Positions 1 to 42,039 of a stretch of 42,039 nt of DNA are shown here, piece by piece (within the stretch, counting starts at the first letter, position 1; every line of letters starts with the position of its first letter). Origin of the DNA: a virus (taxonomy: Duplodnaviria > Heunggongvirae > Uroviricota > Caudoviricetes). The DNA lies in IMG/VR virus record IMGVR_UViG_2740892429_000003; one strand, given 5' to 3'. The translations under genes were made by a program, and so were the position numbers. The notes beneath the pieces are model-generated. The model was not told the origin of the DNA, made no database searches, and worked only from the letters and a program-made list of their open reading frames with translations.

Positions 1-267
1 ATGCGCAGAAAAGAGTCAAACGTTAGCAGTTTGCCGGAGCTCACCAATTTTGAGGTAAGCTATTCTCTGGTTACCAATGAAGTTTACTTGTCTGCATCCT
101 TCACTGATAACATGGCCAGTATACCAAACTGGCCCTTACAAGAATTTCCGGATCAACTAATATGCATTTCTCGAGCAAAAGCTGTTGCCCTAATCGAAGA
201 GCTCCAGAAGACCATCAACTATATGGATGCAGGAATAGATCGAAGTTCAGGTAGCCTTCTCCAGTAG
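1..267 (+). CDS. Hypothetical protein, possibly 5'-truncated by window edge
   Basis: ORF starts at window edge; low-GC; no motif recognised. Confidence 0.25.
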   Translation: MRRKESNVSSLPELTNFEVSYSLVTNEVYLSASFTDNMASIPNWPLQEFPDQLICISRAKAVALIEELQKTINYMDAGIDRSSGSLLQ

Positions 268-329
268 CTGACGAGTTTTATAATAATTTGATATATATAT
301 ATATCGTTCAATATTAGCGAGTACTTATA

Positions 330-977
330 ATGAGTGAATTTAGTAATTTTTTAAATAGCATTCCTGGATGGTTATCCTCCTCCCTCACAGCTCTAGTTGG
401 TACTCTTATTGGCGGATGGTTTACCCTAAAAGGAGTTACCCAACAAGCTAAGCTGTCTAAAGTAGAGACAGAAAGAGAATCCCTTGAATTGCAACTTTCA
501 GTATTAAAAGGTGTTAAGGGAGAAGTTTTCACCCTAATCAATTTATATAATAAAAGGATGAAAACACACATTGATAATATCAAACCCGGACAGATGTTAA
601 TTCTCACTTTCCCTGTAGGGGATGATAATTTCACATTCTATGAGCAAAATGCGAATGTCATTGCAAAACTAAATGATTCTGCCAGAGACTCAATAATTAA
701 TATCTACACATATTCACGGTCATTAATACAATCATTTAAAGGAAACAACAAACTCATTGAGGATTATGAAAAAATCCTTATTGGTATGGCTGACAATAAC
801 AAAGATAAAACCATGTATAAGAGATTACATGATGAAAAAATAGATGTAATGGTAGATTATGCTCAAGGGATAAAAAATATTGATGCAGAGCTAAGAGATG
901 CAGTCAATAAGGGATTCAACATTATCGACCAAGAAGTAAAGTCGCTACAAATGAAATTAAACAAATTAGCTTCATAG
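330..977 (+). CDS. Membrane-anchored hypothetical protein (cargo gene at tail-fiber end)
   Basis: 215 aa; hydrophobic N-terminal helix (LSSSLTALVGTLIGGWFTL) then K/E-rich coiled-coil-like region; low-GC versus tail genes. Confidence 0.5.
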   Translation: MSEFSNFLNSIPGWLSSSLTALVGTLIGGWFTLKGVTQQAKLSKVETERESLELQLSVLKGVKGEVFTLINLYNKRMKTHIDNIKPGQMLILTFPVGDDNFTFYEQNANVIAKLNDSARDSIINIYTYSRSLIQSFKGNNKLIEDYEKILIGMADNNKDKTMYKRLHDEKIDVMVDYAQGIKNIDAELRDAVNKGFNIIDQEVKSLQMKLNKLAS

Positions 978-1023
978 AAATGCTCCACTCCCTGTTCAAG
1001 ATTTTTACAAGCTTATCAGCCAG

Positions 1024-1056
1024 CCGTGGCACGTTCTTGCATACGACGTGCCACGG
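1024..1056 (+). terminator. Perfect 11-bp inverted repeat hairpin (ccgtggcacgt / acgtgccacgg), possible terminator
   Basis: Arms at 1024..1034 and 1046..1056 with 11-nt loop, followed by short T-rich stretch; lies between ORF 330..977 and the invertase remnant. Confidence 0.4.
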
Positions 1057-1061
1057 TTTCA

Positions 1062-1187
1062 TTCATCTCCGACCGGAAACTTCTTATACAAAGTCGATAC
1101 GCCAACATCATAGATGATCGCCACTTTCTGGCGAGAAACTCCTGATGCAATTTGTCGTCCAGCCTGCGCCCATTGCTCCGGCGTGAG
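1062..1187 (-). pseudogene. C-terminal remnant of a serine-recombinase DNA invertase (Gin/Pin/Hin type)
   Basis: Minus-strand translation LTPEQWAQAGRQIASGVSRQKVAIIYDVGVSTLYKKFPVGDE-stop matches the invertase C-terminal HTH (Gin ...EWEQAGRLLAQGIPRKQVALIYDVALSTLYKKHP); no start codon, N-terminal catalytic domain absent; upstream sequence is low-GC insert. Confidence 0.6.
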
Positions 1188-1271
1188 AGTAAGACAGTAA
1201 ACTGTAGAAAAATCTCATTAACCTTAATATAATAATAAGTTACAGAATTATCTTTACTGAATAATAGACAT

Positions 1272-1817
1272 ATGAATATTAGTGAACTTAAAAACTGTAT
1301 ACACTATGAAGTAATAGGTTATAAACGCCCTTTCTCCTGGCGAAAAGCAATTGTTCGCGCAATAAAACACAGAAGATTACGTTATTTATTTTGGTGGCGC
1401 ATAGCCAAATACCTTTTTGATAAAGGCGGATACTGTCGGAAGATTGCGAAAAAAATAGAACGTTTCATTCTTGATAAATATAATGTAACCGTTCCCTTAA
1501 CTGTAAATATTGGTAAAGGGTTCGACATATCTTATCTCAATGGCGTTGTTATCGGTCACAAAGTTACAATAGGTGAAAATTGTTCAATTAAGCCTGGAGT
1601 AACTATTGGACTTCGCGGTGAATTTAATGATATGGATATTGTCATAGGAAATAATGTAACCATTGGCTGTAACGCCACCATCCTTGGTGGCAAAGTGCAT
1701 ATAGGGAATAATGTAAAAATAGGAGCTCATGCATTGGTACTGCATGACATTCCTGATGACTCCACATTCATTACTAAATTTCACTCTGAAATTATTTATA
1801 ACTCATCTCACACATAA
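1272..1817 (+). CDS. Hexapeptide-repeat O-acetyltransferase (WcaB/CysE-like left-handed beta-helix)
   Basis: 181 aa with tandem hexapeptide repeats (VVIGHKVTIGENCSIKPGVTIG...IVIGNNVTIGCNATILGGKVHIGNNVKIGAHALV); very low GC; opposite orientation to flanking tail genes. Confidence 0.75.
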   Translation: MNISELKNCIHYEVIGYKRPFSWRKAIVRAIKHRRLRYLFWWRIAKYLFDKGGYCRKIAKKIERFILDKYNVTVPLTVNIGKGFDISYLNGVVIGHKVTIGENCSIKPGVTIGLRGEFNDMDIVIGNNVTIGCNATILGGKVHIGNNVKIGAHALVLHDIPDDSTFITKFHSEIIYNSSHT

Positions 1818-1827
1818 TTCCGTTTAA

Positions 1828-2400
1828 TCACAGCTCTGGCCATACGATATCCGGGGCTGTATTTATATCAATCCGACTCACTAATACCCGGTATTTTTTC
1901 CAGGAAGATAGCATCGATACTTCCTCATCAGTTGCCATTTCAAAATTAACAGCATCCTGCAGAATTGTTATGTTATCAGTCGCTTCCTGGATTAATCTTG
2001 CCTTTTTCTCTTCCGCCTCCCGGATCCGGAACAGTTTTTCTCCTTCTGCATCTTTCACCCAGGCTGTGCCGTTCCACTTCTGAAACTCCCCATCCGGCGA
2101 CAACCAGGTGACGTTTTCCGGTAACGGACCGAGTTCAGAAATAAATAATGCGTCCCCTGATGCCACGTCATAAACCGTTTTACCCCGATGATCTTCAACG
2201 AGATGCCACGATGACTCATCACTGTTGAAAACAGCCACGAAGCCAGCCGGAATATCTGGCGGTGCAATATAGGTACTGTTTGCAGGCAGACCTGTATGAG
2301 GTGGAATATATGCATCACCTTCACCAATAAATTCATTAGTTCCGGACAGCAGATTATAAATTTTTATGGTCCGTGATTGTTCACTCATTCTGAATGCCAT
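1828..2400 (-). CDS. Tail fiber assembly protein (Tfa, Mu U / P2 G-like)
   Basis: 190 aa; immediately downstream of tail fiber gene with overlapping stop/start; typical Tfa N-terminal sequence ([35 protein letters not shown]). Confidence 0.8.
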
Positions 2401-3515
2401 TATGCAAGCCTCACAATATAGTTAAATGCGATGTTTTTGACGGTGTTTTCCGCGTTACCAGCAGCGTTAACGGTGATGGTGTGTCCATGTGAACCAATCG
2501 CAACAGAGTGCGTATGTGCACCAATAGCGACAGTATGTGTATGCGCCCCAGCACTTGCTGCAGTACCTGATACTGAGTGGGTATGCGCGCCAGCAGAATT
2601 CGTTGCACCTAAGTGAGTTTGAGCAGAGTTCGACGAAGCTACTCTACCGGAGCTAACGTTAGCATTATCCCCCTGAGATATCGGATGCGTATGTGCACCT
2701 GCTGAAGCTGCTGTTCCGCTAACGCTATGGGTATGCGCACCAGTGTTATTCGTAGATTTAGTTCCATAATCAAACGATGATGTGTTTTTTGTCCCTAAAT
2801 CTGTATTTGAAGCACTGGCGCTGTGGGTGTGCGATTTAATGCCGTCTTGTTCCTGGCTAAGAACATCACGTCCACTTGCAGGCTTACCTTTGATTGTCCA
2901 GCCACGCATATCAGGGATCACGCCTGACGGATAAGCGGCTGCAAGTTTCGGGTATGCAGACTTATCAAAAGTCTGTCCCTGCATCAGAGCATAACCAGAT
3001 GGAACTGTATCTGATGGCCACGGGATCGGGGCACCTACAGGAAAGGTCGAATTATTTTCCAAACCAAGATATTTAAGGACATCAGCAACAGAGCTTTTTG
3101 CCAAAATATCTCGCCCAACCTGTGTCAGGTCAGCCAAATTAGCGGTATCTTGATTGGTAAAATACGGTAATTTGTTTTCGGATGCTGAAAGATTAGCAAG
3201 TGCGGTAAGTATGGCATTAATTCTCTGATAGTTCTTATCTAATGCAGACGACATTTTTGCGATAAAGCCGGCCTGATCGCCATCGTCCTGTACATCCAGT
3301 CCACTTTCATTTGCTGTATATTGTGCCATTGCAGATGCAATAAAGCTGGCCTGCCGAATAACCTTATTGACTTGCGCACTGGATGCTTTCCCTGCTGTAA
3401 ATCCGGATAAAAGCGCAGGCAACGCTTCCCATTCCTCCTGCGACATAACATTGGCATTTTTACCCGTTGCGAATGCTTTAAAGTCATTTTTTGCCATCAG
3501 AGTAATACTCCCCAT
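2400..3515 (-). CDS. Tail fiber protein with C-terminal His-X-His repeat tip
   Basis: 371 aa; C-terminus with repeated [19 protein letters not shown] units and terminal [12 protein letters not shown]; position after baseplate genes. Confidence 0.75.
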
Positions 3516-4177
3516 GCCCCTACATCAAAACCACTGATAAATTCGTTATCCATATCAAAACCAAAAAATTTTGAGCCTTCCGATGGGGTTTCCACCGAAG
3601 GTGTTTCAATGCCCCCCGCCCATACCCCGGCGGCTTTTACTGTGAGATACCCCTGTTTAATTGCCGCAATTAACTCACGCGATACATCTGAAATATCAGT
3701 ATCAGGAAAGACCCAGACCGATATCGTCATGTCCTGGTTATCGACTATCTGCATTCGCAGCCCGGATCCTGCTGTTGCCGCGTCAAGAATTGCCGGAAGC
3801 GAATCATTCCGTCCGTCCCAGTTATTAATCGCAATCTTCGCTTTAAGAATGACACGATAAGTTTCATCGCGGAGATACATGTATCCAGAATCAGGATCAT
3901 ATGGCCCCTGCCATACACCCTGATCATATCCAAGCCCGTCGGTATCCCAGCTGAAATAGACACCTGAGATAAGCTGGCTGACAACACGGCTACGTCCGAT
4001 CCACAATCCCAGAATGTCAAGTTGCACACCAACCGCAGAGTCAATATCAAATGCAGTAATCAGCCCTCTGGTGGCCGCCGCAACATCAATAAGCGGCCGG
4101 GTCATCAGATCAACATGTGCAAGAAATTTAGGTTTGGTGGCGTGGTAGTTCGTGATTAGTTCGGTGTATTTGCTCAT
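3497..4177 (-). CDS. Baseplate/tail protein (Mu gp48 / P2 gpI-like)
   Basis: 226 aa; gene order between baseplate J-like and tail fiber. Confidence 0.55.
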
Positions 4178-5373
4178 GACTCCACCGTTATAACGATATT
4201 TTCCGGGGTACAGGACGCAGATTCGTTGTATCTGATATCAACGTTTGATGACGACAAAGCCCCCGGGGATTTCCCAATCGTCAGTTCCTGAATATCGTAA
4301 TAGCGTGCATTCCCGCCACTCACCACGCTAAGATTCGCCGGTGAGTAAATGCGACTTAAAAGGACCGAATCACCAATCATCAGACTATTGATATAGTCGG
4401 AAATAGCCTGCTGGATCTGCTGCCCTATCTGTGAGGTATAACCCGTAAAAACTTTTAATTTGATCCGGGCATAAACAGGTACATCACTGGAACGCGAGAA
4501 CTTGATTACATGGGGATTGCCGTATTTATCCGGAACCGTAACGGATGTTGTACCGTGAGTGGCTGTCCCCTGACCTTTATTCCCTCTGATAGCCTGAGCA
4601 ATATCCGTCACATCACCGCCATCCACAATTACAGCAACAGAGTGTGGCGGTAACCCGTTACCGTCCTCCGAACCAGTATCGTTTTCATAGAGTTTGTGGC
4701 GGGTTACACCTGTAACATTAGAAACAGCACCATCCAGTGCTTCAAATGGGGTTATTGATGGCAACGCAACACTTTGCGACTGGCGGATACGTAACTCCGC
4801 ATCAGTTTCTGCCGGAGTGCCCACCGTAGCTGCAGCAGGATTGGTTACCGAAACCCAGCCACGGGTTGGCGTATTAATTTCAGTGATAGTTCCAGCCAGC
4901 GCCGCCACTGCACCACTGACAGAACATGTTGCGGTCGCCATCACTGTACCATCCACGCCGACCACCACTGAAGCAGGCAAACGCCATATCACATTATTAC
5001 TGTCTTTCACGCTGCCATTAATGATGGTTGTTCCGGCAGTTCCTGTAAGAAGCAAATCAACCGTAGAATTCGTCGCGCCTTTACGTGAAATACCATTTAT
5101 TTTCACGTTACTGGTCAGTGCGGCTCCATAGCCGGTTGCTGGTGAAAAACAGTTATAGACAGTTATCGCCATATTATTGGCATCATGAATCGCCAGCGCC
5201 ATCAGAGCCACCATCTGGCCGTCTTTACTGTCTGGTTCGAGGTAGGCATCACTGCCATAAATCTGCTGAAAATAGCTAATCAGGGTGCTGAGTATCGTCT
5301 GATAATCAGGCGCACTGATCCCCTCCGCGGTTACCTTTGCAGATAAACCGAGAGAATCAAGGTTCAGAGCCAT
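4174..5373 (-). CDS. Baseplate J-like protein
   Basis: 399 aa; size, composition and position typical of baseplate J (Mu gp47 / P2 gpJ). Confidence 0.6.
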   Translation of the reverse strand: MALNLDSLGLSAKVTAEGISAPDYQTILSTLISYFQQIYGSDAYLEPDSKDGQMVALMALAIHDANNMAITVYNCFSPATGYGAALTSNVKINGISRKGATNSTVDLLLTGTAGTTIINGSVKDSNNVIWRLPASVVVGVDGTVMATATCSVSGAVAALAGTITEINTPTRGWVSVTNPAAATVGTPAETDAELRIRQSQSVALPSITPFEALDGAVSNVTGVTRHKLYENDTGSEDGNGLPPHSVAVIVDGGDVTDIAQAIRGNKGQGTATHGTTSVTVPDKYGNPHVIKFSRSSDVPVYARIKLKVFTGYTSQIGQQIQQAISDYINSLMIGDSVLLSRIYSPANLSVVSGGNARYYDIQELTIGKSPGALSSSNVDIRYNESASCTPENIVITVES

Positions 5374-5726
5374 TACGCCTCCGATGTAACAGTCGTTATT
5401 CCATAGAGAGTGTCGATTTCAGTGGAAAACCTGACACGTCGGGTCGTGGTATCCACCGTAGTATTGAAAGAGAGGATTGATTTAACGCCCCGCGTTTCGA
5501 GGATGCGCTTACGGATCGCCAGGTTGTAGGTTTCCGGCTTCTGCTTACCGAGTACGGACTGGATCCACGGAGTCCCCTCGGTGGTGTCGAGAAACCATTG
5601 CCCATACCACAATTCGAATCGCGTTTTTACCGCCTGCGCCACGGCCTCCGGTAAGTTAATCAGCCAGGTGTCATCACCGCTGCCAAAGGTGTAATCGCCA
5701 TCGGCGTCTTCACGTCTGTATCGCAT
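5373..5726 (-). CDS. Baseplate wedge protein (gpW/gp25-like)
   Basis: 117 aa; translationally coupled between spike-like and J-like genes. Confidence 0.5.
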   Translation of the reverse strand: MRYRREDADGDYTFGSGDDTWLINLPEAVAQAVKTRFELWYGQWFLDTTEGTPWIQSVLGKQKPETYNLAIRKRILETRGVKSILSFNTTVDTTTRRVRFSTEIDTLYGITTVTSEA

Positions 5727-6478
5727 CAGTTTACTCCGTCGGTATTGCTTCCACCGCGCTGAACACCACCATGAGTGTGCGTATCATCGATTGGCTTGCC
5801 GTTAGCCTTCACGCTACCCAAAAACTCAACAGCACCAGTGATTTTTGAAGCCACACCAGAAACAACAGCCCCCACCATGCCACCCATCCAGGTTAACAGT
5901 CCATGAATGGTTACTTTCTCAGAAAAATCAGCCAGAGGGGCAACCACATCAAGACCACCCGGAGCGACAATTTTAATTTTCCTGGTATCAGGATTAAGCT
6001 CAAAATAGGTGCTGCCGTCATCACTACGCAACTGTGTGGCACTGGTATTAATACCGCTAATCTTCCTTGCCTGCGACTGGGGACCGACAATACAAAACGC
6101 ATCCGATAAATCATGCATTCTGTCATCGACCGGCTCCTGTATCCCGCCGCTCTGCCACCAGAAATCAATACAACGATCGGCAAAAATCACCAAACACTCA
6201 TCACCGGCTTTTACCGGAAAAGTCAACGTACATCCTCCGCCGCGCGGGAATACCACTGGCACATCCACCAGCAATGGGTAATTTTGGGTAATGCGGTTGC
6301 CGTCATTATCCTTTTCAACCGAACGGATAGCAGGCTGCACAACTGCCGTCACCGCATCAGGATCGAATGACTGAATAATGCCAGGCAAGGCGACACGGAT
6401 CTGGTTCTTTGTTGTTTCCCGTTCAGATTTGAATGTTTCGGCAAGGTCGCCGCTGCGGGTCTGGTCAGATACGGCCAT
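5726..6478 (-). CDS. Baseplate spike / assembly protein V-like
   Basis: 250 aa; position and size consistent with Mu gp45 / P2 gpV. Confidence 0.5.
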   Translation of the reverse strand: MAVSDQTRSGDLAETFKSERETTKNQIRVALPGIIQSFDPDAVTAVVQPAIRSVEKDNDGNRITQNYPLLVDVPVVFPRGGGCTLTFPVKAGDECLVIFADRCIDFWWQSGGIQEPVDDRMHDLSDAFCIVGPQSQARKISGINTSATQLRSDDGSTYFELNPDTRKIKIVAPGGLDVVAPLADFSEKVTIHGLLTWMGGMVGAVVSGVASKITGAVEFLGSVKANGKPIDDTHTHGGVQRGGSNTDGVN

Positions 6479-6496
6479 TTAGTAGGCTCCAGAAAG

Positions 6497-6520
6497 CAAA
6501 AAACCCGCCGAAGCGGGTTT
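6497..6520 (-). terminator. Rho-independent terminator (minus strand)
   Basis: Minus-strand stem ACCCGC-ttcg-GCGGGT followed by TTTTTTGCTTT; sits directly downstream of the inserted cassette 6536..7784. Confidence 0.6.
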
Positions 6521-6535
6521 GAAAGGATGTATGGA

Positions 6536-7108
6536 TTATTTAGGTTTCTTCCTACCATAAACAAACACTGTAGTTAATCCTACGAGATCTAAAGTAGCAA
6601 GAGTACCTGCGAACCAAGTGTTACCGCGATTAGCAAAAAACGCAGCCATTATAAGCACTACCATTGCAATGCAAAATCCCATCCATTGCCCACGTTTGTC
6701 GCGTGAAACCGCACCAAGTAATGCATCACTTTGCGTCTTATGCCTATGCTCTTGCTCTTTTTCGGTTAGCCTGAAAATTCTCTCAGCGCCGCCGGGTAAT
6801 ATTTGATTATATTGTAAGAGCATAGCAGGAGGTGGGAGTGGTCCCTGAAAAGACTCCTGCTGAAACATGGCAATAACCTTCGGGTTCTTAGAAACTCTCT
6901 CAAGAAGTTCAGGTGTTAACTTCGATTTTAGCTCAGGATCAAGGTTGGCAACTGCAGACAGCTTTTCCACTACTTCCTGAGACTCATCATATTCCGAGGA
7001 ATCAATATCTTCGTCGATACCATCCGAATCAGGAACGGCTTTTTGCGACGCTTTGTTTTCCTGATGCTTTTTGAGAACGGCCGCCTGCTTGCGGGGTTTT
7101 GAACTCAT
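6536..7108 (-). CDS. Cargo gene: inner-membrane protein with acidic N-terminal region and two C-terminal TM helices
   Basis: 190 aa; D/E/S-rich N-terminal half, C-terminal GFCIAMVVLIMAAFFA and LATLDLVGLTTVFVYG; lower GC than tail genes; start may lie further downstream. Confidence 0.45.
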   Translation of the reverse strand: MSSKPRKQAAVLKKHQENKASQKAVPDSDGIDEDIDSSEYDESQEVVEKLSAVANLDPELKSKLTPELLERVSKNPKVIAMFQQESFQGPLPPPAMLLQYNQILPGGAERIFRLTEKEQEHRHKTQSDALLGAVSRDKRGQWMGFCIAMVVLIMAAFFANRGNTWFAGTLATLDLVGLTTVFVYGRKKPK

Positions 7109-7268
7109 ACCTGATAACTCTGTTCATGTCACTTGCAATGACTTTAACATCACTTCTTATTGCCCGACAATCAGATCCAGAAGCAGCATATTGCCAGTAA
7201 TCTGTAGTCGGCATAATGTCCATAACACTACCGGCAGCGGCTAAGTAACGATTAACGATTTTCCTCAT
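7029..7268 (-). CDS. Cargo gene: small hypothetical protein
   Basis: 79 aa from ATG preceded by GGGAGGGG SD (MRKIVNRYLAAAG...); 3' end overlaps next ORF by about 80 nt, so real extent is uncertain. Confidence 0.35.
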   Translation of the reverse strand: MRKIVNRYLAAAGSVMDIMPTTDYWQYAASGSDCRAIRSDVKVIASDMNRVIRYEFKTPQAGGRSQKASGKQSVAKSRS

Positions 7269-7433
7269 ATCCCCTCCCATAGTGAACATCAGTGGAGCGC
7301 AGAGTTTACCTTTAAGGTAAAGTATAGACAACTACTGTGTACAGATGGTTCAAAAAATGCGTTAACCAGTATTATTTTGTTAAAATTAGCGCAATTGGCA
7401 ACAGTTCATCCATAATATTATGGGCGTCAAAAA

Positions 7434-7784
7434 TCATCGCCCAGCCACTTTTTTACAAGGGAATGATCCGATGATTTTCGGCGCATCCATGCTGTTTTGC
7501 AGAAGCTGGACACTCAGGAGTCGCGTTTCGGTGCCCGGTCGATGGATATACTCGAACCCATAATTGTGGCCATCTTTGGCAGGCATCAGCCCCATTTTGA
7601 TCTGCATGCCTGTACCGTCTTTACCCAACATTTTTACTTTTTGGGACGTTACTGTTTCGCCATTGATTTTAAATAATGAGTCAGGGATCGCATCCATACG
7701 AAAGTTACCGCATTGCATCGTTATGGTGTTTGCACTTACACCAACAGACACTAACGCCAGCAATGAAAATATCCATCGTTTCAT
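7434..7784 (-). CDS. Cargo gene: secreted/periplasmic protein with cleavable signal peptide
   Basis: 116 aa from MKRWIFSLLALVSVGVSA-NT (signal peptide, AXA-type site); two Cys in mature part; SD GAGAGG upstream; starts 3 nt after the stop of tail gene 7787..8851. Confidence 0.55.
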   Translation of the reverse strand: MKRWIFSLLALVSVGVSANTITMQCGNFRMDAIPDSLFKINGETVTSQKVKMLGKDGTGMQIKMGLMPAKDGHNYGFEYIHRPGTETRLLSVQLLQNSMDAPKIIGSFPCKKVAGR

Positions 7785-7786
7785 TT

Positions 7787-8851
7787 CTATAATCCTCTCT
7801 GCAAAGCAGTGCTGGATGGCATATCCTGCGCACCGCGCGCTTCGCACATCATATCCATGTACCACGCCTGGCCCCTTGTGTCACCAGTGTACATAATCCC
7901 GCGCACAATATAAACGCCATCCGTTGCGATGCTGGCAGGCTGCGATGTGGTGCCGCTGAGCGTGATATTTCCGTCTGTGTTCTGGTCGGTGATCTGCCCA
8001 CCGGCCATCGCGATATCGTTGTTCGACAACGCGGTACGATACACGGAAGCCTGATCCAGCTGAATGAGCCCGTTAACCCGGATGTTCGGATTAATAAGCG
8101 CACGGACGTTTACGCCGTTACCGATGGTCTGCTGAGGCATACCAATAAGCCCCGTGGCACTGTTGAGCACAATCGCTTCGTGAACATATTCGTTATTCGC
8201 CACCATCTGGCGCTGACCGTCCACGAATTGCCATGTTGCGCCACATTGCCCGGCTACGTTATCCATTAGATGCCGCGTCATGCCAAAGAGCACCCGTCCC
8301 CGGGGGAATACAGTAGCAGGCATTTCAGGCGTCAGGCCTTCGGTCGCGCCTTTGGCTTCGAAGTCTTTCATCAGCGCACGGTTCACATCAGCGACCGTGT
8401 AACCGGCAGCCAGCGTCTGTGAGGTTATACTGGTGGCAAAAGCCAGATCAGTATCTGCTGCCTGAATCAGGACGTAGGAATCAACCGGACTGTCTTTTCC
8501 TGTGACCGAGTAGCGAATTTCACCGCTGAAAATTAGTCCGTAGTTGCGGCCATCACTCTGGCCCACGTCCGCCGCGTCAACTTCCCGCACAGTCCCGACG
8601 TCACTTGCCGACACCTCCGGCGCGATACCGTCGTAACCCGCAATCAGACGCACTTTCGAAAACTCCTGCCCGGTGATTCGGTTCACAGTATCTGCCGAGA
8701 GGTTATAAATTTTGATAGTCCCTACCCGGGACGCGCTGCTGATGTTGAACCAGTCGATCGTAAAGGTGACTTTAAAATCACTTAGCTCAATTCCCTGACC
8801 GTTCTCGTCCACAAGCTGCAGCTCGAAATGTCTCATCCAGTTCTGTGACAT
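7787..8851 (-). CDS. Tail protein, gpD-like (late control D / baseplate hub family)
   Basis: 354 aa; position downstream of tape measure and small tail proteins; inference from synteny. Confidence 0.5.
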   Translation of the reverse strand: MSQNWMRHFELQLVDENGQGIELSDFKVTFTIDWFNISSASRVGTIKIYNLSADTVNRITGQEFSKVRLIAGYDGIAPEVSASDVGTVREVDAADVGQSDGRNYGLIFSGEIRYSVTGKDSPVDSYVLIQAADTDLAFATSITSQTLAAGYTVADVNRALMKDFEAKGATEGLTPEMPATVFPRGRVLFGMTRHLMDNVAGQCGATWQFVDGQRQMVANNEYVHEAIVLNSATGLIGMPQQTIGNGVNVRALINPNIRVNGLIQLDQASVYRTALSNNDIAMAGGQITDQNTDGNITLSGTTSQPASIATDGVYIVRGIMYTGDTRGQAWYMDMMCEARGAQDMPSSTALQRGL

Positions 8852-8853
8852 GC

Positions 8854-9156
8854 TTACTCCGTTGATACCAGTAAATGGCTGCGACCGCCCAGGTCAGTTT
8901 TTGTGGGGTAATCCTGTGTGTTGTCATCACAGACCACCACCAGCTTAAAACCAAGCCCCATACAGGCGTACTGCGCCAGCAGGTCGGCACCAGTGACGAG
9001 AGGAATACCGGAGATTACCGGCTCCCCTCTGTCGTTCTGCAGGTCCATAATCCAGTACAGATCGCGCCATATGATGCTAATCCGCCAGGTAACACCACCT
9101 AAGACGATGCTGAACTGCTGGTTGTCCGCTGTCAGCGGAATTTCCTGAATTGTCAT
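8854..9156 (-). CDS. Tail-associated protein
   Basis: 100 aa; translationally coupled in tail cluster. Confidence 0.4.
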   Translation of the reverse strand: MTIQEIPLTADNQQFSIVLGGVTWRISIIWRDLYWIMDLQNDRGEPVISGIPLVTGADLLAQYACMGLGFKLVVVCDDNTQDYPTKTDLGGRSHLLVSTE

Positions 9157-9743
9157 TAGCCGCCTCCCAGTAATGACGCCACGTTACCCGTAATGCTTTT
9201 CAGCAGTGAAGTATCTGGAGGCTTTGTGGTTTTGTTGCCGCTGTTCTGTACCGCCGACGTGCTGGCCCCTTCCTTCATGTTGGTTTTATCCGCGACGGTA
9301 ATCTGCTGTGTCCGGGAGATAAGGACCTCCCTCAGGGTAAGGACGGCGGACAGGACGTTTTCGGTTGTCTTGTCCGTCGTCACTTCCAGCGCCCGGATCA
9401 ACATGTTGCTGTACAGCCGTTTACCGGTTACCACATCGAAGGGGATACGGCTTTCCTGCAGATCCAGTAGCTCCTGATACGTCTGCTGAGGACTCAGGCC
9501 GAGCAGGCTGGTAGCCGTCAGGTTACTGGCAAAATCCAGCAATGTGCCGCCACCGGCGAAACCAACCTCCATCACCACTTCTGACGGTTTTTTATAGGCA
9601 TGATCAGCGACAGCAGCCCCGACCTCTACCGGATGCTCGGTTATTTCAAGCATATCTGTATGCTTCTCTGAAATAACAACACTGGGAACAATCATTCCTA
9701 TTTTTCTGCTCTGCTGATGAAAAAGTGTAGAGAGAATATCCAC
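9156..9743 (-). CDS. Tail-associated protein
   Basis: 195 aa; directly downstream of tape measure gene. Confidence 0.4.
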   Translation of the reverse strand: MDILSTLFHQQSRKIGMIVPSVVISEKHTDMLEITEHPVEVGAAVADHAYKKPSEVVMEVGFAGGGTLLDFASNLTATSLLGLSPQQTYQELLDLQESRIPFDVVTGKRLYSNMLIRALEVTTDKTTENVLSAVLTLREVLISRTQQITVADKTNMKEGASTSAVQNSGNKTTKPPDTSLLKSITGNVASLLGGG

Positions 9744-11752
9744 TAACCCACCCTCACCTGATTACTTCGCATGACCTGAGCATTTGCAGACTGTTGCCGA
9801 CGTGCAACCTCATTACCGACAGCGTGCGGATCTCCGCCACCGTAAATGTGGTAGGTATTTTGCTGGTTAACCTCTGTCACTTTGCCACTAATTCCCGCCA
9901 CGGCAGCCTTATTAATCAGCTCTCGAGAATAGATATTTCTTCCATTTTCATGCTGGATAATGCTGCTCATCAATGCTGACATGGTTTTCGGATCGCTCAT
10001 ATTCAGGGCAGCCCGGGGATCCACTCCCAGTCGTTGCGATACAGCCCTGATATACGCAGTTGTGTTGTTATTATCAGAGGCAGGTGCCCAGGTAGAGATA
10101 ATTTTTTCCACACTGTTTATTCCTCGCCCGGCGTACAACATTAACTGACGAGCAAGAGCCCGTAATCCATCAAAGGCAGTTTCAAATCTGGCAAATCGCC
10201 CGCCCGGGTGTTCAAGAGAAGCCCCCGCCTGACCAGCAAAATTAAGGTTTCCCGGATTGTTATTCCGCTCTCCTCGTTTCGTAGCCTGTGTATGTTGTTC
10301 CGGCTCATCATCACCAAACCAGCCGCGTACCGTCCGGCCCACACTGCGGGGATCGAATCCCCAGTGCTCTTTAATCCAGTCGGCAGTACTGTTAGCGCTG
10401 TCTGTAACCATCGGCATCGCTGACGGATTTTCGCTGCCCTGATTAAGTATCTGTTTGCCGATGCTGACGGCATCAGCCCAGCGTCCATCTTTGATAGCGT
10501 TGAGCAGGTCGGCGATCATGTTCAGCATTTTGCTGAATTCGCCCATCTGGTCGATGAAGTTGCTGAAATCCCACTTCAGGGACCATGATTTGGGGTCAAT
10601 ATTGAGTAGTTTCGCCAGCGCTTTCGCCAGATCGTTAACGGTCGTTTTAAGGTCACGAACCATCTTCAGCGCGGCATCGACCTCCGGTTTCCACTTGCCC
10701 CAGTCAATCAGGCTGTCGCCGCCTTCCTTCCAGGTCTGATAGTCCTCCCACAGGAGGGCAATCCCCGCCGCCAGCGCGGTAATGAGGCCAACCGGCGACA
10801 TCCAGAACGTACTGTTCAGAATGCGCAGCGCAATCGTCAGTGCGCCAAACAGCGAGATCAACTCCCGCGTTTGCTTATCCAGCGATTGCCACCAGGTGAT
10901 AAGGCCTGATGTCCCCTCAATCAGTCTGAAGAACAGCCGCCCGATAATATCCCCGAGCGCCAGAATGCCTTTTATGGCTTTCGTCAGGGTCTGCTCGATA
11001 CGAGGGAAGTTGTCCAGGATATGGCGGCGCAGGGTGTCCAGCGAACCTGCAAGCCCACCCGCAAGATTAGAGCCGATTTTGTCACGGGCCATGCCTGCCA
11101 TCGCGCTAAACTCACGCAGAGAGGTCATAAATTTGTTGGAGCTTCTGGCCGCCTCGTCAGCATTGAAGCCGATAGCTTTCGCCATTGCGCTGTACTGCCC
11201 GGAGAAGCCACCTACACCCCGGCGCATCGCCATAAGGGTATTTTCGTCAATGCCCAGCATCTGCGCATACTGGTTAGCCCGGTAATACGGCATGCTGCTG
11301 AGTTTCTGTCCAACGCCCGTAAAGATAGCGGCCATGTCACGCATGTTACCGCTGGCATCACGGGTCTGTACGCCCAGGCGATTCAGAAATCCCTCCGCCC
11401 CGGGATTATTACGAATAAACCGGGAGAGTTTTTCCAGAGAAGATCGCGCAGCGTCCACGCTGCCGCCAACCTGCGAAACCGCATAGCCAATAGACTGAAT
11501 TCCCTGGACTGTCGCGCCGGTGCGCTGTGACGCCCAGTAAAGATTATCCAGACCAGAGGCGATCCTAGCCGTGAAGGCCACCACGGACAGCGCCGCTCCT
11601 TCGACGGCCAGCCCCATTTTGATGACATTTGCAGTTGTACCGGCGAGGACAGAACCGAATTTTTTCGCTCCTGCATCATCCACACTGAAGCCAAGCGAGA
11701 CGAGGAAATCTTTAATAGTCTCGGCGTTCATTATCCTCTCTCCATTTCTCAA
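9743..11752 (-). CDS. Tail tape measure protein
   Basis: 669 aa; alanine/glycine-rich helical protein downstream of sheath/tube/chaperone; start may be the internal MNAETIK (11731). Confidence 0.8.
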   Translation of the reverse strand: MRNGERIMNAETIKDFLVSLGFSVDDAGAKKFGSVLAGTTANVIKMGLAVEGAALSVVAFTARIASGLDNLYWASQRTGATVQGIQSIGYAVSQVGGSVDAARSSLEKLSRFIRNNPGAEGFLNRLGVQTRDASGNMRDMAAIFTGVGQKLSSMPYYRANQYAQMLGIDENTLMAMRRGVGGFSGQYSAMAKAIGFNADEAARSSNKFMTSLREFSAMAGMARDKIGSNLAGGLAGSLDTLRRHILDNFPRIEQTLTKAIKGILALGDIIGRLFFRLIEGTSGLITWWQSLDKQTRELISLFGALTIALRILNSTFWMSPVGLITALAAGIALLWEDYQTWKEGGDSLIDWGKWKPEVDAALKMVRDLKTTVNDLAKALAKLLNIDPKSWSLKWDFSNFIDQMGEFSKMLNMIADLLNAIKDGRWADAVSIGKQILNQGSENPSAMPMVTDSANSTADWIKEHWGFDPRSVGRTVRGWFGDDEPEQHTQATKRGERNNNPGNLNFAGQAGASLEHPGGRFARFETAFDGLRALARQLMLYAGRGINSVEKIISTWAPASDNNNTTAYIRAVSQRLGVDPRAALNMSDPKTMSALMSSIIQHENGRNIYSRELINKAAVAGISGKVTEVNQQNTYHIYGGGDPHAVGNEVARRQQSANAQVMRSNQVRVG

Positions 11753-11908
11753 TGCGCCGCTGGTTATCCGCTTTTACCGCCAGATGGTCATTCAAGAGAG
11801 CAATGTCGTACAAATCGACAGAGCCATCTTTAAGTGCTGTATAAGGAATTAACCCGGCATCAATCGGATTGAGAAGGTAGGACAGCCCGTCCGGCAGGCT
11901 GTTAAACG

Positions 11909-12361
11909 TCAGTCCTGTTGCAGGCTCTGCGTCGTGCTGGTAAGGGATGTAGGCAAAAAATTTCCCAGCGAATCGGCGACCACCCGCGCCACCATCTGCA
12001 GCATGACCAGCAGGTCAATATCATCAAACATCAGTTCGCCCTGGGTAAATACCGGCACCCATCCGTCCATATGACGCCGCGACACCACCGCAAGACAGGG
12101 ATGAATAATCGCATCGGTGTCATCTTCGGTCAGGGAAGACAGTTCCTCAGCGATACGCGGGAGCATGGTTTCAAACACCGGTTTTAACTGCTCGAATTTC
12201 ACGGTGTCGATTTTGCCATCAGCAGGCAAACGGGAGCGAATGCTCCCGAAATCTGACATCATTCCCGCCAGTACCGGCAGAAGTTTGCGGGTCACTTTCA
12301 GCTGGTCAAAAACGCTGAGTTTTGCCGTGCGATATTTTACACCTTTGATTTCGAATTCCAT
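11909..12361 (-). CDS. Tail assembly chaperone, with -1 frameshift extension to about 11712
   Basis: 150 aa between tube and tape measure; slippery T_TTT_TTG in register near 3' end opens an 80-codon -1 frame across the gap. Confidence 0.6.
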   Translation of the reverse strand: MEFEIKGVKYRTAKLSVFDQLKVTRKLLPVLAGMMSDFGSIRSRLPADGKIDTVKFEQLKPVFETMLPRIAEELSSLTEDDTDAIIHPCLAVVSRRHMDGWVPVFTQGELMFDDIDLLVMLQMVARVVADSLGNFLPTSLTSTTQSLQQD

Positions 12362-12364
12362 GTA

Positions 12365-12805
12365 TTAAAACTCCCCGAGAACCTGGTCAATCTTGCCGCA
12401 GTCAAACACCCACGGCATCGTATTACCGGTTTTAGCGTTGGCGTTGTCCGGTTGTTTCTGGAACGCAACACTGCGTGCCGTGATGATGTCGCCACTGACC
12501 TTGTTGCGGATCACGATAACGTTATTCCCCCATGTGGCAGAAGACTGGCTCTGTGCGTTATACGCCAGCGACAATTTTTTATTTGTCGGTGATGTCTTCA
12601 GAAGGTTAACGGTAATCGTCCCGCTTTTATCTGCATGGAGACTGTGCATCACATCGCCATCAGCACCGATGGTCATGGTGTTTTTAGGACCGCCCATCGC
12701 AACCACAATCCCCTCCTCAGAACTTGCCGAACCGTACCCGAGGTCAATCGAACCGGTCGGCCCGGTCAGCGTCGCAGTGACATCCATAAAAGAATAGGTA
12801 GACAT
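12365..12805 (-). CDS. Tail tube protein
   Basis: 146 aa immediately downstream of sheath gene. Confidence 0.65.
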   Translation of the reverse strand: MSTYSFMDVTATLTGPTGSIDLGYGSASSEEGIVVAMGGPKNTMTIGADGDVMHSLHADKSGTITVNLLKTSPTNKKLSLAYNAQSQSSATWGNNVIVIRNKVSGDIITARSVAFQKQPDNANAKTGNTMPWVFDCGKIDQVLGEF

Positions 12806-12816
12806 TCACTTCCCCC

Positions 12817-13962
12817 TTAGCGAACAACGTTAATCTGTACGTCAGCGTAATGAACCGCGCCTGCAAGTTTTATTGCAGCCTGAATCACCGGGGCCTTACG
12901 GGCTTCACGTTCTGATTGTGCCTGTTCATCCAGCGGCTGGGCGTATACGTAATAACCTTTGGGCAGCGTGTCACCTGATGACAACTGCCCAAGGTCGCCA
13001 CCGTTCCATACGCCCGGAGCAATCAGTCCATTCTGAACGGCCTGATCCAGTGATTTTTCTACATTTGATAACAGTCGGGTAATACCGGCTTCAGTCTGGG
13101 GAACTTTCGTGGTGCTGGTATAAAGCAGGTTATAGAGGTTGGTCTGCACATAATTCTGTAACCAGTCCAGGCCGTGGCGTTCATCAAAGAAATCGCCGTT
13201 AGCCATCACTCCCTGCTGGAGGATAGCCGTATCATTCTGGTAGTACACGAACACATTGCAGTTTTTTGCATCAAGTGCCGATGCCTGGCTGACTGTCAGT
13301 GTTTCATACCCGACACCCGGCTCCTGCTTAAACTTGAGCGTAATCGCGGTATTACTGCCATTGAAATTAACCGTGAATGCCCGGCCAAATGCAGATAACG
13401 CAGCGTATTTATTACCCGATGAATACTGAATAAAACTGCGTGAATATCCGGCGGTTTTCAGTTTTGATGACAAATCATCGCTGGATGCAGTCTGCAGGCA
13501 TTTCTCATCGCTTGTCGTAATCGCCAGAATACGGCTTACAGAAGAGGATTCGATCGCCGCAGCCACTTTCAGCCAGTCTGCATCCGGAATATCTTCATCG
13601 TCTGCAATCACCAGCCCATACCATGAAGTATAATCGAGCATGGCATTCACAGCCTGCTCCAGCGTCTCAGGCGTGGCCTGTTCGCTGTCACCCTTCGTTT
13701 TCACCCAACGACCAACAAAAACCTCCTGAGGTTTCGGTGATTGTGAGAAAAACACCTGCGCAGCCTTATATTCTGGTGATTCCACGCCAAAATCTTTTCC
13801 AATATCTTCCGCGGCAGAATAACGGCGAATGCGCTCACTTACCGGAATGATTGTGGACGGGCCGAGAATGAGTAATGCACCAAAATTTCGCCCTGATGCT
13901 GCACGCGGCGACATGATCACATCAACATTAACAACGTTTGATACAGGCAAGCCCTGTGCCAT
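12817..13962 (-). CDS. Tail sheath protein
   Basis: 381 aa upstream of tube gene in a contractile-tail cluster. Confidence 0.7.
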
Positions 13963-13965
13963 AGC

Positions 13966-14574
13966 TTAATCTCCGAAAAAGATGACTGGTGCTTCCACCA
14001 GCGATTTAATACCGTACTCGCGCACAACCTTCCGGCGCAGACGCACCGTCATATCGTAGCGGCGGACCCATTGCTGATTAATAAGTTCAGGGAAGGGAGT
14101 CAGACCTGTGTAATCGCCAAGAGACAGCCCCAGCGCATTCAGTGCTGCGTTGTTCTGCGCCACAGATATACCGTCACGAAACCGGGACGCATACACCATC
14201 CCCGACGGACCATAAAACGAAGCCATACACTCAATCGTTTCATGCCGCCAGAGCTGAGAGCCATCATCGGTCTGTCTGGTGAATGCCGGACTGTCATCAC
14301 CTGACCATCCGATAACCCCAAACGCACACCAGTTCGTTTCAGCCGGTAACAGTGGCGGCTGCTCTTTCTGCCAGCGCGGACGAACCATCCCGGCAGACAG
14401 ACCGGAAACGTTACGCATCCACTGGCTTAACAGCCTGTCGAGCGCTTCGTCATAATCCGGATCGCCACTGGTTGGTATCAGCCATCCGCGCTCTGTGCTG
14501 GTGTTATTGCTCAACAGGAATTCCCCCATCAAACGGCAGCAACTCACAATGCGCCTGAACGAATCCGGCACCAT
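13966..14574 (-). CDS. Head-tail joining / tail completion protein
   Basis: 202 aa; position between head and sheath genes; function from synteny only. Confidence 0.35.
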   Translation of the reverse strand: MVPDSFRRIVSCCRLMGEFLLSNNTSTERGWLIPTSGDPDYDEALDRLLSQWMRNVSGLSAGMVRPRWQKEQPPLLPAETNWCAFGVIGWSGDDSPAFTRQTDDGSQLWRHETIECMASFYGPSGMVYASRFRDGISVAQNNAALNALGLSLGDYTGLTPFPELINQQWVRRYDMTVRLRRKVVREYGIKSLVEAPVIFFGD

Positions 14575-14893
14575 AAGCTGTATACGGGTCGACGAAGGTC
14601 ACACGATAATCACGGCCCTGATACGTCACGATATCGGCATCACGGCCAGTCTGTCCCTGCGTCAGTCGCTCAGTCGTCACAATCAGAATTGCACCGCTGA
14701 TTACCTGCCCTGCCTGCATACGGCGGTTTTCCAGAGAGCGATCAACAGTTACGACTCCGGCAAACTGCTTTTTAACTTCACTGTCGCTGCCGATCCCGTC
14801 CTCATCCACCGTTTGCACTCGGCGTGTTACCCACAAATTGAAGTCGCAAAAATCGGGGTCAAAAAGCACATCAGTTACATCAAGAGTCGGCAT
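14504..14893 (-). CDS. Head-tail joining protein
   Basis: 129 aa; synteny only. Confidence 0.35.
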   Translation of the reverse strand: MPTLDVTDVLFDPDFCDFNLWVTRRVQTVDEDGIGSDSEVKKQFAGVVTVDRSLENRRMQAGQVISGAILIVTTERLTQGQTGRDADIVTYQGRDYRVTFVDPYTAYGAGFVQAHCELLPFDGGIPVEQ

Positions 14894-15434
14894 CTTTATC
14901 CCTCACAACATGGGTAATGGCTCTGCGATATTGCCCGGTATCAATTAATGGTTTCGCCAGATCGGTTCCCGGAGATTCGCCAGCAGCACGCCGGGCAAGT
15001 TCCAGTGTTGCCCCCTTGCGCCCCCGACGAGCCCGGGCTTCAACAGTACTGTCAGCAAGCGGCGTAAAGCCGGTAATGGTCATGTAACGCCTGACGCCAT
15101 TAGCGGCCAGCGTTCCGGCACGGTTGAGTGCGCTTTCTGCTCCCGCAGCATTACCATCAAGAGCAGCCTGCGCCGCGGCTTTGAGCTGCGGCACCGTCTG
15201 CTCTTCTGCCGATTTAACGCCGGGGACCAGGTGAGGTCGTGGCGGGATGTTCTGCTCTGGTGAGCCGTATTCGTTGAGGTAACCGATACCCGCATTACCA
15301 AACGGAACATCATCCCGCCCGCTGTCTTCCGAAGGGATGCCGACCAGCACATCTTTTTTGGTTAACGACCTGAGCGCATCCAGAATGGCCTTAGCGTTAT
15401 CCACCCTCGTTGTTACACCGCTTTTGAAACTCAT
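14880..15434 (-). CDS. Head-tail joining protein
   Basis: 184 aa; synteny only. Confidence 0.35.
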
Positions 15435-15838
15435 AGCTGGCGACCGCCTGCACCGAACATCGTGATCAACTGATAAAATTCAGCGCCATATCGGGTGTTA
15501 TTCCAGAAACCTGCATCAGGATTCAGCGTCGCGCTGGTGTCATAACTGACGCTTACCTTATCCACGGACTTTGAGGACTGAACACCATTGGTTGAACCGC
15601 CCGGACCACCAGCCAGCATCGCCCGGCTGTCTGCCGCCCAGAGCGTCATGTAGTGCGCAACGAACAACCCGGCAAAGTACGGAAACAACTTTTTGCCGGT
15701 GACGTTTTCGCTCAGCAGTTCATCGGCCAGATTCAGACGAAACTGGATTTGCGCTTCGGGATATTTGGCAGGGTCAGCAAACTGCGGGAAGTCGCGGCGA
15801 AAATCACTTACCGCTGGCAGACTTTGATTCTTTGGCAT
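15431..15838 (-). CDS. Head completion protein
   Basis: 135 aa; synteny only. Confidence 0.35.
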
Positions 15839-16025
15839 TTTTTACCTCGTTACGCGCGTCTGTGGCTTTGCCAACGGATACTTCCGCGTGCGCACGAGTG
15901 AACCAGTGCGTGGCAACGTCTTCCTCCACAGCATGACGGCCTTTAACAAACTCGCGCCGAGAACCGTCGGGAAGCGTGAGCACAAACGGGGTATGTACGT
16001 GTATTACTGCATCATTTTTTGCCAT
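15804..16025 (-). CDS. Small phage structural-module protein
   Basis: 73 aa immediately downstream of capsid gene. Confidence 0.3.
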
Positions 16026-16066
16026 CGGGTCATCCTTAATGGCCCCGCCAGGGGGCCATGTGGCTG

Positions 16067-17008
16067 TTAAATGCCATCAACGTACGAAATGGTTTCTTTG
16101 TACACTGGCTCGACTGCACCCAGCTTGCCGTAGTAAGTGACGATCTGATACAGACCGCGATACTGCACCGGCACGCTCTGAAGCGGAACCAGCGGGTAGC
16201 GGACGTATTTTTTATCGTTGGTGTACGCAACCATGCGATCCTTTTTCCCCACACCACGGCCTTTCAGCCATTTAACCGCGCGGATATTCAGCGGAACACC
16301 GTTCTGGTGATAGCTGATGGTGTTGGTCTGAAGGTACGTCAACAGGGACTGGTTACCCGCAGATGAAACGATGATGCTGGACAACAGAGCAAACTGCTCA
16401 GGCGGGATCAGCAAATCACGCGGAACCACAGAGTAACCGGAAGCGGCCCACGCATCAGACAGCACCTGATTAATGCTTGCGCGGATTTCGTCCGGCGTTG
16501 AGGTTGCCCACGTTTTGGCAGCGTTGTTGACAGGCACGCCGTCCAGGGTAATAAAGCCTTTCAGGTTTAATGCGGAATCGCCAACATACACCTGTTCATC
16601 GTTATCCATCTGCCATTTCAGTTGCATACCGTCATACTTCTGCGTATCAATCGGGCGGCCGACCTGCTGAGCAGCCTGCAATTCTATGACCGTCCAGCCA
16701 AGTTCCATCCCCCACAGGTTCAGCGGGTTACCGGATTTGCCGATATCCACGTTTACGCCAGCAATAGCGGTTGAGTCTTTGCCTACCCAGTTTTTGCCAT
16801 TCGGATTTGCACCAGTACCCGCAGCGGCGAAGCTGGTATTCGTCCAGCTGGAAATGTCATCTGCGATAGAGACATCTTCACGCAACTGAATATCGCGGGT
16901 CCAGGTGTACCCCACCAGTGGCAGGTTCAGCGTCTGGTCGAGTCGCTCCAGCTCCCCGATGAGAAAGGCACCAGAGCTGTCAACGGTTGCCTGATCAAAA
17001 GTAATCAT
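16067..17008 (-). CDS. Major capsid protein
   Basis: 313 aa; position after scaffold/decoration genes. Confidence 0.6.
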   Translation of the reverse strand: MITFDQATVDSSGAFLIGELERLDQTLNLPLVGYTWTRDIQLREDVSIADDISSWTNTSFAAAGTGANPNGKNWVGKDSTAIAGVNVDIGKSGNPLNLWGMELGWTVIELQAAQQVGRPIDTQKYDGMQLKWQMDNDEQVYVGDSALNLKGFITLDGVPVNNAAKTWATSTPDEIRASINQVLSDAWAASGYSVVPRDLLIPPEQFALLSSIIVSSAGNQSLLTYLQTNTISYHQNGVPLNIRAVKWLKGRGVGKKDRMVAYTNDKKYVRYPLVPLQSVPVQYRGLYQIVTYYGKLGAVEPVYKETISYVDGI

Positions 17009-17019
17009 TCGTCTGTTCC

Positions 17020-17526
17020 TTAAATCTTCCAGGAAATTTCTGCATTGCCGTCAGCATCACCGGCACCTGTGAATTCAGCGTTGGTCAGCACCACATTTTT
17101 GCCACTGACTGACGTGGACATGAATCCCCCCAGCGGCACTTTGATGGATTCATCAGTGGAGACGACAACGTATACCGGGTCGCCTTTTTTGATGGTGCTG
17201 GCATCAAAATCAGAACCGAGATTAACAGTCACGTAGCCACGCTTCATGGCGTCGCCCGGGAAGTTCTTGCCTGTTCCCACCTGGCGAACCATGTCCGGCT
17301 GCGACGTGGTCGGATAAGGGCGCACGTAGACCCCCTTCACCTTGTCTGCGGTATCACCATCTGCCAGCGGCACGAAAAAACCGTCATCATCGTATTTACC
17401 AGCCAGGCCATAGGCAGCGAAGGCGTTATCGGATTTAAGGACCACCGGTTCGACGGTTAAGTCCTGCGGGCGAGAGACAGCCCCGGCAATGCCAACAGGC
17501 ATCCGGTACAGAAATACATTATTCAT
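17020..17526 (-). CDS. Head decoration / structural protein
   Basis: 168 aa between scaffold-like and capsid genes. Confidence 0.4.
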   Translation of the reverse strand: MNNVFLYRMPVGIAGAVSRPQDLTVEPVVLKSDNAFAAYGLAGKYDDDGFFVPLADGDTADKVKGVYVRPYPTTSQPDMVRQVGTGKNFPGDAMKRGYVTVNLGSDFDASTIKKGDPVYVVVSTDESIKVPLGGFMSTSVSGKNVVLTNAEFTGAGDADGNAEISWKI

Positions 17527-17529
17527 TTT

Positions 17530-18750
17530 TTACCCTTTACAGTTTGCCCAGAATTCAGCGTTTTGTTTGTTCAGGGAAGCGATACTGGTCATGCCCATGT
17601 TTAGGCGCTGTGCATCGCCGGTGGTGGCGCGGGTGTTTCGCCCTTTGGCAATCTCAGACACGGCATTAAACACCATGTCGACCGATTGTTTCGGCAATTT
17701 GCGGATATCCGCATCACCGACGATCTGGCGAACCAGCGTTTTATCTGCGGAAGCCAGAACCTCGCGTTTGAACTCGGTCGGTTTCATCTTACGGCTCAGA
17801 TCGATACCCGGAACGATAACTTCGGCACGCCAGGCTGAGTCACCAGTAATCGTGGTTTCCTCTTCATCGTCCTCGCCGTCACCGATCGGATTATCGTCAG
17901 GCTTATTATCGTTATCTCCCGTGGCATTTCCTTCCAGCTTAGCCAGCAGGGCTTTCAGTAATGTTTTGAGGTCATCATCACTGTCGCCGGTTGGACCTCC
18001 GCCCATCTCTGGTGCTTTGTCCGGTAGCGGTTGCTGCGGGGACAGGTTGATGTTGAGATTAACGCCCTGCGGCAAATCCCCCTCATCTCCTGTAACCGAT
18101 GCGGGAGCCGACTCCACCAGTTCGTTCATGGTGTCGGCATCTCCTGTCTTGATGGCTGCACGCATGCGGTTCCACCAGTTTTTCTTTTGATTTGCCATTG
18201 TGTCTCTGTCTCCAATTGCACAACGATTTCCGGCTCTGCCTTTGGGGACAAGAGCCACATGGTTTCCGGTAATATCGACCTGCTCGGCTTTACCTGGCTC
18301 GGTCTGCTCGTACTCCGCGTCATAGCCGCACGACACTTCACGCAGGCCATCTTCGATAAGCTGAATGGCTTTTTCGTCTTTGACGATAAGGTCAGCCAGC
18401 ATCAAATCAGACTGCTCACCCGTCCCGCGCCGGACATTCTGGAGGTGCCCGACAGCAAGCTCTTTCCAGTTCTCGGGATTTACCAGCCGCACATTCCCGT
18501 TTTCATCTTCAGGATGCAGGATCGTGATGCTCATCCCTTCGAATGAGGCAAGCGTGGCCGGATGGAATACCTGCTCAGGAGAACGCGTGACGACTATTTC
18601 ACCGAACTTATCGGGTTTCAGTTTTGGCAGGTCATCAGCACCATAGAGCTGCTTACCTGTTCGTCCTATCGGCACGTCTCTGCACAGCAACGAGCCGTCA
18701 GCCAGCTGGTAGCGGGTTTCTCCCAGCCGGGTATTGAAAAAATATTTCAT
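17530..18750 (-). CDS. Prohead scaffold/protease-like protein
   Basis: 406 aa with long acidic low-complexity linker (GDSDDDLK...DGEDDEEE); position after head morphogenesis gene. Confidence 0.4.
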   Translation of the reverse strand: MKYFFNTRLGETRYQLADGSLLCRDVPIGRTGKQLYGADDLPKLKPDKFGEIVVTRSPEQVFHPATLASFEGMSITILHPEDENGNVRLVNPENWKELAVGHLQNVRRGTGEQSDLMLADLIVKDEKAIQLIEDGLREVSCGYDAEYEQTEPGKAEQVDITGNHVALVPKGRAGNRCAIGDRDTMANQKKNWWNRMRAAIKTGDADTMNELVESAPASVTGDEGDLPQGVNLNINLSPQQPLPDKAPEMGGGPTGDSDDDLKTLLKALLAKLEGNATGDNDNKPDDNPIGDGEDDEEETTITGDSAWRAEVIVPGIDLSRKMKPTEFKREVLASADKTLVRQIVGDADIRKLPKQSVDMVFNAVSEIAKGRNTRATTGDAQRLNMGMTSIASLNKQNAEFWANCKG

Positions 18751-18764
18751 GGGTTACCTGCGAT

Positions 18765-19538
18765 TCAGGCGGGATAAGATTGGGAGGTGGGAAAAACGAT
18801 TTCTTTATAACAGCGACAATTCGGGAGCTCGCCAGCGTGACCTGTCATGCCGTCAAGCGTTGGAGGTTTGCCCCATTCGACAAATTTACCTTCCATTTCC
18901 CGATGAGAATGCCTGACGTCACCATCTTCGGCTGTACGCCAGATATAACCATTCGAACCAATTGACAGCGCACGCGCCTGATCCAGCGCGCCGGTTGCAC
19001 GTCCAAGTTCAGTACGGGCAATCAGGTCAGCTCTGGACTTTGCTATATCACCCGATGCGGCTATTTCTTTAGCAAAATGTTCTGCTCTCCCACCGGTCAC
19101 AACAGCTTCTATCGCCCGATTCTGGATGTCGTACACCCTGTCAGCCGCCTCGAGGGGTAGCGATTTGATGTACTTGACCTGTTCGGCGATGATGGATTGC
19201 ATCACCTGGCCCACAGGAGCGCTTTCCACAAGATTGCGGAGCTCGCGACTGATGTTCTTGCTGTGTTGCCGCCAAACTTTCTCGTTCTGCCGGGTTAGGT
19301 CCGCAGTAAAGTTTTCCGCGACCTTTGTCGCCCAGGGGGTGATGATTTCACTGTAGCGCTCCAGCGCCGCAATAATTTCCGTGATACTGTCATTTGAACC
19401 ATCGTAGTGACCATTTACGATGTCTCCGACCGCCCGCGCTATCCTGCGTAGGCTGGTTCGATAGCGGATTTCCGCCTGACGGTTCCTGCGGTTCGTCATC
19501 AGGTTCGCCGATGCCGGGCGGCGCTTCGTCTTCGGCAT
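18765..19538 (-). CDS. Head morphogenesis protein (Mu F-like)
   Basis: 257 aa; C-terminal YIWRTAEDGDVRHSHREMEGK region typical of the F family; 5' end overlaps portal ORF. Confidence 0.65.
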   Translation of the reverse strand: MPKTKRRPASANLMTNRRNRQAEIRYRTSLRRIARAVGDIVNGHYDGSNDSITEIIAALERYSEIITPWATKVAENFTADLTRQNEKVWRQHSKNISRELRNLVESAPVGQVMQSIIAEQVKYIKSLPLEAADRVYDIQNRAIEAVVTGGRAEHFAKEIAASGDIAKSRADLIARTELGRATGALDQARALSIGSNGYIWRTAEDGDVRHSHREMEGKFVEWGKPPTLDGMTGHAGELPNCRCYKEIVFPTSQSYPA

Positions 19539-20856
19539 TCTCTATGTCCTCGTCGGTAATGGATGCCCCGATGCCGGTTACGTCAGAATTTTCGCGCAAA
19601 TCAGTCATAGCGGCTTTCAGTGTCATCAGACCATCACCCAGCGCCGTACTGATTGCGTTGGTGGTGTTTAACGCCACCGTTGAGCGATCGACATCAGACA
19701 TTTGCCAGAGCGGGTTAAACTCAAACGTGAAATCATCCGGGAGCGGCTTGCCAAGTTCCGAACGATGCATGATGTCCAGTATCCGCCGCACCGGAAGACG
19801 TAAACGCCTCTCCTGCAACGAGCTTACCCGGTCGTAATAGTTGGCAAGGTCTGCATCGCCGGTAGAAAATCCCTTCGGGGACTGTCCGAACAACCGCACC
19901 AGTGGGATACCAACAGCGCCACTAATCTGTTCTGCAAACTGTGAAAGGATGTCATCCAGACCACTGAAGCTGTACTGATGGGTTTCAAACTTATCCCGCG
20001 AGTCCATGAGAGTCATGCCTTCATTGCTCTGGAACTGTCGAATCAGGTCAATATTCTTCAGCAACGCTTCATACGCAGGACCACCAAGTGCGATAAGCTC
20101 GCGTAGCTTCTCCACGCTGTAGGTACGCAAATGCGCTTTGTAGACCAGCTGCGCCGCGCCGACAGTAGCGCTGTCGAACGCGGTAAGACGATCCCAGATA
20201 CGCTCTACAACCGACATTCCCCATTCGTTCTCGGTCATCTTCTGCTGAAATGGCAGCGTGACGCCATCAAAGCGAATCAGGCGACTGTGATGAATGCGCC
20301 AGGCAGGAATTCCCGTTGCTGTGGTCACCACATCGTAAAACTCAGGTTTACCCAGGTCCGGCCCCATATCTTTAATGCGGCGGGTCAGTACCGGGTCGGT
20401 CATCCAGCGGTCGAGCGGGAGAATCCCCTTAAACTTGCCCTTACCGATTGTTTCGGGTCGCAGCGGGGTCATTGGTGCCTGCCCCTCAATCATGATGAAA
20501 CCCACCGCGCCGCCGTAGAGGCGCGACCATTTCAGCACGTCATTCAGCGCATCCCAGATTTGCAACTCATCCAGTTGTGATTCGAGAATGCCACGATCTT
20601 TTGCATCAATTTCCGAAGTGATGCGAATGCCTTTGCGGGTCATATCATCCGGGATAGCATCGACTGCTTCGCCGATGATCCAGGATGAACGATAGGACCA
20701 TTCCACCAACATGCGGTTACGACTGGTGAAATTAGCCCGGTAGGTGGATGCTGAGTGCTGGTTAGGTGTCTGCATCCCTACGCGGGCAATAAAATTCTCA
20801 TAACCATCAGCTGTGGCCTGCGCAGTTCGCCGCAGGGCTTGTTTGTTTCGTGCCAT
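19390..20856 (-). CDS. Portal protein
   Basis: 488 aa directly downstream of large terminase. Confidence 0.65.
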   Translation of the reverse strand: MARNKQALRRTAQATADGYENFIARVGMQTPNQHSASTYRANFTSRNRMLVEWSYRSSWIIGEAVDAIPDDMTRKGIRITSEIDAKDRGILESQLDELQIWDALNDVLKWSRLYGGAVGFIMIEGQAPMTPLRPETIGKGKFKGILPLDRWMTDPVLTRRIKDMGPDLGKPEFYDVVTTATGIPAWRIHHSRLIRFDGVTLPFQQKMTENEWGMSVVERIWDRLTAFDSATVGAAQLVYKAHLRTYSVEKLRELIALGGPAYEALLKNIDLIRQFQSNEGMTLMDSRDKFETHQYSFSGLDDILSQFAEQISGAVGIPLVRLFGQSPKGFSTGDADLANYYDRVSSLQERRLRLPVRRILDIMHRSELGKPLPDDFTFEFNPLWQMSDVDRSTVALNTTNAISTALGDGLMTLKAAMTDLRENSDVTGIGASITDEDIENAEDEAPPGIGEPDDEPQEPSGGNPLSNQPTQDSAGGRRHRKWSLRWFK

Positions 20857-22478
20857 CAGGCCTGTCTCCCTAGCAGCTCCCAGATGTTCAGGGCTGAATT
20901 CATTGGGGCATAGTTGATCATCACCGAGTCGGCAAGGTTTGGCGATCGGGTTCCATCAGGCTGTTTATCAATAACGATTTTTCCCACACCATTAATGGAA
21001 TAGGTCGGCTGCGAAAGCTCGATGATGAGTTTATCTTTGAGTGCCATGCTACTGCTGATTGAGATGATTTCGTCCGGGTTGTAAGCCATACCTTCAACCA
21101 CGGCGCGCCAGGTATTCTGAAAAAGTTTACGTAACCGCCACCAGCTCTGGGCTTTGGCGTTAGCGAAGAAGTCCTTGTTCAGACGTGCGGCTTGCCCGTT
21201 GTCCCCGCGAACAGCTTCATCATCCTGATCAAATACCGCGCCACTACCTCGAAACGGTGTGGCAAGTATTGACGGTCGACGCGCAGCGTTACGCAGTTCG
21301 TTGATAGCGCGTGCATCGCCGCGAACGCCAGCGCCCAGCCCGTCCTCGTCAAAGCGAAACTCTTCGAGGTTGTCCTGTTCGCAAAAGCCGAAAACCTTCT
21401 CGACGGACTGATAAATGTCGCTGCCCACACCGGACCATTCCCGCACATTTTCCAGGAGGAAGCCATGACGGGTGGAAAAGGCATTTTTGTCCCTGCCTTC
21501 GTCGGCGACATCCATCGCGCCAAGTCGTTTGCCTGTTGGCTGGATACCCAGTTTGATATGCGCATCAACGGCAGCCTGTACCCATTCGGATGGAATCAGA
21601 ACGCCTTCCGCTGATGCGCTGTAGTTCAGATCAAGTTCCTGTGCCACCACCACCGGATTATCGATTTTCTCGCATTCCCTGCGATACCACTCTTCATCCT
21701 TGCGAGGATCATCCCGCCAGTGGAATGTGAATACCGGTATCTTCCCGCCATGACGCTTCTGAGCGAACGGGTTAGCCATGCCGTTAACTGAACTCAGGTC
21801 GATACGGCAACGCGTCGTTTGTGACAACGCCGCATCAATCAGCAGAGGACGCTGAAGGAATGCAGCCTCATCAACCAGATAAAGCGTGGTACGGTCACCA
21901 CGACCAATATTATCGCCAGCCTCGCCTTTGATAACGGCACCAGTTTCAGGAAACTCAACACGCATATATGGCGCGTGCTTCTTCTCACTCCACGAACCGC
22001 GAAACTCTACAGGTAGCGTTTCCACGAACTTGCGTGCCTTCCAGAACAATGCTTTCGGGTCACCAGTGCTGTCGACGTATTCCTCTTTACGGGAGCCGAA
22101 ACCGATAACCATTTCTTTGTTGAAGAGACAAAGCGAGCAGGCCAGTCCGATCGCGGTCCAACTGAGCCCCATTTCACGGGATTTTTCGGTAATACCATTC
22201 TCCCGATTGCCCCAGCGTTCCATAATCCAGTGGATCCACTCCTCCTGCTTAGGGAAGAGTAAAAACGGAATGGTCACCGGCAGGCCATAATCAATATTAC
22301 GCGGGTCCGTTGTCATGCCCCAGTCGATGATGAACTGAGCCGGATTGGTTCGGTAAAACTGCTTCAATACGGGCAATATTTCAGGATTCTGGCGAATGCG
22401 CTGTAGGCGTTCCATCCGCCATTCAAAAACCATCTGGTAATCAGGATGTTTAAAATCGAAGGGGAATGGTAACGGCAT
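20856..22478 (-). CDS. Terminase large subunit
   Basis: 540 aa; position after small terminase, ATPase/nuclease-like composition (LYLVDEAAF Walker B-like). Confidence 0.8.
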
Positions 22479-22480
22479 AC

Positions 22481-23053
22481 TTAGCCCATCATTTTTCTAT
22501 ACGCCTCTGCAGCCTGCTCCGGCGTTAAGTTGGTAATTTCTGTTCTGACGGGTCCTCCATCAGCGCCAGTCACTTCATTTTTGACGTTGTCTTTAAACGC
22601 CTGAACAGAAACATGACGCCCAAGCAACTCAAGGTTTTTAACCTTATCAGGCCACTTAATCTTTTTAAGGATCCCGACCATTTCTCTGTCATCTCCTCGC
22701 CCCTCAAACATTTCAGCGAGGTTAAATCCACTCAGGTACCGACGCCACGATTCCGGCCACGCAGACAGAGGCTTAATACTTAAATCGTCCTCCAGGATGT
22801 CAGCCACATCGAGCCTGTCGATCTCAACCAGTCGCATCAGCACATAATTCGCATCAATGCCCAGTTGATCAATACGCTCCTGCTTTAGCTCGTTAATACG
22901 GGCGCGTATCTCAGGTTTACCGTATAGTTCAGCCCCCGTAACATGTGCTCGCCTGGAGACGTAGCCTGCGCGAATAGCTGCTTGTGTAGCATTCAGATCG
23001 ACAAGAAACTCGCGACAAAACACCTCGTGTTTTGCTTTCAGCTTCTTAGTCAT
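22481..23053 (-). CDS. Terminase small subunit
   Basis: 190 aa; N-terminal HTH-like motif ([20 protein letters not shown]) typical of small terminase. Confidence 0.75.
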
Positions 23054-23114
23054 TTTATTTTCCAGTTATCAGGTCATTATCGAAGCCCCTCCTGGAAGAG
23101 CTTCTGTAATGCTA

Positions 23115-23639
23115 TTACCGGGACTGTTCTATTTGTCGGACACCAGCCAACTGGTTATTCGCCTTCTCGATGGCTGCCAACAGTGGGTTAATCCACAGAA
23201 CAGCCTGGCAATATGTCAACGTTCTGGTGGTAGTGGCACGATCACCGGCTGGGTCAATGTACCCGGAATCGGCGTGCACTGAGCTGGCGCGTAAACGGTT
23301 CGCGTAGTTGAGCAACCCGACAGCAATATCAGCAGGAACAGGGAAATCACAGTTCTTTTCACGGAGCAGAACCTCACGGTATTTGATGACTGTCTTCTCG
23401 TGACCGATGTCGACCAGAGAATTTAATCGGCTTGCGTTTTCTGCTATCTGGTTAAAACGATTGAAGTTGAATGCCTGATTAGCTATCACTTTCCCTTGAT
23501 ATTCAGCTTCACCTTCCGCTTTATCAGCCCGCAACTTTTCTGCCTGATACTTGCTGTAGTAATGGTTTGCAAACCAGACGAGCGCCCCAAAGGCAGTGAA
23601 GAAAAATGCCGCGATGACAATCTTATAAGTCAGCTTCAT
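23115..23639 (-). CDS. Rz: Rz-type i-spanin
   Basis: 174 aa; N-terminal TM helix plus WFANHY motif (lambda Rz WAVNHY) and coiled-coil; overlaps endolysin 3' end. Confidence 0.7.
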   Translation of the reverse strand: MKLTYKIVIAAFFFTAFGALVWFANHYYSKYQAEKLRADKAEGEAEYQGKVIANQAFNFNRFNQIAENASRLNSLVDIGHEKTVIKYREVLLREKNCDFPVPADIAVGLLNYANRLRASSVHADSGYIDPAGDRATTTRTLTYCQAVLWINPLLAAIEKANNQLAGVRQIEQSR

Positions 23640-24099
23640 TTACCACCCCACCAGCATCTTTAAACCTGGAAATCAGGTCACCGATTTTATGTTCATACTG
23701 ACCGTAACCTGCACCAGGTAACGACGCCCAGATATTGCTGCAACGGTCGATTGCCTGACGAATATCGCCACGGTCAATCATCGGTAAAGCGCCACGCTCT
23801 TTAATCTGCTGCAGCGCCACAGCGTCCTGACTTTCTGGCGAAAAATCTTTCAGGCCAAGCTGCTTGCGGTAGGCATCCCACCAGCGTGAAAGAAGCTGAT
23901 ACCGGCCTGCGGCTGTTGATTTAAGCTTCGGGTTTAGCGTGACAAGTTTGCAAGGGTGATCGGAGTAATCAGTGAACAACTCACCTCCGACGATAACGTC
24001 ATAACCGTGATTACGTGTCGGTTGTCGCCCGTTATCCGTTCCTTCTGACCATGCCACCATATCCAGGAAAGCTTTACGTTGGGAATTTAGTGTCTGCAT
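23623..24099 (-). CDS. R: Endolysin, lambda R-type lytic transglycosylase
   Basis: 158 aa nearly colinear with lambda R (QRKAFLDM-AWSEGTDNGRQ-TRNHGYDVIVGGELFTDYSDHP-KLVTLNPKLKST-AGRYQLLSRWWDAYRKQLGLKDFSP). Confidence 0.9.
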   Translation of the reverse strand: MQTLNSQRKAFLDMVAWSEGTDNGRQPTRNHGYDVIVGGELFTDYSDHPCKLVTLNPKLKSTAAGRYQLLSRWWDAYRKQLGLKDFSPESQDAVALQQIKERGALPMIDRGDIRQAIDRCSNIWASLPGAGYGQYEHKIGDLISRFKDAGGVVNEADL

Positions 24100-24102
24100 G
24101 AA

Positions 24103-24462
24103 TTACTCCTTAGAGCCACCAAACTTGTTACCGATTACTCGCATTGCAGCCCCACGAATAGCATCGACACCGATCAGCCCAACACCACCACCAATGGCAA
24201 CAGAAAGAGATTTAGGCCATCCAACATACTCAAGAGCGGATGCAAAGGTCAGCGTCAGAGCACCACAGAGCAAAATCTCAAGCGTTTTTCGTTTCCAGCC
24301 GCCGCCACCGCCAAAATAGGCAATGCGCAAGCCAGCCATAACAATTGACATAACCACTGCGCCCAACGGCGTATCTCCACGCCACCAACTTTGTAAGAGT
24401 TCCAGTAAGTCAGGCCAGGAATGAGGAGCATTGTGCATTTTCATACTTCCCACCTCCGCCAT
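24103..24462 (-). CDS. Holin (possible dual-start)
   Basis: 119 aa with hydrophobic helices, directly upstream of endolysin; N-terminus contains an MKM motif reminiscent of lambda S dual start; true start may be the internal MKM. Confidence 0.6.
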   Translation of the reverse strand: MAEVGSMKMHNAPHSWPDLLELLQSWWRGDTPLGAVVMSIVMAGLRIAYFGGGGGWKRKTLEILLCGALTLTFASALEYVGWPKSLSVAIGGGVGLIGVDAIRGAAMRVIGNKFGGSKE

Positions 24463-24543
24463 TACGGGGTGTTGTTGAAAGGCGGGCCCTGCGTATACGC
24501 CCGTAGGATTGGGTTATGAGCCGTCCTTCGGTGGGCCCTGAAT

Positions 24544-24568
24544 ACAAAAAAAGTTCGCCATAGCGAAC
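24544..24568 (-). terminator. tR'-like rho-independent terminator in late leader (minus strand)
   Basis: Stem GTTCGC-tatg-GCGAAC followed on minus strand by TTTTTTT; lies between Q-like gene and holin as in lambda pR'/tR'. Confidence 0.5.
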
Positions 24569-24847
24569 CTTGTTAAATTTGTTAAAAAAGGAAGTTATTT
24601 AACATAATGTATGTTATAGGAACCACACGATCACCGCTCGCAATAGATTTGCGATGAAAGGCCTATTTAATCAACTTAAGTGGTCCAGAATGACGAAATT
24701 CGAGTGAATAAGAGGTGCATAAAAAAGGGCAAAAACTGCATAGCGTTTTTTCGCGACGAAAACCCTGTTTTATTAACTTTTACTGAGAATAGAGCATTAA
24801 AAAAGCCCCAATGATTTGGAGCTCTTCGTTGAGGTCAGAAATTCAAC

Positions 24848-25282
24848 TCATACCAGCGTAGCGCAGTTTTTGCGTAGCGCACTAATACTTTTTTCATCCC
24901 TTTGAATTTCGACCTCAGGATCCATCTGAAGGCTCACACCCAGCATGCAGAGACACCCCTCAATGAATCCCTCTGCTACCTGCAACTGCTGGCGGATAAA
25001 TCCTTCAGAACAGCGACGCCGCCGCCCTATCTCACGTTTGCTTAACCCGTAGACGTAGTACAGCATAATGACGTCCAGTTCCTCAGGCTTACGGACCTGC
25101 TGCAGCCGACAGACGCAAGCATCGATAATCAGGCCATCGTCGTCACAGCAACTCAGCCTGCCAGGCGAGCTGCTGACTACCAGCCCTTTAAATCCCGCCG
25201 CTATTGGAGCCCAGCTCACTGTGGTGTTGCTATCGGCAGCCCATCCACCCCAGCGCTCTAAAACCTGTTGAATATTACGCAT
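24848..25282 (-). CDS. Late-gene antiterminator Q-like protein
   Basis: 144 aa, Cys-rich (CCDDDGLIIDACVC), located immediately upstream of lysis cassette and its leader terminator. Confidence 0.6.
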   Translation of the reverse strand: MRNIQQVLERWGGWAADSNTTVSWAPIAAGFKGLVVSSSPGRLSCCDDDGLIIDACVCRLQQVRKPEELDVIMLYYVYGLSKREIGRRRRCSEGFIRQQLQVAEGFIEGCLCMLGVSLQMDPEVEIQRDEKSISALRKNCATLV

Positions 25283-25410
25283 AGCTCTGACCTCTACGTT
25301 TTGCTACGAAAAATTTTTCTGAGAACTACGTCTGTTTATCCGTGGGTGTGGATAACGCAGTTCCGATTCGCTTATTACACGCTGTTATGTGCAAAAAATT
25401 CCTTGTTCGG

Positions 25411-25593
25411 CCTGTACCAGCCTGTACCCACCTGTACCAGCTCTTTTCAAACCTTTTCCCCAAGCGACTTATATATATATATGGGGTTCTTAGTAATTAG
25501 GTTGGTACAGTTGGTACAGTTGGTACTGACCTTTAAATTCAATTAGTTAAAATGTACCAACCTCTATTTTGAAGCTGGTACAGGTTGGGACAC
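25411..25593. repeat. Iteron cluster / putative replication origin
   Basis: CCTGTACC x3 direct at 25411, 25421, 25431; (AT)6 at 25471..25482; inverted TTGGTACAG x3 at 25502..25528 plus degenerate and further copies to 25593. Confidence 0.65.
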
Positions 25594-27756
25594 CGCCTCA
25601 AAAATTCGAGTCATTTTTCCGTCAACACGACGTTGAACGCGCTTATACCCGCAATTTTGCAAAACATTACTAATTCGCATTTCTTCGCGTTTTCCGATGC
25701 GGTCAGGATTTAGCCCAATCGCATCACGCAAAACATCACTTGCGCGTAAAAATTCGCAATTTCGCGGAAGTTCATTAGTCATCAGGTCGGGCGTGTCGAG
25801 CCATTTCTCTACCGTTTCAAGCCAAGCATCCTTGATGGTGTACTGTTCATGGACACTCGCTGCCAGTTGTTCAGCCTCACGGAACTGGATACCCCCCAGA
25901 CGCTGAAACACCTCACGAGCCTCAGCCCAAAGTAAAAGGAGATCTCTTTTTATCGCTTTCACGTCGACTTTCGACACTTCCACGGGGAGCCAGCGACGGT
26001 TACCAGTCTTGTCCGCAAGGAATTCGTCCTCATTGGTGGTACCAACGAACACCAGGCGACGAGGAAACTGGGTGGCAAACTCCCGGTATTTCGGGATCCA
26101 GTTTTCGTGAGTACGCGTCACAAACGCTTTGATTGACTCCAGCTCTTTGGTATTAAGTCCGCGCAGTTCACCAATCTCTGCCACCAGCCGACCACGCATT
26201 TTTCGAGCGAGATCATCGTCTTTTTCGGCAAAAGAGATTTCAGTAAAAAACGCAGGATCAGGGCTCAGTGCCTCCACTCCGGAAGACTTACCGCAGCCCT
26301 GCGGACCAACGAGGATAGGCACCATATCCGCTTTGATGCCTGGCTCCAGTACTCGCCCCGCCAACGCGGTCCACATGTACATAGACACCGCACGGGTATA
26401 AGGCGTGTCGGCGGTACCGAAGTGCGTATGGTAGAAACATTCGATGCGCGGCACGCCATCCCACTCCAGTCCGTTCAGCCAGGTGATCGCTGAATCGAAT
26501 GGTTGTTCATCGGCTGCAAGTAACACCACATCGCGAATAAGTTCACGACCAACAGGTTTAAATCCCCGCTTTTCCATCGTGATGCGCAGGCGCGAATAAT
26601 CCGCATCGGTGAATGCCCGCCATTGTCCGGATCCTGCAGGGGCAAACATGATTTCGTCACGGAACTGGTCAAAGCGAATATCGATGTCCACAAAATCAGG
26701 GCGTACTACTGCTTTGGCTGCGTTGCTGATGGTTGCCTCGATACGCCCCCATTTATCACGCTCGAAAGCCGGCAGCGGTAAAGGTTCCGCCACTTCGGTG
26801 CAGGTCAGATCTTCGAAATCGTCGTTGCGGATCCCGATGGCATTAAGGAAATCTCCGTCATCACGATGCGCACAACTGGCATGCAGGCATTTAAAATGCC
26901 CCTGCTCAAAACCCGCGGTCCCCGCAGGAAAATAAACTGTGCTTGTCGGATCGCCCCCGCTACTGTGGCCGTCTTCAAACGGGCAGCGGATATATCGTTC
27001 ACCGTTTGCACCATCCAGCAGCGTCCAGCCATTGGCATCAAGATATTCAGCTGTATCATCCGTCGCGCCGGGCGTGAATGCTGAACGGTCGCGCATCTTC
27101 GTGTTGCCCGCTTCGGTGGTTACCGACACAGGGAGTTGTTCAGCCAGGCGCTGCCACAGCGTTTCAAGCTGCTCACCTGTAATAGCCGGAGGTTCATCCG
27201 GCAAACCACCGTCCCATTTAATACGCGCGCCGCTGCTGTGCGTACCACAGGCAACGAACTGCTGCCCGTTCGCCAGCAACTCGATAATGCCCATATCCCC
27301 CGCCAAGCGATGGATACGCTTACGGAAATCACCATCAACGGCCAGCAGATACAGACACTTATTACTGTTTGCTCGCCAGCGTCGCGGCGGCAACTCACCC
27401 AGAAGTTGCACAAGTGTTTTGCGAATATCTGCCTGAATGTCTTCATCTTCGCTATCGCAGTCCAGCGCCAGCCAGCCATGGCCTGTACGCACGCAGATGC
27501 CATAATCCGGTTCATTCGACCAGCGGGCAAAATCATGCTCAGTAACAACATGCCCGGTCCATTGAGCAATACCGGTGACCTGGCGGTCCCGGTTATAGCG
27601 ACTCGGCGTCTTACCCAGCGCTTTCAGTTTACTATCAGGGGATATGGTCGCACCGGGGTTACATACAACTGGCAGAAGATGATCAGTTCTCCCCAATACC
27701 AGGTCGAAATGAAACCACTCATCAGGCGTAGCTCCCCATGGTTTGCTATCGGACAT
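25564..27756 (-). CDS. Primase-helicase (PrimPol-like N-terminus, zinc motif, P4/VirE-type P-loop NTPase C-terminus)
   Basis: 730 aa; Walker A GPQGCGKSS; Cys/His cluster CPFEDGHSSGG...HFKCLHASCAH; ATG verified at 27754..27756. Confidence 0.8.
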   Translation of the reverse strand: MSDSKPWGATPDEWFHFDLVLGRTDHLLPVVCNPGATISPDSKLKALGKTPSRYNRDRQVTGIAQWTGHVVTEHDFARWSNEPDYGICVRTGHGWLALDCDSEDEDIQADIRKTLVQLLGELPPRRWRANSNKCLYLLAVDGDFRKRIHRLAGDMGIIELLANGQQFVACGTHSSGARIKWDGGLPDEPPAITGEQLETLWQRLAEQLPVSVTTEAGNTKMRDRSAFTPGATDDTAEYLDANGWTLLDGANGERYIRCPFEDGHSSGGDPTSTVYFPAGTAGFEQGHFKCLHASCAHRDDGDFLNAIGIRNDDFEDLTCTEVAEPLPLPAFERDKWGRIEATISNAAKAVVRPDFVDIDIRFDQFRDEIMFAPAGSGQWRAFTDADYSRLRITMEKRGFKPVGRELIRDVVLLAADEQPFDSAITWLNGLEWDGVPRIECFYHTHFGTADTPYTRAVSMYMWTALAGRVLEPGIKADMVPILVGPQGCGKSSGVEALSPDPAFFTEISFAEKDDDLARKMRGRLVAEIGELRGLNTKELESIKAFVTRTHENWIPKYREFATQFPRRLVFVGTTNEDEFLADKTGNRRWLPVEVSKVDVKAIKRDLLLLWAEAREVFQRLGGIQFREAEQLAASVHEQYTIKDAWLETVEKWLDTPDLMTNELPRNCEFLRASDVLRDAIGLNPDRIGKREEMRISNVLQNCGYKRVQRRVDGKMTRIFEAVSQPVPASK

Positions 27757-27759
27757 GGG

Positions 27760-27972
27760 TTAAGCCTTTTTATCGTTTTGTGAGCCATACAACAGCCAAT
27801 TAGGGTCGCAATCCAATGCGATAGACATTTCAAGAAGATAACGTGGCCGAGCAATAACACCACTTTCAATTCTGTTTATTGCCTGCTGGCTCACTCCTGT
27901 GAGCTCAGCCAACGTAACTTGCGTCATTTTGAGTTCTTTACGTCGTTCTTTTACTCGGGTCGCTAAGGTCAT
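27760..27972 (-). CDS. Cro-like HTH (XRE family) regulator
   Basis: 70 aa from ATG with GAGGTG SD (longest ORF begins at TTG 27990); HTH QVTLAELTGVSQQAINRIESG; divergent from CI-like gene. Confidence 0.7.
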   Translation of the reverse strand: MTLATRVKERRKELKMTQVTLAELTGVSQQAINRIESGVIARPRYLLEMSIALDCDPNWLLYGSQNDKKA

Positions 27973-28092
27973 TGCTTTCACCTCATACAATTTTAGTGGT
28001 ATTTAGCAACAACAAATGAGGTTTGTCAAATACAACAAAAATTGTTTTTAATGTGGGTATACACATTAATACAACCCAGAAGGACTAATCCC
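27973..28092. promoter_or_regulatory. Divergent promoter/operator region of the immunity switch
   Basis: AT-rich 120-bp spacer between divergently transcribed Cro-like and CI-like genes; individual operators not resolved. Confidence 0.5.
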
Positions 28093-28716
28093 ATGTCTCT
28101 CGCAGCCCGTTTTAAAGCACGTCGTTTGGAATTAGGAATGACTCAAGTGGAAGTAGCGAATTCTGCAGGGGTTAGCCAACAATCCATAGAATCCATCGAA
28201 AGTGGACGAACCAGAAAGCCACGCAATCTTCTGGATTTGGCTAAGGCCTTGAAATGTAGCCCAGACTGGCTACTGAACGGTAAAAATATTATGCCTCTCA
28301 CAGAGATAAGTACCAGACGCATACCTATATTAAGTTACGTTCAGGCAGGAGAGCTTACAGAAGCAAGAGACATAACAGATCTGACAGGGGAATTTGAATA
28401 TATTTTGGCAGACTCTGACATTCCAGAAACATGCTTCGCATTACGTATTGATGGCGACAGCATGCAACCAGAGTTTAAAGAAGGAGACATTGTTATCATC
28501 GATCCTGATCTATGTCCTGCACCAGGGGAGTTTGTTGTCGCCAAAAACGACGGTCACGAAGCTACATTTAAAAAATACCGTCCATTAGGAATCGGCATCG
28601 ACGACTTTGAATTAATCCCCCTAAATCCTGATTACCCTATTTTTCGTAGTGCAGATATGAACTTACAGATCATAGGTGTAATGATCGAACACCGTATTTA
28701 CCGCCGTAAACGTTAG
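28093..28716 (+). CDS. CI-like repressor (HTH + S24 LexA-type autopeptidase)
   Basis: 207 aa from ATG with AAGGA SD; HTH QVEVANSAGVSQQSIESIESG; Ala-Gly cleavage site (VQAGEL); catalytic Ser in GDSMQP and Lys in VVAK. Confidence 0.85.
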   Translation: MSLAARFKARRLELGMTQVEVANSAGVSQQSIESIESGRTRKPRNLLDLAKALKCSPDWLLNGKNIMPLTEISTRRIPILSYVQAGELTEARDITDLTGEFEYILADSDIPETCFALRIDGDSMQPEFKEGDIVIIDPDLCPAPGEFVVAKNDGHEATFKKYRPLGIGIDDFELIPLNPDYPIFRSADMNLQIIGVMIEHRIYRRKR

Positions 28717-29041
28717 TATTCCCACCGTAAATATCGGGAGGCGTAACAGCCTCCCTTACCCCATTTGTAAAGTCTTACAAATTAAATTCACTTAAATATC
28801 AATAAAGTAGTATTCACACCCCACAAAATACCACATTTGTGGTTTACACGATACAACTCAAATTGTATCTTTAACCACAAGTCGAACGGCGCGACTCTAA
28901 ACCATGCGTCGGGACCGTGGCGGGACAGGATGTCGGCAATACAGGTCAGTAAGTTCCCTTTGGGGTGCGGCGAAGCACTGTCTAATTAATACAAGTCGAA
29001 GCCGCCGAACCACCAAAGTGAACTGAATGAGGAATCACAAG

Positions 29042-29236
29042 ATGCCTAAATATAAACTGGTTAATGACCTGGCTATCGGCGACAAAATTGAATTCAGTGG
29101 AAAACGGATAATGGAGATTACCCAAAAAACTGATCGCGACCAGCATAACGTTAACCTGACTCTAGTTAACAAACATACAGGTTCTGCGACCAATACTTGT
29201 TTTAACCGAATGGATACCGTCGTCCTTCACCCATAA
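29042..29236 (+). CDS. Small hypothetical protein downstream of repressor (lysogeny-locus cargo position)
   Basis: 64 aa (MPKYKLVNDLAIGDK...), GAGGA SD; followed by terminator; occupies the rexAB-like position relative to cI. Confidence 0.45.
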   Translation: MPKYKLVNDLAIGDKIEFSGKRIMEITQKTDRDQHNVNLTLVNKHTGSATNTCFNRMDTVVLHP

Positions 29237-29278
29237 CAATCCTCTGAATCCTCCATGTAATTGCTGTGTGTAGCCTTT

Positions 29279-29305
29279 GCCCGCCTCAAGTGACGGGCTT
29301 TTTTA
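29279..29305 (+). terminator. Rho-independent terminator
   Basis: GCCCG-cctcaagtga-CGGGC followed by TTTTTTA. Confidence 0.7.
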
Positions 29306-29363
29306 TGTCTGAAAGCGCACTCGCAACAGCGCGCTCCCCGATATGAAAAAAGGAATACAACCG

Positions 29364-29513
29364 ATGAAACCTGAACACATCCATCGACTGACGGGGCGCG
29401 ATGTTCTCCGTTATCGCCGTAAAAACTTCGATTTGATGACCGGTCTGGCCGTTGCCACTGCGCTCGGTCTGATCATCACTTTCATTCTCCTTGTAGCGAG
29501 GACCACAGTATGA
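29364..29513 (+). CDS. Small tail-anchored membrane protein
   Basis: 49 aa ([49 protein letters not shown]); AAGGA SD; stop overlaps start of next gene (ATGA); below ORF-track size cutoff. Confidence 0.4.
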   Translation: MKPEHIHRLTGRDVLRYRRKNFDLMTGLAVATALGLIITFILLVARTTV

Positions 29514-30412
29514 GTTTAGAAACCAGTCTCGAACTTAATAATCAACTTCTGGCACAACATAATGCGCTGCTTGAACGTCTTATCCGCACAATGGCATCAG
29601 GTATTGTTATGCATCCTGACACGATTTCACGAGTGCAGGAATGTCGGGATACAGCAACTGAAGCTGAAAACATGTCAGCGGCAATGACACTGGATGATCT
29701 GGAGTTCAGCGACGTTATCGCACTGGCTGGTTTCTACCCGGTAGCCACCCCTATCACAGAAGACATGCTGCAACGTGCTGTTGCCTACCGTGATGCTGAA
29801 GGCGATAAACGAGTAGTTCAGATTGATGCTCTCGACAGCGCATTACAGGGCGTCAAACGAGCCAGGGCGCTGCTTAAACCTGCTCTCCTGGACCTGTCCC
29901 GTAACATTCTTAAGTTCTGGGACGACCTGCCAACCATCGGCGAGCGACGTGCTTTTGCCGAGCAGCTACTTGATGCACCTGCAGATGGGCGTGATGAAGT
30001 TAAGCCGAAAAAGGCCAGTAACAAAGATGGAGAACGCACGGGGCCGTTTTACGTCAAAAATGTATCCGGCACAGCAGCCAGTGAACTCCACACCTTACGC
30101 AAGTTGAACGAGATGCTTAAAAAAGGCCATATCGAGATCAACCGTGTTGAGTACCTTCAGCTGCAGGAAGAATTTGCACGCAGAGACGCAGCAAATTCCA
30201 GCCAGAATAATGACGCCAAAGATGACCATACAATTGATTTCGCGGCACTACGCAAACAAGCTGAAGGGTTGATCCTCCAGTTAGCAAAAGGGGGTTACCG
30301 GGCAGAAGCTATTGCAATTCTGGAAAAACAGGGAGCCAGGAAACTTGGTGAAGTAACGGATGAAAATCTCGCTGAAGTAATCACCCTGGCTGAAAAAGCA
30401 CTGGAGGGTTAA
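29510..30412 (+). CDS. Hypothetical early protein
   Basis: 300 aa, first large gene of the plus-strand early operon; no motif recognised. Confidence 0.5.
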
Positions 30413-30414
30413 TC

Positions 30415-31716
30415 ATGCCAGACGTTCACGCACAACTTTCTCCATCATCAGCGCATCGATGGATGCGCTGCCCAGGAAGTCTGGCGCTGGAGGCCACACA
30501 ACCGGATAAAGAAACAACTTTTGCAATCGAGGGCACTGCAGCGCACGCGCTTGCTGAAAAAGTTCTACGAAACAGGCAAAGCCACCCGGAACACTACGCC
30601 GGATGCAATGTTTCTATGTTTCTCGGCTCATACCCCCTTCGCGAAAATCCTGATGATAAATCTGGCCCACAGGTGGATGATGAAATGGTCGAAGCCGTCG
30701 GCCGGTATGTTGATACGGTCTGGACTCTTGCAAAGAATAATGAACTATTGGTTGAACAACGTGTTGATTTCTCACATATAACGGGTGTGGAAGAATCTTT
30801 CGGAACTGCCGACGGCATAATCATCGCTGGTAACGAATTACAAATCCACGACCTGAAATATGGCAAAGGCGTCCGCATTGATGCAGAACAAAATGAGCAA
30901 CTACAACTGTATGCTCTGGGTGCGCTTGAACAATTCAGCATGCTGTATGACTTTGAAACTGTAAGATTATTTATTCACCAACCAAGGCTCAACCACGTTT
31001 CAGAATGGTCGTTAACCGTACAGGAACTTCAGTCTTTCGGTGAACGGGCGCTGGAGGCCGCAACCAGTGCGATCCTTGTTCTCAATATTGCTGAATGCGA
31101 AGGCATTGAGACACTACCGCTGGAAAACTTCATACCTGGAGAAAAACAGTGCCGCTTCTGTAAAGCAAAAGCTATTTGCACTGCCCAGAAAATGCAGCAT
31201 TTACAAACAGCGGCCAGCGATTTTGAAGATCTGACAAAGCCTGTCAGCGAAATAATCACCAATGCCAGCGCACGTGTACCTCTGTTAACCATTGAGCAGC
31301 TTGCAGAGATCTATAGCCAGGCCGACTTTATTGAATCCTGGCTAAAGGCAGTACGGGACCGGGTTCACAATGAACTCAATGCCGGACATCCGGTACCGGG
31401 GTTTAAACTGGTAACAGGAAAACAAGGTAACCGGGCCTGGAGTGACGAAGAGGCAGCTCGCGCACTTCTGAAGGACCAGTTCAGGTACAAAACTGAAGAA
31501 GTATTCGACTTTAAACTTATTAGTCCCACAAAAGCCGAAAAACTTATCAAAAAGGCCAGTCCGCGCCGTTGGTCAAAAGTCGAGGCACTGATAACACGAG
31601 CTGATGGTAAACCCACCGTCGTTCCCGAGTCAGACCCACGCCCCGCACTCAATATCAACCCTGTAAATGATTTCGACGACGTATCCGACGATACGCTAAC
31701 CGCAGACCTCATCTGA
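30415..31716 (+). CDS. PD-(D/E)xK nuclease, Cas4/RecB-like with Fe-S cysteine cluster (DUF2800-type)
   Basis: 433 aa; N-terminal [15 protein letters not shown]; C-terminal C-x2-C-x5-C ([10 protein letters not shown]) completing a 4-Cys set. Confidence 0.7.
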
Positions 31717-31731
31717 TTTAAGGAAATCCCC

Positions 31732-32280
31732 ATGAAACTGAAGCTGAACAATGTTCGTCTGGCCTTCCCGTCTCTGTTTGAAGCTAAAACTGTAAACGGC
31801 GAAGGCGATCCGCGTTTCTCCGCAGTATTTTTAATGTCTCCCAAACACCCACAACTGGAAGAAATCCGTAAAGCTATGAAGCAGGTAGCGAAGGAAAAAT
31901 GGGGGGAGAAGTGGGAGTCCATTTATAACCAGCTGGAGAAAAAACTCAATCTGTGCCTGCATGATGGTGATGAAAAAGCAGAGTATGAAGGCTTTCCCGG
32001 CAATTTCTTCCTGAACGCTGCTAACAAAGCGCGCCCAGCTGTTCTTGATCGCGATCGTTCGCCACTAATTCAGGCTGATGGACGTCCCTATGCAGGGTGC
32101 TATGTAAACGCCATTATCGATATCTGGGCACAGGACAATAATTTCGGTAAACGCATTAATGCCTCACTCGGCGGAGTCCAGTTCCTGCGAGACGGCGATG
32201 CATTCGCTGGCGGCGGAGTGGCAAGCGCTGACGATTTCGACGATATCAGCGAAGGTGCTGATGCTGAAGCACTGATTTAA
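31732..32280 (+). CDS. Phage ssDNA-binding protein-like (DUF2815-type) with acidic C-terminal tail
   Basis: 182 aa; C-terminus ADDFDDISEGADAEALI; conserved partner of the preceding nuclease and the polymerase. Confidence 0.6.
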   Translation: MKLKLNNVRLAFPSLFEAKTVNGEGDPRFSAVFLMSPKHPQLEEIRKAMKQVAKEKWGEKWESIYNQLEKKLNLCLHDGDEKAEYEGFPGNFFLNAANKARPAVLDRDRSPLIQADGRPYAGCYVNAIIDIWAQDNNFGKRINASLGGVQFLRDGDAFAGGGVASADDFDDISEGADAEALI

Positions 32281-32370
32281 CCCTTCTTCATAGACGCCCG
32301 GTTACACGCCGGGCGAAATCCAAAAAGCTATTGGAATTTTTACGGCTATTTGTTTTTATAGAGGTATTAC

Positions 32371-33873
32371 GTGTCAACTTTGAGAATCGGTATGGAAATC
32401 CAAGAGTTTGTAAGTCACTATAAAAACCACCCTGTTCTATTCATTGGAACAGGATTTAGCCTACGGTATCTAGAAAACTCATTTAGCTGGGATGGTCTTC
32501 TTTTGAGTGTCGCAATGGAACTAACCGGTAATGCTGAGTTTTACTACGATTTGAAAGCTGAAAGCCTAGAAGGTGACGACTATCGATATGATATCTTAGC
32601 TACAAAACTTGAAGATATTTTTAATAAAAAGCTGGCAGAAGATCGTAACGGTAAGTTCAAAGACATCAATGATGTTTTCTATGAGCACATGAAAAAAGGG
32701 AAAAAACTAAGTCGATTCAAAATTTATTTAACTTCAATACTTAAAGACCTAAAGATAAAAGAGTCAATGATGGAGGAAATAAACAGCTTAATAAAAACAA
32801 GAAAAAACATAGGCTCCATCATTACAACAAACTACGACCAACTCGTAGAGAACATCTTCGAATTTAACCCACTGATTGGTAACAACATTCTTTTAAGTAA
32901 CCCATACGGTTCAGTTTACAAAATACATGGCTGTGTTAGTGATCCTAACAACATAATTATCACAGGTGAAGACTACGCAAACTTCGACAATAAATATGAG
33001 TTAATTCGCGCTCAATTACTCTCAATATTCATACACAACCCTATCATATTTATAGGGTATAGTATTAGCGATAAAAACATTAAGTACTTATTAAAAACCA
33101 TATTCTCATACGTTGACTTAAATACCGAACTTGCAAAAAGGATAAAAGATAATTTTCTTTTGGTTGAATACGAAAAAGACAGCATGTCAACTGAAATTAC
33201 GGAGCATGACATAGATATAGAAGGCATGTCTATCATAAGAATAAACAAAATAAAAACAAACAATTACAAAGCTGTATATGATGCCATCTCGGGACTAGTT
33301 TTGCCAGTATCCGCAATGGACATAAGAAAGGTTCAAAAAGTTTGGAGTACCATCAAAAGTGGTGGTGAGATAAAGGTTAAAATTACAGAAAATTTAGATG
33401 AACTTCGCAATGATGAAATGGTCATTGCTGTTGGTTCAGAAAGAACCGTACAATATGTTTATCAAACAAAATCTGAAATGATACAGAACTATTTTAAAAT
33501 AGTTGACGAAGCAAACTCTCAGCTTATCGCATTACTGAATAAGCAAACTATAGCTAATAGCGAACACTTTCCAATATACGCTTTTAGTTCTATCTGCCCT
33601 GAACTAGAAAATACCGAGACATACAGAAAACGGCAGCTAGATAAAATCATTGGTAACCTTTCTCGAATTAAAACATGTAAGAGTGATGCTGTGTCTATTG
33701 ATGAAATACTAAAAGAAACGAAAGAGTATAAAGTTGCTAACACGATTATGTATTGCGTACTAAACGATACTATTTCATTGAAACAACTACGAGATTATTT
33801 AACAAAACCAGGGCATAAAATTGATACCCAATACAGGCGACTTTTATGCTTGTATGATTATTTATCATATTAA
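32371..33873 (+). CDS. SIR2-family (SIR2_2 / ThsA-like NADase motif) protein with uncharacterised C-terminal domain; candidate single-gene defence cargo
   Basis: 500 aa; GTG start with GAGG SD; motifs GTGFS (26-30), TTNYD (152-156), KIHG (184-187), FIGYS (227-231); very low GC; flanked by hairpins 32295..32315 and 33899..33921. Confidence 0.8.
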   Translation: MSTLRIGMEIQEFVSHYKNHPVLFIGTGFSLRYLENSFSWDGLLLSVAMELTGNAEFYYDLKAESLEGDDYRYDILATKLEDIFNKKLAEDRNGKFKDINDVFYEHMKKGKKLSRFKIYLTSILKDLKIKESMMEEINSLIKTRKNIGSIITTNYDQLVENIFEFNPLIGNNILLSNPYGSVYKIHGCVSDPNNIIITGEDYANFDNKYELIRAQLLSIFIHNPIIFIGYSISDKNIKYLLKTIFSYVDLNTELAKRIKDNFLLVEYEKDSMSTEITEHDIDIEGMSIIRINKIKTNNYKAVYDAISGLVLPVSAMDIRKVQKVWSTIKSGGEIKVKITENLDELRNDEMVIAVGSERTVQYVYQTKSEMIQNYFKIVDEANSQLIALLNKQTIANSEHFPIYAFSSICPELENTETYRKRQLDKIIGNLSRIKTCKSDAVSIDEILKETKEYKVANTIMYCVLNDTISLKQLRDYLTKPGHKIDTQYRRLLCLYDYLSY

Positions 33874-33898
33874 GCATTCTTAACTTCGGTTATAAAAA

Positions 33899-33921
33899 GC
33901 CGCCATTTTGGCGGCTTTTTA
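33899..33921 (+). terminator. Rho-independent terminator after SIR2-like gene
   Basis: GCCGCC-attttg-GGCGGC followed by TTTTTA; preceded by an A-run (potentially bidirectional). Confidence 0.65.
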
Positions 33922-33949
33922 TTTATTAAATCCAACGGGTCCTTACTTG

Positions 33950-36025
33950 ATGCAAAAACTTTGGTTAGACCTCGAAACTTTCAGCGAAATCCCAATAAAA
34001 AACGGCACCCATGTCTATGCAGAAGGAGTCGAAATCATGTTATTCGCATGGGCAATCGACGAAGACCCCGTCAGCGTACACGATTTAACCACAGACTATA
34101 ACTTGCCGACACGACTACTGACAGCTCTCAGCGATGAGAGCGTACTAATATATGCACACAACAGCCATTTCGATCGCACCATGTTGCGCCATGCATTGCT
34201 GCACACTCCCCAATGCGTTGTTGCAGGTAGTGCCAAACGCTGGCGAGACACAATGGTGCAGGCGCTGGCGCACGGTCTCCCGGGGTCTCTGGGGGAACTC
34301 TGCGAAATACTCGGCGTCCCGCAAGACAAAGCGAAGGACAAAGAAGGTAAAGCGCTGATCCAGCTGTTCTGTAAGCCCCGCCCGAAAAACAGCAAACTGC
34401 GCCGTGCCACCAGCAAAACCCACCCGGAAGAATGGCGGCGCTTTGTTGCTTACGCCGGACTGGATATCGAGGCAATGCGCGAAGTCTATAAACGTCTGCC
34501 GAAGTGGAATTATCAGGGGACAGAGCTGGCGCTCTGGCATCGTGATCAGCAGATCAACGACCGGGGCGTCTGCATGGACATGCAACTCGCGCGCGCTGCG
34601 ATCGAAGCGGTAGACCAGGAGCAAAAGCGCCTGGCAAAGCGTACACAGGAAATGACTGATGGCGAAGTGCAGGCAGCCACACAACGGGACGCGTTGATTA
34701 AGCACATTGTTGAATCCTACAGTGTGGAGCTACCAGACATGCAACGCAGTACTCTGGAACGTCGTATTGCCGACCCCGATTTACCATCTGCCGTGAAAGA
34801 ACTGCTGGCTATCCGCCTGCAAGCCAGTACTACCAGCACCAGTAAATACAAGGCACTGATGAAAGGCGTAAGCCACGACGGGCGCTTACGCGGTACGCTA
34901 CAGTTCTGCGGGGCGTCACGTACCGGTCGTTGGGCCGGACGGCTATTCCAGCCCCAGAACCTTCCCCGCCCTTCACTAAAACAGGAACAAATAGACGAAG
35001 GCATCGAAGCACTGAAAGCCGGATGTGCAGACCTGCTGTTTGACAATATCATGGAACTAACCAGTTCAGCGTTACGTGGCTGCATTATCGCGCCAACAGG
35101 CAAAAAACTGGTGGTAAGTGACTTGTCAAACATTGAAGGCCGTATGCTGGCATGGCTGGCGGGAGAAGAATGGAAACTGAATGCATTCAGAGAGTACGAC
35201 GCCGGAACGGGTCCGGACTTATATAAACTGGCGTATGCAAAAGCTTTCGATATTGCACCAGATGATGTTGATAAACACATGCGTCAGATCGGTAAAGTCA
35301 TGGAACTCGGTCTGGGTTATGGAGGTGGTGTATCGGCTTTCATCACTTTTGCTCTGGTTTACGGTCTCGATCTCGACGAGCTGGCGAACGCCGCACTGCC
35401 AAACATTCCCCGCGATGTTATCCGCGAGGCGAAAAGCTGGTACGACGAATCGGTTAAACGTAAGTCGACCTTTGGCCTTTCCGAGCGTGTATTCATCGCA
35501 TGTGACTCGCTCAAGCGCCTGTGGCGCAGGGCGCACCCGGCGACCTGCGATTTCTGGTACGAGCTGGAGCGCACTGTCCGCACAGCAATCGCCACACCGC
35601 AAAAAACATTGTATTGCGGTTATCTTAAAATCCGCCGCGATGGCGCGTGGCTGCGCATACAGCTACCATCCGGACGCGCTGTATGCTACCCGTCTCCGGT
35701 TATCGAACAAGGGAATATCACCTACATGGGTGTTAACTCTTATTCGCGTAAATGGCAACGACTCAAAACCTACGGCGGAAAGCTGGTGGAGAACGTCACC
35801 CAGGCGGCCGCCCGCGACGTTCTGGCCGGAAATATGCCGCTTATCGAAGATGCCGGTTACAGCATTGTGCTGACGGTACACGACGAGGTGATCACCGAAT
35901 CACCTGACACAGAAGATTTCAACGATAAAGAGCTTTCCGCGCTTCTCTCCAATAACCCCGAATGGGCGCCCGATATCCCACTGAACGCTGGCGGTTTTGA
36001 GGCGTACCACTACCGTAAGGATTAA
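33950..36025 (+). CDS. DNA polymerase A family with N-terminal 3'-5' exonuclease domain
   Basis: Exo I motif LWLDLETFS; pol motifs [28 protein letters not shown]; start placed at ATG 33950 because the longer ORF (33908) would include the upstream terminator hairpin. Confidence 0.85.
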
Positions 36026-36030
36026 TCGCT

Positions 36031-36234
36031 ATGACTGTAATCAAAACGCATACCGGAACGGTTATTACGCGCACCGGTGAAAAGCAGGTGCAATTGCATC
36101 AAAACGCGACAACGTGGGTGGCTGGCCCAAAAGAGTATTACTACAAAGACACTGGCCGCCGCGGTGGTGCTGTCGGTGTCCGCACTCGTCTGGTGCTGAG
36201 CAGCATCCGCCCAATCGAAGCAAAGCAGGAGTAA
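36031..36234 (+). CDS. Small hypothetical protein
   Basis: 67 aa directly after polymerase gene. Confidence 0.4.
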   Translation: MTVIKTHTGTVITRTGEKQVQLHQNATTWVAGPKEYYYKDTGRRGGAVGVRTRLVLSSIRPIEAKQE

Positions 36235-36239
36235 CCCCT

Positions 36240-36461
36240 ATGTCATTTAAATATCGGGACAGTCCGCTTTATTACCGGGCTGCGAGGGAGGCCTTGCGCC
36301 TTGAGCAGTCCGGCGAATATGACCGGGCAGCGAAGGTCTGGGCCAAGGCTAACCGCCAGTCACGTAACGAACTGAATCAGGACTGGAGCGAACGCCGGTC
36401 TGATTTTTGTCTGATGCAGAACATGCGCGAAAAGCGTAAGGCGGTGAGCGATGACTTGTGA
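36240..36461 (+). CDS. Small hypothetical protein
   Basis: 73 aa (MSFKYRDSPLYYRAAREALR...), AGGAG SD 8 nt upstream of ATG. Confidence 0.4.
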   Translation: MSFKYRDSPLYYRAAREALRLEQSGEYDRAAKVWAKANRQSRNELNQDWSERRSDFCLMQNMREKRKAVSDDL

Positions 36462-36933
36462 GCAGACCATTCTTGACATGTGCTGCGGCTCTCGTATGTT
36501 TTGGTTCGACAAGGAGGACAAGCGCGCCGTGTTCAGTGATATCCGCGCCGAGCAGCATGAGCTTTGCGACGGTCGCCAGTTGGTTATAAGTCCGGACCTT
36601 ATAGCTGATTTCCGCGCCCTTCCCTTTGCCGATAACACTTTCCCTGTCGTCGTTTTCGATCCGCCGCACCTCGAGCGCGTCGGCGATAACGCGTGGATGA
36701 GGAAAAAGTACGGGCGGCTCAACAAAGAAACATGGCGCGATGATCTTCGCGACGGCTTCGCCGAAGCATTCAGGGTATTGCGGACCCACGGTGTACTCAT
36801 ATTCAAATGGAACGAAACGCAGATCCCGGTAAGCAATATCTTGGCGCTGACCGACGAGAAGCCGGCCATATGGCAACGAACCGGAAAAGCCGACAAAACC
36901 CACTGGGTTATTTTCGTCAAAGGTGTGGAATGA
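36451..36933 (+). CDS. Small DNA amino-methyltransferase (probable N6-adenine)
   Basis: 160 aa; motif I-like LDMCCGS followed by motif IV-like DPPH. Confidence 0.55.
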   Translation: MTCEQTILDMCCGSRMFWFDKEDKRAVFSDIRAEQHELCDGRQLVISPDLIADFRALPFADNTFPVVVFDPPHLERVGDNAWMRKKYGRLNKETWRDDLRDGFAEAFRVLRTHGVLIFKWNETQIPVSNILALTDEKPAIWQRTGKADKTHWVIFVKGVE

Positions 36934-37226
36934 TGGCCTACGAACGTGAAAGCCTTATCGAAAAGCACCTCGTCGCCGAAGTGAAAAAGGCTGGCGGGGT
37001 CGCCTTTAAGTTCGTGTCACCCGGTCGCCGCTCGGTACCGGATCGCATTGTCCTGCTACCCGGCGGTCGCATCGTCTTTGTCGAATGCAAAGCGCCAGGC
37101 AAACCACCACGGCCTGACCAGTTACGCGAGCACGAACGGCTGCGTGCGCTGGGCTTTACCGTGGTGGTATTAGATAGCAAAAATCTGGAGGGGATATTGT
37201 GCGGGGAGCCTATTACAACGAAATAG
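36930..37226 (+). CDS. VRR-NUC domain nuclease
   Basis: 98 aa from tandem ATG; PD...E-x-K signature (VPDRIVLLPGGRIVFVECK). Confidence 0.7.
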   Translation: MMAYERESLIEKHLVAEVKKAGGVAFKFVSPGRRSVPDRIVLLPGGRIVFVECKAPGKPPRPDQLREHERLRALGFTVVVLDSKNLEGILCGEPITTK

Positions 37227-38227
37227 ACCCTAACGCAGCACAATGGCTGCGTAACCTTATTGCTGCAGGTCATATCGCCCCGGGTGAAGTTGATGAAAGG
37301 AGTATCGAAGATGTCGCACCAGACGACTTGCGCGGATTCACACAGTGCCATTTCTTCGCCGGGATCGGCGTCTGGTCTTATGCTCTGCGTCTGGCCGGAT
37401 GGCCGGATAACAAACCGGTCTGGACAGGAAGTTGCCCGTGCCAGCCTTTCAGCTCGGCTGGTAAAGGCGCTGGGTTTGATGACGAGCGGCACCTATGGCC
37501 AGCACTATTCCACCTCATCAGCGAGCGACGCCCTAAGCTGGTATTTGGCGAACAGGTTGCGGGAGTCAATGCCTGGTTCGATCTTGTACAAACTGACGTG
37601 GAAGCAGTGGACTACGCCTTTGGGCTTGTCCCGTTTCCGGCTGCGGGCGTCGGTGCCCCGCATATCCGAGATAGAGCGTATTGGGTGGCCGACGCCAGCG
37701 GCGAGCGATCACAGCGGTGGCGAAAGCGCCTCAATAGCATTGAGGAAGATGTCTGGAGATCGTCGACCGTCCGGCAACACGCTACACAGCTCCCTGCGGA
37801 ATTTTGCTCACCTGGCGGGGTGGTACACCCCAACCTGCAACACAAACCCACAGCCGGAGACAAAACGCGGTCTAGAAACCTTAGCGGGACTATCCAGATT
37901 AGCGGGATGGCCGACAGTGACGACGATCGACAACAACCAAGTTCGTGCCGAGGGCGCAGCGGCCAATCATACCGAACGGGGAACGACCCTCGGCGGCGCT
38001 GCGAGAATCTGCGGCCCAATACGATTAACGGCTGCTGGGATGGTGCTGACTGGCTCCTCTGCCGGGATGGTCGCTGGCGGCCAGTTGAATCCGGCACATG
38101 CCCGTTGGCTAATGGGATTACCTCCAGAGTGGGACGACTGCGCGCCTACGGCAACGCGATAGTCGCACCAGCTGCCGCAACATTCATCCGCTCGTTTATG
38201 GAATGCGCAGGATACGACCTTATTTAA
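37199..38227 (+). CDS. DNA cytosine-5 methyltransferase (possible frameshifts in target-recognition region)
   Basis: Motif [10 protein letters not shown], motif [18 protein letters not shown], motif [12 protein letters not shown], motif X-like YGNAIVAP in this frame; middle segment is Arg/Ser-rich while overlapping frame 37260..38162 looks more protein-like. Confidence 0.65.
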
Positions 38228-38544
38228 TGCCACTCACATCTGGCATGATACCGTCCAGAAGGTAATTGCTTATATACAACGGAGCCGCCCATGGCATAAG
38301 TATAAGCATGAAGTTTTGTCCAGAAGTCCCCATAAACTAGTATTGGGGCTAAAAATTTTGGATCGCTAACCATAGATGTAGCAGGAAGCTCGAAACCTTT
38401 AGAAAGAATGTTTACCAGTGAAGGGTAATTTTCAAAATCAGTGCTATTCCCGCCCACCTCTAAAGCATCCAGTTCAAAGTCGAGCACTCCACCATTTTTG
38501 TAATACTCCGGAACAGTTAACCCTGATGTTAACAAAGTAGCCAT
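38224..38544 (-). CDS. Antisense low-GC hypothetical protein (cargo gene inside early operon)
   Basis: 106 aa; perfect AGGAGG SD 6-7 nt upstream of ATG; low GC; opposite strand to all neighbours. Confidence 0.5.
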   Translation of the reverse strand: MATLLTSGLTVPEYYKNGGVLDFELDALEVGGNSTDFENYPSLVNILSKGFELPATSMVSDPKFLAPILVYGDFWTKLHAYTYAMGGSVVYKQLPSGRYHARCEWH

Positions 38545-38578
38545 TAAACAATCCTCCTGAATTTTAAAGGGTTACATT

Positions 38579-39973
38579 ATGCCCAAAGTTTTCACGCCTC
38601 GCCCCTACCAAGATCTAATTATCAACCACGAAATCGACATTCACCGCTGCAACATCTGGGCAGGGATGGGGATGGGTAAAACCGTAGCGACACTCACCAC
38701 GCTGGAAGATCTTTTCATGGCGGGCTCAGAGACACAGCCCGCGCTGGTCCTCGCGCCGCTACGCGTTGCAGCAAGCACATGGCCGGATGAAGCGCTGAAA
38801 TGGGGGCATCTGCGCAATATCGAGGTGCAGCCGATTGTTGGTAACGCCAAAGCGCGCTCTGCAGCGCTGGCGAACAGCAACGCGAGCGTGTTCACCATCA
38901 ACTACGATAACCTTGTCTGGCTGGTTGAGGAATTGGGAGAACGATGGCCGTTCGGTACTGTCATTCCAGATGAAAGCACCCGGCTAAAATCCTTCCGGCT
39001 GCGAGGTGGTGGTAAGCGCGCGGCGGCGCTGGGCAAAGTGGCGCATAAGTATGTCCAGCGCTGGATAAACCTCACCGGTACGCCAGCACCGAACGGCCTG
39101 GTAGATTTGTGGGGACAATTGTGGTTTGTGGACCAGGGGCAACGTCTCGGGCGCACTTACGGCACGTTTACCTCACGCTGGTTCAACTCGATACAGTTTC
39201 CGGGGCAGAGCTGGACCAAACTGGAGCCGTTTGCTCACTCACAGGCTGAAATACAGCGAGCGTTAGCCGATGTGACCCTCTCGCTGGATGCGGCCGACTG
39301 GTTCGATATCAAAGCCCCCATCCATAACGTAATCCGCGTGGATATGCCGCCGAAGGCCCGTCAGCAGTATCGTGAAATGGAAAAGGAAATGTTCCTCGAG
39401 CTGAATGGCGAAGGCATCGAAGCACCAAACGCCGCGGCAAAGACACTGAAGTGTCTGCAAATCGCCAGTGGCGCAGTATACACAGACGACACCGGAAGTT
39501 GGTCAGAACTGCATGACACCAAACTGCAGGCGCTGGACAGCATACTGACCGAAGCAGCTGGCGCACCTGTGCTGGTTGCTTATCACTGGAAACACGATCT
39601 TGAACGCTTGCTTAAAGCATTCCCTCGCGGTCGTCACCTCGACCAAGATCCACAGACACTGCGCGACTGGAATTCCGGAAAGATTCCTGTTCTCTTTGCA
39701 CACCCAGCCAGCGCGGGCCACGGTCTGAACATGCAGGACGGCGGAAACATACTGGTATTTTTCTCACACTGGTGGGACCTGGAGCAGTATCAGCAAATTA
39801 TTGAACGTATCGGCCCCACCAGGCAGATACAGGCCGGACACAATCGTCCGGTATTTATTCACCACATTATTGCGGCCGACACTATGGACGAAATGGTGAT
39901 GGATCGGCGCAACTCAAAACGAACAGTGCAGGACATCCTGCTCAATGCCATGAAAAAGAGAGGTATAGCATGA
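38579..39973 (+). CDS. SNF2-family helicase
   Basis: 464 aa; Walker A AGMGMGKT, DEST (motif II), LTGTP. Confidence 0.8.
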   Translation: MPKVFTPRPYQDLIINHEIDIHRCNIWAGMGMGKTVATLTTLEDLFMAGSETQPALVLAPLRVAASTWPDEALKWGHLRNIEVQPIVGNAKARSAALANSNASVFTINYDNLVWLVEELGERWPFGTVIPDESTRLKSFRLRGGGKRAAALGKVAHKYVQRWINLTGTPAPNGLVDLWGQLWFVDQGQRLGRTYGTFTSRWFNSIQFPGQSWTKLEPFAHSQAEIQRALADVTLSLDAADWFDIKAPIHNVIRVDMPPKARQQYREMEKEMFLELNGEGIEAPNAAAKTLKCLQIASGAVYTDDTGSWSELHDTKLQALDSILTEAAGAPVLVAYHWKHDLERLLKAFPRGRHLDQDPQTLRDWNSGKIPVLFAHPASAGHGLNMQDGGNILVFFSHWWDLEQYQQIIERIGPTRQIQAGHNRPVFIHHIIAADTMDEMVMDRRNSKRTVQDILLNAMKKRGIA

Positions 39974-40170
39974 GCGAGAAACCCGACGATTTACTCACCC
40001 CAGATGAAGTATGCCAAAAGTTAGGTATTACACCGAAAACGCTATGTGAGTGGAATATTAAGCATCGTCATCGGGCTATCCTGGCACCAATTCGTTTCAG
40101 TGCAAAAGTAGTTCGTTATGAGCGCCGAAATGTCGACGCTTTTATTCAAAAGTGTCGCAGCCAGTATTAA
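39970..40170 (+). CDS. AlpA-like HTH regulator / putative excisionase
   Basis: 66 aa; LLTPDEVCQKLGITPKTLCEW...VVRYERRNVDAFI pattern; adjacent and convergent to integrase. Confidence 0.6.
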   Translation: MSEKPDDLLTPDEVCQKLGITPKTLCEWNIKHRHRAILAPIRFSAKVVRYERRNVDAFIQKCRSQY

Positions 40171-41570
40171 CCTCGCCGCCGTAGCAATGCAACCTGCGCA
40201 AGTATGCTCCGCTCGTGAGCCTCGAAAGCTTCGCGCTTTAACGCAATCTCTTCCTGTAAAATCTCATCAGAAAAGTCGTAATGTTCTGCCATCGGGTCAT
40301 CTGACTTGCTGGAGTGGTGAAGGCAAAGGAGGCTGATTTCCCTTCGGTCTGATCGGGAATAGCCTCTTTCCTTCATCAAGGCAATAACATTGCTCTTAAG
40401 GAATTTACGGCACATCGTATTAAATGCACCGTCTTTCCCTTTAACAGTCCCATCATGTTTTATTCCTTTTACAGCCCCGTCCGGGCTGTATGTTTTCACC
40501 AGCTTATCCAGTGATCGTTTTGAAAATGGCTGCATTGGATCACGTGGCTGCAAAAATACATAATCCCTGTTGCACTCAGGAACTGAATCACGCCAGGCTT
40601 TCTGCTCGTCGATAATCCGCCGGATCTCAGGCGTTATCGGCAGGCGGAAAGCCTTTTGTGTTTTCATAGCCCCTCGCATGCCGATAACCCCTTCCGGATA
40701 AACAATTTCACCAGCCTCCTCGTGAACGTAGTCCCAGCGCAGGTTATGGACATTAATCGGACGAACGCCAGTGATGATCATGAAGCGAACAGCATTCTTC
40801 TGGTGTACAGAGGTGCAGGCAGCAACATTGAGCCAGAGTCGGGCGATTGATTCAATATCGGTAAAAAGCCGTGTGGGGGTAGGTTTCTGTACGCGGGAGG
40901 AAACATAATCATCTGGCAGATTGGCGGCAACATTGCGGCCGTTGCAAAGAATAGGTGCGCAGAACTTCCAGAACCGACGGAGCTCGGCAAACAACTCCAG
41001 GGCGTTATTGTTCGAGCGAGTGGCGATCCACTCGTCCAGCACTTCCACCAGCCGATTGTATGTTACGTCGCTGAACACCTCACGCTCGCCGAACGTTGCT
41101 TTAATCCGGTCGATACGCACCCCGTAGGTTGTGAAACTGTCCGGGCTCAGCTTCTGCCGGGCGACTTTGGCTTTGAGGTCATCCCGGTACATTTCCAGCG
41201 CTGCATGTACTGACTCTGCCCGCAAGCCACAGTCAGCCATACCTAGCGCTTTTTCGCGCGCCAGCTGGATAGCGAGCTCCGGCCACTCGCCGAGCTTTTT
41301 ACCTTTGAGGCCCATCTTTTTTGGAAACTCGGCGTAAAATGTAACCTTACCGGCTTTGCTGAAATCGATACGGAGATAGTTCTCTTTTTCGTATTTGGAA
41401 CGGCGAGCCACGCCGGAAGCAGCGAGGATGATTTTGGCGGCAGCAACACAGATTTTCATGTGTGCGCTGGTATAGGGGGGTTTACAGGCGTCCCATTTTT
41501 CAGATGCGGCTAAAACATCGTCATTATTGGGGCTATCCGGATTATGTGTTACAGTGCGCGGCATTCTCAA
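40167..41570 (-). CDS. Tyrosine integrase
   Basis: Up to 467 aa; C-terminal catalytic region with HxxR-like and Tyr motifs (LCLHHS...AEHY); true start probably an internal Met (e.g. MKICVAAAK). Confidence 0.75.
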   Translation of the reverse strand: MRMPRTVTHNPDSPNNDDVLAASEKWDACKPPYTSAHMKICVAAAKIILAASGVARRSKYEKENYLRIDFSKAGKVTFYAEFPKKMGLKGKKLGEWPELAIQLAREKALGMADCGLRAESVHAALEMYRDDLKAKVARQKLSPDSFTTYGVRIDRIKATFGEREVFSDVTYNRLVEVLDEWIATRSNNNALELFAELRRFWKFCAPILCNGRNVAANLPDDYVSSRVQKPTPTRLFTDIESIARLWLNVAACTSVHQKNAVRFMIITGVRPINVHNLRWDYVHEEAGEIVYPEGVIGMRGAMKTQKAFRLPITPEIRRIIDEQKAWRDSVPECNRDYVFLQPRDPMQPFSKRSLDKLVKTYSPDGAVKGIKHDGTVKGKDGAFNTMCRKFLKSNVIALMKERGYSRSDRREISLLCLHHSSKSDDPMAEHYDFSDEILQEEIALKREAFEAHERSILAQVALLRRRG

Positions 41571-41769
41571 TCCTTATCTGCGTAGGCGCAGAAAACAAGC
41601 TCACACATACAAGTCTTTTCTACGGGACAAAATGCAATGTGTTGCGGTTTTGTGTTGCTGGACTGAGTTTATCAAGGTTAAATACACTGGATCAACATAC
41701 AGTAAGTTAATGACAGTAAAGCATACAAACTCGATACAACTTACTGATTTTAAAATGATTTAACGGTAA

Positions 41770-42039
<270 letters not shown>

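Follow-up and report, generated by a model that had tools for sequence, protein, structure and literature searches.

The gene located between the DUF2815 and DNA polymerase (PolA) genes of the window, which is the whole stretch of 42,039 nucleotides of phage DNA that was analysed, codes for a protein whose N-terminal ~305 residues form a SIR2 domain of the ThsA type, in which both catalytic residues, Asn and His, are intact. By analogy with characterised defence sirtuins, this gene is probably a self-contained, NAD-depleting abortive-infection moron, and a role in defence is the best-supported reading of its sequence and its genomic contexts. The first-pass annotation had suggested a single-gene NAD-depleting abortive-infection protein with a novel sensor domain. 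The SIR2 type, the solitary gene and the unrecognised C-terminus could be confirmed, while the implied novelty of the family could not, as it has already been catalogued as PDC-S25, as phrog_2695 and as the "SIR2_2" system of Rousset et al. 2022. The gene is thus a good candidate for testing and not a new kind of system, and its identification, while correct, is unsurprising for a candidate that had been catalogued before.

A ThsA-type SIR2 protein with a variable C-terminal patch

The SIR2-family ORF (Table 1) exists as predicted. In-frame stops are expected at ~0.075 per codon at the local GC content of ~33%, and a 500-codon frame would stay open by chance with a probability of ~1e-17. The GC content drops to 0.30-0.35 within the gene, compared to 0.47-0.52 upstream and 0.54-0.58 downstream. 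The GTG start is preceded by a Shine-Dalgarno (SD) sequence, which is retained in the Klebsiella phage copy, where the GTG codon is replaced by ATG. An alternative ATG start, 7 codons further in, is used by RefSeq and by most homologs beyond this phage lineage. The flanking genes are a DUF2800/PD-(D/E)XK nuclease, DUF2815 (the Enc34 ssDNA-binding protein) and DNA_pol_A, in agreement with the initial assignment, and a search of the whole window revealed no TIR, HerA, Argonaute or other defence partner. Placement in an early lytic operon, which had also been assumed, is plausible because the SIR2 gene is co-oriented with the replication genes.

Table 1. Features of the SIR2 cassette and its borders (positions refer to the window).
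Feature	Position	Strand	Remarks
Stem-loop directly behind the stop of DUF2815, marking where the variable slot has its left edge	32295..32315	+	Backbone feature; from folding and relatives
Cassette leader	32316..32370	+	SD AGAGG at 32360-32364; possible weak extended -10 promoter
SIR2-family gene, PDC-S25 family	32371..33873	+	500 aa from GTG 32371 or 493 aa from ATG 32392
ThsA-type SIR2 (NADase-type) domain, aa 1 to ~305	32371..33285	+	Pfam, PADLOC, phmmer, Foldseek
Highly conserved segment, aa 313-363	33307..33459	+	Pattern LPVSAMDIRKVQ...GGxIxV...AVGS; candidate regulatory/oligomerisation element
All-helical C-terminal domain, aa 367-500	33469..33870	+	No assignable fold
Hypervariable helical patch, aa 408-485	33592..33825	+	Proposed specificity/trigger-recognition surface
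Bidirectional intrinsic terminator closing the cassette	33892..33922	both	-20.1 kcal/mol (+), -20.6 kcal/mol (-); z -5.15, -6.05
Divergent polA 5' end, ~97 codons, co-transferred; right-hand recombination tract	33950..34240	+	Sliding identity

Two structural signals had been taken as borders of the cassette. The terminator 3' of the gene is real and strong. Its inverted repeat is perfect over 14 nt, and the Klebsiella copy is followed by an equivalent terminator whose stem differs. As the PolA start is most likely ATG 33950, as in RefSeq, and not TTG 33908, this terminator is intergenic. The upstream hairpin is equally real (-16.1 kcal/mol, z -3.7; without a T-tract), but it does not belong to the cassette. 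It is also carried by the DEC5E and DEC5B variants, which have no SIR2 gene, and thus is part of the phage backbone; Nmad5 variants have an analogous hairpin of other sequence. Conservation of the leader between hairpin and gene is limited to the phage copies of E. coli and Klebsiella. Within it, a candidate promoter can be read by eye (TTGGAA at 32331-32336, a spacer of 17 nt, and TGtTTTTAT at 32351-32359), while a consensus promoter scan called no promoter upstream of the gene. An Rfam search of the locus returned no family at threshold, and the weak matches all fall on the terminator hairpin.

The assignment to the SIR2_2/ThsA type is supported by sequence, by the catalytic residues and by fold. 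The four motifs that had been recognised at the outset (GTGFS at 26-30, TTNYD at 152-156, KIHG at 184-187, FIGYS at 227-231) are present at these residues, and their core residues are invariant in both of two alignments, one with 25 and one with 66 homologs. A profile-HMM search, which had been proposed as a check, matched Pfam SIR2_2 (PF13289) at aa 149-246 with an E-value of 1.7e-22 and a score of 80.5 bits (curated gathering cut-off 24.5). SIR2_2 alone was matched, and not the classical sirtuin model (Pfam SIR2, PF02146). The PADLOC ThsA1 model also matches the SIR2 domain (E 3.4e-18). In the phmmer alignment to 6lhx_A, N154 (codon 32830-32832) and H186 (codon 32926-32928) are aligned with the catalytic residues N112 and H152 of BcThsA, and both are invariant among the 66 homologs. 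Over the SIR2 domain, 86 of 300 alignment columns are invariant. A Cys4 zinc ribbon is absent, C188 and C493 being the only invariant cysteines in the homolog alignment. When Foldseek was run with the predicted structure, the only matches were to the defence sirtuins ThsA, DSR2 and KomC.

The C-terminal region had been described as lacking SLOG and any other recognised domain, and this was borne out. No Pfam, PDB or structural match was obtained for the C-terminal 190 residues, alignments to the ThsA HMMs cover no more than model positions 85-270 of 478, and SLOG or Macro were matched neither by fold nor, in 23 family members, by Pfam models even at E <= 5. Two parts of the region differ in conservation. 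In the segment that follows the SIR2 domain (aa 313-363), 14 of 51 columns are invariant and the mean majority frequency is 0.74, and AlphaFold confidence is low in both models (pLDDT 31-55). In the helical patch at aa 408-485, the mean majority frequency is only 0.45, compared to ~0.74 elsewhere in the protein, and pairwise identity is 26-46%, compared to 75-90% across the rest. The patch has a dN 2-4 times that of the rest, the higher dN being the only reportable result of the Nei-Gojobori analysis as synonymous substitutions have reached saturation (pS 0.6-0.9). In the comparison with the Klebsiella copy, DNA similarity stops at 33597. Because this hypervariable patch lies inside an otherwise strongly constrained protein, its pattern of variation suggests that it is likely to be the surface that recognises the trigger.

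The possibility that the C-terminal region is also fused to other effectors was pursued by an exhaustive HMMER search against 1.84 billion representatives and was rejected, as all 92 matches either have the same architecture of SIR2 plus C-terminal region or are fragments. About 12 matches of ~135 aa, which start at an internal Met that is conserved, probably represent truncated gene calls. The two giant repeat proteins P0155 and P0188 are compositional artefacts.

Family members and the slot between DUF2815 and PolA

The protein is a full-length match to PADLOC model PDLC04968 of PDC-S25 (E 5e-158, aa 4-500 aligned to model positions 4-514 of 517) and to phrog_2695 of PHROG (E 1.4e-154), and it is also matched by the second PDC-S25 model, PDLC04967 (E 4.7e-56). 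More than 1,700 homologs of ~500 aa are found across Proteobacteria and Firmicutes. Full-length PDC-S25 proteins include the E. coli copies from the P2 hotspot, the yecA island and the ssrA element, as well as those of the phages Javan227 and BK5-T. In their table for the P2 hotspot, Rousset et al. 2022 (PMC9122126) list a single-gene "SIR2_2" system with the homolog WP_021514374, which is located in the gpQ-gpA hotspot of P2. For no PDC-S25 member, BK5-T ORF30 included, could a published experimental test be found in the searchable literature; in one study that tested eight other PADLOC candidates, only four were active, which speaks against taking activity for granted.

Thirteen genomic contexts were compared: the slot in E. 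coli and in Klebsiella phages, the P2 hotspot, the yecA island, the ssrA element, a Salmonella island, solo insertions in Methylobacter and Aeromonas, a Firmicutes element, a 5.6-kb plasmid and three Firmicutes phages. They have no neighbour in common. The gene had been proposed to be a single-gene unit, and a conserved partner elsewhere, which would have spoken for an incomplete known system, does not occur in any of the 13. Homologs are found next to PD-Lambda-2 B/C and UG5-nitrilase DRT, next to PDC-S22, and next to restriction enzymes, DUF262 and type I RM. The recurrence in known defence hotspots and islands, with the gene solo in every context examined, argues for a defence function. In Firmicutes phages, homologs occupy moron positions in the lysogeny module, and for BK5-T ORF30 a separate promoter and terminators have been annotated. 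An intact SIR2 gene is kept in a degraded Klebsiella prophage, which was found on 307 contigs.

The first-pass annotation had assumed that the gene splits a module which is normally contiguous, and had proposed to check homologous prophages. The slot was surveyed in an evenly spaced subset of the 159 E. coli prophages that are related, and there is no case where PolA directly follows DUF2815 among 60 evenly sampled and 30 top-ranked entries. In this subset, the slot always holds variable cargo, namely Nmad5, reverse-strand ORFs, Ant/BRO-N, HNH or NUMOD4. A seemingly empty slot in DEC5B has no annotated gene, yet contains the same ~730-bp filler as DEC5E. The SIR2 gene is carried by only five of the 159 prophages.

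A simple insertion of the cassette is not supported. The exchanged segment extends from ~32315 to ~34240 and takes in ~290 bp at the 5' end of polA: sliding identity to other variants is 0.32-0.78 up to ~34220 and 0.97-1.00 from 34247 on. As the exchanged tract reaches into polA and is not flanked by repeats, the sequence comparison indicates that the cassette arrived by homologous mosaic exchange between related phages, with part of polA being replaced. A transposon- or integron-like insertion was considered and rejected, since target-site duplications and att-like repeats are absent and repeat pairs of 12-14 nt occur at chance level. In the sense used in comparative genomics of HK97 and HK022, a moron is an extra phage gene which is present in some close relatives and not in others, deviates in base composition, has its own promoter and terminator and is expressed from the repressed prophage. 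The SIR2 gene is patchily distributed, has a GC content of ~0.33 between flanks of 0.5-0.57, and is closed by its own terminator.

Proposed function and alternative explanations

We propose that a low-GC, terminator-bounded moron in the hypervariable slot of an E. coli temperate phage, integrated beside yfhL, provides a single PDC-S25 polypeptide that would be held inactive until a superinfecting phage is sensed. The activated SIR2 domain would hydrolyse NAD+, as is the case for ThsA, DSR1/2, SIR2-HerA and KomC, and NAD+ depletion would abort the infection so that the lysogen population and the resident prophage are protected. It is by analogy with these systems that we attribute NADase activity, a trigger and abortive infection to the protein. 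The C-terminal ~190 residues may be its regulatory and sensor part. In such an arrangement, the conserved segment would link the sensor to the active site or promote oligomerisation. The helical patch would set the specificity for a phage component, recognition being most likely a direct binding to protein as seen for DSR2.

Some observations speak against defence, one being that the closest tested relative of the protein, pFR88, is without reported protection. Others would fit a gene that is expressed with the replication module during the phage's own lytic growth. It could then act against host immunity, for example by consuming the NAD+ on which NAD-dependent defences rely or by ADP-ribosylation of a host factor, or it could alter nucleotide or NAD metabolism. 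The gene lies between DUF2800/DUF2815 and PolA in the same orientation, its strong SD is conserved in the phage lineage, and no independent promoter was called, so that expression in the lysogen is putative. In addition, the slot also holds cargo that clearly serves the phage (Ant, BRO-N, Nmad5 and homing endonucleases). We nevertheless consider a phage-serving role to be unlikely. The full-length family occurs solo between housekeeping genes, on small plasmids, in non-phage defence islands and in a decayed prophage remnant, and none of these settings has a lytic programme. Firmicutes phages place the gene in the lysogeny and not in the replication module, its rarity among the related prophages shows that it is dispensable for replication, and the dyad in its active site is of the NAD-cleaving type that abortive-infection effectors have. 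The constant association with mobile or recently acquired DNA might also point to a selfish module, in which a latent NADase toxin retains its mobile element by addiction (post-segregational killing) or by exclusion of competing non-phage mobile elements, phage defence being at most a side effect. PDC-S25 is found on many plasmids (313 records), among them a 5.6-kb Pantoea plasmid with little beyond rep, rop and the SIR2-family gene, and the IS1 that interrupts one of the five copies in E. coli phages would agree with a fitness cost. However, a lone constitutively toxic protein cannot give addiction, and neither an antitoxin-like partner nor a conserved small ORF was found in any context. As the repeated location in defence hotspots and islands also points to phage defence, such a toxin module seems rather improbable.

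The remaining alternatives concern the activity and its control. Since the nearest relatives of the SIR2 domain, ThsA and KomC, are both ligand-activated, the protein might be an effector that responds in trans to a small-molecule signal, for example a modified nucleotide or a cADPR isomer, which a TIR protein or another sensor encoded elsewhere in the genome would produce. The ligand site would then be aa 313-363, a segment that is highly conserved and contains Gly, and whose low model confidence would suit ordering upon ligand binding. We regard such an orphan effector as quite improbable: a SLOG or Macro domain is not detected by HMM, profile or fold, TIR, ThsB and KomA/B are unlinked in all 13 contexts, and solo spread across phyla at >=55% identity is hard to square with a host-encoded signal generator. 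The hypervariable surface, moreover, fits a macromolecule better than a conserved small ligand. Several NAD-dependent chemistries are possible on a SIR2 fold, and the protein could in principle be a deacylase or an ADP-ribosyltransferase with a regulatory target, comparable to classical sirtuins or SirTM. This is the least probable of the alternatives, given that the classical sirtuin Pfam model and the zinc ribbon are missing and that the neighbours by sequence and by fold are all NADase-type defence sirtuins.

Within the preferred reading, an abortive-infection protein, we tentatively consider a more specific proposal. PDC-S25 might be a compact "mini-DSR", a sensor-effector of 500 aa in which an undescribed module, composed of the switch segment at aa 313-363 and the helical domain with its hypervariable face at aa 408-485, directly binds a specific phage protein and unleashes the ThsA-type NADase. 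If so, the sensor fold would be a new one, and a validated single-gene defence family would be widespread, with >1,700 members in Proteobacteria and Firmicutes. Alleles in the replication-module slot, in the P2 gpQ-gpA hotspot and in Firmicutes lysogeny modules would then recognise different phages and mediate competition between phages.

If active, PDC-S25 proteins would be among the smallest self-contained SIR2 defence proteins. The protein is native to E. coli and therefore easy to test, and natural alleles that differ mainly in one patch of ~78 residues form a series which is convenient for mapping the sensor surface against phage specificity. The hypervariable slot between the SSB-like gene and PolA, in a prophage family that is common in E. 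coli and Klebsiella, is a further hotspot worth mining.

Comparison with known SIR2 systems

Thoeris ThsA has the closest characterised SIR2 domain by sequence (7uxt, E 3.8e-9; 6lhx, E 3.7e-8) and, according to the predicted model, also by fold (8bto, E 9e-9). Its catalytic Asn and His are aligned with those of the query, and the length is similar (~480-500 aa). However, ThsA has a C-terminal SLOG (or Macro) domain, which the C-terminal half of our protein is not, and it pairs with the TIR protein ThsB, which is found neither in the window nor beside the homologs. KomC of Kongming (8zsf, E 2.4e-4, and fold matches), SIR2-HerA (Nezha) and SIR2-APAZ/pAgo (SPARSA) have a ThsA-like SIR2 NADase domain in common with the query. 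Their SIR2 proteins are effector subunits of ~260-400 aa which need their partners KomA/B, HerA and pAgo, respectively; none of these is encoded in the window, where the neighbours are DUF2815 and PolA.

The closest functional analogy is DSR2, where a helical domain directly senses a phage protein. DSR1 and DSR2 share with the query the organisation as a single polypeptide, with an N-terminal NADase-type SIR2 domain followed by an all-helical C-terminal region, and DSR2 chains are among the top Foldseek matches. They are, however, much longer (~1,000-1,250 aa), the query with 500 aa having half that length. The NCBIfam Dsr1 model gives 11 bits against a cut-off of 1,400, the PADLOC Dsr1 model matches only the SIR2 core (aa 149-278, E 3.7e-5), and outside the SIR2 part there is no detectable structural similarity between DSR2 and the C-terminal domain of the query (TMq ~0.33).

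Among systems that have been tested, pFR88 "SIR2" from the P4 satellite hotspot (Table S2B of Rousset et al. 2022) also is a single-gene SIR2_2 protein from an E. coli phage/satellite hotspot. It is listed only among the "additional tested systems" and not among the protective ones, and protection against eight coliphages is not reported (PMC9122126). Its best PADLOC model is likewise PDC-S25, and in the SIR2 domain its identity to the query is 33% (E 9e-33). As it covers only positions 10-342 of 517 of the PDC-S25 model, it has a different C-terminus; the listed pFR88 sequence is truncated at 399 aa. With PDC-S25 and phrog_2695 themselves, which as a family represent a computational candidate, our protein shares coverage over the same length and the single-gene organisation. 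There is no difference at the family level, and the protein is a member of this family.

A SIR2 gene of a catalogued family

The SIR2 gene proposed in the first-pass annotation is translated from its GTG codon into a protein of 500 aa, and the four motifs are found where they had been placed (GTGFS at residues 26-30, TTNYD at 152-156, KIHG at 184-187, FIGYS at 227-231). Alignments of 25 and of 66 homologs show no variation in the core residues of these motifs. By calculation, an open frame of 500 codons would arise by chance at the base composition of this gene with a probability of ~1e-17. The low GC content is also borne out, being 0.30-0.35 for the gene as compared to 0.47-0.52 upstream and 0.54-0.58 downstream.

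A profile-HMM check assigns the protein to Pfam SIR2_2 far above the threshold (80.5 versus 24.5 bits), while the classical sirtuin model is not matched and the Cys4 zinc ribbon is absent. Among solved structures, sequence searches matched solely the SIR2 domains of ThsA (7uxt, 6lhx, 8wc0, 8bto) and KomC, and N154 and H186 align with N112 and H152 of BcThsA (6lhx alignment). With 66 homologs as input, AlphaFold2 gave a model (pLDDT 77) that retrieved defence sirtuins alone in Foldseek (ThsA, DSR2, KomC), with TM-scores of ~0.35 that correspond to the N-terminal ~300 residues. The protein matches PADLOC family PDC-S25 (E 5e-158, aa 4-500) and PHROG family phrog_2695 (annotated function unknown; E 1.4e-154) over its full length, and we regard membership in PDC-S25/SIR2_2 as practically certain. 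The first-pass observation was accurate and its central SIR2 identification is right, yet the family had already been catalogued under both names.

Features of the SIR2 cassette and its product (nucleotides are window positions; residues are counted from the GTG codon)
Feature	Position	Strand	Evidence
Hairpin	32295-32315	+	-16.1 kcal/mol, z -3.7
SIR2 gene	32371-33873	+	ORF, Pfam SIR2_2 match
SIR2 domain	aa 1 to ~305	+	SIR2_2/ThsA similarity
Conserved segment	aa 313-363 (33307-33459)	+	14 of 51 columns invariant
All-helical domain	aa 367-500	+	AlphaFold pLDDT 80-96
Hypervariable patch in helical domain	aa 408-485	+	majority-residue frequency, pairwise identity, dN
Bidirectional intrinsic terminator	33892-33922	both	folding energy, 14-nt inverted repeat

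The terminator claimed behind the gene is of the textbook bidirectional type, resting on a perfect inverted repeat (-20.1 and -20.6 kcal/mol, z -5.15 and -6.05). The hairpin claimed upstream does fold but is devoid of a T-tract. In RefSeq and in most homologs the protein starts at ATG 32392, seven codons 3′ of the GTG. A related Klebsiella phage retains the strong SD and has ATG instead of GTG as upstream start codon, which suggests that the seven-codon N-terminal extension may be real in the E. coli/Klebsiella phage lineage. For PolA, ATG 33950 is the most likely start codon, rather than TTG 33908, and the terminator is therefore intergenic. It is located just 28 nt 5′ of the polA start codon (33892-33950 region), and no promoter was found in between. 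The Klebsiella relative has the same arrangement of terminator and polA. Transcription through the terminator into polA and the replication and methylase genes that follow may involve antitermination or leakiness.

The C-terminal half had been described as having neither a SLOG nor any other known domain, and this holds: it is not SLOG, because the similarity to the ThsA HMMs does not extend beyond the SIR2 domain, and no relatives were detected outside the family. Pfam gave no match even at E <= 5 for 23 diverse family members, and neither a PDB sequence search with a profile nor a viral structure library yielded one. An exhaustive HMMER search with aa 300-500 against 1.84 billion representative proteins returned 92 proteins. 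In all of these the region occupies residues ~295-500 of a ~500-aa protein, or the protein is a fragment; it was never found behind a different effector.

Within this region, the conserved segment (pattern LPVSAMDIRKVQ...GGxIxV...AVGS) equals the catalytic domain in conservation. It is modelled poorly in both of two independent AlphaFold runs (pLDDT 31-55) and may fold only upon oligomerisation or binding of a partner or ligand. The hypervariable patch has a majority-residue frequency of 0.45, compared to ~0.74 elsewhere in the protein, and a pairwise identity of 26-46% where the remainder shows 75-90%. Its non-synonymous divergence is 2-4 times that of the remainder, with synonymous sites saturated, so that the result is confined to a raised dN. 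A specificity-determining sensor would be expected to look like this, a strongly constrained enzyme with one surface that evolves fast, and we consider the patch a candidate for this role. About a dozen clusters of ~135-aa proteins (P0156, P0158, P0164, P0168, P0174 and ~10 more) coincide with the C-terminal helical domain exactly, beginning at a conserved internal Met (E-M-M-x-N-Y-F). These are probably truncated gene calls; less probably, they represent a free-standing version of the domain.

The DUF2815|PolA slot and the origin of the cassette

E. coli strain 21KM1392 carries, integrated beside yfhL, a prophage with which the window shows 100% identity. Of 5,426 complete E. coli genomes, 159 have related prophages, and three related virions have been sequenced (vB_EcoM-606R2, -689R2 and -611R5). 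Only five of the 159 prophages carry the SIR2 gene. In one of these five, the same allele has an IS1 inside the gene (NZ_AP045766.1, 1198885-1205286), which could reflect a fitness cost or a chance event.

The flanking genes are those originally named, coding for DUF2800 (PD-(D/E)XK nuclease), DUF2815 (Enc34 ssDNA-binding family) and a family A DNA polymerase. The idea that this module is normally contiguous had to be abandoned, as the DUF2815|PolA site is occupied in every relative among those listed. Its cargo there comprises Nmad5 with or without reverse-strand ORFs, a reverse-strand 209-aa ORF lacking a known function, BRO-N, Ant or AntA-AntB antirepressors, HNH or NUMOD4 endonucleases, SIR2 and IS1. 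Well over ten different arrangements were seen when 32281-34240 was compared with loci L002-L005 and the relatives listed. The slot is a general hotspot for accessory genes and is not purely defensive; no earlier description of it as a hotspot was found in the literature.

All variants are identical up to and through the DUF2815 stop codon, and the upstream hairpin is shared by two variants without SIR2. At the right edge, divergence extends ~290 bp into polA, where identity to other variants is 0.32-0.78 up to ~34220 and at least 0.97 from 34247. No flanking repeats that would mark an insertion surround the cassette. Because of these three characteristics, we conclude that a ~1.9-kb segment was swapped by homologous recombination with a phage of the same type, rather than inserted de novo as first assumed.

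A lineage of such phages does exist: in a cryptic Klebsiella prophage beside sbcB, found on 307 contigs, this slot holds a SIR2 gene of 71% identity together with a terminator analogous to that of the window. This prophage (L006-L009; gene at 8001-9506) is decayed to ~15 kb with few structural genes; truncation has affected DUF2800 and VapE, but the SIR2 gene is whole. An intact gene in so widespread a decayed prophage suggests domestication in Klebsiella.

Several other features of the window were noted. The gene for a LexA-family (CI-like) repressor (27760-28716) is on the same strand as, and 5′ of, the SIR2-bearing replication module, while the genes for a Cro-like HTH protein, VapE primase and Q antiterminator and the lysis and structural genes run in the opposite direction. 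Two orphan DNA methyltransferases with a VRR-NUC gene between them are encoded 3′ of PolA (36451-38227). One is a small SAM MTase of class I, which matches PADLOC MTase_II (E 1e-72), and the other a C5-cytosine MTase. A cognate restriction enzyme is absent, and they probably protect the phage from host restriction. A 106-aa ORF (38224-38544, - strand; hypothetical in RefSeq) between the cytosine methylase and a SNF2 helicase, without a match in Pfam or PADLOC, adds a further moron-like insertion to the replication module. ORFs 330-977 (+) and 1272-1817 (+), at the prophage's far end, are on the strand opposite to the adjoining tail genes. The latter codes for a hexapeptide-repeat acyltransferase (Pfam Hexapep, E 1e-13) and could serve lysogenic conversion, as a moron resembling O-antigen acetylases.

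Distribution of the family

More than 1,700 homologs were found, with carriers including 74 E. coli genomes and 313 plasmid records. The best 120 are all ~500 aa long, match over their full length with at least 55% identity, and stem from Gammaproteobacteria and Firmicutes. In line with the proposed single-gene organisation, no neighbour is common to the 13 contexts inspected, and all homologs inspected are full-length PDC-S25 members.

Besides the E. coli and Klebsiella phage slot, the gene occurs in a P2-like prophage, where it is flanked by portal gpQ and replication endonuclease gpA; in a chromosomal island beside yecA, where a restriction endonuclease, a PD-(D/E)XK nuclease and DUF262 are accompanied by a type I RM system; in a mobilisable element integrated at ssrA, with an ABC-3C system; in a Salmonella integrase island immediately adjoining PD-Lambda-2; and in a Firmicutes element adjoining a UG5-nitrilase DRT reverse transcriptase and a PDC-S22 KilA-N protein. 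Solo insertions are found in Methylobacter (between ubiD and hemY) and Aeromonas (beside thrC). Copies in temperate Firmicutes phages have lysogeny-module positions: between integrase and repressor in Javan227, between endolysin and integrase in BK5-T (ORF30, with its own annotated promoter and terminators), and adjoining the lysis cassette in phBC6A51. A 5.6-kb Pantoea plasmid consists essentially of rep, rop and the SIR2 gene. This non-mobilisable Pantoea soli plasmid (NZ_CP032706.1, 5,593 bp) also has an HTH gene; its full-length, 57%-identical SIR2 gene is overlapped 14 bp by rep and appears to be co-transcribed with it.

Rousset et al. 2022 (PMC9122126) had described the gpQ-gpA site of P2 as a defence hotspot, and their Table S5A enters WP_021514374, the same protein as at our P2 site, as a single-gene "SIR2_2" system. 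The family is truly solo and defence-associated, the P2 hotspot included.

Proposed function and relation to known systems

The ThsA-type SIR2 domain with its intact catalytic dyad, the single-gene organisation, the moron-like anatomy (low GC, own terminator, sporadic occurrence among related prophages) and the recurrent residence of the family in defence hotspots and islands lead us to favour, with some reserve, phage defence by NAD depletion. The protein would be a latent NADase whose C-terminal module, composed of the conserved switch segment and the helical domain with its hypervariable face, recognises some component of a superinfecting phage. Sensing would release NAD+ hydrolysis and abort the infection. 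With DSR2 as a model, this component would most likely be a protein.

An early function serving the phage itself would be in accordance with the co-orientation with replication genes, with no promoter being called for the SIR2 gene and with other slot cargo that serves the phage, but it fits poorly with the solo chromosomal, plasmid, defence-island and lysogeny-module sites, and we consider it improbable. Slightly less credit is given to selfish stabilisation or a toxin role, to which the plasmid copies and the IS1-disrupted allele would point, as an antitoxin is absent. That a small-molecule signal activates the protein in trans, as an orphan effector, is unlikely, given that it has no SLOG domain and that no linked signal generator was found. 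Least of all do we expect a chemistry other than NADase, against which all sequence and fold neighbours speak.

No published test of PDC-S25 was found in the literature, where the mention found is a software prediction; in one study of eight other PADLOC candidates, four were validated. Of the relatives that have been tested, the nearest is pFR88, a single-gene SIR2 from the P4-satellite hotspot, which is tabled only under "additional tested systems" and does not belong to the seven P4 systems found protective (Rousset et al. 2022, PMC9122126). It has 33% identity to the window protein over the SIR2 domain. As it covers only the first two-thirds of the PDC-S25 model, sequence comparison marks it as a paralog with a different C-terminus, and its result is mild evidence against defence but no refutation.

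Our analysis defines the slot as a hypervariable hotspot, provides evidence that the cassette arose by mosaic recombination, demonstrates that the family is solo and defence-associated, also at the P2 hotspot, and localises a candidate specificity patch. While unsurprising to the specialist, the locus is a convenient and well-motivated experimental target. With ThsA the window protein shares the SIR2 domain, at the end of which the ThsA HMMs stop. The gene belongs to a known and catalogued, if unvalidated, kind of system and does not represent a new one.

Follow-up and report, generated by a model that had tools for sequence, protein, structure and literature searches.

An anti-restriction role for orphan phage methyltransferases is well established. 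Among them, Bacillus phages SPR, phi3T and rho11s have multispecific orphan C5 methylases, in which short tandem modules located between motifs VIII and IX recognise the targets. A C5-cytosine methyltransferase built from two chains, M.EcoHK31I, was reportedly described by Lee, Kam and Shaw in 1995. The beta chain of this heterodimer (YGGCCR) is encoded wholly within the alpha gene, in another reading frame; alpha carries motifs I–VIII and X, beta carries motif IX, both chains are required, and the N-terminus of beta mediates their association (PMC2836561, PMC3404938). The other natural two-chain enzyme that is known is M.AquI, a split C5 methyltransferase of two subunits, the second of which supplies parts of the small domain (PMC3404938).

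The C5 gene considered here lies in a viral sequence of 42,039 nucleotides (IMGVR_UViG_2740892429_000003; this whole stretch is referred to as the window), and is probably an EcoHK31I-type methylase gene, conserved and dual-coding, whose nested subunit is modular. Compared by description, it is like M.EcoHK31I in that beta is nested in the alpha gene in the other reading frame, and the association-mediating N-terminus of the M.EcoHK31I beta has a parallel in the conserved N-terminal region of beta here. There are also clear differences. M.EcoHK31I is half of a restriction-modification pair, whereas the window gene is an orphan carried by a phage. The target-recognition domain (TRD) of M.EcoHK31I is assigned to alpha, while here the variable, shuffled modules are in beta, and the variable region of alpha is unconstrained and predicted to be disordered. 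The gene here also extends over a huge family. M.AquI is split once, in the variable region, and its beta carries motifs IX and X; in the present gene alpha keeps motif X, and beta lies inside alpha instead of coming after it. The one to six shuffled modules of beta resemble, again by description, the tandem modules of the Bacillus phage enzymes, but the latter are single polypeptides in one frame, in contrast to the two frames found here.

The prophage locus and its annotated genes

The window is an E. coli prophage. The region has a match of 100% identity in a prophage that E. coli 21KM1392 carries beside yfhL, and prophages of 13 other complete E. coli genomes match it at 99.7% identity. 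Genes on the plus strand follow the order DUF2800, DUF2815, SIR2 protein, family-A DNA polymerase, a 67-aa ORF, the ANR regulator, a 160-aa SAM methyltransferase, VRR-NUC and ‘DNA cytosine methyltransferase’, after which come a convergent 106-aa ORF, an SNF2 helicase and the integrase. The original prediction described a small amino-methyltransferase, a VRR-NUC nuclease and a C5-cytosine methyltransferase, coupled by overlapping stops and starts. The three ORFs are present at the predicted coordinates (Table 1), and all of them match the RefSeq annotation of the identical E. coli prophage NZ_CP151067.1. The ANR regulator and the small methyltransferase overlap by 11 nt, the small methyltransferase and VRR-NUC by ATGA (or TGATG), and VRR-NUC and the C5 gene by 28 nt, while the stop of the convergent 106-aa ORF overlaps that of alpha. 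The methyltransferase and nuclease genes are co-directional and form part of a tightly packed operon of the replication module. Profile searches agree with the family labels, with the qualification that VRR-NUC scores under the Pfam cut-off and that the names attached to the small enzyme are generic. All three are ordinary prophage genes that were already annotated.

Table 1. Features of the C5 locus and adjoining genes, numbered from the first nucleotide of the window
Feature	Position	Strand	Basis or remark
ANR-family (PerC-like) small regulator gene	36240..36461	+	NCBIfam NF033650, E=2e-20; RefSeq
Small class I SAM methyltransferase, 160 aa	36451..36933	+	PHROG 954, PADLOC MTase_II
Small methyltransferase, motif I LDMCCGS	36472-36492
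Small methyltransferase, motif IV DPPH	36658-36669
VRR-NUC / PD-(D/E)xK nuclease, replication module	36930 (or 36933)..37226	+	PHROG 93; RefSeq name
Shine-Dalgarno GGAGGGG for alpha	37187..37193	+	Sequence; 5 nt before GTG 37199
Alpha, 342 aa, predicted C5-methyltransferase large domain, GTG start	37199..38227	+	Pfam, HhaI alignments, AlphaFold2, selection map
Alpha, motif I-like FFAGIG	37352-37369	+
Alpha, PCQ	37436-37444	+
Alpha, RDR (motif VIII)	about 37667-37693	+
Alpha, unconstrained linker, predicted disordered	about 37694-38026	+
Alpha, conserved segment	38027-38146	+
Alpha, motif X YGNAIVAP	38147-38170	+
Shine-Dalgarno AGGAG for beta	37298..37302	+	8 nt before ATG 37311; alpha codons Arg-Ser (AGG AGT)
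Beta, 283 aa, frame 2 (+1 vs alpha), wholly inside alpha gene	37311..38162	+	ORF list, PHROG, selection
Beta, leader, unconstrained	37311 to about 37436	+
Beta, conserved helix and hairpin region	about 37436 to about 37685	+
Beta, module F	37686-37820	+
Beta, module D	37821-37907	+
Beta, module A	37908-38015	+
Beta, conserved C-terminus	38016-38159	+
Beta, motif-IX-like segment in C-terminus	38082-38132	+
Convergent 106-aa ORF	38224..38544	-	PHROG 28127; outside C5 system

Both motifs predicted for the small methyltransferase are present. Its product matches PHROG 954 ‘DNA methyltransferase’ at E=6e-85 and PADLOC MTase_II at E=1e-72, while Pfam gives borderline matches to Methyltransf_11/25 only and no relative was found in the PDB. 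Database names of its relatives are generic, and an amino-methyltransferase is suggested by the DPPH motif, the one feature that bears on base specificity; the dual adenine plus cytosine methylation of the original prediction is accordingly conjectural. The protein has no TRD, and a length of 160 aa leaves no room for one. Relatives with 45–60% identity occur in phages of Streptococcus, Listeria, Gordonia, Porphyromonas and Vibrio, and the enzyme belongs to a very widespread family of TRD-less phage methyltransferases, an ordinary category. The VRR-NUC product matches PHROG 93 ‘endonuclease’ at E=6e-32 and shows a D...E-C-K motif (PDRIV...FVECK); its score against Pfam VRR_NUC (PF08774) is 18 bits, where the cut-off is 23.8 bits.

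A survey of gene context covered 80 viral contigs and 80 bacterial genomes, each with a relative of the C5 gene. VRR-NUC is directly upstream of this relative in 9 viral contigs and 2 bacterial genomes, and so adjoins it in 11 of the 160 loci, while the small methyltransferase does so in 1 of 160. This speaks against the original view of the trio as a functional cluster, and rules out a methylase-nuclease-methylase unit of three genes. Other prophages of this type in E. coli have DUF7446, DUF4406 or no gene at all in the slot of the small methyltransferase; this methyltransferase gene is variable cargo, separate from the C5 system. The suggestion that the nuclease might serve a modification-dependent function found no support: no link to methylation was seen, and VRR-NUC accompanies the PolA/SNF2-helicase replication genes. 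It is paired with polymerase and helicase genes in Paracoccus phage KLEP18-1 and Xanthomonas phage FoX4 as well. Judged by its sequence and gene context, it appears to be an independent neighbour of the C5 gene and a replication/recombination nuclease of an ordinary category. There is no restriction gene beside these methyltransferase and nuclease genes, so that an orphan anti-restriction role may reasonably be assumed by default.

Two conserved reading frames in the C5 gene

The frame 1 product, alpha, is the annotated C5 methyltransferase, and has at least 8,000 database relatives named DNA cytosine methyltransferase. Pfam DNA_methylase (PF00145) matches at E=2e-12, over aa 76–171 only. The same stretch aligns with M.HhaI 74–171 (phmmer and hhalign; up to 74–178), and hhalign pairs alpha residues 78–172 with HhaI 78–178. 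The C5 catalytic motifs PCQPFS (IV), FGEQV (VI) and IRDRAYW (VIII) are all present. Rather than the canonical arrangement, alpha displays the motif order II-III-I-IV, with a motif-II-like start and FFAGIG between motif III and PCQ, and profiles align to it only from motif II or IV onward. The AlphaFold2 model is confident for aa 1–165 and for a helix at 323–337 (pLDDT 82), while aa 189–319 have a pLDDT of about 30. In Foldseek searches, the folded part has M.HhaI and M.HaeIII as top matches, and DNMT2 also matches. Given the low pLDDT over 189–319, and these matches of the folded part, alpha is predicted to be without a structured small domain. Motif X (YGNAIVAP) and the C-terminal helix are present, and no motif IX was detected in alpha by Pfam or by hhalign against M.HhaI. 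As modelled, alpha consists of motifs I–VIII and X, without motif IX or a structured small domain.

The prediction of a C5 methyltransferase was thereby borne out, but that of a single product was not, as another conserved ORF, in the +1 frame, had been missed. The ORF listing gives 300 codons in this frame of the C5 gene, and the protein read from its ATG is beta. Beta matches PHROG families of its own and more than 6,000 database proteins of 280–340 aa that have no Pfam domains; a Burkholderia phage protein labelled ‘DNA repair protein’ is its homologue from end to end. The amino-acid sequence of beta is conserved and includes Trp, Gly and Pro residues that do not vary. The two frames are open in 84 of 84 loci picked by frame 2, and equally in all intact genes among 80 bacterial genomes picked by frame 1 only. 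In the latter genes, frame 2 is open over 81–99% of the gene (median 312 of 345 codons), whereas the third frame's longest open stretch is 60 codons at the median. The dual-open gene is also carried by phages of Xanthomonas, Paracoccus, Vibrio, Klebsiella, Erwinia and Burkholderia, and the layout is found across phages and prophages of alpha-, beta-, gamma- and delta-proteobacteria (about 160 genes; every intact relative examined). Phage methylase genes with this arrangement would number in the thousands.

Beta would be translated from its own Shine-Dalgarno sequence and ATG inside alpha. The ATG is kept in 71/80 and 61/69 relatives, and a GGAG-type site precedes it in 53/80 and 47/69. Both signals limit codon choice in frame 1: the ATG demands that an Asp of alpha be encoded as GAT and followed by G, while GGAG demands that Arg-Ser be written (A/C)GG-AGY. 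In 10–25% of relatives the ATG is absent or has no Shine-Dalgarno sequence, which means that the initiation site is not uniform.

A selection map of the two frames was drawn from codon-position entropy in 80 non-identical genes and from substitutions in 53 phylogenetically disjoint pairs, and the two approaches agree. The C5 gene is under mosaic selection, with single-frame and double-frame zones. The ratios that follow are observed over expected changes in the 53 pairs, given as frame-1-synonymous / frame-2-synonymous. Codons 1–80 of alpha, its N-terminus, are constrained in frame 1 only (2.66 / 0.43), and motifs IV–VIII in both frames, with lower divergence (1.73 / 1.08). In the middle of the gene the relation is reversed (0.55 / 2.07): frame 2 only is constrained and frame 1 is merely stop-free. 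Both frames are again constrained in the last 45 codons of the overlap (1.55 / 1.23), where divergence is lowest, and after the beta stop only frame 1 remains so (2.47 / 0.62). The two doubly constrained zones, that is, motifs IV–VIII and the C-terminal overlap, thus show the lowest divergence of the gene. Alpha residues from about 276 to 320 are conserved under the double constraint. Near the C-terminus, a stretch of 139 nt is 87% identical at the nucleotide level between E. coli and Burkholderia phages, because of the double constraint there.

Modules of beta and the probable role of the second chain

The middle of beta consists of modules that are bounded by W-P-T-P and L-A-G. There are one to six of them per protein, and the window has the series F-D-A. 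At least 32 module types in 150 architectures occur among 205 proteins, when types are defined by community detection (single-linkage clustering merged all modules into one cluster). A module indel of 117 nt between the window and a close relative falls exactly at the junction of LA and GWP. The C-terminus shows the pattern L-N-P-x4-W-L-M-G-L-P-x-x-W, and its best alignment with M.HhaI is to motif IX (273–291), at an hhalign E-value of 0.23 that carries no statistical weight. Neither beta nor its C-terminal profile matched Pfam, NCBIfam, PADLOC or PDB sequences. The AlphaFold2 model of beta, from an alignment of 98 sequences, has a mean pLDDT of 54 and reaches moderate confidence only at aa 45–120; it is too poor for a fold search, and no TRD-like fold was demonstrated in it. 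A hand-built alpha-beta-alpha chimera scored no better against Pfam DNA_methylase than alpha alone, and canonical collinearity is not supported. In about 160 loci and 217 phage records, beta always accompanies alpha. The beta modules have no single-frame canonical relatives among the tblastn records: 217 of 217 lie under dual-frame C5 genes of proteobacterial phages, and the weakest of these (Vibrio phage Marilyn, Xanthomonas phage FoX4) are likewise dual-frame.

If the locus held three ordinary single-product genes, the frame-2 ORF would be a non-functional by-product of composition. This would accord with RefSeq, which annotates frame 1 only, and with the fact that long shadow ORFs are common in high-GC genes; a +1 frame at least 80% open occurs in 3% of the 535 other long ORFs that these loci contain. 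Against this figure, however, stand 137 of 137 C5 genes, which span a GC content of 0.52–0.66. When synonymous codons of the window gene are shuffled, the probability that frame 2 contains no stop is P=0.008, and for the middle part of frame 1 it is P=0.018. That part of the gene also evolves as frame-2 and not as frame-1 coding sequence, and both the invariant residues of beta and its conserved start signals are foreign to a mere by-product. Chance and composition are rejected as the source of the second ORF on the basis of the 535-ORF and shuffle controls, and this explanation is extremely unlikely. A different possibility is a single-chain methylase made through two programmed frameshifts, +1 after motif VIII and then −1 into the frame of motif X. 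The pieces so read would give the canonical order I–VIII, variable region, IX, X, and some database proteins do switch frame within the gene (P0009, P0011, P0015, P0017). The positions of these switches differ, however, as would be expected of random indels, and neither junction shows a slippery heptamer or a stop-codon context. Frameshifting would also leave three features unexplained: that frame 2 is already open and constrained ahead of motif VIII, that frame 1 has no stops in the middle, and that beta has a conserved Shine-Dalgarno sequence and ATG. On grounds of frame openness, constraint, start signals and junction sequence it was rejected, and is very improbable.

The selection on frame 2 would be equally expected if beta were a real protein with no relation to methylation, for example an anti-defence or DNA-binding protein, overprinted on an alpha that is a complete methyltransferase by itself. 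The lack of a Pfam, PDB or PADLOC match and the mostly low-confidence model leave room for such a protein, and hypervariable, shuffled modules would also suit a participant in an arms race. But known C5 methylases require a small domain and motif IX (PMC3404938), and alpha lacks both motif IX and, from motif VIII to motif X, any structured region. Motif IX is also the only part of M.HhaI with which the C-terminus of beta aligns (at the E-value given above), and the constant company of alpha also argues against an unrelated function, which we consider unlikely. Since the layout of the gene parallels that of M.EcoHK31I, it is best explained as encoding, in its two frames, an orphan C5 methylase that is a heterodimer, with alpha as the catalytic half and beta as the small-domain/target-recognition half; by analogy with the known enzyme, this is moderately probable.

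In such a heterodimer, alpha would be the catalytic large domain, comprising motifs I–VIII, a disordered linker that is unconstrained except for being stop-free, and motif X. Beta would comprise a short leader, a helix-hairpin overprinted on motifs IV–VIII of alpha, exchangeable WPTP-bounded modules and a motif-IX-like C-terminus, and would supply the small-domain/target-recognition half. The two chains would assemble, as in M.EcoHK31I, into one orphan C5-cytosine methyltransferase, and the assembled enzyme would methylate phage DNA and so evade host restriction. With its modules in tandem, as in the Bacillus phage enzymes, the window methylase may be hypothesised to be multispecific.

Annotation of the overlap and its significance

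RefSeq/PGAP calls frame 1 only, across thousands of genomes. Some phage records call frame 2 only, under the names ‘DNA repair protein’, ‘metabolic enzyme’ or ‘Mte8-like’. The nested ORF is labelled ‘Mte8-like protein’ in phage K1ind1 and in B. thailandensis, while PhiXhv-18 has it as an additional ‘DNA methyltransferase’. A literature search found no published analysis of this overlap, and gave only the ‘Mte8-like protein’ label and the M.EcoHK31I precedent. Standard annotation therefore omits or misnames a conserved gene in a systematic way. This has practical consequences. Recoded expression of the annotated ORF would destroy beta, and could yield a dead or non-specific enzyme, and any assignment of methylation motifs to these prophage methylases must reckon with beta.

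In prokaryotes, long overlaps of genes on the same strand count as very rare. A family-wide overlap with a clean mosaic of single- and double-frame constraint, combined with cassette exchange, offers good material for asking how overlapping genes are maintained. A specificity subunit made of cassettes would give phages a compact means of keeping up with diverse host restriction systems. A tentative extension, possible though less than probable, is that the whole proteobacterial phage family represents an obligate two-chain enzyme, with the specificity subunit out-of-frame in the catalytic gene and built of tandem, recombining target-recognition cassettes. If this is true, specificities could be reshuffled or multiplied with the catalytic chain untouched, as it need only remain stop-free across the cassettes, and the two genes would be among the longest (about 850–1000 nt) and most widespread same-strand overlapping gene pairs known from bacteria and phages.

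Two open frames in the C5 methyltransferase gene

Public records disagree on which of the two frames of the C5 gene is annotated, that of alpha, the frame-1 C5-cytosine methyltransferase product, or that of beta, the 283-aa frame-2 (+1) ORF nested within it. Only the beta frame is annotated in the RefSeq record of Xanthomonas phage FoX4 and in several Burkholderia phage records, where it is named ‘DNA methyltransferase’, ‘DNA repair protein’ or ‘putative metabolic enzyme’, whereas RefSeq bacterial genomes carry alpha alone. The C5 locus of Burkholderia phage phiBtTUL1a is an example of this inconsistency (see table). Among close relatives in the protein database, four (P0009, P0011, P0015 and P0017) switch frame at four different positions, through either sequencing error or real variation, and still retain long ORFs. 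Indels in the C5 gene leave the product untruncated, since the frame they lead into is open as well. In one viral contig (L079), the frame-2 ORF runs 1104 codons beyond the usual beta stop, an arrangement of the sequence that suggests fusion of beta to a downstream gene. At the DNA level, a stretch of 139 nt shows 82–87% identity to Burkholderia and Erwinia phages; its position matches that of the C-terminal overlap of alpha and beta, where both frames are constrained.

Coordinates of the C5 gene features, related loci and neighbouring genes
Feature	Sequence	Position	Strand	Remark
SIR2_2-domain protein, 493 aa	window	32392-33873	+	PADLOC PDC-S25 match, E=5e-157
Small methyltransferase, 160 aa	window	36451-36933	+	lacks target-recognition domain (TRD)
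Alpha N-terminus	window	37199-37444	+	motif region
Conserved DNA stretch	window	38022-38160		139 nt
Convergent ORF, 106 aa, PHROG 28127	window	38224-38544	-	stop overlaps C5 gene stop
phiBtTUL1a C5 locus	L003	1351-2694		inconsistent frame annotation
FoX4 beta frame	L170	879-1728		annotated alone in RefSeq
Extended frame-2 ORF	L079	2947-6258		beyond usual beta stop

Motif order of the alpha chain

The N-terminus of alpha has an apparent motif order of II-III-I-IV. It opens with AYYNEIDP, which resembles motif II of HhaI, while a 16-residue element similar to HhaI motif I is found between motif III and PCQ, and alignment of alpha to sequence profiles begins only at motif II or IV. Such an order would be a putative permuted connectivity of the Rossmann fold. 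A fold search also returned 8yf3, a DNA cytosine C5-carboxymethyltransferase, among the structural neighbours of alpha.

Neighbouring genes

The TRD-less family of the small methyltransferase, a class I SAM enzyme, shows unusual conservation across phyla, with 45–60% identity in phages of Streptococcus, Listeria (A118), Enterococcus, Gordonia, Porphyromonas, Vibrio and Acinetobacter, and 35% in a relative from a haloarchaeal virus. The convergent ORF that follows the C5 gene was found in only one of the 160 related loci (80 viral contigs and 80 bacterial genomes). Further upstream, the SIR2_2 gene is flanked by genes for DUF2815 and DNA polymerase, in an island of low GC content (0.33–0.40). 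PDC-S25, the system it matches, is a PADLOC candidate defence system, and the SIR2_2 gene is probably a defence gene carried by the prophage.

Follow-up and report, generated by a model that had tools for sequence, protein, structure and literature searches.

Two overlapping genes, very probably both under selection, occupy the region of the window (the whole 42,039-nucleotide stretch of viral DNA analysed here) in which a single C5-cytosine methyltransferase apparently split across two reading frames had been noted. The first, alpha (37199..38227, + strand), carries the catalytic motifs of such an enzyme, and the second, beta (37311..38162, + strand), lies wholly inside alpha in the +1 frame. 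Both frames are open, purifying selection acts on them zone by zone, and alpha and beta always occur together. By analogy with a known two-chain enzyme, the two products probably work as a heterodimeric methyltransferase.

Results

The two genes

Alpha, an ORF read from the sequence, begins with GTG and encodes 342 aa; sequence inspection places a ribosome-binding site, GGAGG (37187..37191, +), 7 nt 5' of this start. The protein is made up of the C5-methyltransferase large-domain motifs I–VIII, an unconserved spacer, and a conserved C-terminal segment with motif X. For the motifs, the consensus used was FxGxG (I), PCQ (IV), ENV (VI), QxRxR (VIII), and GNxxxP (X). Motif I (FFAGIGVWS; 37352..37378, +) was assigned by sequence inspection, and motif IV with its catalytic Cys (37433..37465, +) is invariant in the alpha alignment A3. 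Motif VI (FGEQV; 37544..37558, +) and motif VIII (37658..37690, +, with RDRAYWVA within it) were read from the sequence and from A3, and motif X (38126..38188, +) is under selection in frame 1 only. FFAGIG, CPCQPF, GEQV, HIRDR, and GNAIVAP all lie on alpha and are invariant or nearly so in A3, the Gln in GEQV replacing the Asn of the consensus ENV. Motif IX is absent from frame 1, and no target-recognition domain (TRD) with motif IX is found between motifs VIII and X.

In Pfam searches, PF00145 matches alpha with 47.8 bits (gathering cutoff, 22), with an aligned part that covers only aa 76–171, and in PHROGs alpha matches phrog_363, labeled 'DNA methyltransferase', along its full length. Frame 1 has at least 8,000 database relatives. 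The gene has a G+C content of 58%, against 50% for the window.

Frame 2, shifted by +1 relative to alpha, is free of stops over 300 codons (37260..38162, +). ATG 37311 is the probable start of beta, which would thus comprise 283 aa and overlap alpha on the same strand over 852 nt. The N-terminal leader of beta (aa 1–41; 37311..37433, +) is without frame-2 protein-level constraint, and this part is missing in phage N15. Three GW(P/Y)T(P/V) repeats are found further along, namely GWPTP (37683–37697), GWYTP (37818–37832), and GWPTV (37905–37919). Beta proteins have from two to six GWPTP-type repeat modules, which are conserved in alignments A1 and A2, whereas the linkers between them are variable. 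The C-terminal pattern reads PxRLTxxG...QLNPxHSRWLMGLPxEW, and the motif-IX-like segment (38082..38132, +) is nearly invariant in A2.

The beta family is very large. Of 8,000 candidates scored, more than 4,666 are frame-2 relatives, and an exhaustive profile search with frame 2 gave 18,884 clusters at 50% identity, 7,941 of them with E < 1e-30. One database protein, P0001 (283 aa, 99% identical to beta), begins at ATG 37311. Two PHROGs families, phrog_1008 and phrog_31772, match beta and both are labeled 'DNA methyltransferase'. Among the matches listed, typical frame-2 proteins have no Pfam domain recorded, and beta itself gave no methyltransferase match by Pfam, NCBIfam, or PDB sequence search. 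The family is thus without a Pfam match among the members listed, and beta is unannotated in the matching E. coli genome.

Conservation of the layout

The window is 100% identical to the complete chromosome of E. coli strain 21KM1392, where it constitutes a prophage, and 99.5% identical to several other E. coli chromosomes. In strain 21KM1392, PGAP annotates frame 1 only, as a DNA cytosine methyltransferase. In this annotation alpha is flanked by genes for a VRR-NUC protein and a DEAD/DEAH helicase, with no restriction enzyme gene adjoining it; alpha is an orphan prophage gene.

A first DNA search found Burkholderia phages that are 87% nucleotide-identical to positions 38022–38160 of the window, the annotated frame varying from one Burkholderia phage record to another. 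Both long ORFs, in the same relative phase, are present in Erwinia phage vB_EhrS_59, a Klebsiella element, and Burkholderia phage phiBtTUL1a, and the layout is also found in N15, K1ind2 (the record of which annotates both ORFs), BcepC6B, Rhodobacter RcIroh, Vibrio Vaitephage, Erythrobacter R6L, and Acidobacteria phage Tunturi_1. Among the hosts of phages with this layout are Escherichia, Klebsiella, Burkholderia, Rhodobacter, Vibrio, and Acidobacteria.

Of 80 viral loci picked by frame 2, every one has frame 1 open over 303–476 codons, and 78 have an intact frame 2; the other two each have one nonsense codon in a frame-2 linker, with alpha intact. Conversely, 80 genome loci from 80 species, picked by frame-1 patterns only, have the +1 frame open over at least 216 codons in every case. 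The median of the longest ORF at these genome loci is 312 codons in frame 2 versus 61 in the third frame, and by strict pattern the C-terminal QLNPxHSRWLMG of frame 2 is present in 75 of the 80.

Selection in the two frames

The openness of each frame was assessed by shuffling the codons of the other. When frame 2 was shuffled synonymously over its middle region at 33 non-redundant loci, 2.45 stops per locus were expected in frame 1 and none was observed (sum of log10 P over the 33 loci = −46.5, which is an upper bound on the significance, as the loci are not fully independent); the third frame, taken as a control, had 6.3 stops, with 6.0 expected. In the reverse test, in which frame-1 codons were shuffled in the N-terminal half, 1.9 stops were expected in frame 2, and stops occur only before alpha codon ~35–36, with none past it (sum of log10 P = −41.6).

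Codon-position diversity (pi), computed for 32 diverse loci in alpha numbering, together with the counts of synonymous and nonsynonymous changes in a close clade (the window versus loci L005, L007, L009, and L010), indicates that functional information is carried first by frame 1, then by frame 2, and then by frame 1 again. Along the gene, selection acts on frame 1, then on both frames, then on frame 2, again on both, and finally on frame 1. Over alpha aa 1–80, selection is in frame 1 only, with pi at the third position of ~0.5 in the 32 loci and synonymous/nonsynonymous counts in the close clade of 29/2 in frame 1 and 2/29 in frame 2.

A first zone of dual constraint (alpha aa 81–168, beta aa ~44–131; 37439..37702, +) is delimited by diversity and by the close-clade counts: frame-1 synonymous-site diversity is 0.21–0.36 in most blocks, compared with 0.44–0.61 upstream, and only 16 changes are found in the close clade, divided between the frames. 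Here, alpha motifs IV–VIII lie over a conserved module of beta, ASLSARQAK..LTSGTYG plus LYKLTWK..RFRLRAS. In the middle zone that follows, defined by substitutions, stops, and pLDDT (37703..38023, +), the alpha spacer (aa 169–275) coincides with the repeat region of beta. The close-clade counts are 4/85 in frame 1 and 70/19 in frame 2, and in the 32 loci the varying position of the middle GWPTP motifs is position 3 of frame 2.

The second zone of dual constraint (38024..38134, +) stands out both by codon-position diversity and by the 87% nucleotide identity to Burkholderia phages. Counts over aa 276–312 are 4/25 in frame 1 and 17/12 in frame 2; in the 32 loci, the third positions of frame 1 are the most variable ones over aa 283–292, and all three codon positions are almost frozen over aa 293–302 (pi of 0.16, 0.02, and 0.06). 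Read in the beta frame, this zone resembles the TL motif and motif IX. Frame 1 alone is again under selection by codon-position diversity over aa 313–332 in the 32 loci, and the close-clade counts over aa 313–342 are 20/1 in frame 1 and 1/20 in frame 2. Even so, reading of frame 1 has to continue across a middle that carries no meaning, and reading of frame 2 has to begin far upstream.

These data bear out much of the preliminary description of the window. Both ORFs (37199..38227 and 37260..38162) and all the motifs quoted for them are found at the positions given there; the middle of frame 1 is Arg/Ser/Gly-rich, a low-complexity sequence that is neither conserved nor ordered in the AF2 model; and diversity and substitution counts confirm that conserved elements of C5-methyltransferase type are divided between the two frames. 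The hand-over points suggested at ~37685 and ~38130 agree with the switches in selection at ~37700 and ~38135. Homologs of the 342-aa frame, whose colinearity was to mark frame 2 as a chance ORF, are colinear with it in length but not in sequence, the middle being conserved in frame 2 and not in frame 1.

Start signals of beta and frameshift signals

A ribosome-binding site, AAGGAG (37297..37302, +), lies 8 nt 5' of ATG 37311. The start signal GGAG-N8-ATG is embedded in the alpha codons for Glu-Arg-Ser-Ile-Glu-Asp-Val, of the form GAA (A/C)GG AG(T/C) ATT GAA GAT GTN (Arg being AGG and Ser AGT in the window), and thus uses rare Arg codons of alpha. Among 32 non-redundant loci, GGAG is present in 25 and the Asp codon GAT, the source of the ATG of beta, in 30. 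The profile position of ATG 37311 is the start for most of the best 150 of the 18,884 database representatives, and clades without this ATG use a neighboring one (the Klebsiella element) or a later start (N15). These signals in the sequence suggest that beta is translated.

Signs of programmed frameshifting are scarce. A −1 slippery heptamer of the type X_XXY_YYZ near the second junction is found in 3 of 37 loci and is thus not conserved, and the zero frame is not closed past the junctions, both frames being open far downstream. Database proteins in which the frames are fused are rare (P0014, P0015, P0017, and P0018) and have four different join points, for which reason they look like sporadic indels. 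The locus very probably consists of two separate genes rather than FRAMESHIFTING, beta having start signals of its own.

Structure models and the search for motif IX

The AF2 model of alpha, built with 90 homologs, shows a Rossmann-type core of moderate confidence, a disordered stretch over aa 182–320 (pLDDT < 50, block means of 26–41), and the motif X helix at aa 323–337 (pLDDT ~80). Foldseek comparison of this model, of modest quality, with the PDB retrieved M.HhaI (E 1.3e-6) as well as M.HaeIII and DNMT2, over ~155–170 aligned columns; the model thus assigns to alpha the large-domain fold of C5-methyltransferases. Beta, modeled alone as alpha was, is mostly of low confidence (mean pLDDT 57), its only confident part being a helix plus β-hairpin at aa 70–120 (LYKLTWK...RFRLRAS; pLDDT 73–85), and the conserved C-terminal segment of alpha is also of low confidence. 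Such a model of beta would fit a protein that becomes ordered only on a partner or on DNA.

Profile comparisons of beta with M.HhaI and M.HaeIII by hhalign were not significant (probability 0.2%). In the alignment with M.HhaI, the TL motif and motif IX come into the right register, the motif-IX-like segment of beta, similar to the motif IX consensus, lying opposite M.HhaI RKLHPRECARVMGYP, with E 0.37. Pfam scans of an artificial frame 1–frame 2–frame 1 hybrid, of its C-terminal part, and of a frame-1-only C-terminal control did not lengthen the PF00145 match so as to include motif IX or X. No methyltransferase was found among PDB sequences with a profile built from 25 C-termini of hybrids. As these profile searches gave no such extension, the idea that the hybrid equals a canonical enzyme gains no support from them. 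Beta probably carries motif IX, an assignment made by visual resemblance that no statistical test supports.

Discussion

A probable nested two-subunit methyltransferase

All together, these results allow us to propose a model in which one stretch of DNA would give two proteins, alpha (from 37199..38227) and beta (from 37311..38162). Alpha would be the catalytic large domain, composed of motifs I–VIII, a disordered spacer that would only have to remain free of stops, and, after it, a conserved C-terminal segment and the helix of motif X. Beta would initiate at its own ribosome-binding site and ATG within alpha, and would consist of a dispensable leader, the helix-plus-hairpin module, two to six GWPTP-type modules, and a C-terminal segment that resembles the TL element of the target-recognition domain and motif IX of ordinary C5-methyltransferases. 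The two chains would then associate, beta providing the small DNA-recognition domain that alpha is missing; as the variable region of alpha is pure spacer, beta is the most likely carrier of the recognition elements. We infer from this arrangement that beta binds alpha, that it takes the recognition and motif IX roles, and that the pair methylates DNA. The target would be phage or host DNA, and the enzyme an orphan anti-restriction methyltransferase of the prophage. We consider this heterodimer the probable mechanism.

It is unlikely, though to be taken seriously, that alpha is by itself a complete methyltransferase with a minimal TRD, and that beta is a real overlapping gene with another role, for instance in regulation through DNA binding, in modulating specificity, or in anti-defense. 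Beta has no significant similarity to any region of C5-methyltransferases in the Pfam, PDB, hhalign, and hybrid searches; the conserved C-terminal segment of alpha, with selection of its own at aa 283–292, could be a small recognition element; and in the two viral loci with a nonsense codon in beta, alpha is intact. Against this, alpha has no conserved region from motif VIII to aa 276 and is missing motif IX, beta accompanies alpha in 80 of 80 loci, hhalign, though not significantly, sets the C-terminus of beta against the TL motif and motif IX of M.HhaI in the right register, and M.EcoHK31I, the studied enzyme of the same gene architecture, requires both chains.

The preliminary description had suggested that an active enzyme may need changes of frame. 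It was right that the full motif set requires both frames, but two polypeptides, rather than frame changes, would bring the set together. A single polypeptide made by two programmed frameshifts (+1 near 37690 and −1 near 38135) would have the canonical order of motifs I–VIII, TRD, IX, and X, as the hybrid indeed shows, and the succession frame 1, frame 2, frame 1 in the selection data is the one expected of such a product. We nevertheless hold it to be very improbable, since both frames are held open, beta has its own start, and the slippery heptamer is lacking in all but 3 of the 37 loci: frame 1 stays open across 107 unconserved codons, frame 2 is open and partly conserved from ~370 nt 5' of the point where such a shift would occur and has a ribosome-binding site and an ATG to itself, and the hybrid scores no better against PF00145.

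The two remaining explanations, also raised in the preliminary description, have next to no probability. Compensating indels, whether from sequencing error or in a pseudogenized single-frame gene, might be suggested by the rare frame-fused proteins, but these join at differing points, the sequence recurs identically in a complete E. coli chromosome and at 99.5% in several others, and the same two-frame layout, with purifying selection in both frames, is conserved across phyla in hundreds of divergent loci, which excludes this origin. A chance open frame in GC-rich DNA would find some favor in the higher G+C content of the gene, but is excluded by the shuffle tests and by the frame-specific substitution patterns, with 70 synonymous against 19 nonsynonymous frame-2 changes in the middle zone, by a third frame that has stops at the expected rate and a median longest ORF of 61 codons versus 312, and by the 18,884 clusters of the frame-2 family.

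Beyond the heterodimer as such, beta might be a modular and exchangeable specificity subunit, and enzymes with two to six modules would then be multispecific cytosine methylases; this is a speculative extension that we think will probably not hold. One target-recognition unit would correspond to each LAGWPTPxxxD module and the variable linker attached to it, and nesting would let phages vary their specificity through in-frame gain or loss of modules, with the catalytic chain untouched. If this were true, the ~19,000 clusters of the family would represent the recognition subunit of the C5-methyltransferase most common in prophages, and few same-strand overlapping gene pairs of bacteria and phages would be longer or more widespread.

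Consequences for annotation

In PGAP output and in most phage records, only a single ORF of the pair is annotated, and sometimes the 'wrong' one. As a result of this one-ORF annotation, thousands of beta proteins are missing or labeled hypothetical. Under the heterodimer model, recoding or codon optimization of genes annotated as 'DNA cytosine methyltransferase' would destroy beta and probably yield an inactive enzyme. The 852-nt overlap, with its zone-by-zone selection in two frames, can serve as a benchmark for detecting overlapping genes, and the locus may be useful for studying how a domain insertion moves to a separate chain.

Literature searches for the sequence motifs and for phage cytosine methyltransferases with overlaps or frameshifts returned nothing specific. 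Methyltransferases are not mentioned in a study of out-of-frame remodeling in the E. coli pangenome (PMC8788219), and no discussion of a nested architecture characterizing this phage and prophage family was found in the literature searched.

Comparison with known systems

To our knowledge, experimental proof of a nested two-gene C5-methyltransferase arrangement exists only for M.EcoHK31I. The window pair further recalls the Rz/Rz1 spanin of phage lambda, in which the +1 frame of one gene holds a second gene and the two products make up a single complex; the Rz/Rz1 proteins and their function, lysis, are however unrelated to those of the window pair, and the Rz/Rz1 overlap is much shorter. Multispecific orphan C5-methyltransferases of Bacillus phages, such as M.SPRI and M.Phi3TI, carry several tandem recognition modules on single polypeptides. 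These modules offer a possible analogy to the two to six GWPTP modules of beta.

In monomeric C5-methyltransferases, the large domain comprises motifs I–VIII together with X, and the small domain the TRD and motif IX (PMC3404938). The division between alpha and beta parallels this two-domain logic. Alpha shares with M.HhaI and M.HaeIII (PF00145) the large-domain fold and motifs I, IV, VI, VIII, and X; unlike these enzymes, in which the small domain is part of the same chain, it has a disordered spacer in its place.

Natural exceptions to the monomeric rule are M.AquI and M.EcoHK31I (PMC3404938). In M.AquI, the split falls within the variable region and gives two consecutive genes, alpha with motifs I–VIII and beta with IX–X (Karreman and de Waard 1990; Pinarbasi et al. 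2002, both as cited in PMC3404938). The window enzyme would likewise be a C5-methyltransferase split over two chains, which in M.AquI, according to the same account, must associate; unlike M.AquI, it keeps motif X on alpha, and its beta gene is fully nested.

M.EcoHK31I, from E. coli HK31, recognizes YGGCCR and is a C5-methyltransferase of two polypeptides (Lee, Kam and Shaw 1995, cited in PMC3404938; description in PMC2836561). Its alpha gene encloses, in a different frame, the gene for beta, without which the enzyme is not active, alpha carrying motifs I–VIII and X plus a predicted TRD, and beta motif IX (PMC2836561). Removal of the beta start codons by changes silent in the alpha frame abolished activity, and beta supplied in trans restored it; protection in vivo drops only from a 37-residue N-terminal deletion of beta on, and larger deletions lower the activity progressively, which the authors attribute to weaker association (PMC2836561). 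As in M.EcoHK31I, the window beta ORF lies entirely within the methyltransferase gene in another frame and has its own start, alpha has motifs I–VIII and X without IX, and the unconstrained aa 1–41 of beta recall the partly dispensable N-terminus of the M.EcoHK31I subunit. Unlike in M.EcoHK31I, the window beta is larger (283 aa), with an N-terminal module over alpha motifs IV–VIII and with GWPTP repeats, the variable region of alpha is an unconstrained spacer instead of a predicted TRD, and the gene is a prophage orphan with no neighboring restriction enzyme.

Likened by architecture and by the division of motifs, the window locus would be another nested two-polypeptide C5-methyltransferase of the M.EcoHK31I kind. 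This kind was already known; what is possibly added here is that the architecture characterizes a very large phage and prophage family, which suggests that M.EcoHK31I may be the type of that family rather than an oddity.

Conservation and composition of the nested genes

The catalytic C5-cytosine methyltransferase chain, alpha (37199..38227, plus strand), and the beta gene nested within it in the +1 frame (37311..38162) are not equally conserved along their length at the DNA level. Between positions 38022 and 38160, a stretch of 139 nt, the E. coli prophage shares 85-87% DNA identity with Burkholderia phages (e.g., L002, 2501-2639), whereas identity over the remainder of the gene is far lower. 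This stretch coincides with the zone in which both reading frames are constrained (38024..38134). The gene also differs in base composition from its surroundings, with a G+C content of 58.3% as compared with 49.7% for the whole window, rising to 0.60-0.62 in the dual-coding part.

Annotation of the locus

In two phage records, namely Tunturiibacter phage Tunturi_1 (L088, 1023..2117) and Erythrobacter phage R6L (L089, 846..2096), the CDS labelled "DNA methyltransferase" corresponds to all or part of the beta ORF, and the catalytic frame-1 ORF, of 364 and 416 codons, respectively, is unannotated. Four database proteins (P0014, P0015, P0017, and P0018) are two-frame chimeras with four different join positions, running from frame 2 to frame 1 in P0014 and from frame 1 to frame 2 in the other three. 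Indel errors or mutations in single assemblies are the probable cause of these chimeras, which illustrate how gene callers handle the alpha/beta locus.

Genomic neighborhood

Two genes lie directly upstream of alpha: one encodes a class I SAM-dependent methyltransferase (36451..36933), and the other encodes a VRR-NUC nuclease and overlaps the alpha GTG start by 28 nt at its 3' end (to 37226). The prophage module thus has two distinct methyltransferases encoded together in an operon-like block. On the other side, between alpha and a helicase gene, a 106-aa ORF annotated as hypothetical is found on the minus strand (38224..38544), its end sharing 4 nt with that of alpha at the stop codon. With a G+C content of about 0.41-0.43, against 0.53-0.62 in its neighbors, this AT-rich ORF looks like a moron-type insertion.

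Variation among related loci

A subfamily of related loci (e.g., L013, L017, and L092-L095) has a different C-terminal arrangement, in which beta ends ...WDESSPGWQEWQAAT... and alpha carries the insertion GRVEPGVARVASSNRVGRLKGYGNAI ahead of motif X; the second point at which selection passes between the frames is therefore not fixed family-wide. Two viral contigs, L017 (at about 3050) and L075 (at about 3100), each have a single in-frame stop within a variable linker of beta, with alpha intact; these stops could reflect loss of beta, read-through, or assembly error. In phage N15 (L086, gene 58, 629..1624), the nested frame is closed up to about alpha codon 64, so that its beta start must be near MTNDTSG, the position of the annotated start in Burkholderia phage phiBtTUL1a. 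The beta start site is thus not the same in all clades.

Follow-up and report, generated by a model that had tools for sequence, protein, structure and literature searches.

A 106-residue antisense prophage gene in a variable cargo slot upstream of an SNF2-family helicase

Variable defence hotspots are found in temperate phages and satellites; the P2/P4 hotspots and the lambdoid cI-N region are examples. Prophage hotspots are among the most productive sources of new bacterial immune systems. Some prophage proteins with a protective role are small. Tab is reportedly a small prophage superinfection-exclusion/assembly-blocking protein. Such small prophage proteins protect the lysogen by binding components of the invading phage, not by catalysis. 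Variable prophage defence hotspots and moron genes are already known, as is the family described below, in the form of an unannotated PHROG. The definition of the helicase-proximal slot and its strand rule, and the nomination of the 106-residue family as a minimal candidate, are new here. The literature searched for a description of the slot yielded none.

A validated prophage abortive-infection protein, BstA, is expressed during lysogeny (Owen et al. 2021, PMC8585504). We analyzed a Caudoviricetes sequence of 42,039 nucleotides (IMG/VR record IMGVR_UViG_2740892429_000003), referred to below as the window. The host element is a temperate phage, an E. coli prophage integrated beside yfhL, with an Enc34-type replication module. 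A 106-residue gene in the window resembles bstA in being single-gene prophage cargo, and the two occupy the same joint in sister prophages, antisense between a C5-methyltransferase or VRR-NUC gene and an SNF2 helicase gene. Unlike the 106-residue protein, BstA has about 310 residues, and the two share no sequence similarity. In addition, an aba-like self-immunity element was not identified for the 106-residue gene.

The slot is similar to the P2/P4 and lambdoid cI-N hotspots in its fixed position, its conserved core flanks and the swapping of unrelated AT-rich cargo, many items of which are defence genes. However, it is located in an Enc34-type replication operon, at a translational-coupling joint, and its cargo is mostly antisense. 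Tab-like proteins and the 106-residue protein are both small and prophage-encoded, a likeness that we use as an analogy only.

The gene and its insertion joint

The 106-residue ORF is located at 38224..38544 on the minus strand and starts with ATG. An initial annotation, made from the letters of the window, had described an antisense, low-GC ORF of this length, and it is indeed present. The end coordinate of 38578 given there counted in a 34-nt spacer; the ORF itself ends at 38544. Its product belongs to phrog_28127 and is listed in RefSeq as WP_000212683.1, a hypothetical protein. GC content is about 0.40 across the ORF and 0.55-0.63 on either side. The GC and GC3 values are 0.417 and 0.346 for this gene, compared to 0.583 and 0.580 for the methyltransferase and 0.551 and 0.613 for the helicase, which places the flanking genes at 0.55-0.58. 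No plus-strand ORF longer than 40 residues competes with it. In RefSeq records of the prophage, which are identical to the window over the 1,001 bases queried, it is the only minus-strand CDS in the stretch that opens with the gene following the LexA-like repressor and closes with the helicase. The proposal of an operon on the plus strand except for this gene agrees with these records.

A Shine-Dalgarno sequence, AGGAGG, is found at 38558..38553 on the minus strand. The motif is perfect, as had been claimed, and it lies 8 nt before the ATG at 38544 instead of the 6-7 nt claimed with it. It is kept as GGAG or GAGG in every homologous locus. The start codons of the ORF and the helicase (ATG at 38579) point apart across exactly 34 nt, the gap that had been noted. 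This divergent spacer (38545..38578) holds the ribosome-binding sites (RBS) of both the 106-residue gene on the minus strand and the helicase on the plus strand (AAAGGG...ATG). The spacer is more conserved than the 106-residue gene itself, and its length is 32-35 nt in Klebsiella, Pectobacterium and Enterobacter and in the locus of a 43%-identical homologue.

At the other end, the ORF had been described as abutting the methyltransferase stop. The two do touch, and more than that, they overlap by 4 nt in a convergent arrangement (38224..38227). The stop codon of the ORF (38224-38226, minus strand) and that of the C5 cytosine methyltransferase (38225-38227, plus strand) overlap at 38225-38226. 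This overlap leaves no room for a terminator on either strand. The methyltransferase (37199..38227, plus strand) is the left border of the inserted cassette and is itself optional plus-strand cargo of the slot. The SNF2-family helicase (38579..39973, plus strand) is the right border of the slot, and its first three to four codons vary with the cargo.

Comparison with empty sites defined the inserted cassette as 351 nt, at 38228..38578. In prophages with only the methyltransferase, the joint reads ...GGATATGACCTCATCTAAAATTTTCACC, and the methyltransferase stop overlaps the helicase ATG. The helicase product at this empty joint starts MTSSKIFTP, and the methyltransferase stop lies within its first codons. 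The joint in the window reads ...GGATACGACCTTATTTAA, followed by the 351-nt cassette and then ATGCCCAAAGTTTTCACG, and the helicase starts MPKVFTP. Comparison of these joint sequences indicates that the insertion is exactly at the translational-coupling joint. The old helicase ATG has decayed to ACG, and the cassette provides a new helicase RBS and start. The last codons of the methyltransferase, encoding GYDLI and the stop, are a relic of the former overlapping helicase start.

Megablast searches with 37900-38900 as the query against 5,426 complete E. coli genomes gave break-points at query positions 324 and 677-722. The whole segment is at least 99% identical in 20 of the 5,426 genomes. About 100 further related prophages match the flanks only, either up to the methyltransferase stop or from the helicase start. 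Empty joints are found in the loci L028, L081, L085 and L056/58/70/71. The gene is missing from prophages that are otherwise syntenic, and the earlier suggestion that it was independently acquired and is oppositely transcribed is well supported. No direct or inverted repeats flank the cassette; transposon- or integron-like mobility was accordingly rejected, and exchange presumably occurs through recombination in the conserved flanks. No Rfam element was found in the cassette, and a structured RNA there was rejected on this ground.

Neither a sigma-70 consensus promoter nor a terminator hairpin was found on either strand of 37900-39100, and a laxer promoter scan also gave no convincing sigma-70 site. 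The 34-nt spacer is too short for a promoter and a leader, so any promoter must be inside the helicase CDS. A block within the first 27 helicase codons (38579..38660, read on the minus strand) is the only flanking DNA kept in a decayed Buttiauxella locus. Since 38545-38660 always travels with the gene, this region is the likely site of the promoter. It contains two candidate -10 hexamers on the minus strand, GATAAT at 38623-38618 and CATAAT at 38581-38576. The position of the former reads TATAAT and TGTGATAAT in two decayed loci freed from the helicase coding constraint. The latter is the reverse complement of the helicase start context. As a promoter of the 106-residue gene, these -10-like elements are suggestive only. 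Whichever is used, it would give an mRNA leader complementary to the helicase initiation region. In the absence of terminators, transcription of the early operon must run antisense through the gene. The complementary leader and the antisense read-through would both create opportunities for mutual interference.

A hypervariable cargo slot upstream of the helicase

The joint upstream of the helicase serves as a slot for hypervariable cargo, most of it antisense and AT-rich. We compared 90 loci, composed of 80 IMG/VR loci with a helicase at least 93% identical, which are partly redundant, and 10 annotated E. coli loci; ORFs in the slot were called mechanically. Between the VRR-NUC stop and the helicase start, the slot spans -37 to 2163 nt. 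The 90 loci display 28 slot architectures and 30 cargo ORF clusters, and only 3 are empty. At least one antisense ORF is present in 62 of the 90, and the 17 antisense clusters have an average GC content of 0.38, compared to 0.568 for the helicase. At least 120 of the 5,426 complete E. coli genomes contain the slot, which also occurs in Klebsiella, Enterobacter, Pectobacterium and Salmonella.

In the 10 annotated loci, the 106-residue gene is replaced by a variety of cargo: nothing, with VRR-NUC overlapping the helicase start; a 309-310-residue antisense gene; a three-gene antisense block; antisense genes of 236, 265, or 71 plus 166 residues; or an Arc/Arc/Rha regulatory block. PADLOC identified the 309-310-residue product as BstA (E 1e-110 to 1e-115) and the 292-residue member of the three-gene block as PDC-S42 (E 5e-40).

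Cargo on the plus strand includes C5-methyltransferases, a SAM-methyltransferase, an SspD-like PAPS reductase, a weak TIR-like protein, an HNH protein and Arc/Rha regulators. The slot therefore also houses non-defence items (methyltransferases, the Arc and Rha regulators and the HNH protein), and these count against a defence reading. On the minus strand are BstA, the PDC-S42 block, three different multi-pass hydrophobic and apparently membrane proteins, several soluble unknowns and the 106-residue family. Sizes of the antisense products include 265, 236 and 164-177 residues.

The 106-residue family occupies the slot of 8 loci and is antisense in all 8. Half of these carry the version found in the window, located after the methyltransferase. 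The other four have a version of 104-108 residues with about 35% identity, which comes straight after VRR-NUC. Downstream of the same methyltransferase, the next gene is the helicase in 5 loci, the 106-residue gene in 4 and bstA in 3.

The protein family and its genomic contexts

Homologous proteins form 12 clusters with 64-97% identity, found in Salmonella, Klebsiella, Pectobacterium, Enterobacter and Buttiauxella. Eleven of the 12 are exactly 106 residues long and the twelfth is a 77-residue fragment. Pairwise pN among homologues is 0.12-0.23, compared to a pS of 0.6-0.85 at saturated synonymous sites, and dN/dS is 0.05-0.15 for the pairs where it is computable. The protein matches the phrog_28127 HMM from end to end (residues 1-106 to profile positions 1-106 of 106, E 1.7e-59) and belongs to the same family as this PHROG (PHROGs v4), which itself has no functional annotation. 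An exhaustive profile search at E ≤ 1e-3 expanded the family to 56 clusters at 50% identity, nearly all of 102-122 residues. G19, G87 and Y91 are invariant in the family alignment, and G18, E38, G50, F51, P55, W75 and A101 are nearly invariant. Judged by its conservation, the ORF is a real, selected and fast-evolving accessory ('moron') gene.

The initial annotation had recognized no motif in the protein, and the database searches agree with it. The protein has no match in Pfam, where 50 family members also gave no credible domain, or in NCBIfam. No family in PADLOC-DB v2.0.0, a release from 2023 that includes BstA, matches it at E ≤ 10, and none matches the divergent slot homologue at E ≤ 0.01. 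Profile searches of PDB sequences returned nothing above noise level (fibrillarin, for example, at E 0.02). No catalytic motif or known domain is present, and sequence scans found no helix-turn-helix or other DNA-binding domain. In tblastn searches of isolated phage genomes (INPHARED), no homologue of either subfamily was found. The literature searched for WP_000212683 and phrog_28127 contains no mention of them.

The protein is predicted to be soluble and mildly acidic, with a mass of about 12 kDa, a pI of 5.15, a net charge of -4 and a maximal 19-residue hydropathy of 0.88; the median pI of the family is 5.1. The structure prediction that had been suggested as a check gave a confident model. 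With an alignment of 50 sequences, AlphaFold predicts a compact α/β fold (pLDDT 94.5, pTM 0.85). The model displays no significant structural similarity to solved anti-defence, antitoxin or immunity folds, and the predicted fold appears to have no recognizable solved relative.

The homology check had likewise been suggested, and it revealed 106-residue homologues in other genera with the same junction geometry. Prophages of Klebsiella, Pectobacterium and Enterobacter that are integrated elsewhere in the chromosome carry the homologue in antisense orientation, 34-35 nt away from the helicase ATG and with a 4-nt overlap at the VRR-NUC stop. Protein identity in these loci is 67-71% for the 106-residue gene, 91-95% for the helicase and 79-88% for VRR-NUC. 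These values indicate that the cargo evolves much faster than its neighbors. A 43%-identical homologue is located at the same slot position on the minus strand, in a prophage whose helicase is 79% identical. Persistence of the family in the exact slot down to 43% identity could mean a phage-intrinsic role.

In two loci, the 106-residue gene survives intact while the surrounding prophage decays. The decayed Buttiauxella locus shares nucleotide homology only with window positions 38660-38220, which cover the ORF, the spacer and the first 82 nt of the helicase gene. In a decayed metagenomic element, an intact 106-residue ORF is flanked by remnants of the helicase gene (442 nt, start codon lost) and of VRR-NUC (105 nt). 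This ORF is 310 nt upstream of a Septu system (PtuA, E 1.5e-230; PtuB, E 5.6e-103).

The family recurs among known defence genes; independent contexts outside the slot are few, and the sample of defence neighbors amounts to about seven independent contexts. A distant homologue in Dyella is located between Lamassu LmuA/C/B and PDC-S06, in an integrase-bearing island. Another distant homologue adjoins a giant double-PIN protein and DUF4365, a third is near a HEPN/MNT toxin-antitoxin region, and a fourth directly follows the integrase of an integrative mobilisable element. A Burkholderia megaplasmid (MPF_T mating-pair typing) carries a 38%-identical homologue within a series of small hypothetical genes. 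Such surroundings are equally compatible with anti-defence or plasmid-establishment genes. The genes downstream of the homologues show no similarity to each other, and a conserved partner gene was rejected on this basis. The unrelated downstream genes suggest that the family functions as a single-gene unit.

Possible roles and significance

We tentatively favor the reading that the 106-residue protein is a lysogen-expressed, binding-type defence or exclusion protein, and regard this as a real possibility. The gene was brought in as a 351-nt AT-rich cassette at the translational-coupling joint upstream of the SNF2 helicase. In the lysogen, it would be transcribed from a weak promoter located within the helicase gene's first ~80 nt, read antisense. 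The 12-kDa protein would act stoichiometrically, by binding a component of the superinfecting phage or a host factor that the phage needs; a binding-type action is suggested by the lack of an enzymatic signature or Pfam domain, the solubility and low pI of the protein, and its confident model. Binding of the target would lead to superinfection exclusion or defence. Upon induction, convergent read-through from the early operon over the terminator-less cassette would lower its expression, and the resident phage would be spared. An immunity or defence role had been among the earlier proposals. It is supported by association with slot-mates and neighbors, and the assignment is entirely one of guilt by association; the protein itself has no PADLOC match and resembles no known defence family. 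A broader proposal is that the protein is the founding member of a new single-gene defence family (~56 clusters, Proteobacteria), and the joint an antisense 'defence library' with at least 12 further candidates, whose expression is gated by convergent lytic transcription. We consider this broader proposal rather doubtful, although conceivable.

Other roles were weighed against the same data. The protein could be a counter-defence protein, a small acidic binder that inhibits host immunity when the mobile element enters or is induced. It has the expected features, being small, soluble, acidic, fast-evolving and devoid of an enzymatic motif. The DNA-modification genes on the plus strand of the slot protect phage DNA, and homologues are found beside the integrase of the integrative mobilisable element and on the Burkholderia megaplasmid. 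However, the antisense orientation and the retention in chromosomal islands are at odds with this role, which we judge unlikely. Still less probable is a phage-intrinsic regulator, in which an antisense RNA over the helicase RBS, or the protein, dampens the helicase/replication module and stabilizes lysogeny. Most sister prophages lack the gene and have unrelated cargo or nothing at the joint. It persists in loci with a dead or missing helicase, and the distant homologues lack an SNF2 neighbor. Strong purifying selection acts on the protein sequence, indicating that the protein matters and not the transcript alone. These observations stand against the strictly conserved head-to-head spacer of 32-35 nt with the helicase, present even at 43% protein identity, and against the pairing that a leader from a promoter inside the helicase 5' coding region would form with the helicase translation-initiation region.

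The earlier proposal of a toxin-antitoxin role is not supported. The cassette contains one ORF and is too small for a partner, no partner is conserved across contexts, the neighbors in different loci are mutually unrelated, and no Rfam RNA is present to serve as an RNA antitoxin. Some non-prophage contexts do contain small nuclease-like neighbors, namely HNH_2 (Buttiauxella), a weak HSDR_N_2-like ORF (a MAG) and DUF4365, as might be expected if the protein belonged to a toxin-antitoxin pair or conferred immunity to an adjacent nuclease; we consider either very improbable. A spurious antisense ORF in non-coding filler would account for the short length and for an annotation that reads only 'hypothetical protein'. 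It is refuted by the conservation data, and we assign it a negligible probability: the ORF keeps its length across homologues, dN/dS stays well under 1, the family comprises 56 clusters, a canonical Shine-Dalgarno sequence is present, and the confident AlphaFold model is built from family covariation.

The slot is compact and has sharp borders. It contains about 17 antisense families, including the validated BstA and the candidate PDC-S42, with most others unknown. We propose a strand rule for it: cargo on the plus strand serves lytic growth, and cargo on the minus strand the lysogen. If the 106-residue protein is anti-defence or regulatory, this rule needs revision. The 106-residue family is the smallest among the antisense cargo families and is kept through prophage decay. 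Should it indeed block phages, it would represent a minimal and enzymatically inert form of defence protein, simple to dissect, with relevance to the host range of phage therapy in uropathogenic E. coli and Klebsiella.

Relic of the helicase joint in the plus-strand cargo

Three unrelated plus-strand cargo enzymes, a C5-methyltransferase, a SAM-methyltransferase and an SspD-like PAPS reductase, share the C-terminal peptide GYDLI*. It is found in the window at 38210-38227 (+) and at the L078, L082 and L056 junctions of related prophages. The final codons of these enzymes overlap the ancestral start of the helicase gene, ATGACCTCATCTAA. In the window, the counterpart of this start has decayed to ACGACCTTATTTAA, which is what remains of the former coupling joint.

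Region downstream of the helicase and integration site

The stop of the window helicase is overlapped by a 66-aa ORF (39970-40170, +) encoding an HTH_17/AlpA-like, excisionase-type protein, which is left without annotation in several RefSeq records of this prophage. Its end overlaps the convergent integrase gene (40167-41570, -). The integrase gene shares its strand with the antisense 106-aa gene and lies 1.6 kb upstream of it. Read-through from the integrase promoter is therefore an alternative, though remote, source of transcription for the 106-aa gene. The integrated prophage adjoins yfhL, encoding a 4Fe-4S ferredoxin (41779-42039, +), the last gene of the window. In the genome records shoB is located beyond yfhL, just past the window end. 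Relatives with the same replication module are integrated elsewhere, next to sbcB, next to rcsD or upstream of zur.

A SIR2 gene in the replication operon

In the window, a gene for a 500-aa SIR2-family protein (32371-33873, +) separates the DNA polymerase gene from the gene for the DUF2815/Enc34 ssDNA-binding protein. The protein matches the PADLOC candidate PDC-S25 (E 5e-158) and is similar to ThsA-like STALD. What relatives carry at or near this position varies: a CAP12-PCTIR_TIR protein in one from Enterobacter, SIR2_2 in another, and an antisense HATPase_c protein in E. coli relatives. The replication operon that holds the helicase slot seems to have a second slot for cargo here.

The 106-aa family and other antisense cargo

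Unusual architectures are found within the 106-aa family. The domain is duplicated in tandem in homologue P0059 (208 aa), P0030 has a zinc-ribbon-like C-terminal tail (CxxC...CxxxxC) and P0053 an extension of ~90 aa; none of the three gives a pointer to function. In a decayed prophage on metagenomic contigs L114-L116, an intact 106-aa ORF (L114 6001-6321) is flanked by dead helicase and VRR-NUC stubs, and a complete Septu (PtuA/PtuB) system is located directly downstream. There, the small gene looks to have been domesticated into a defence island.

Besides this family, at least eight more antisense, AT-rich cargo families occupy the slot upstream of the helicase in related loci. They include proteins of 265 aa (L031/L032/L072), 236 aa (L030/L100), 164-177 aa (L029/L084), 206 aa (L049), 254 aa (L102) and 214 aa (L047). 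PADLOC returned no match for these families, and Pfam no meaningful match for the five scanned. Among the eight, three appear to be membrane proteins of the multi-pass type that is typical of superinfection-exclusion factors. These further antisense families are candidate defence genes.
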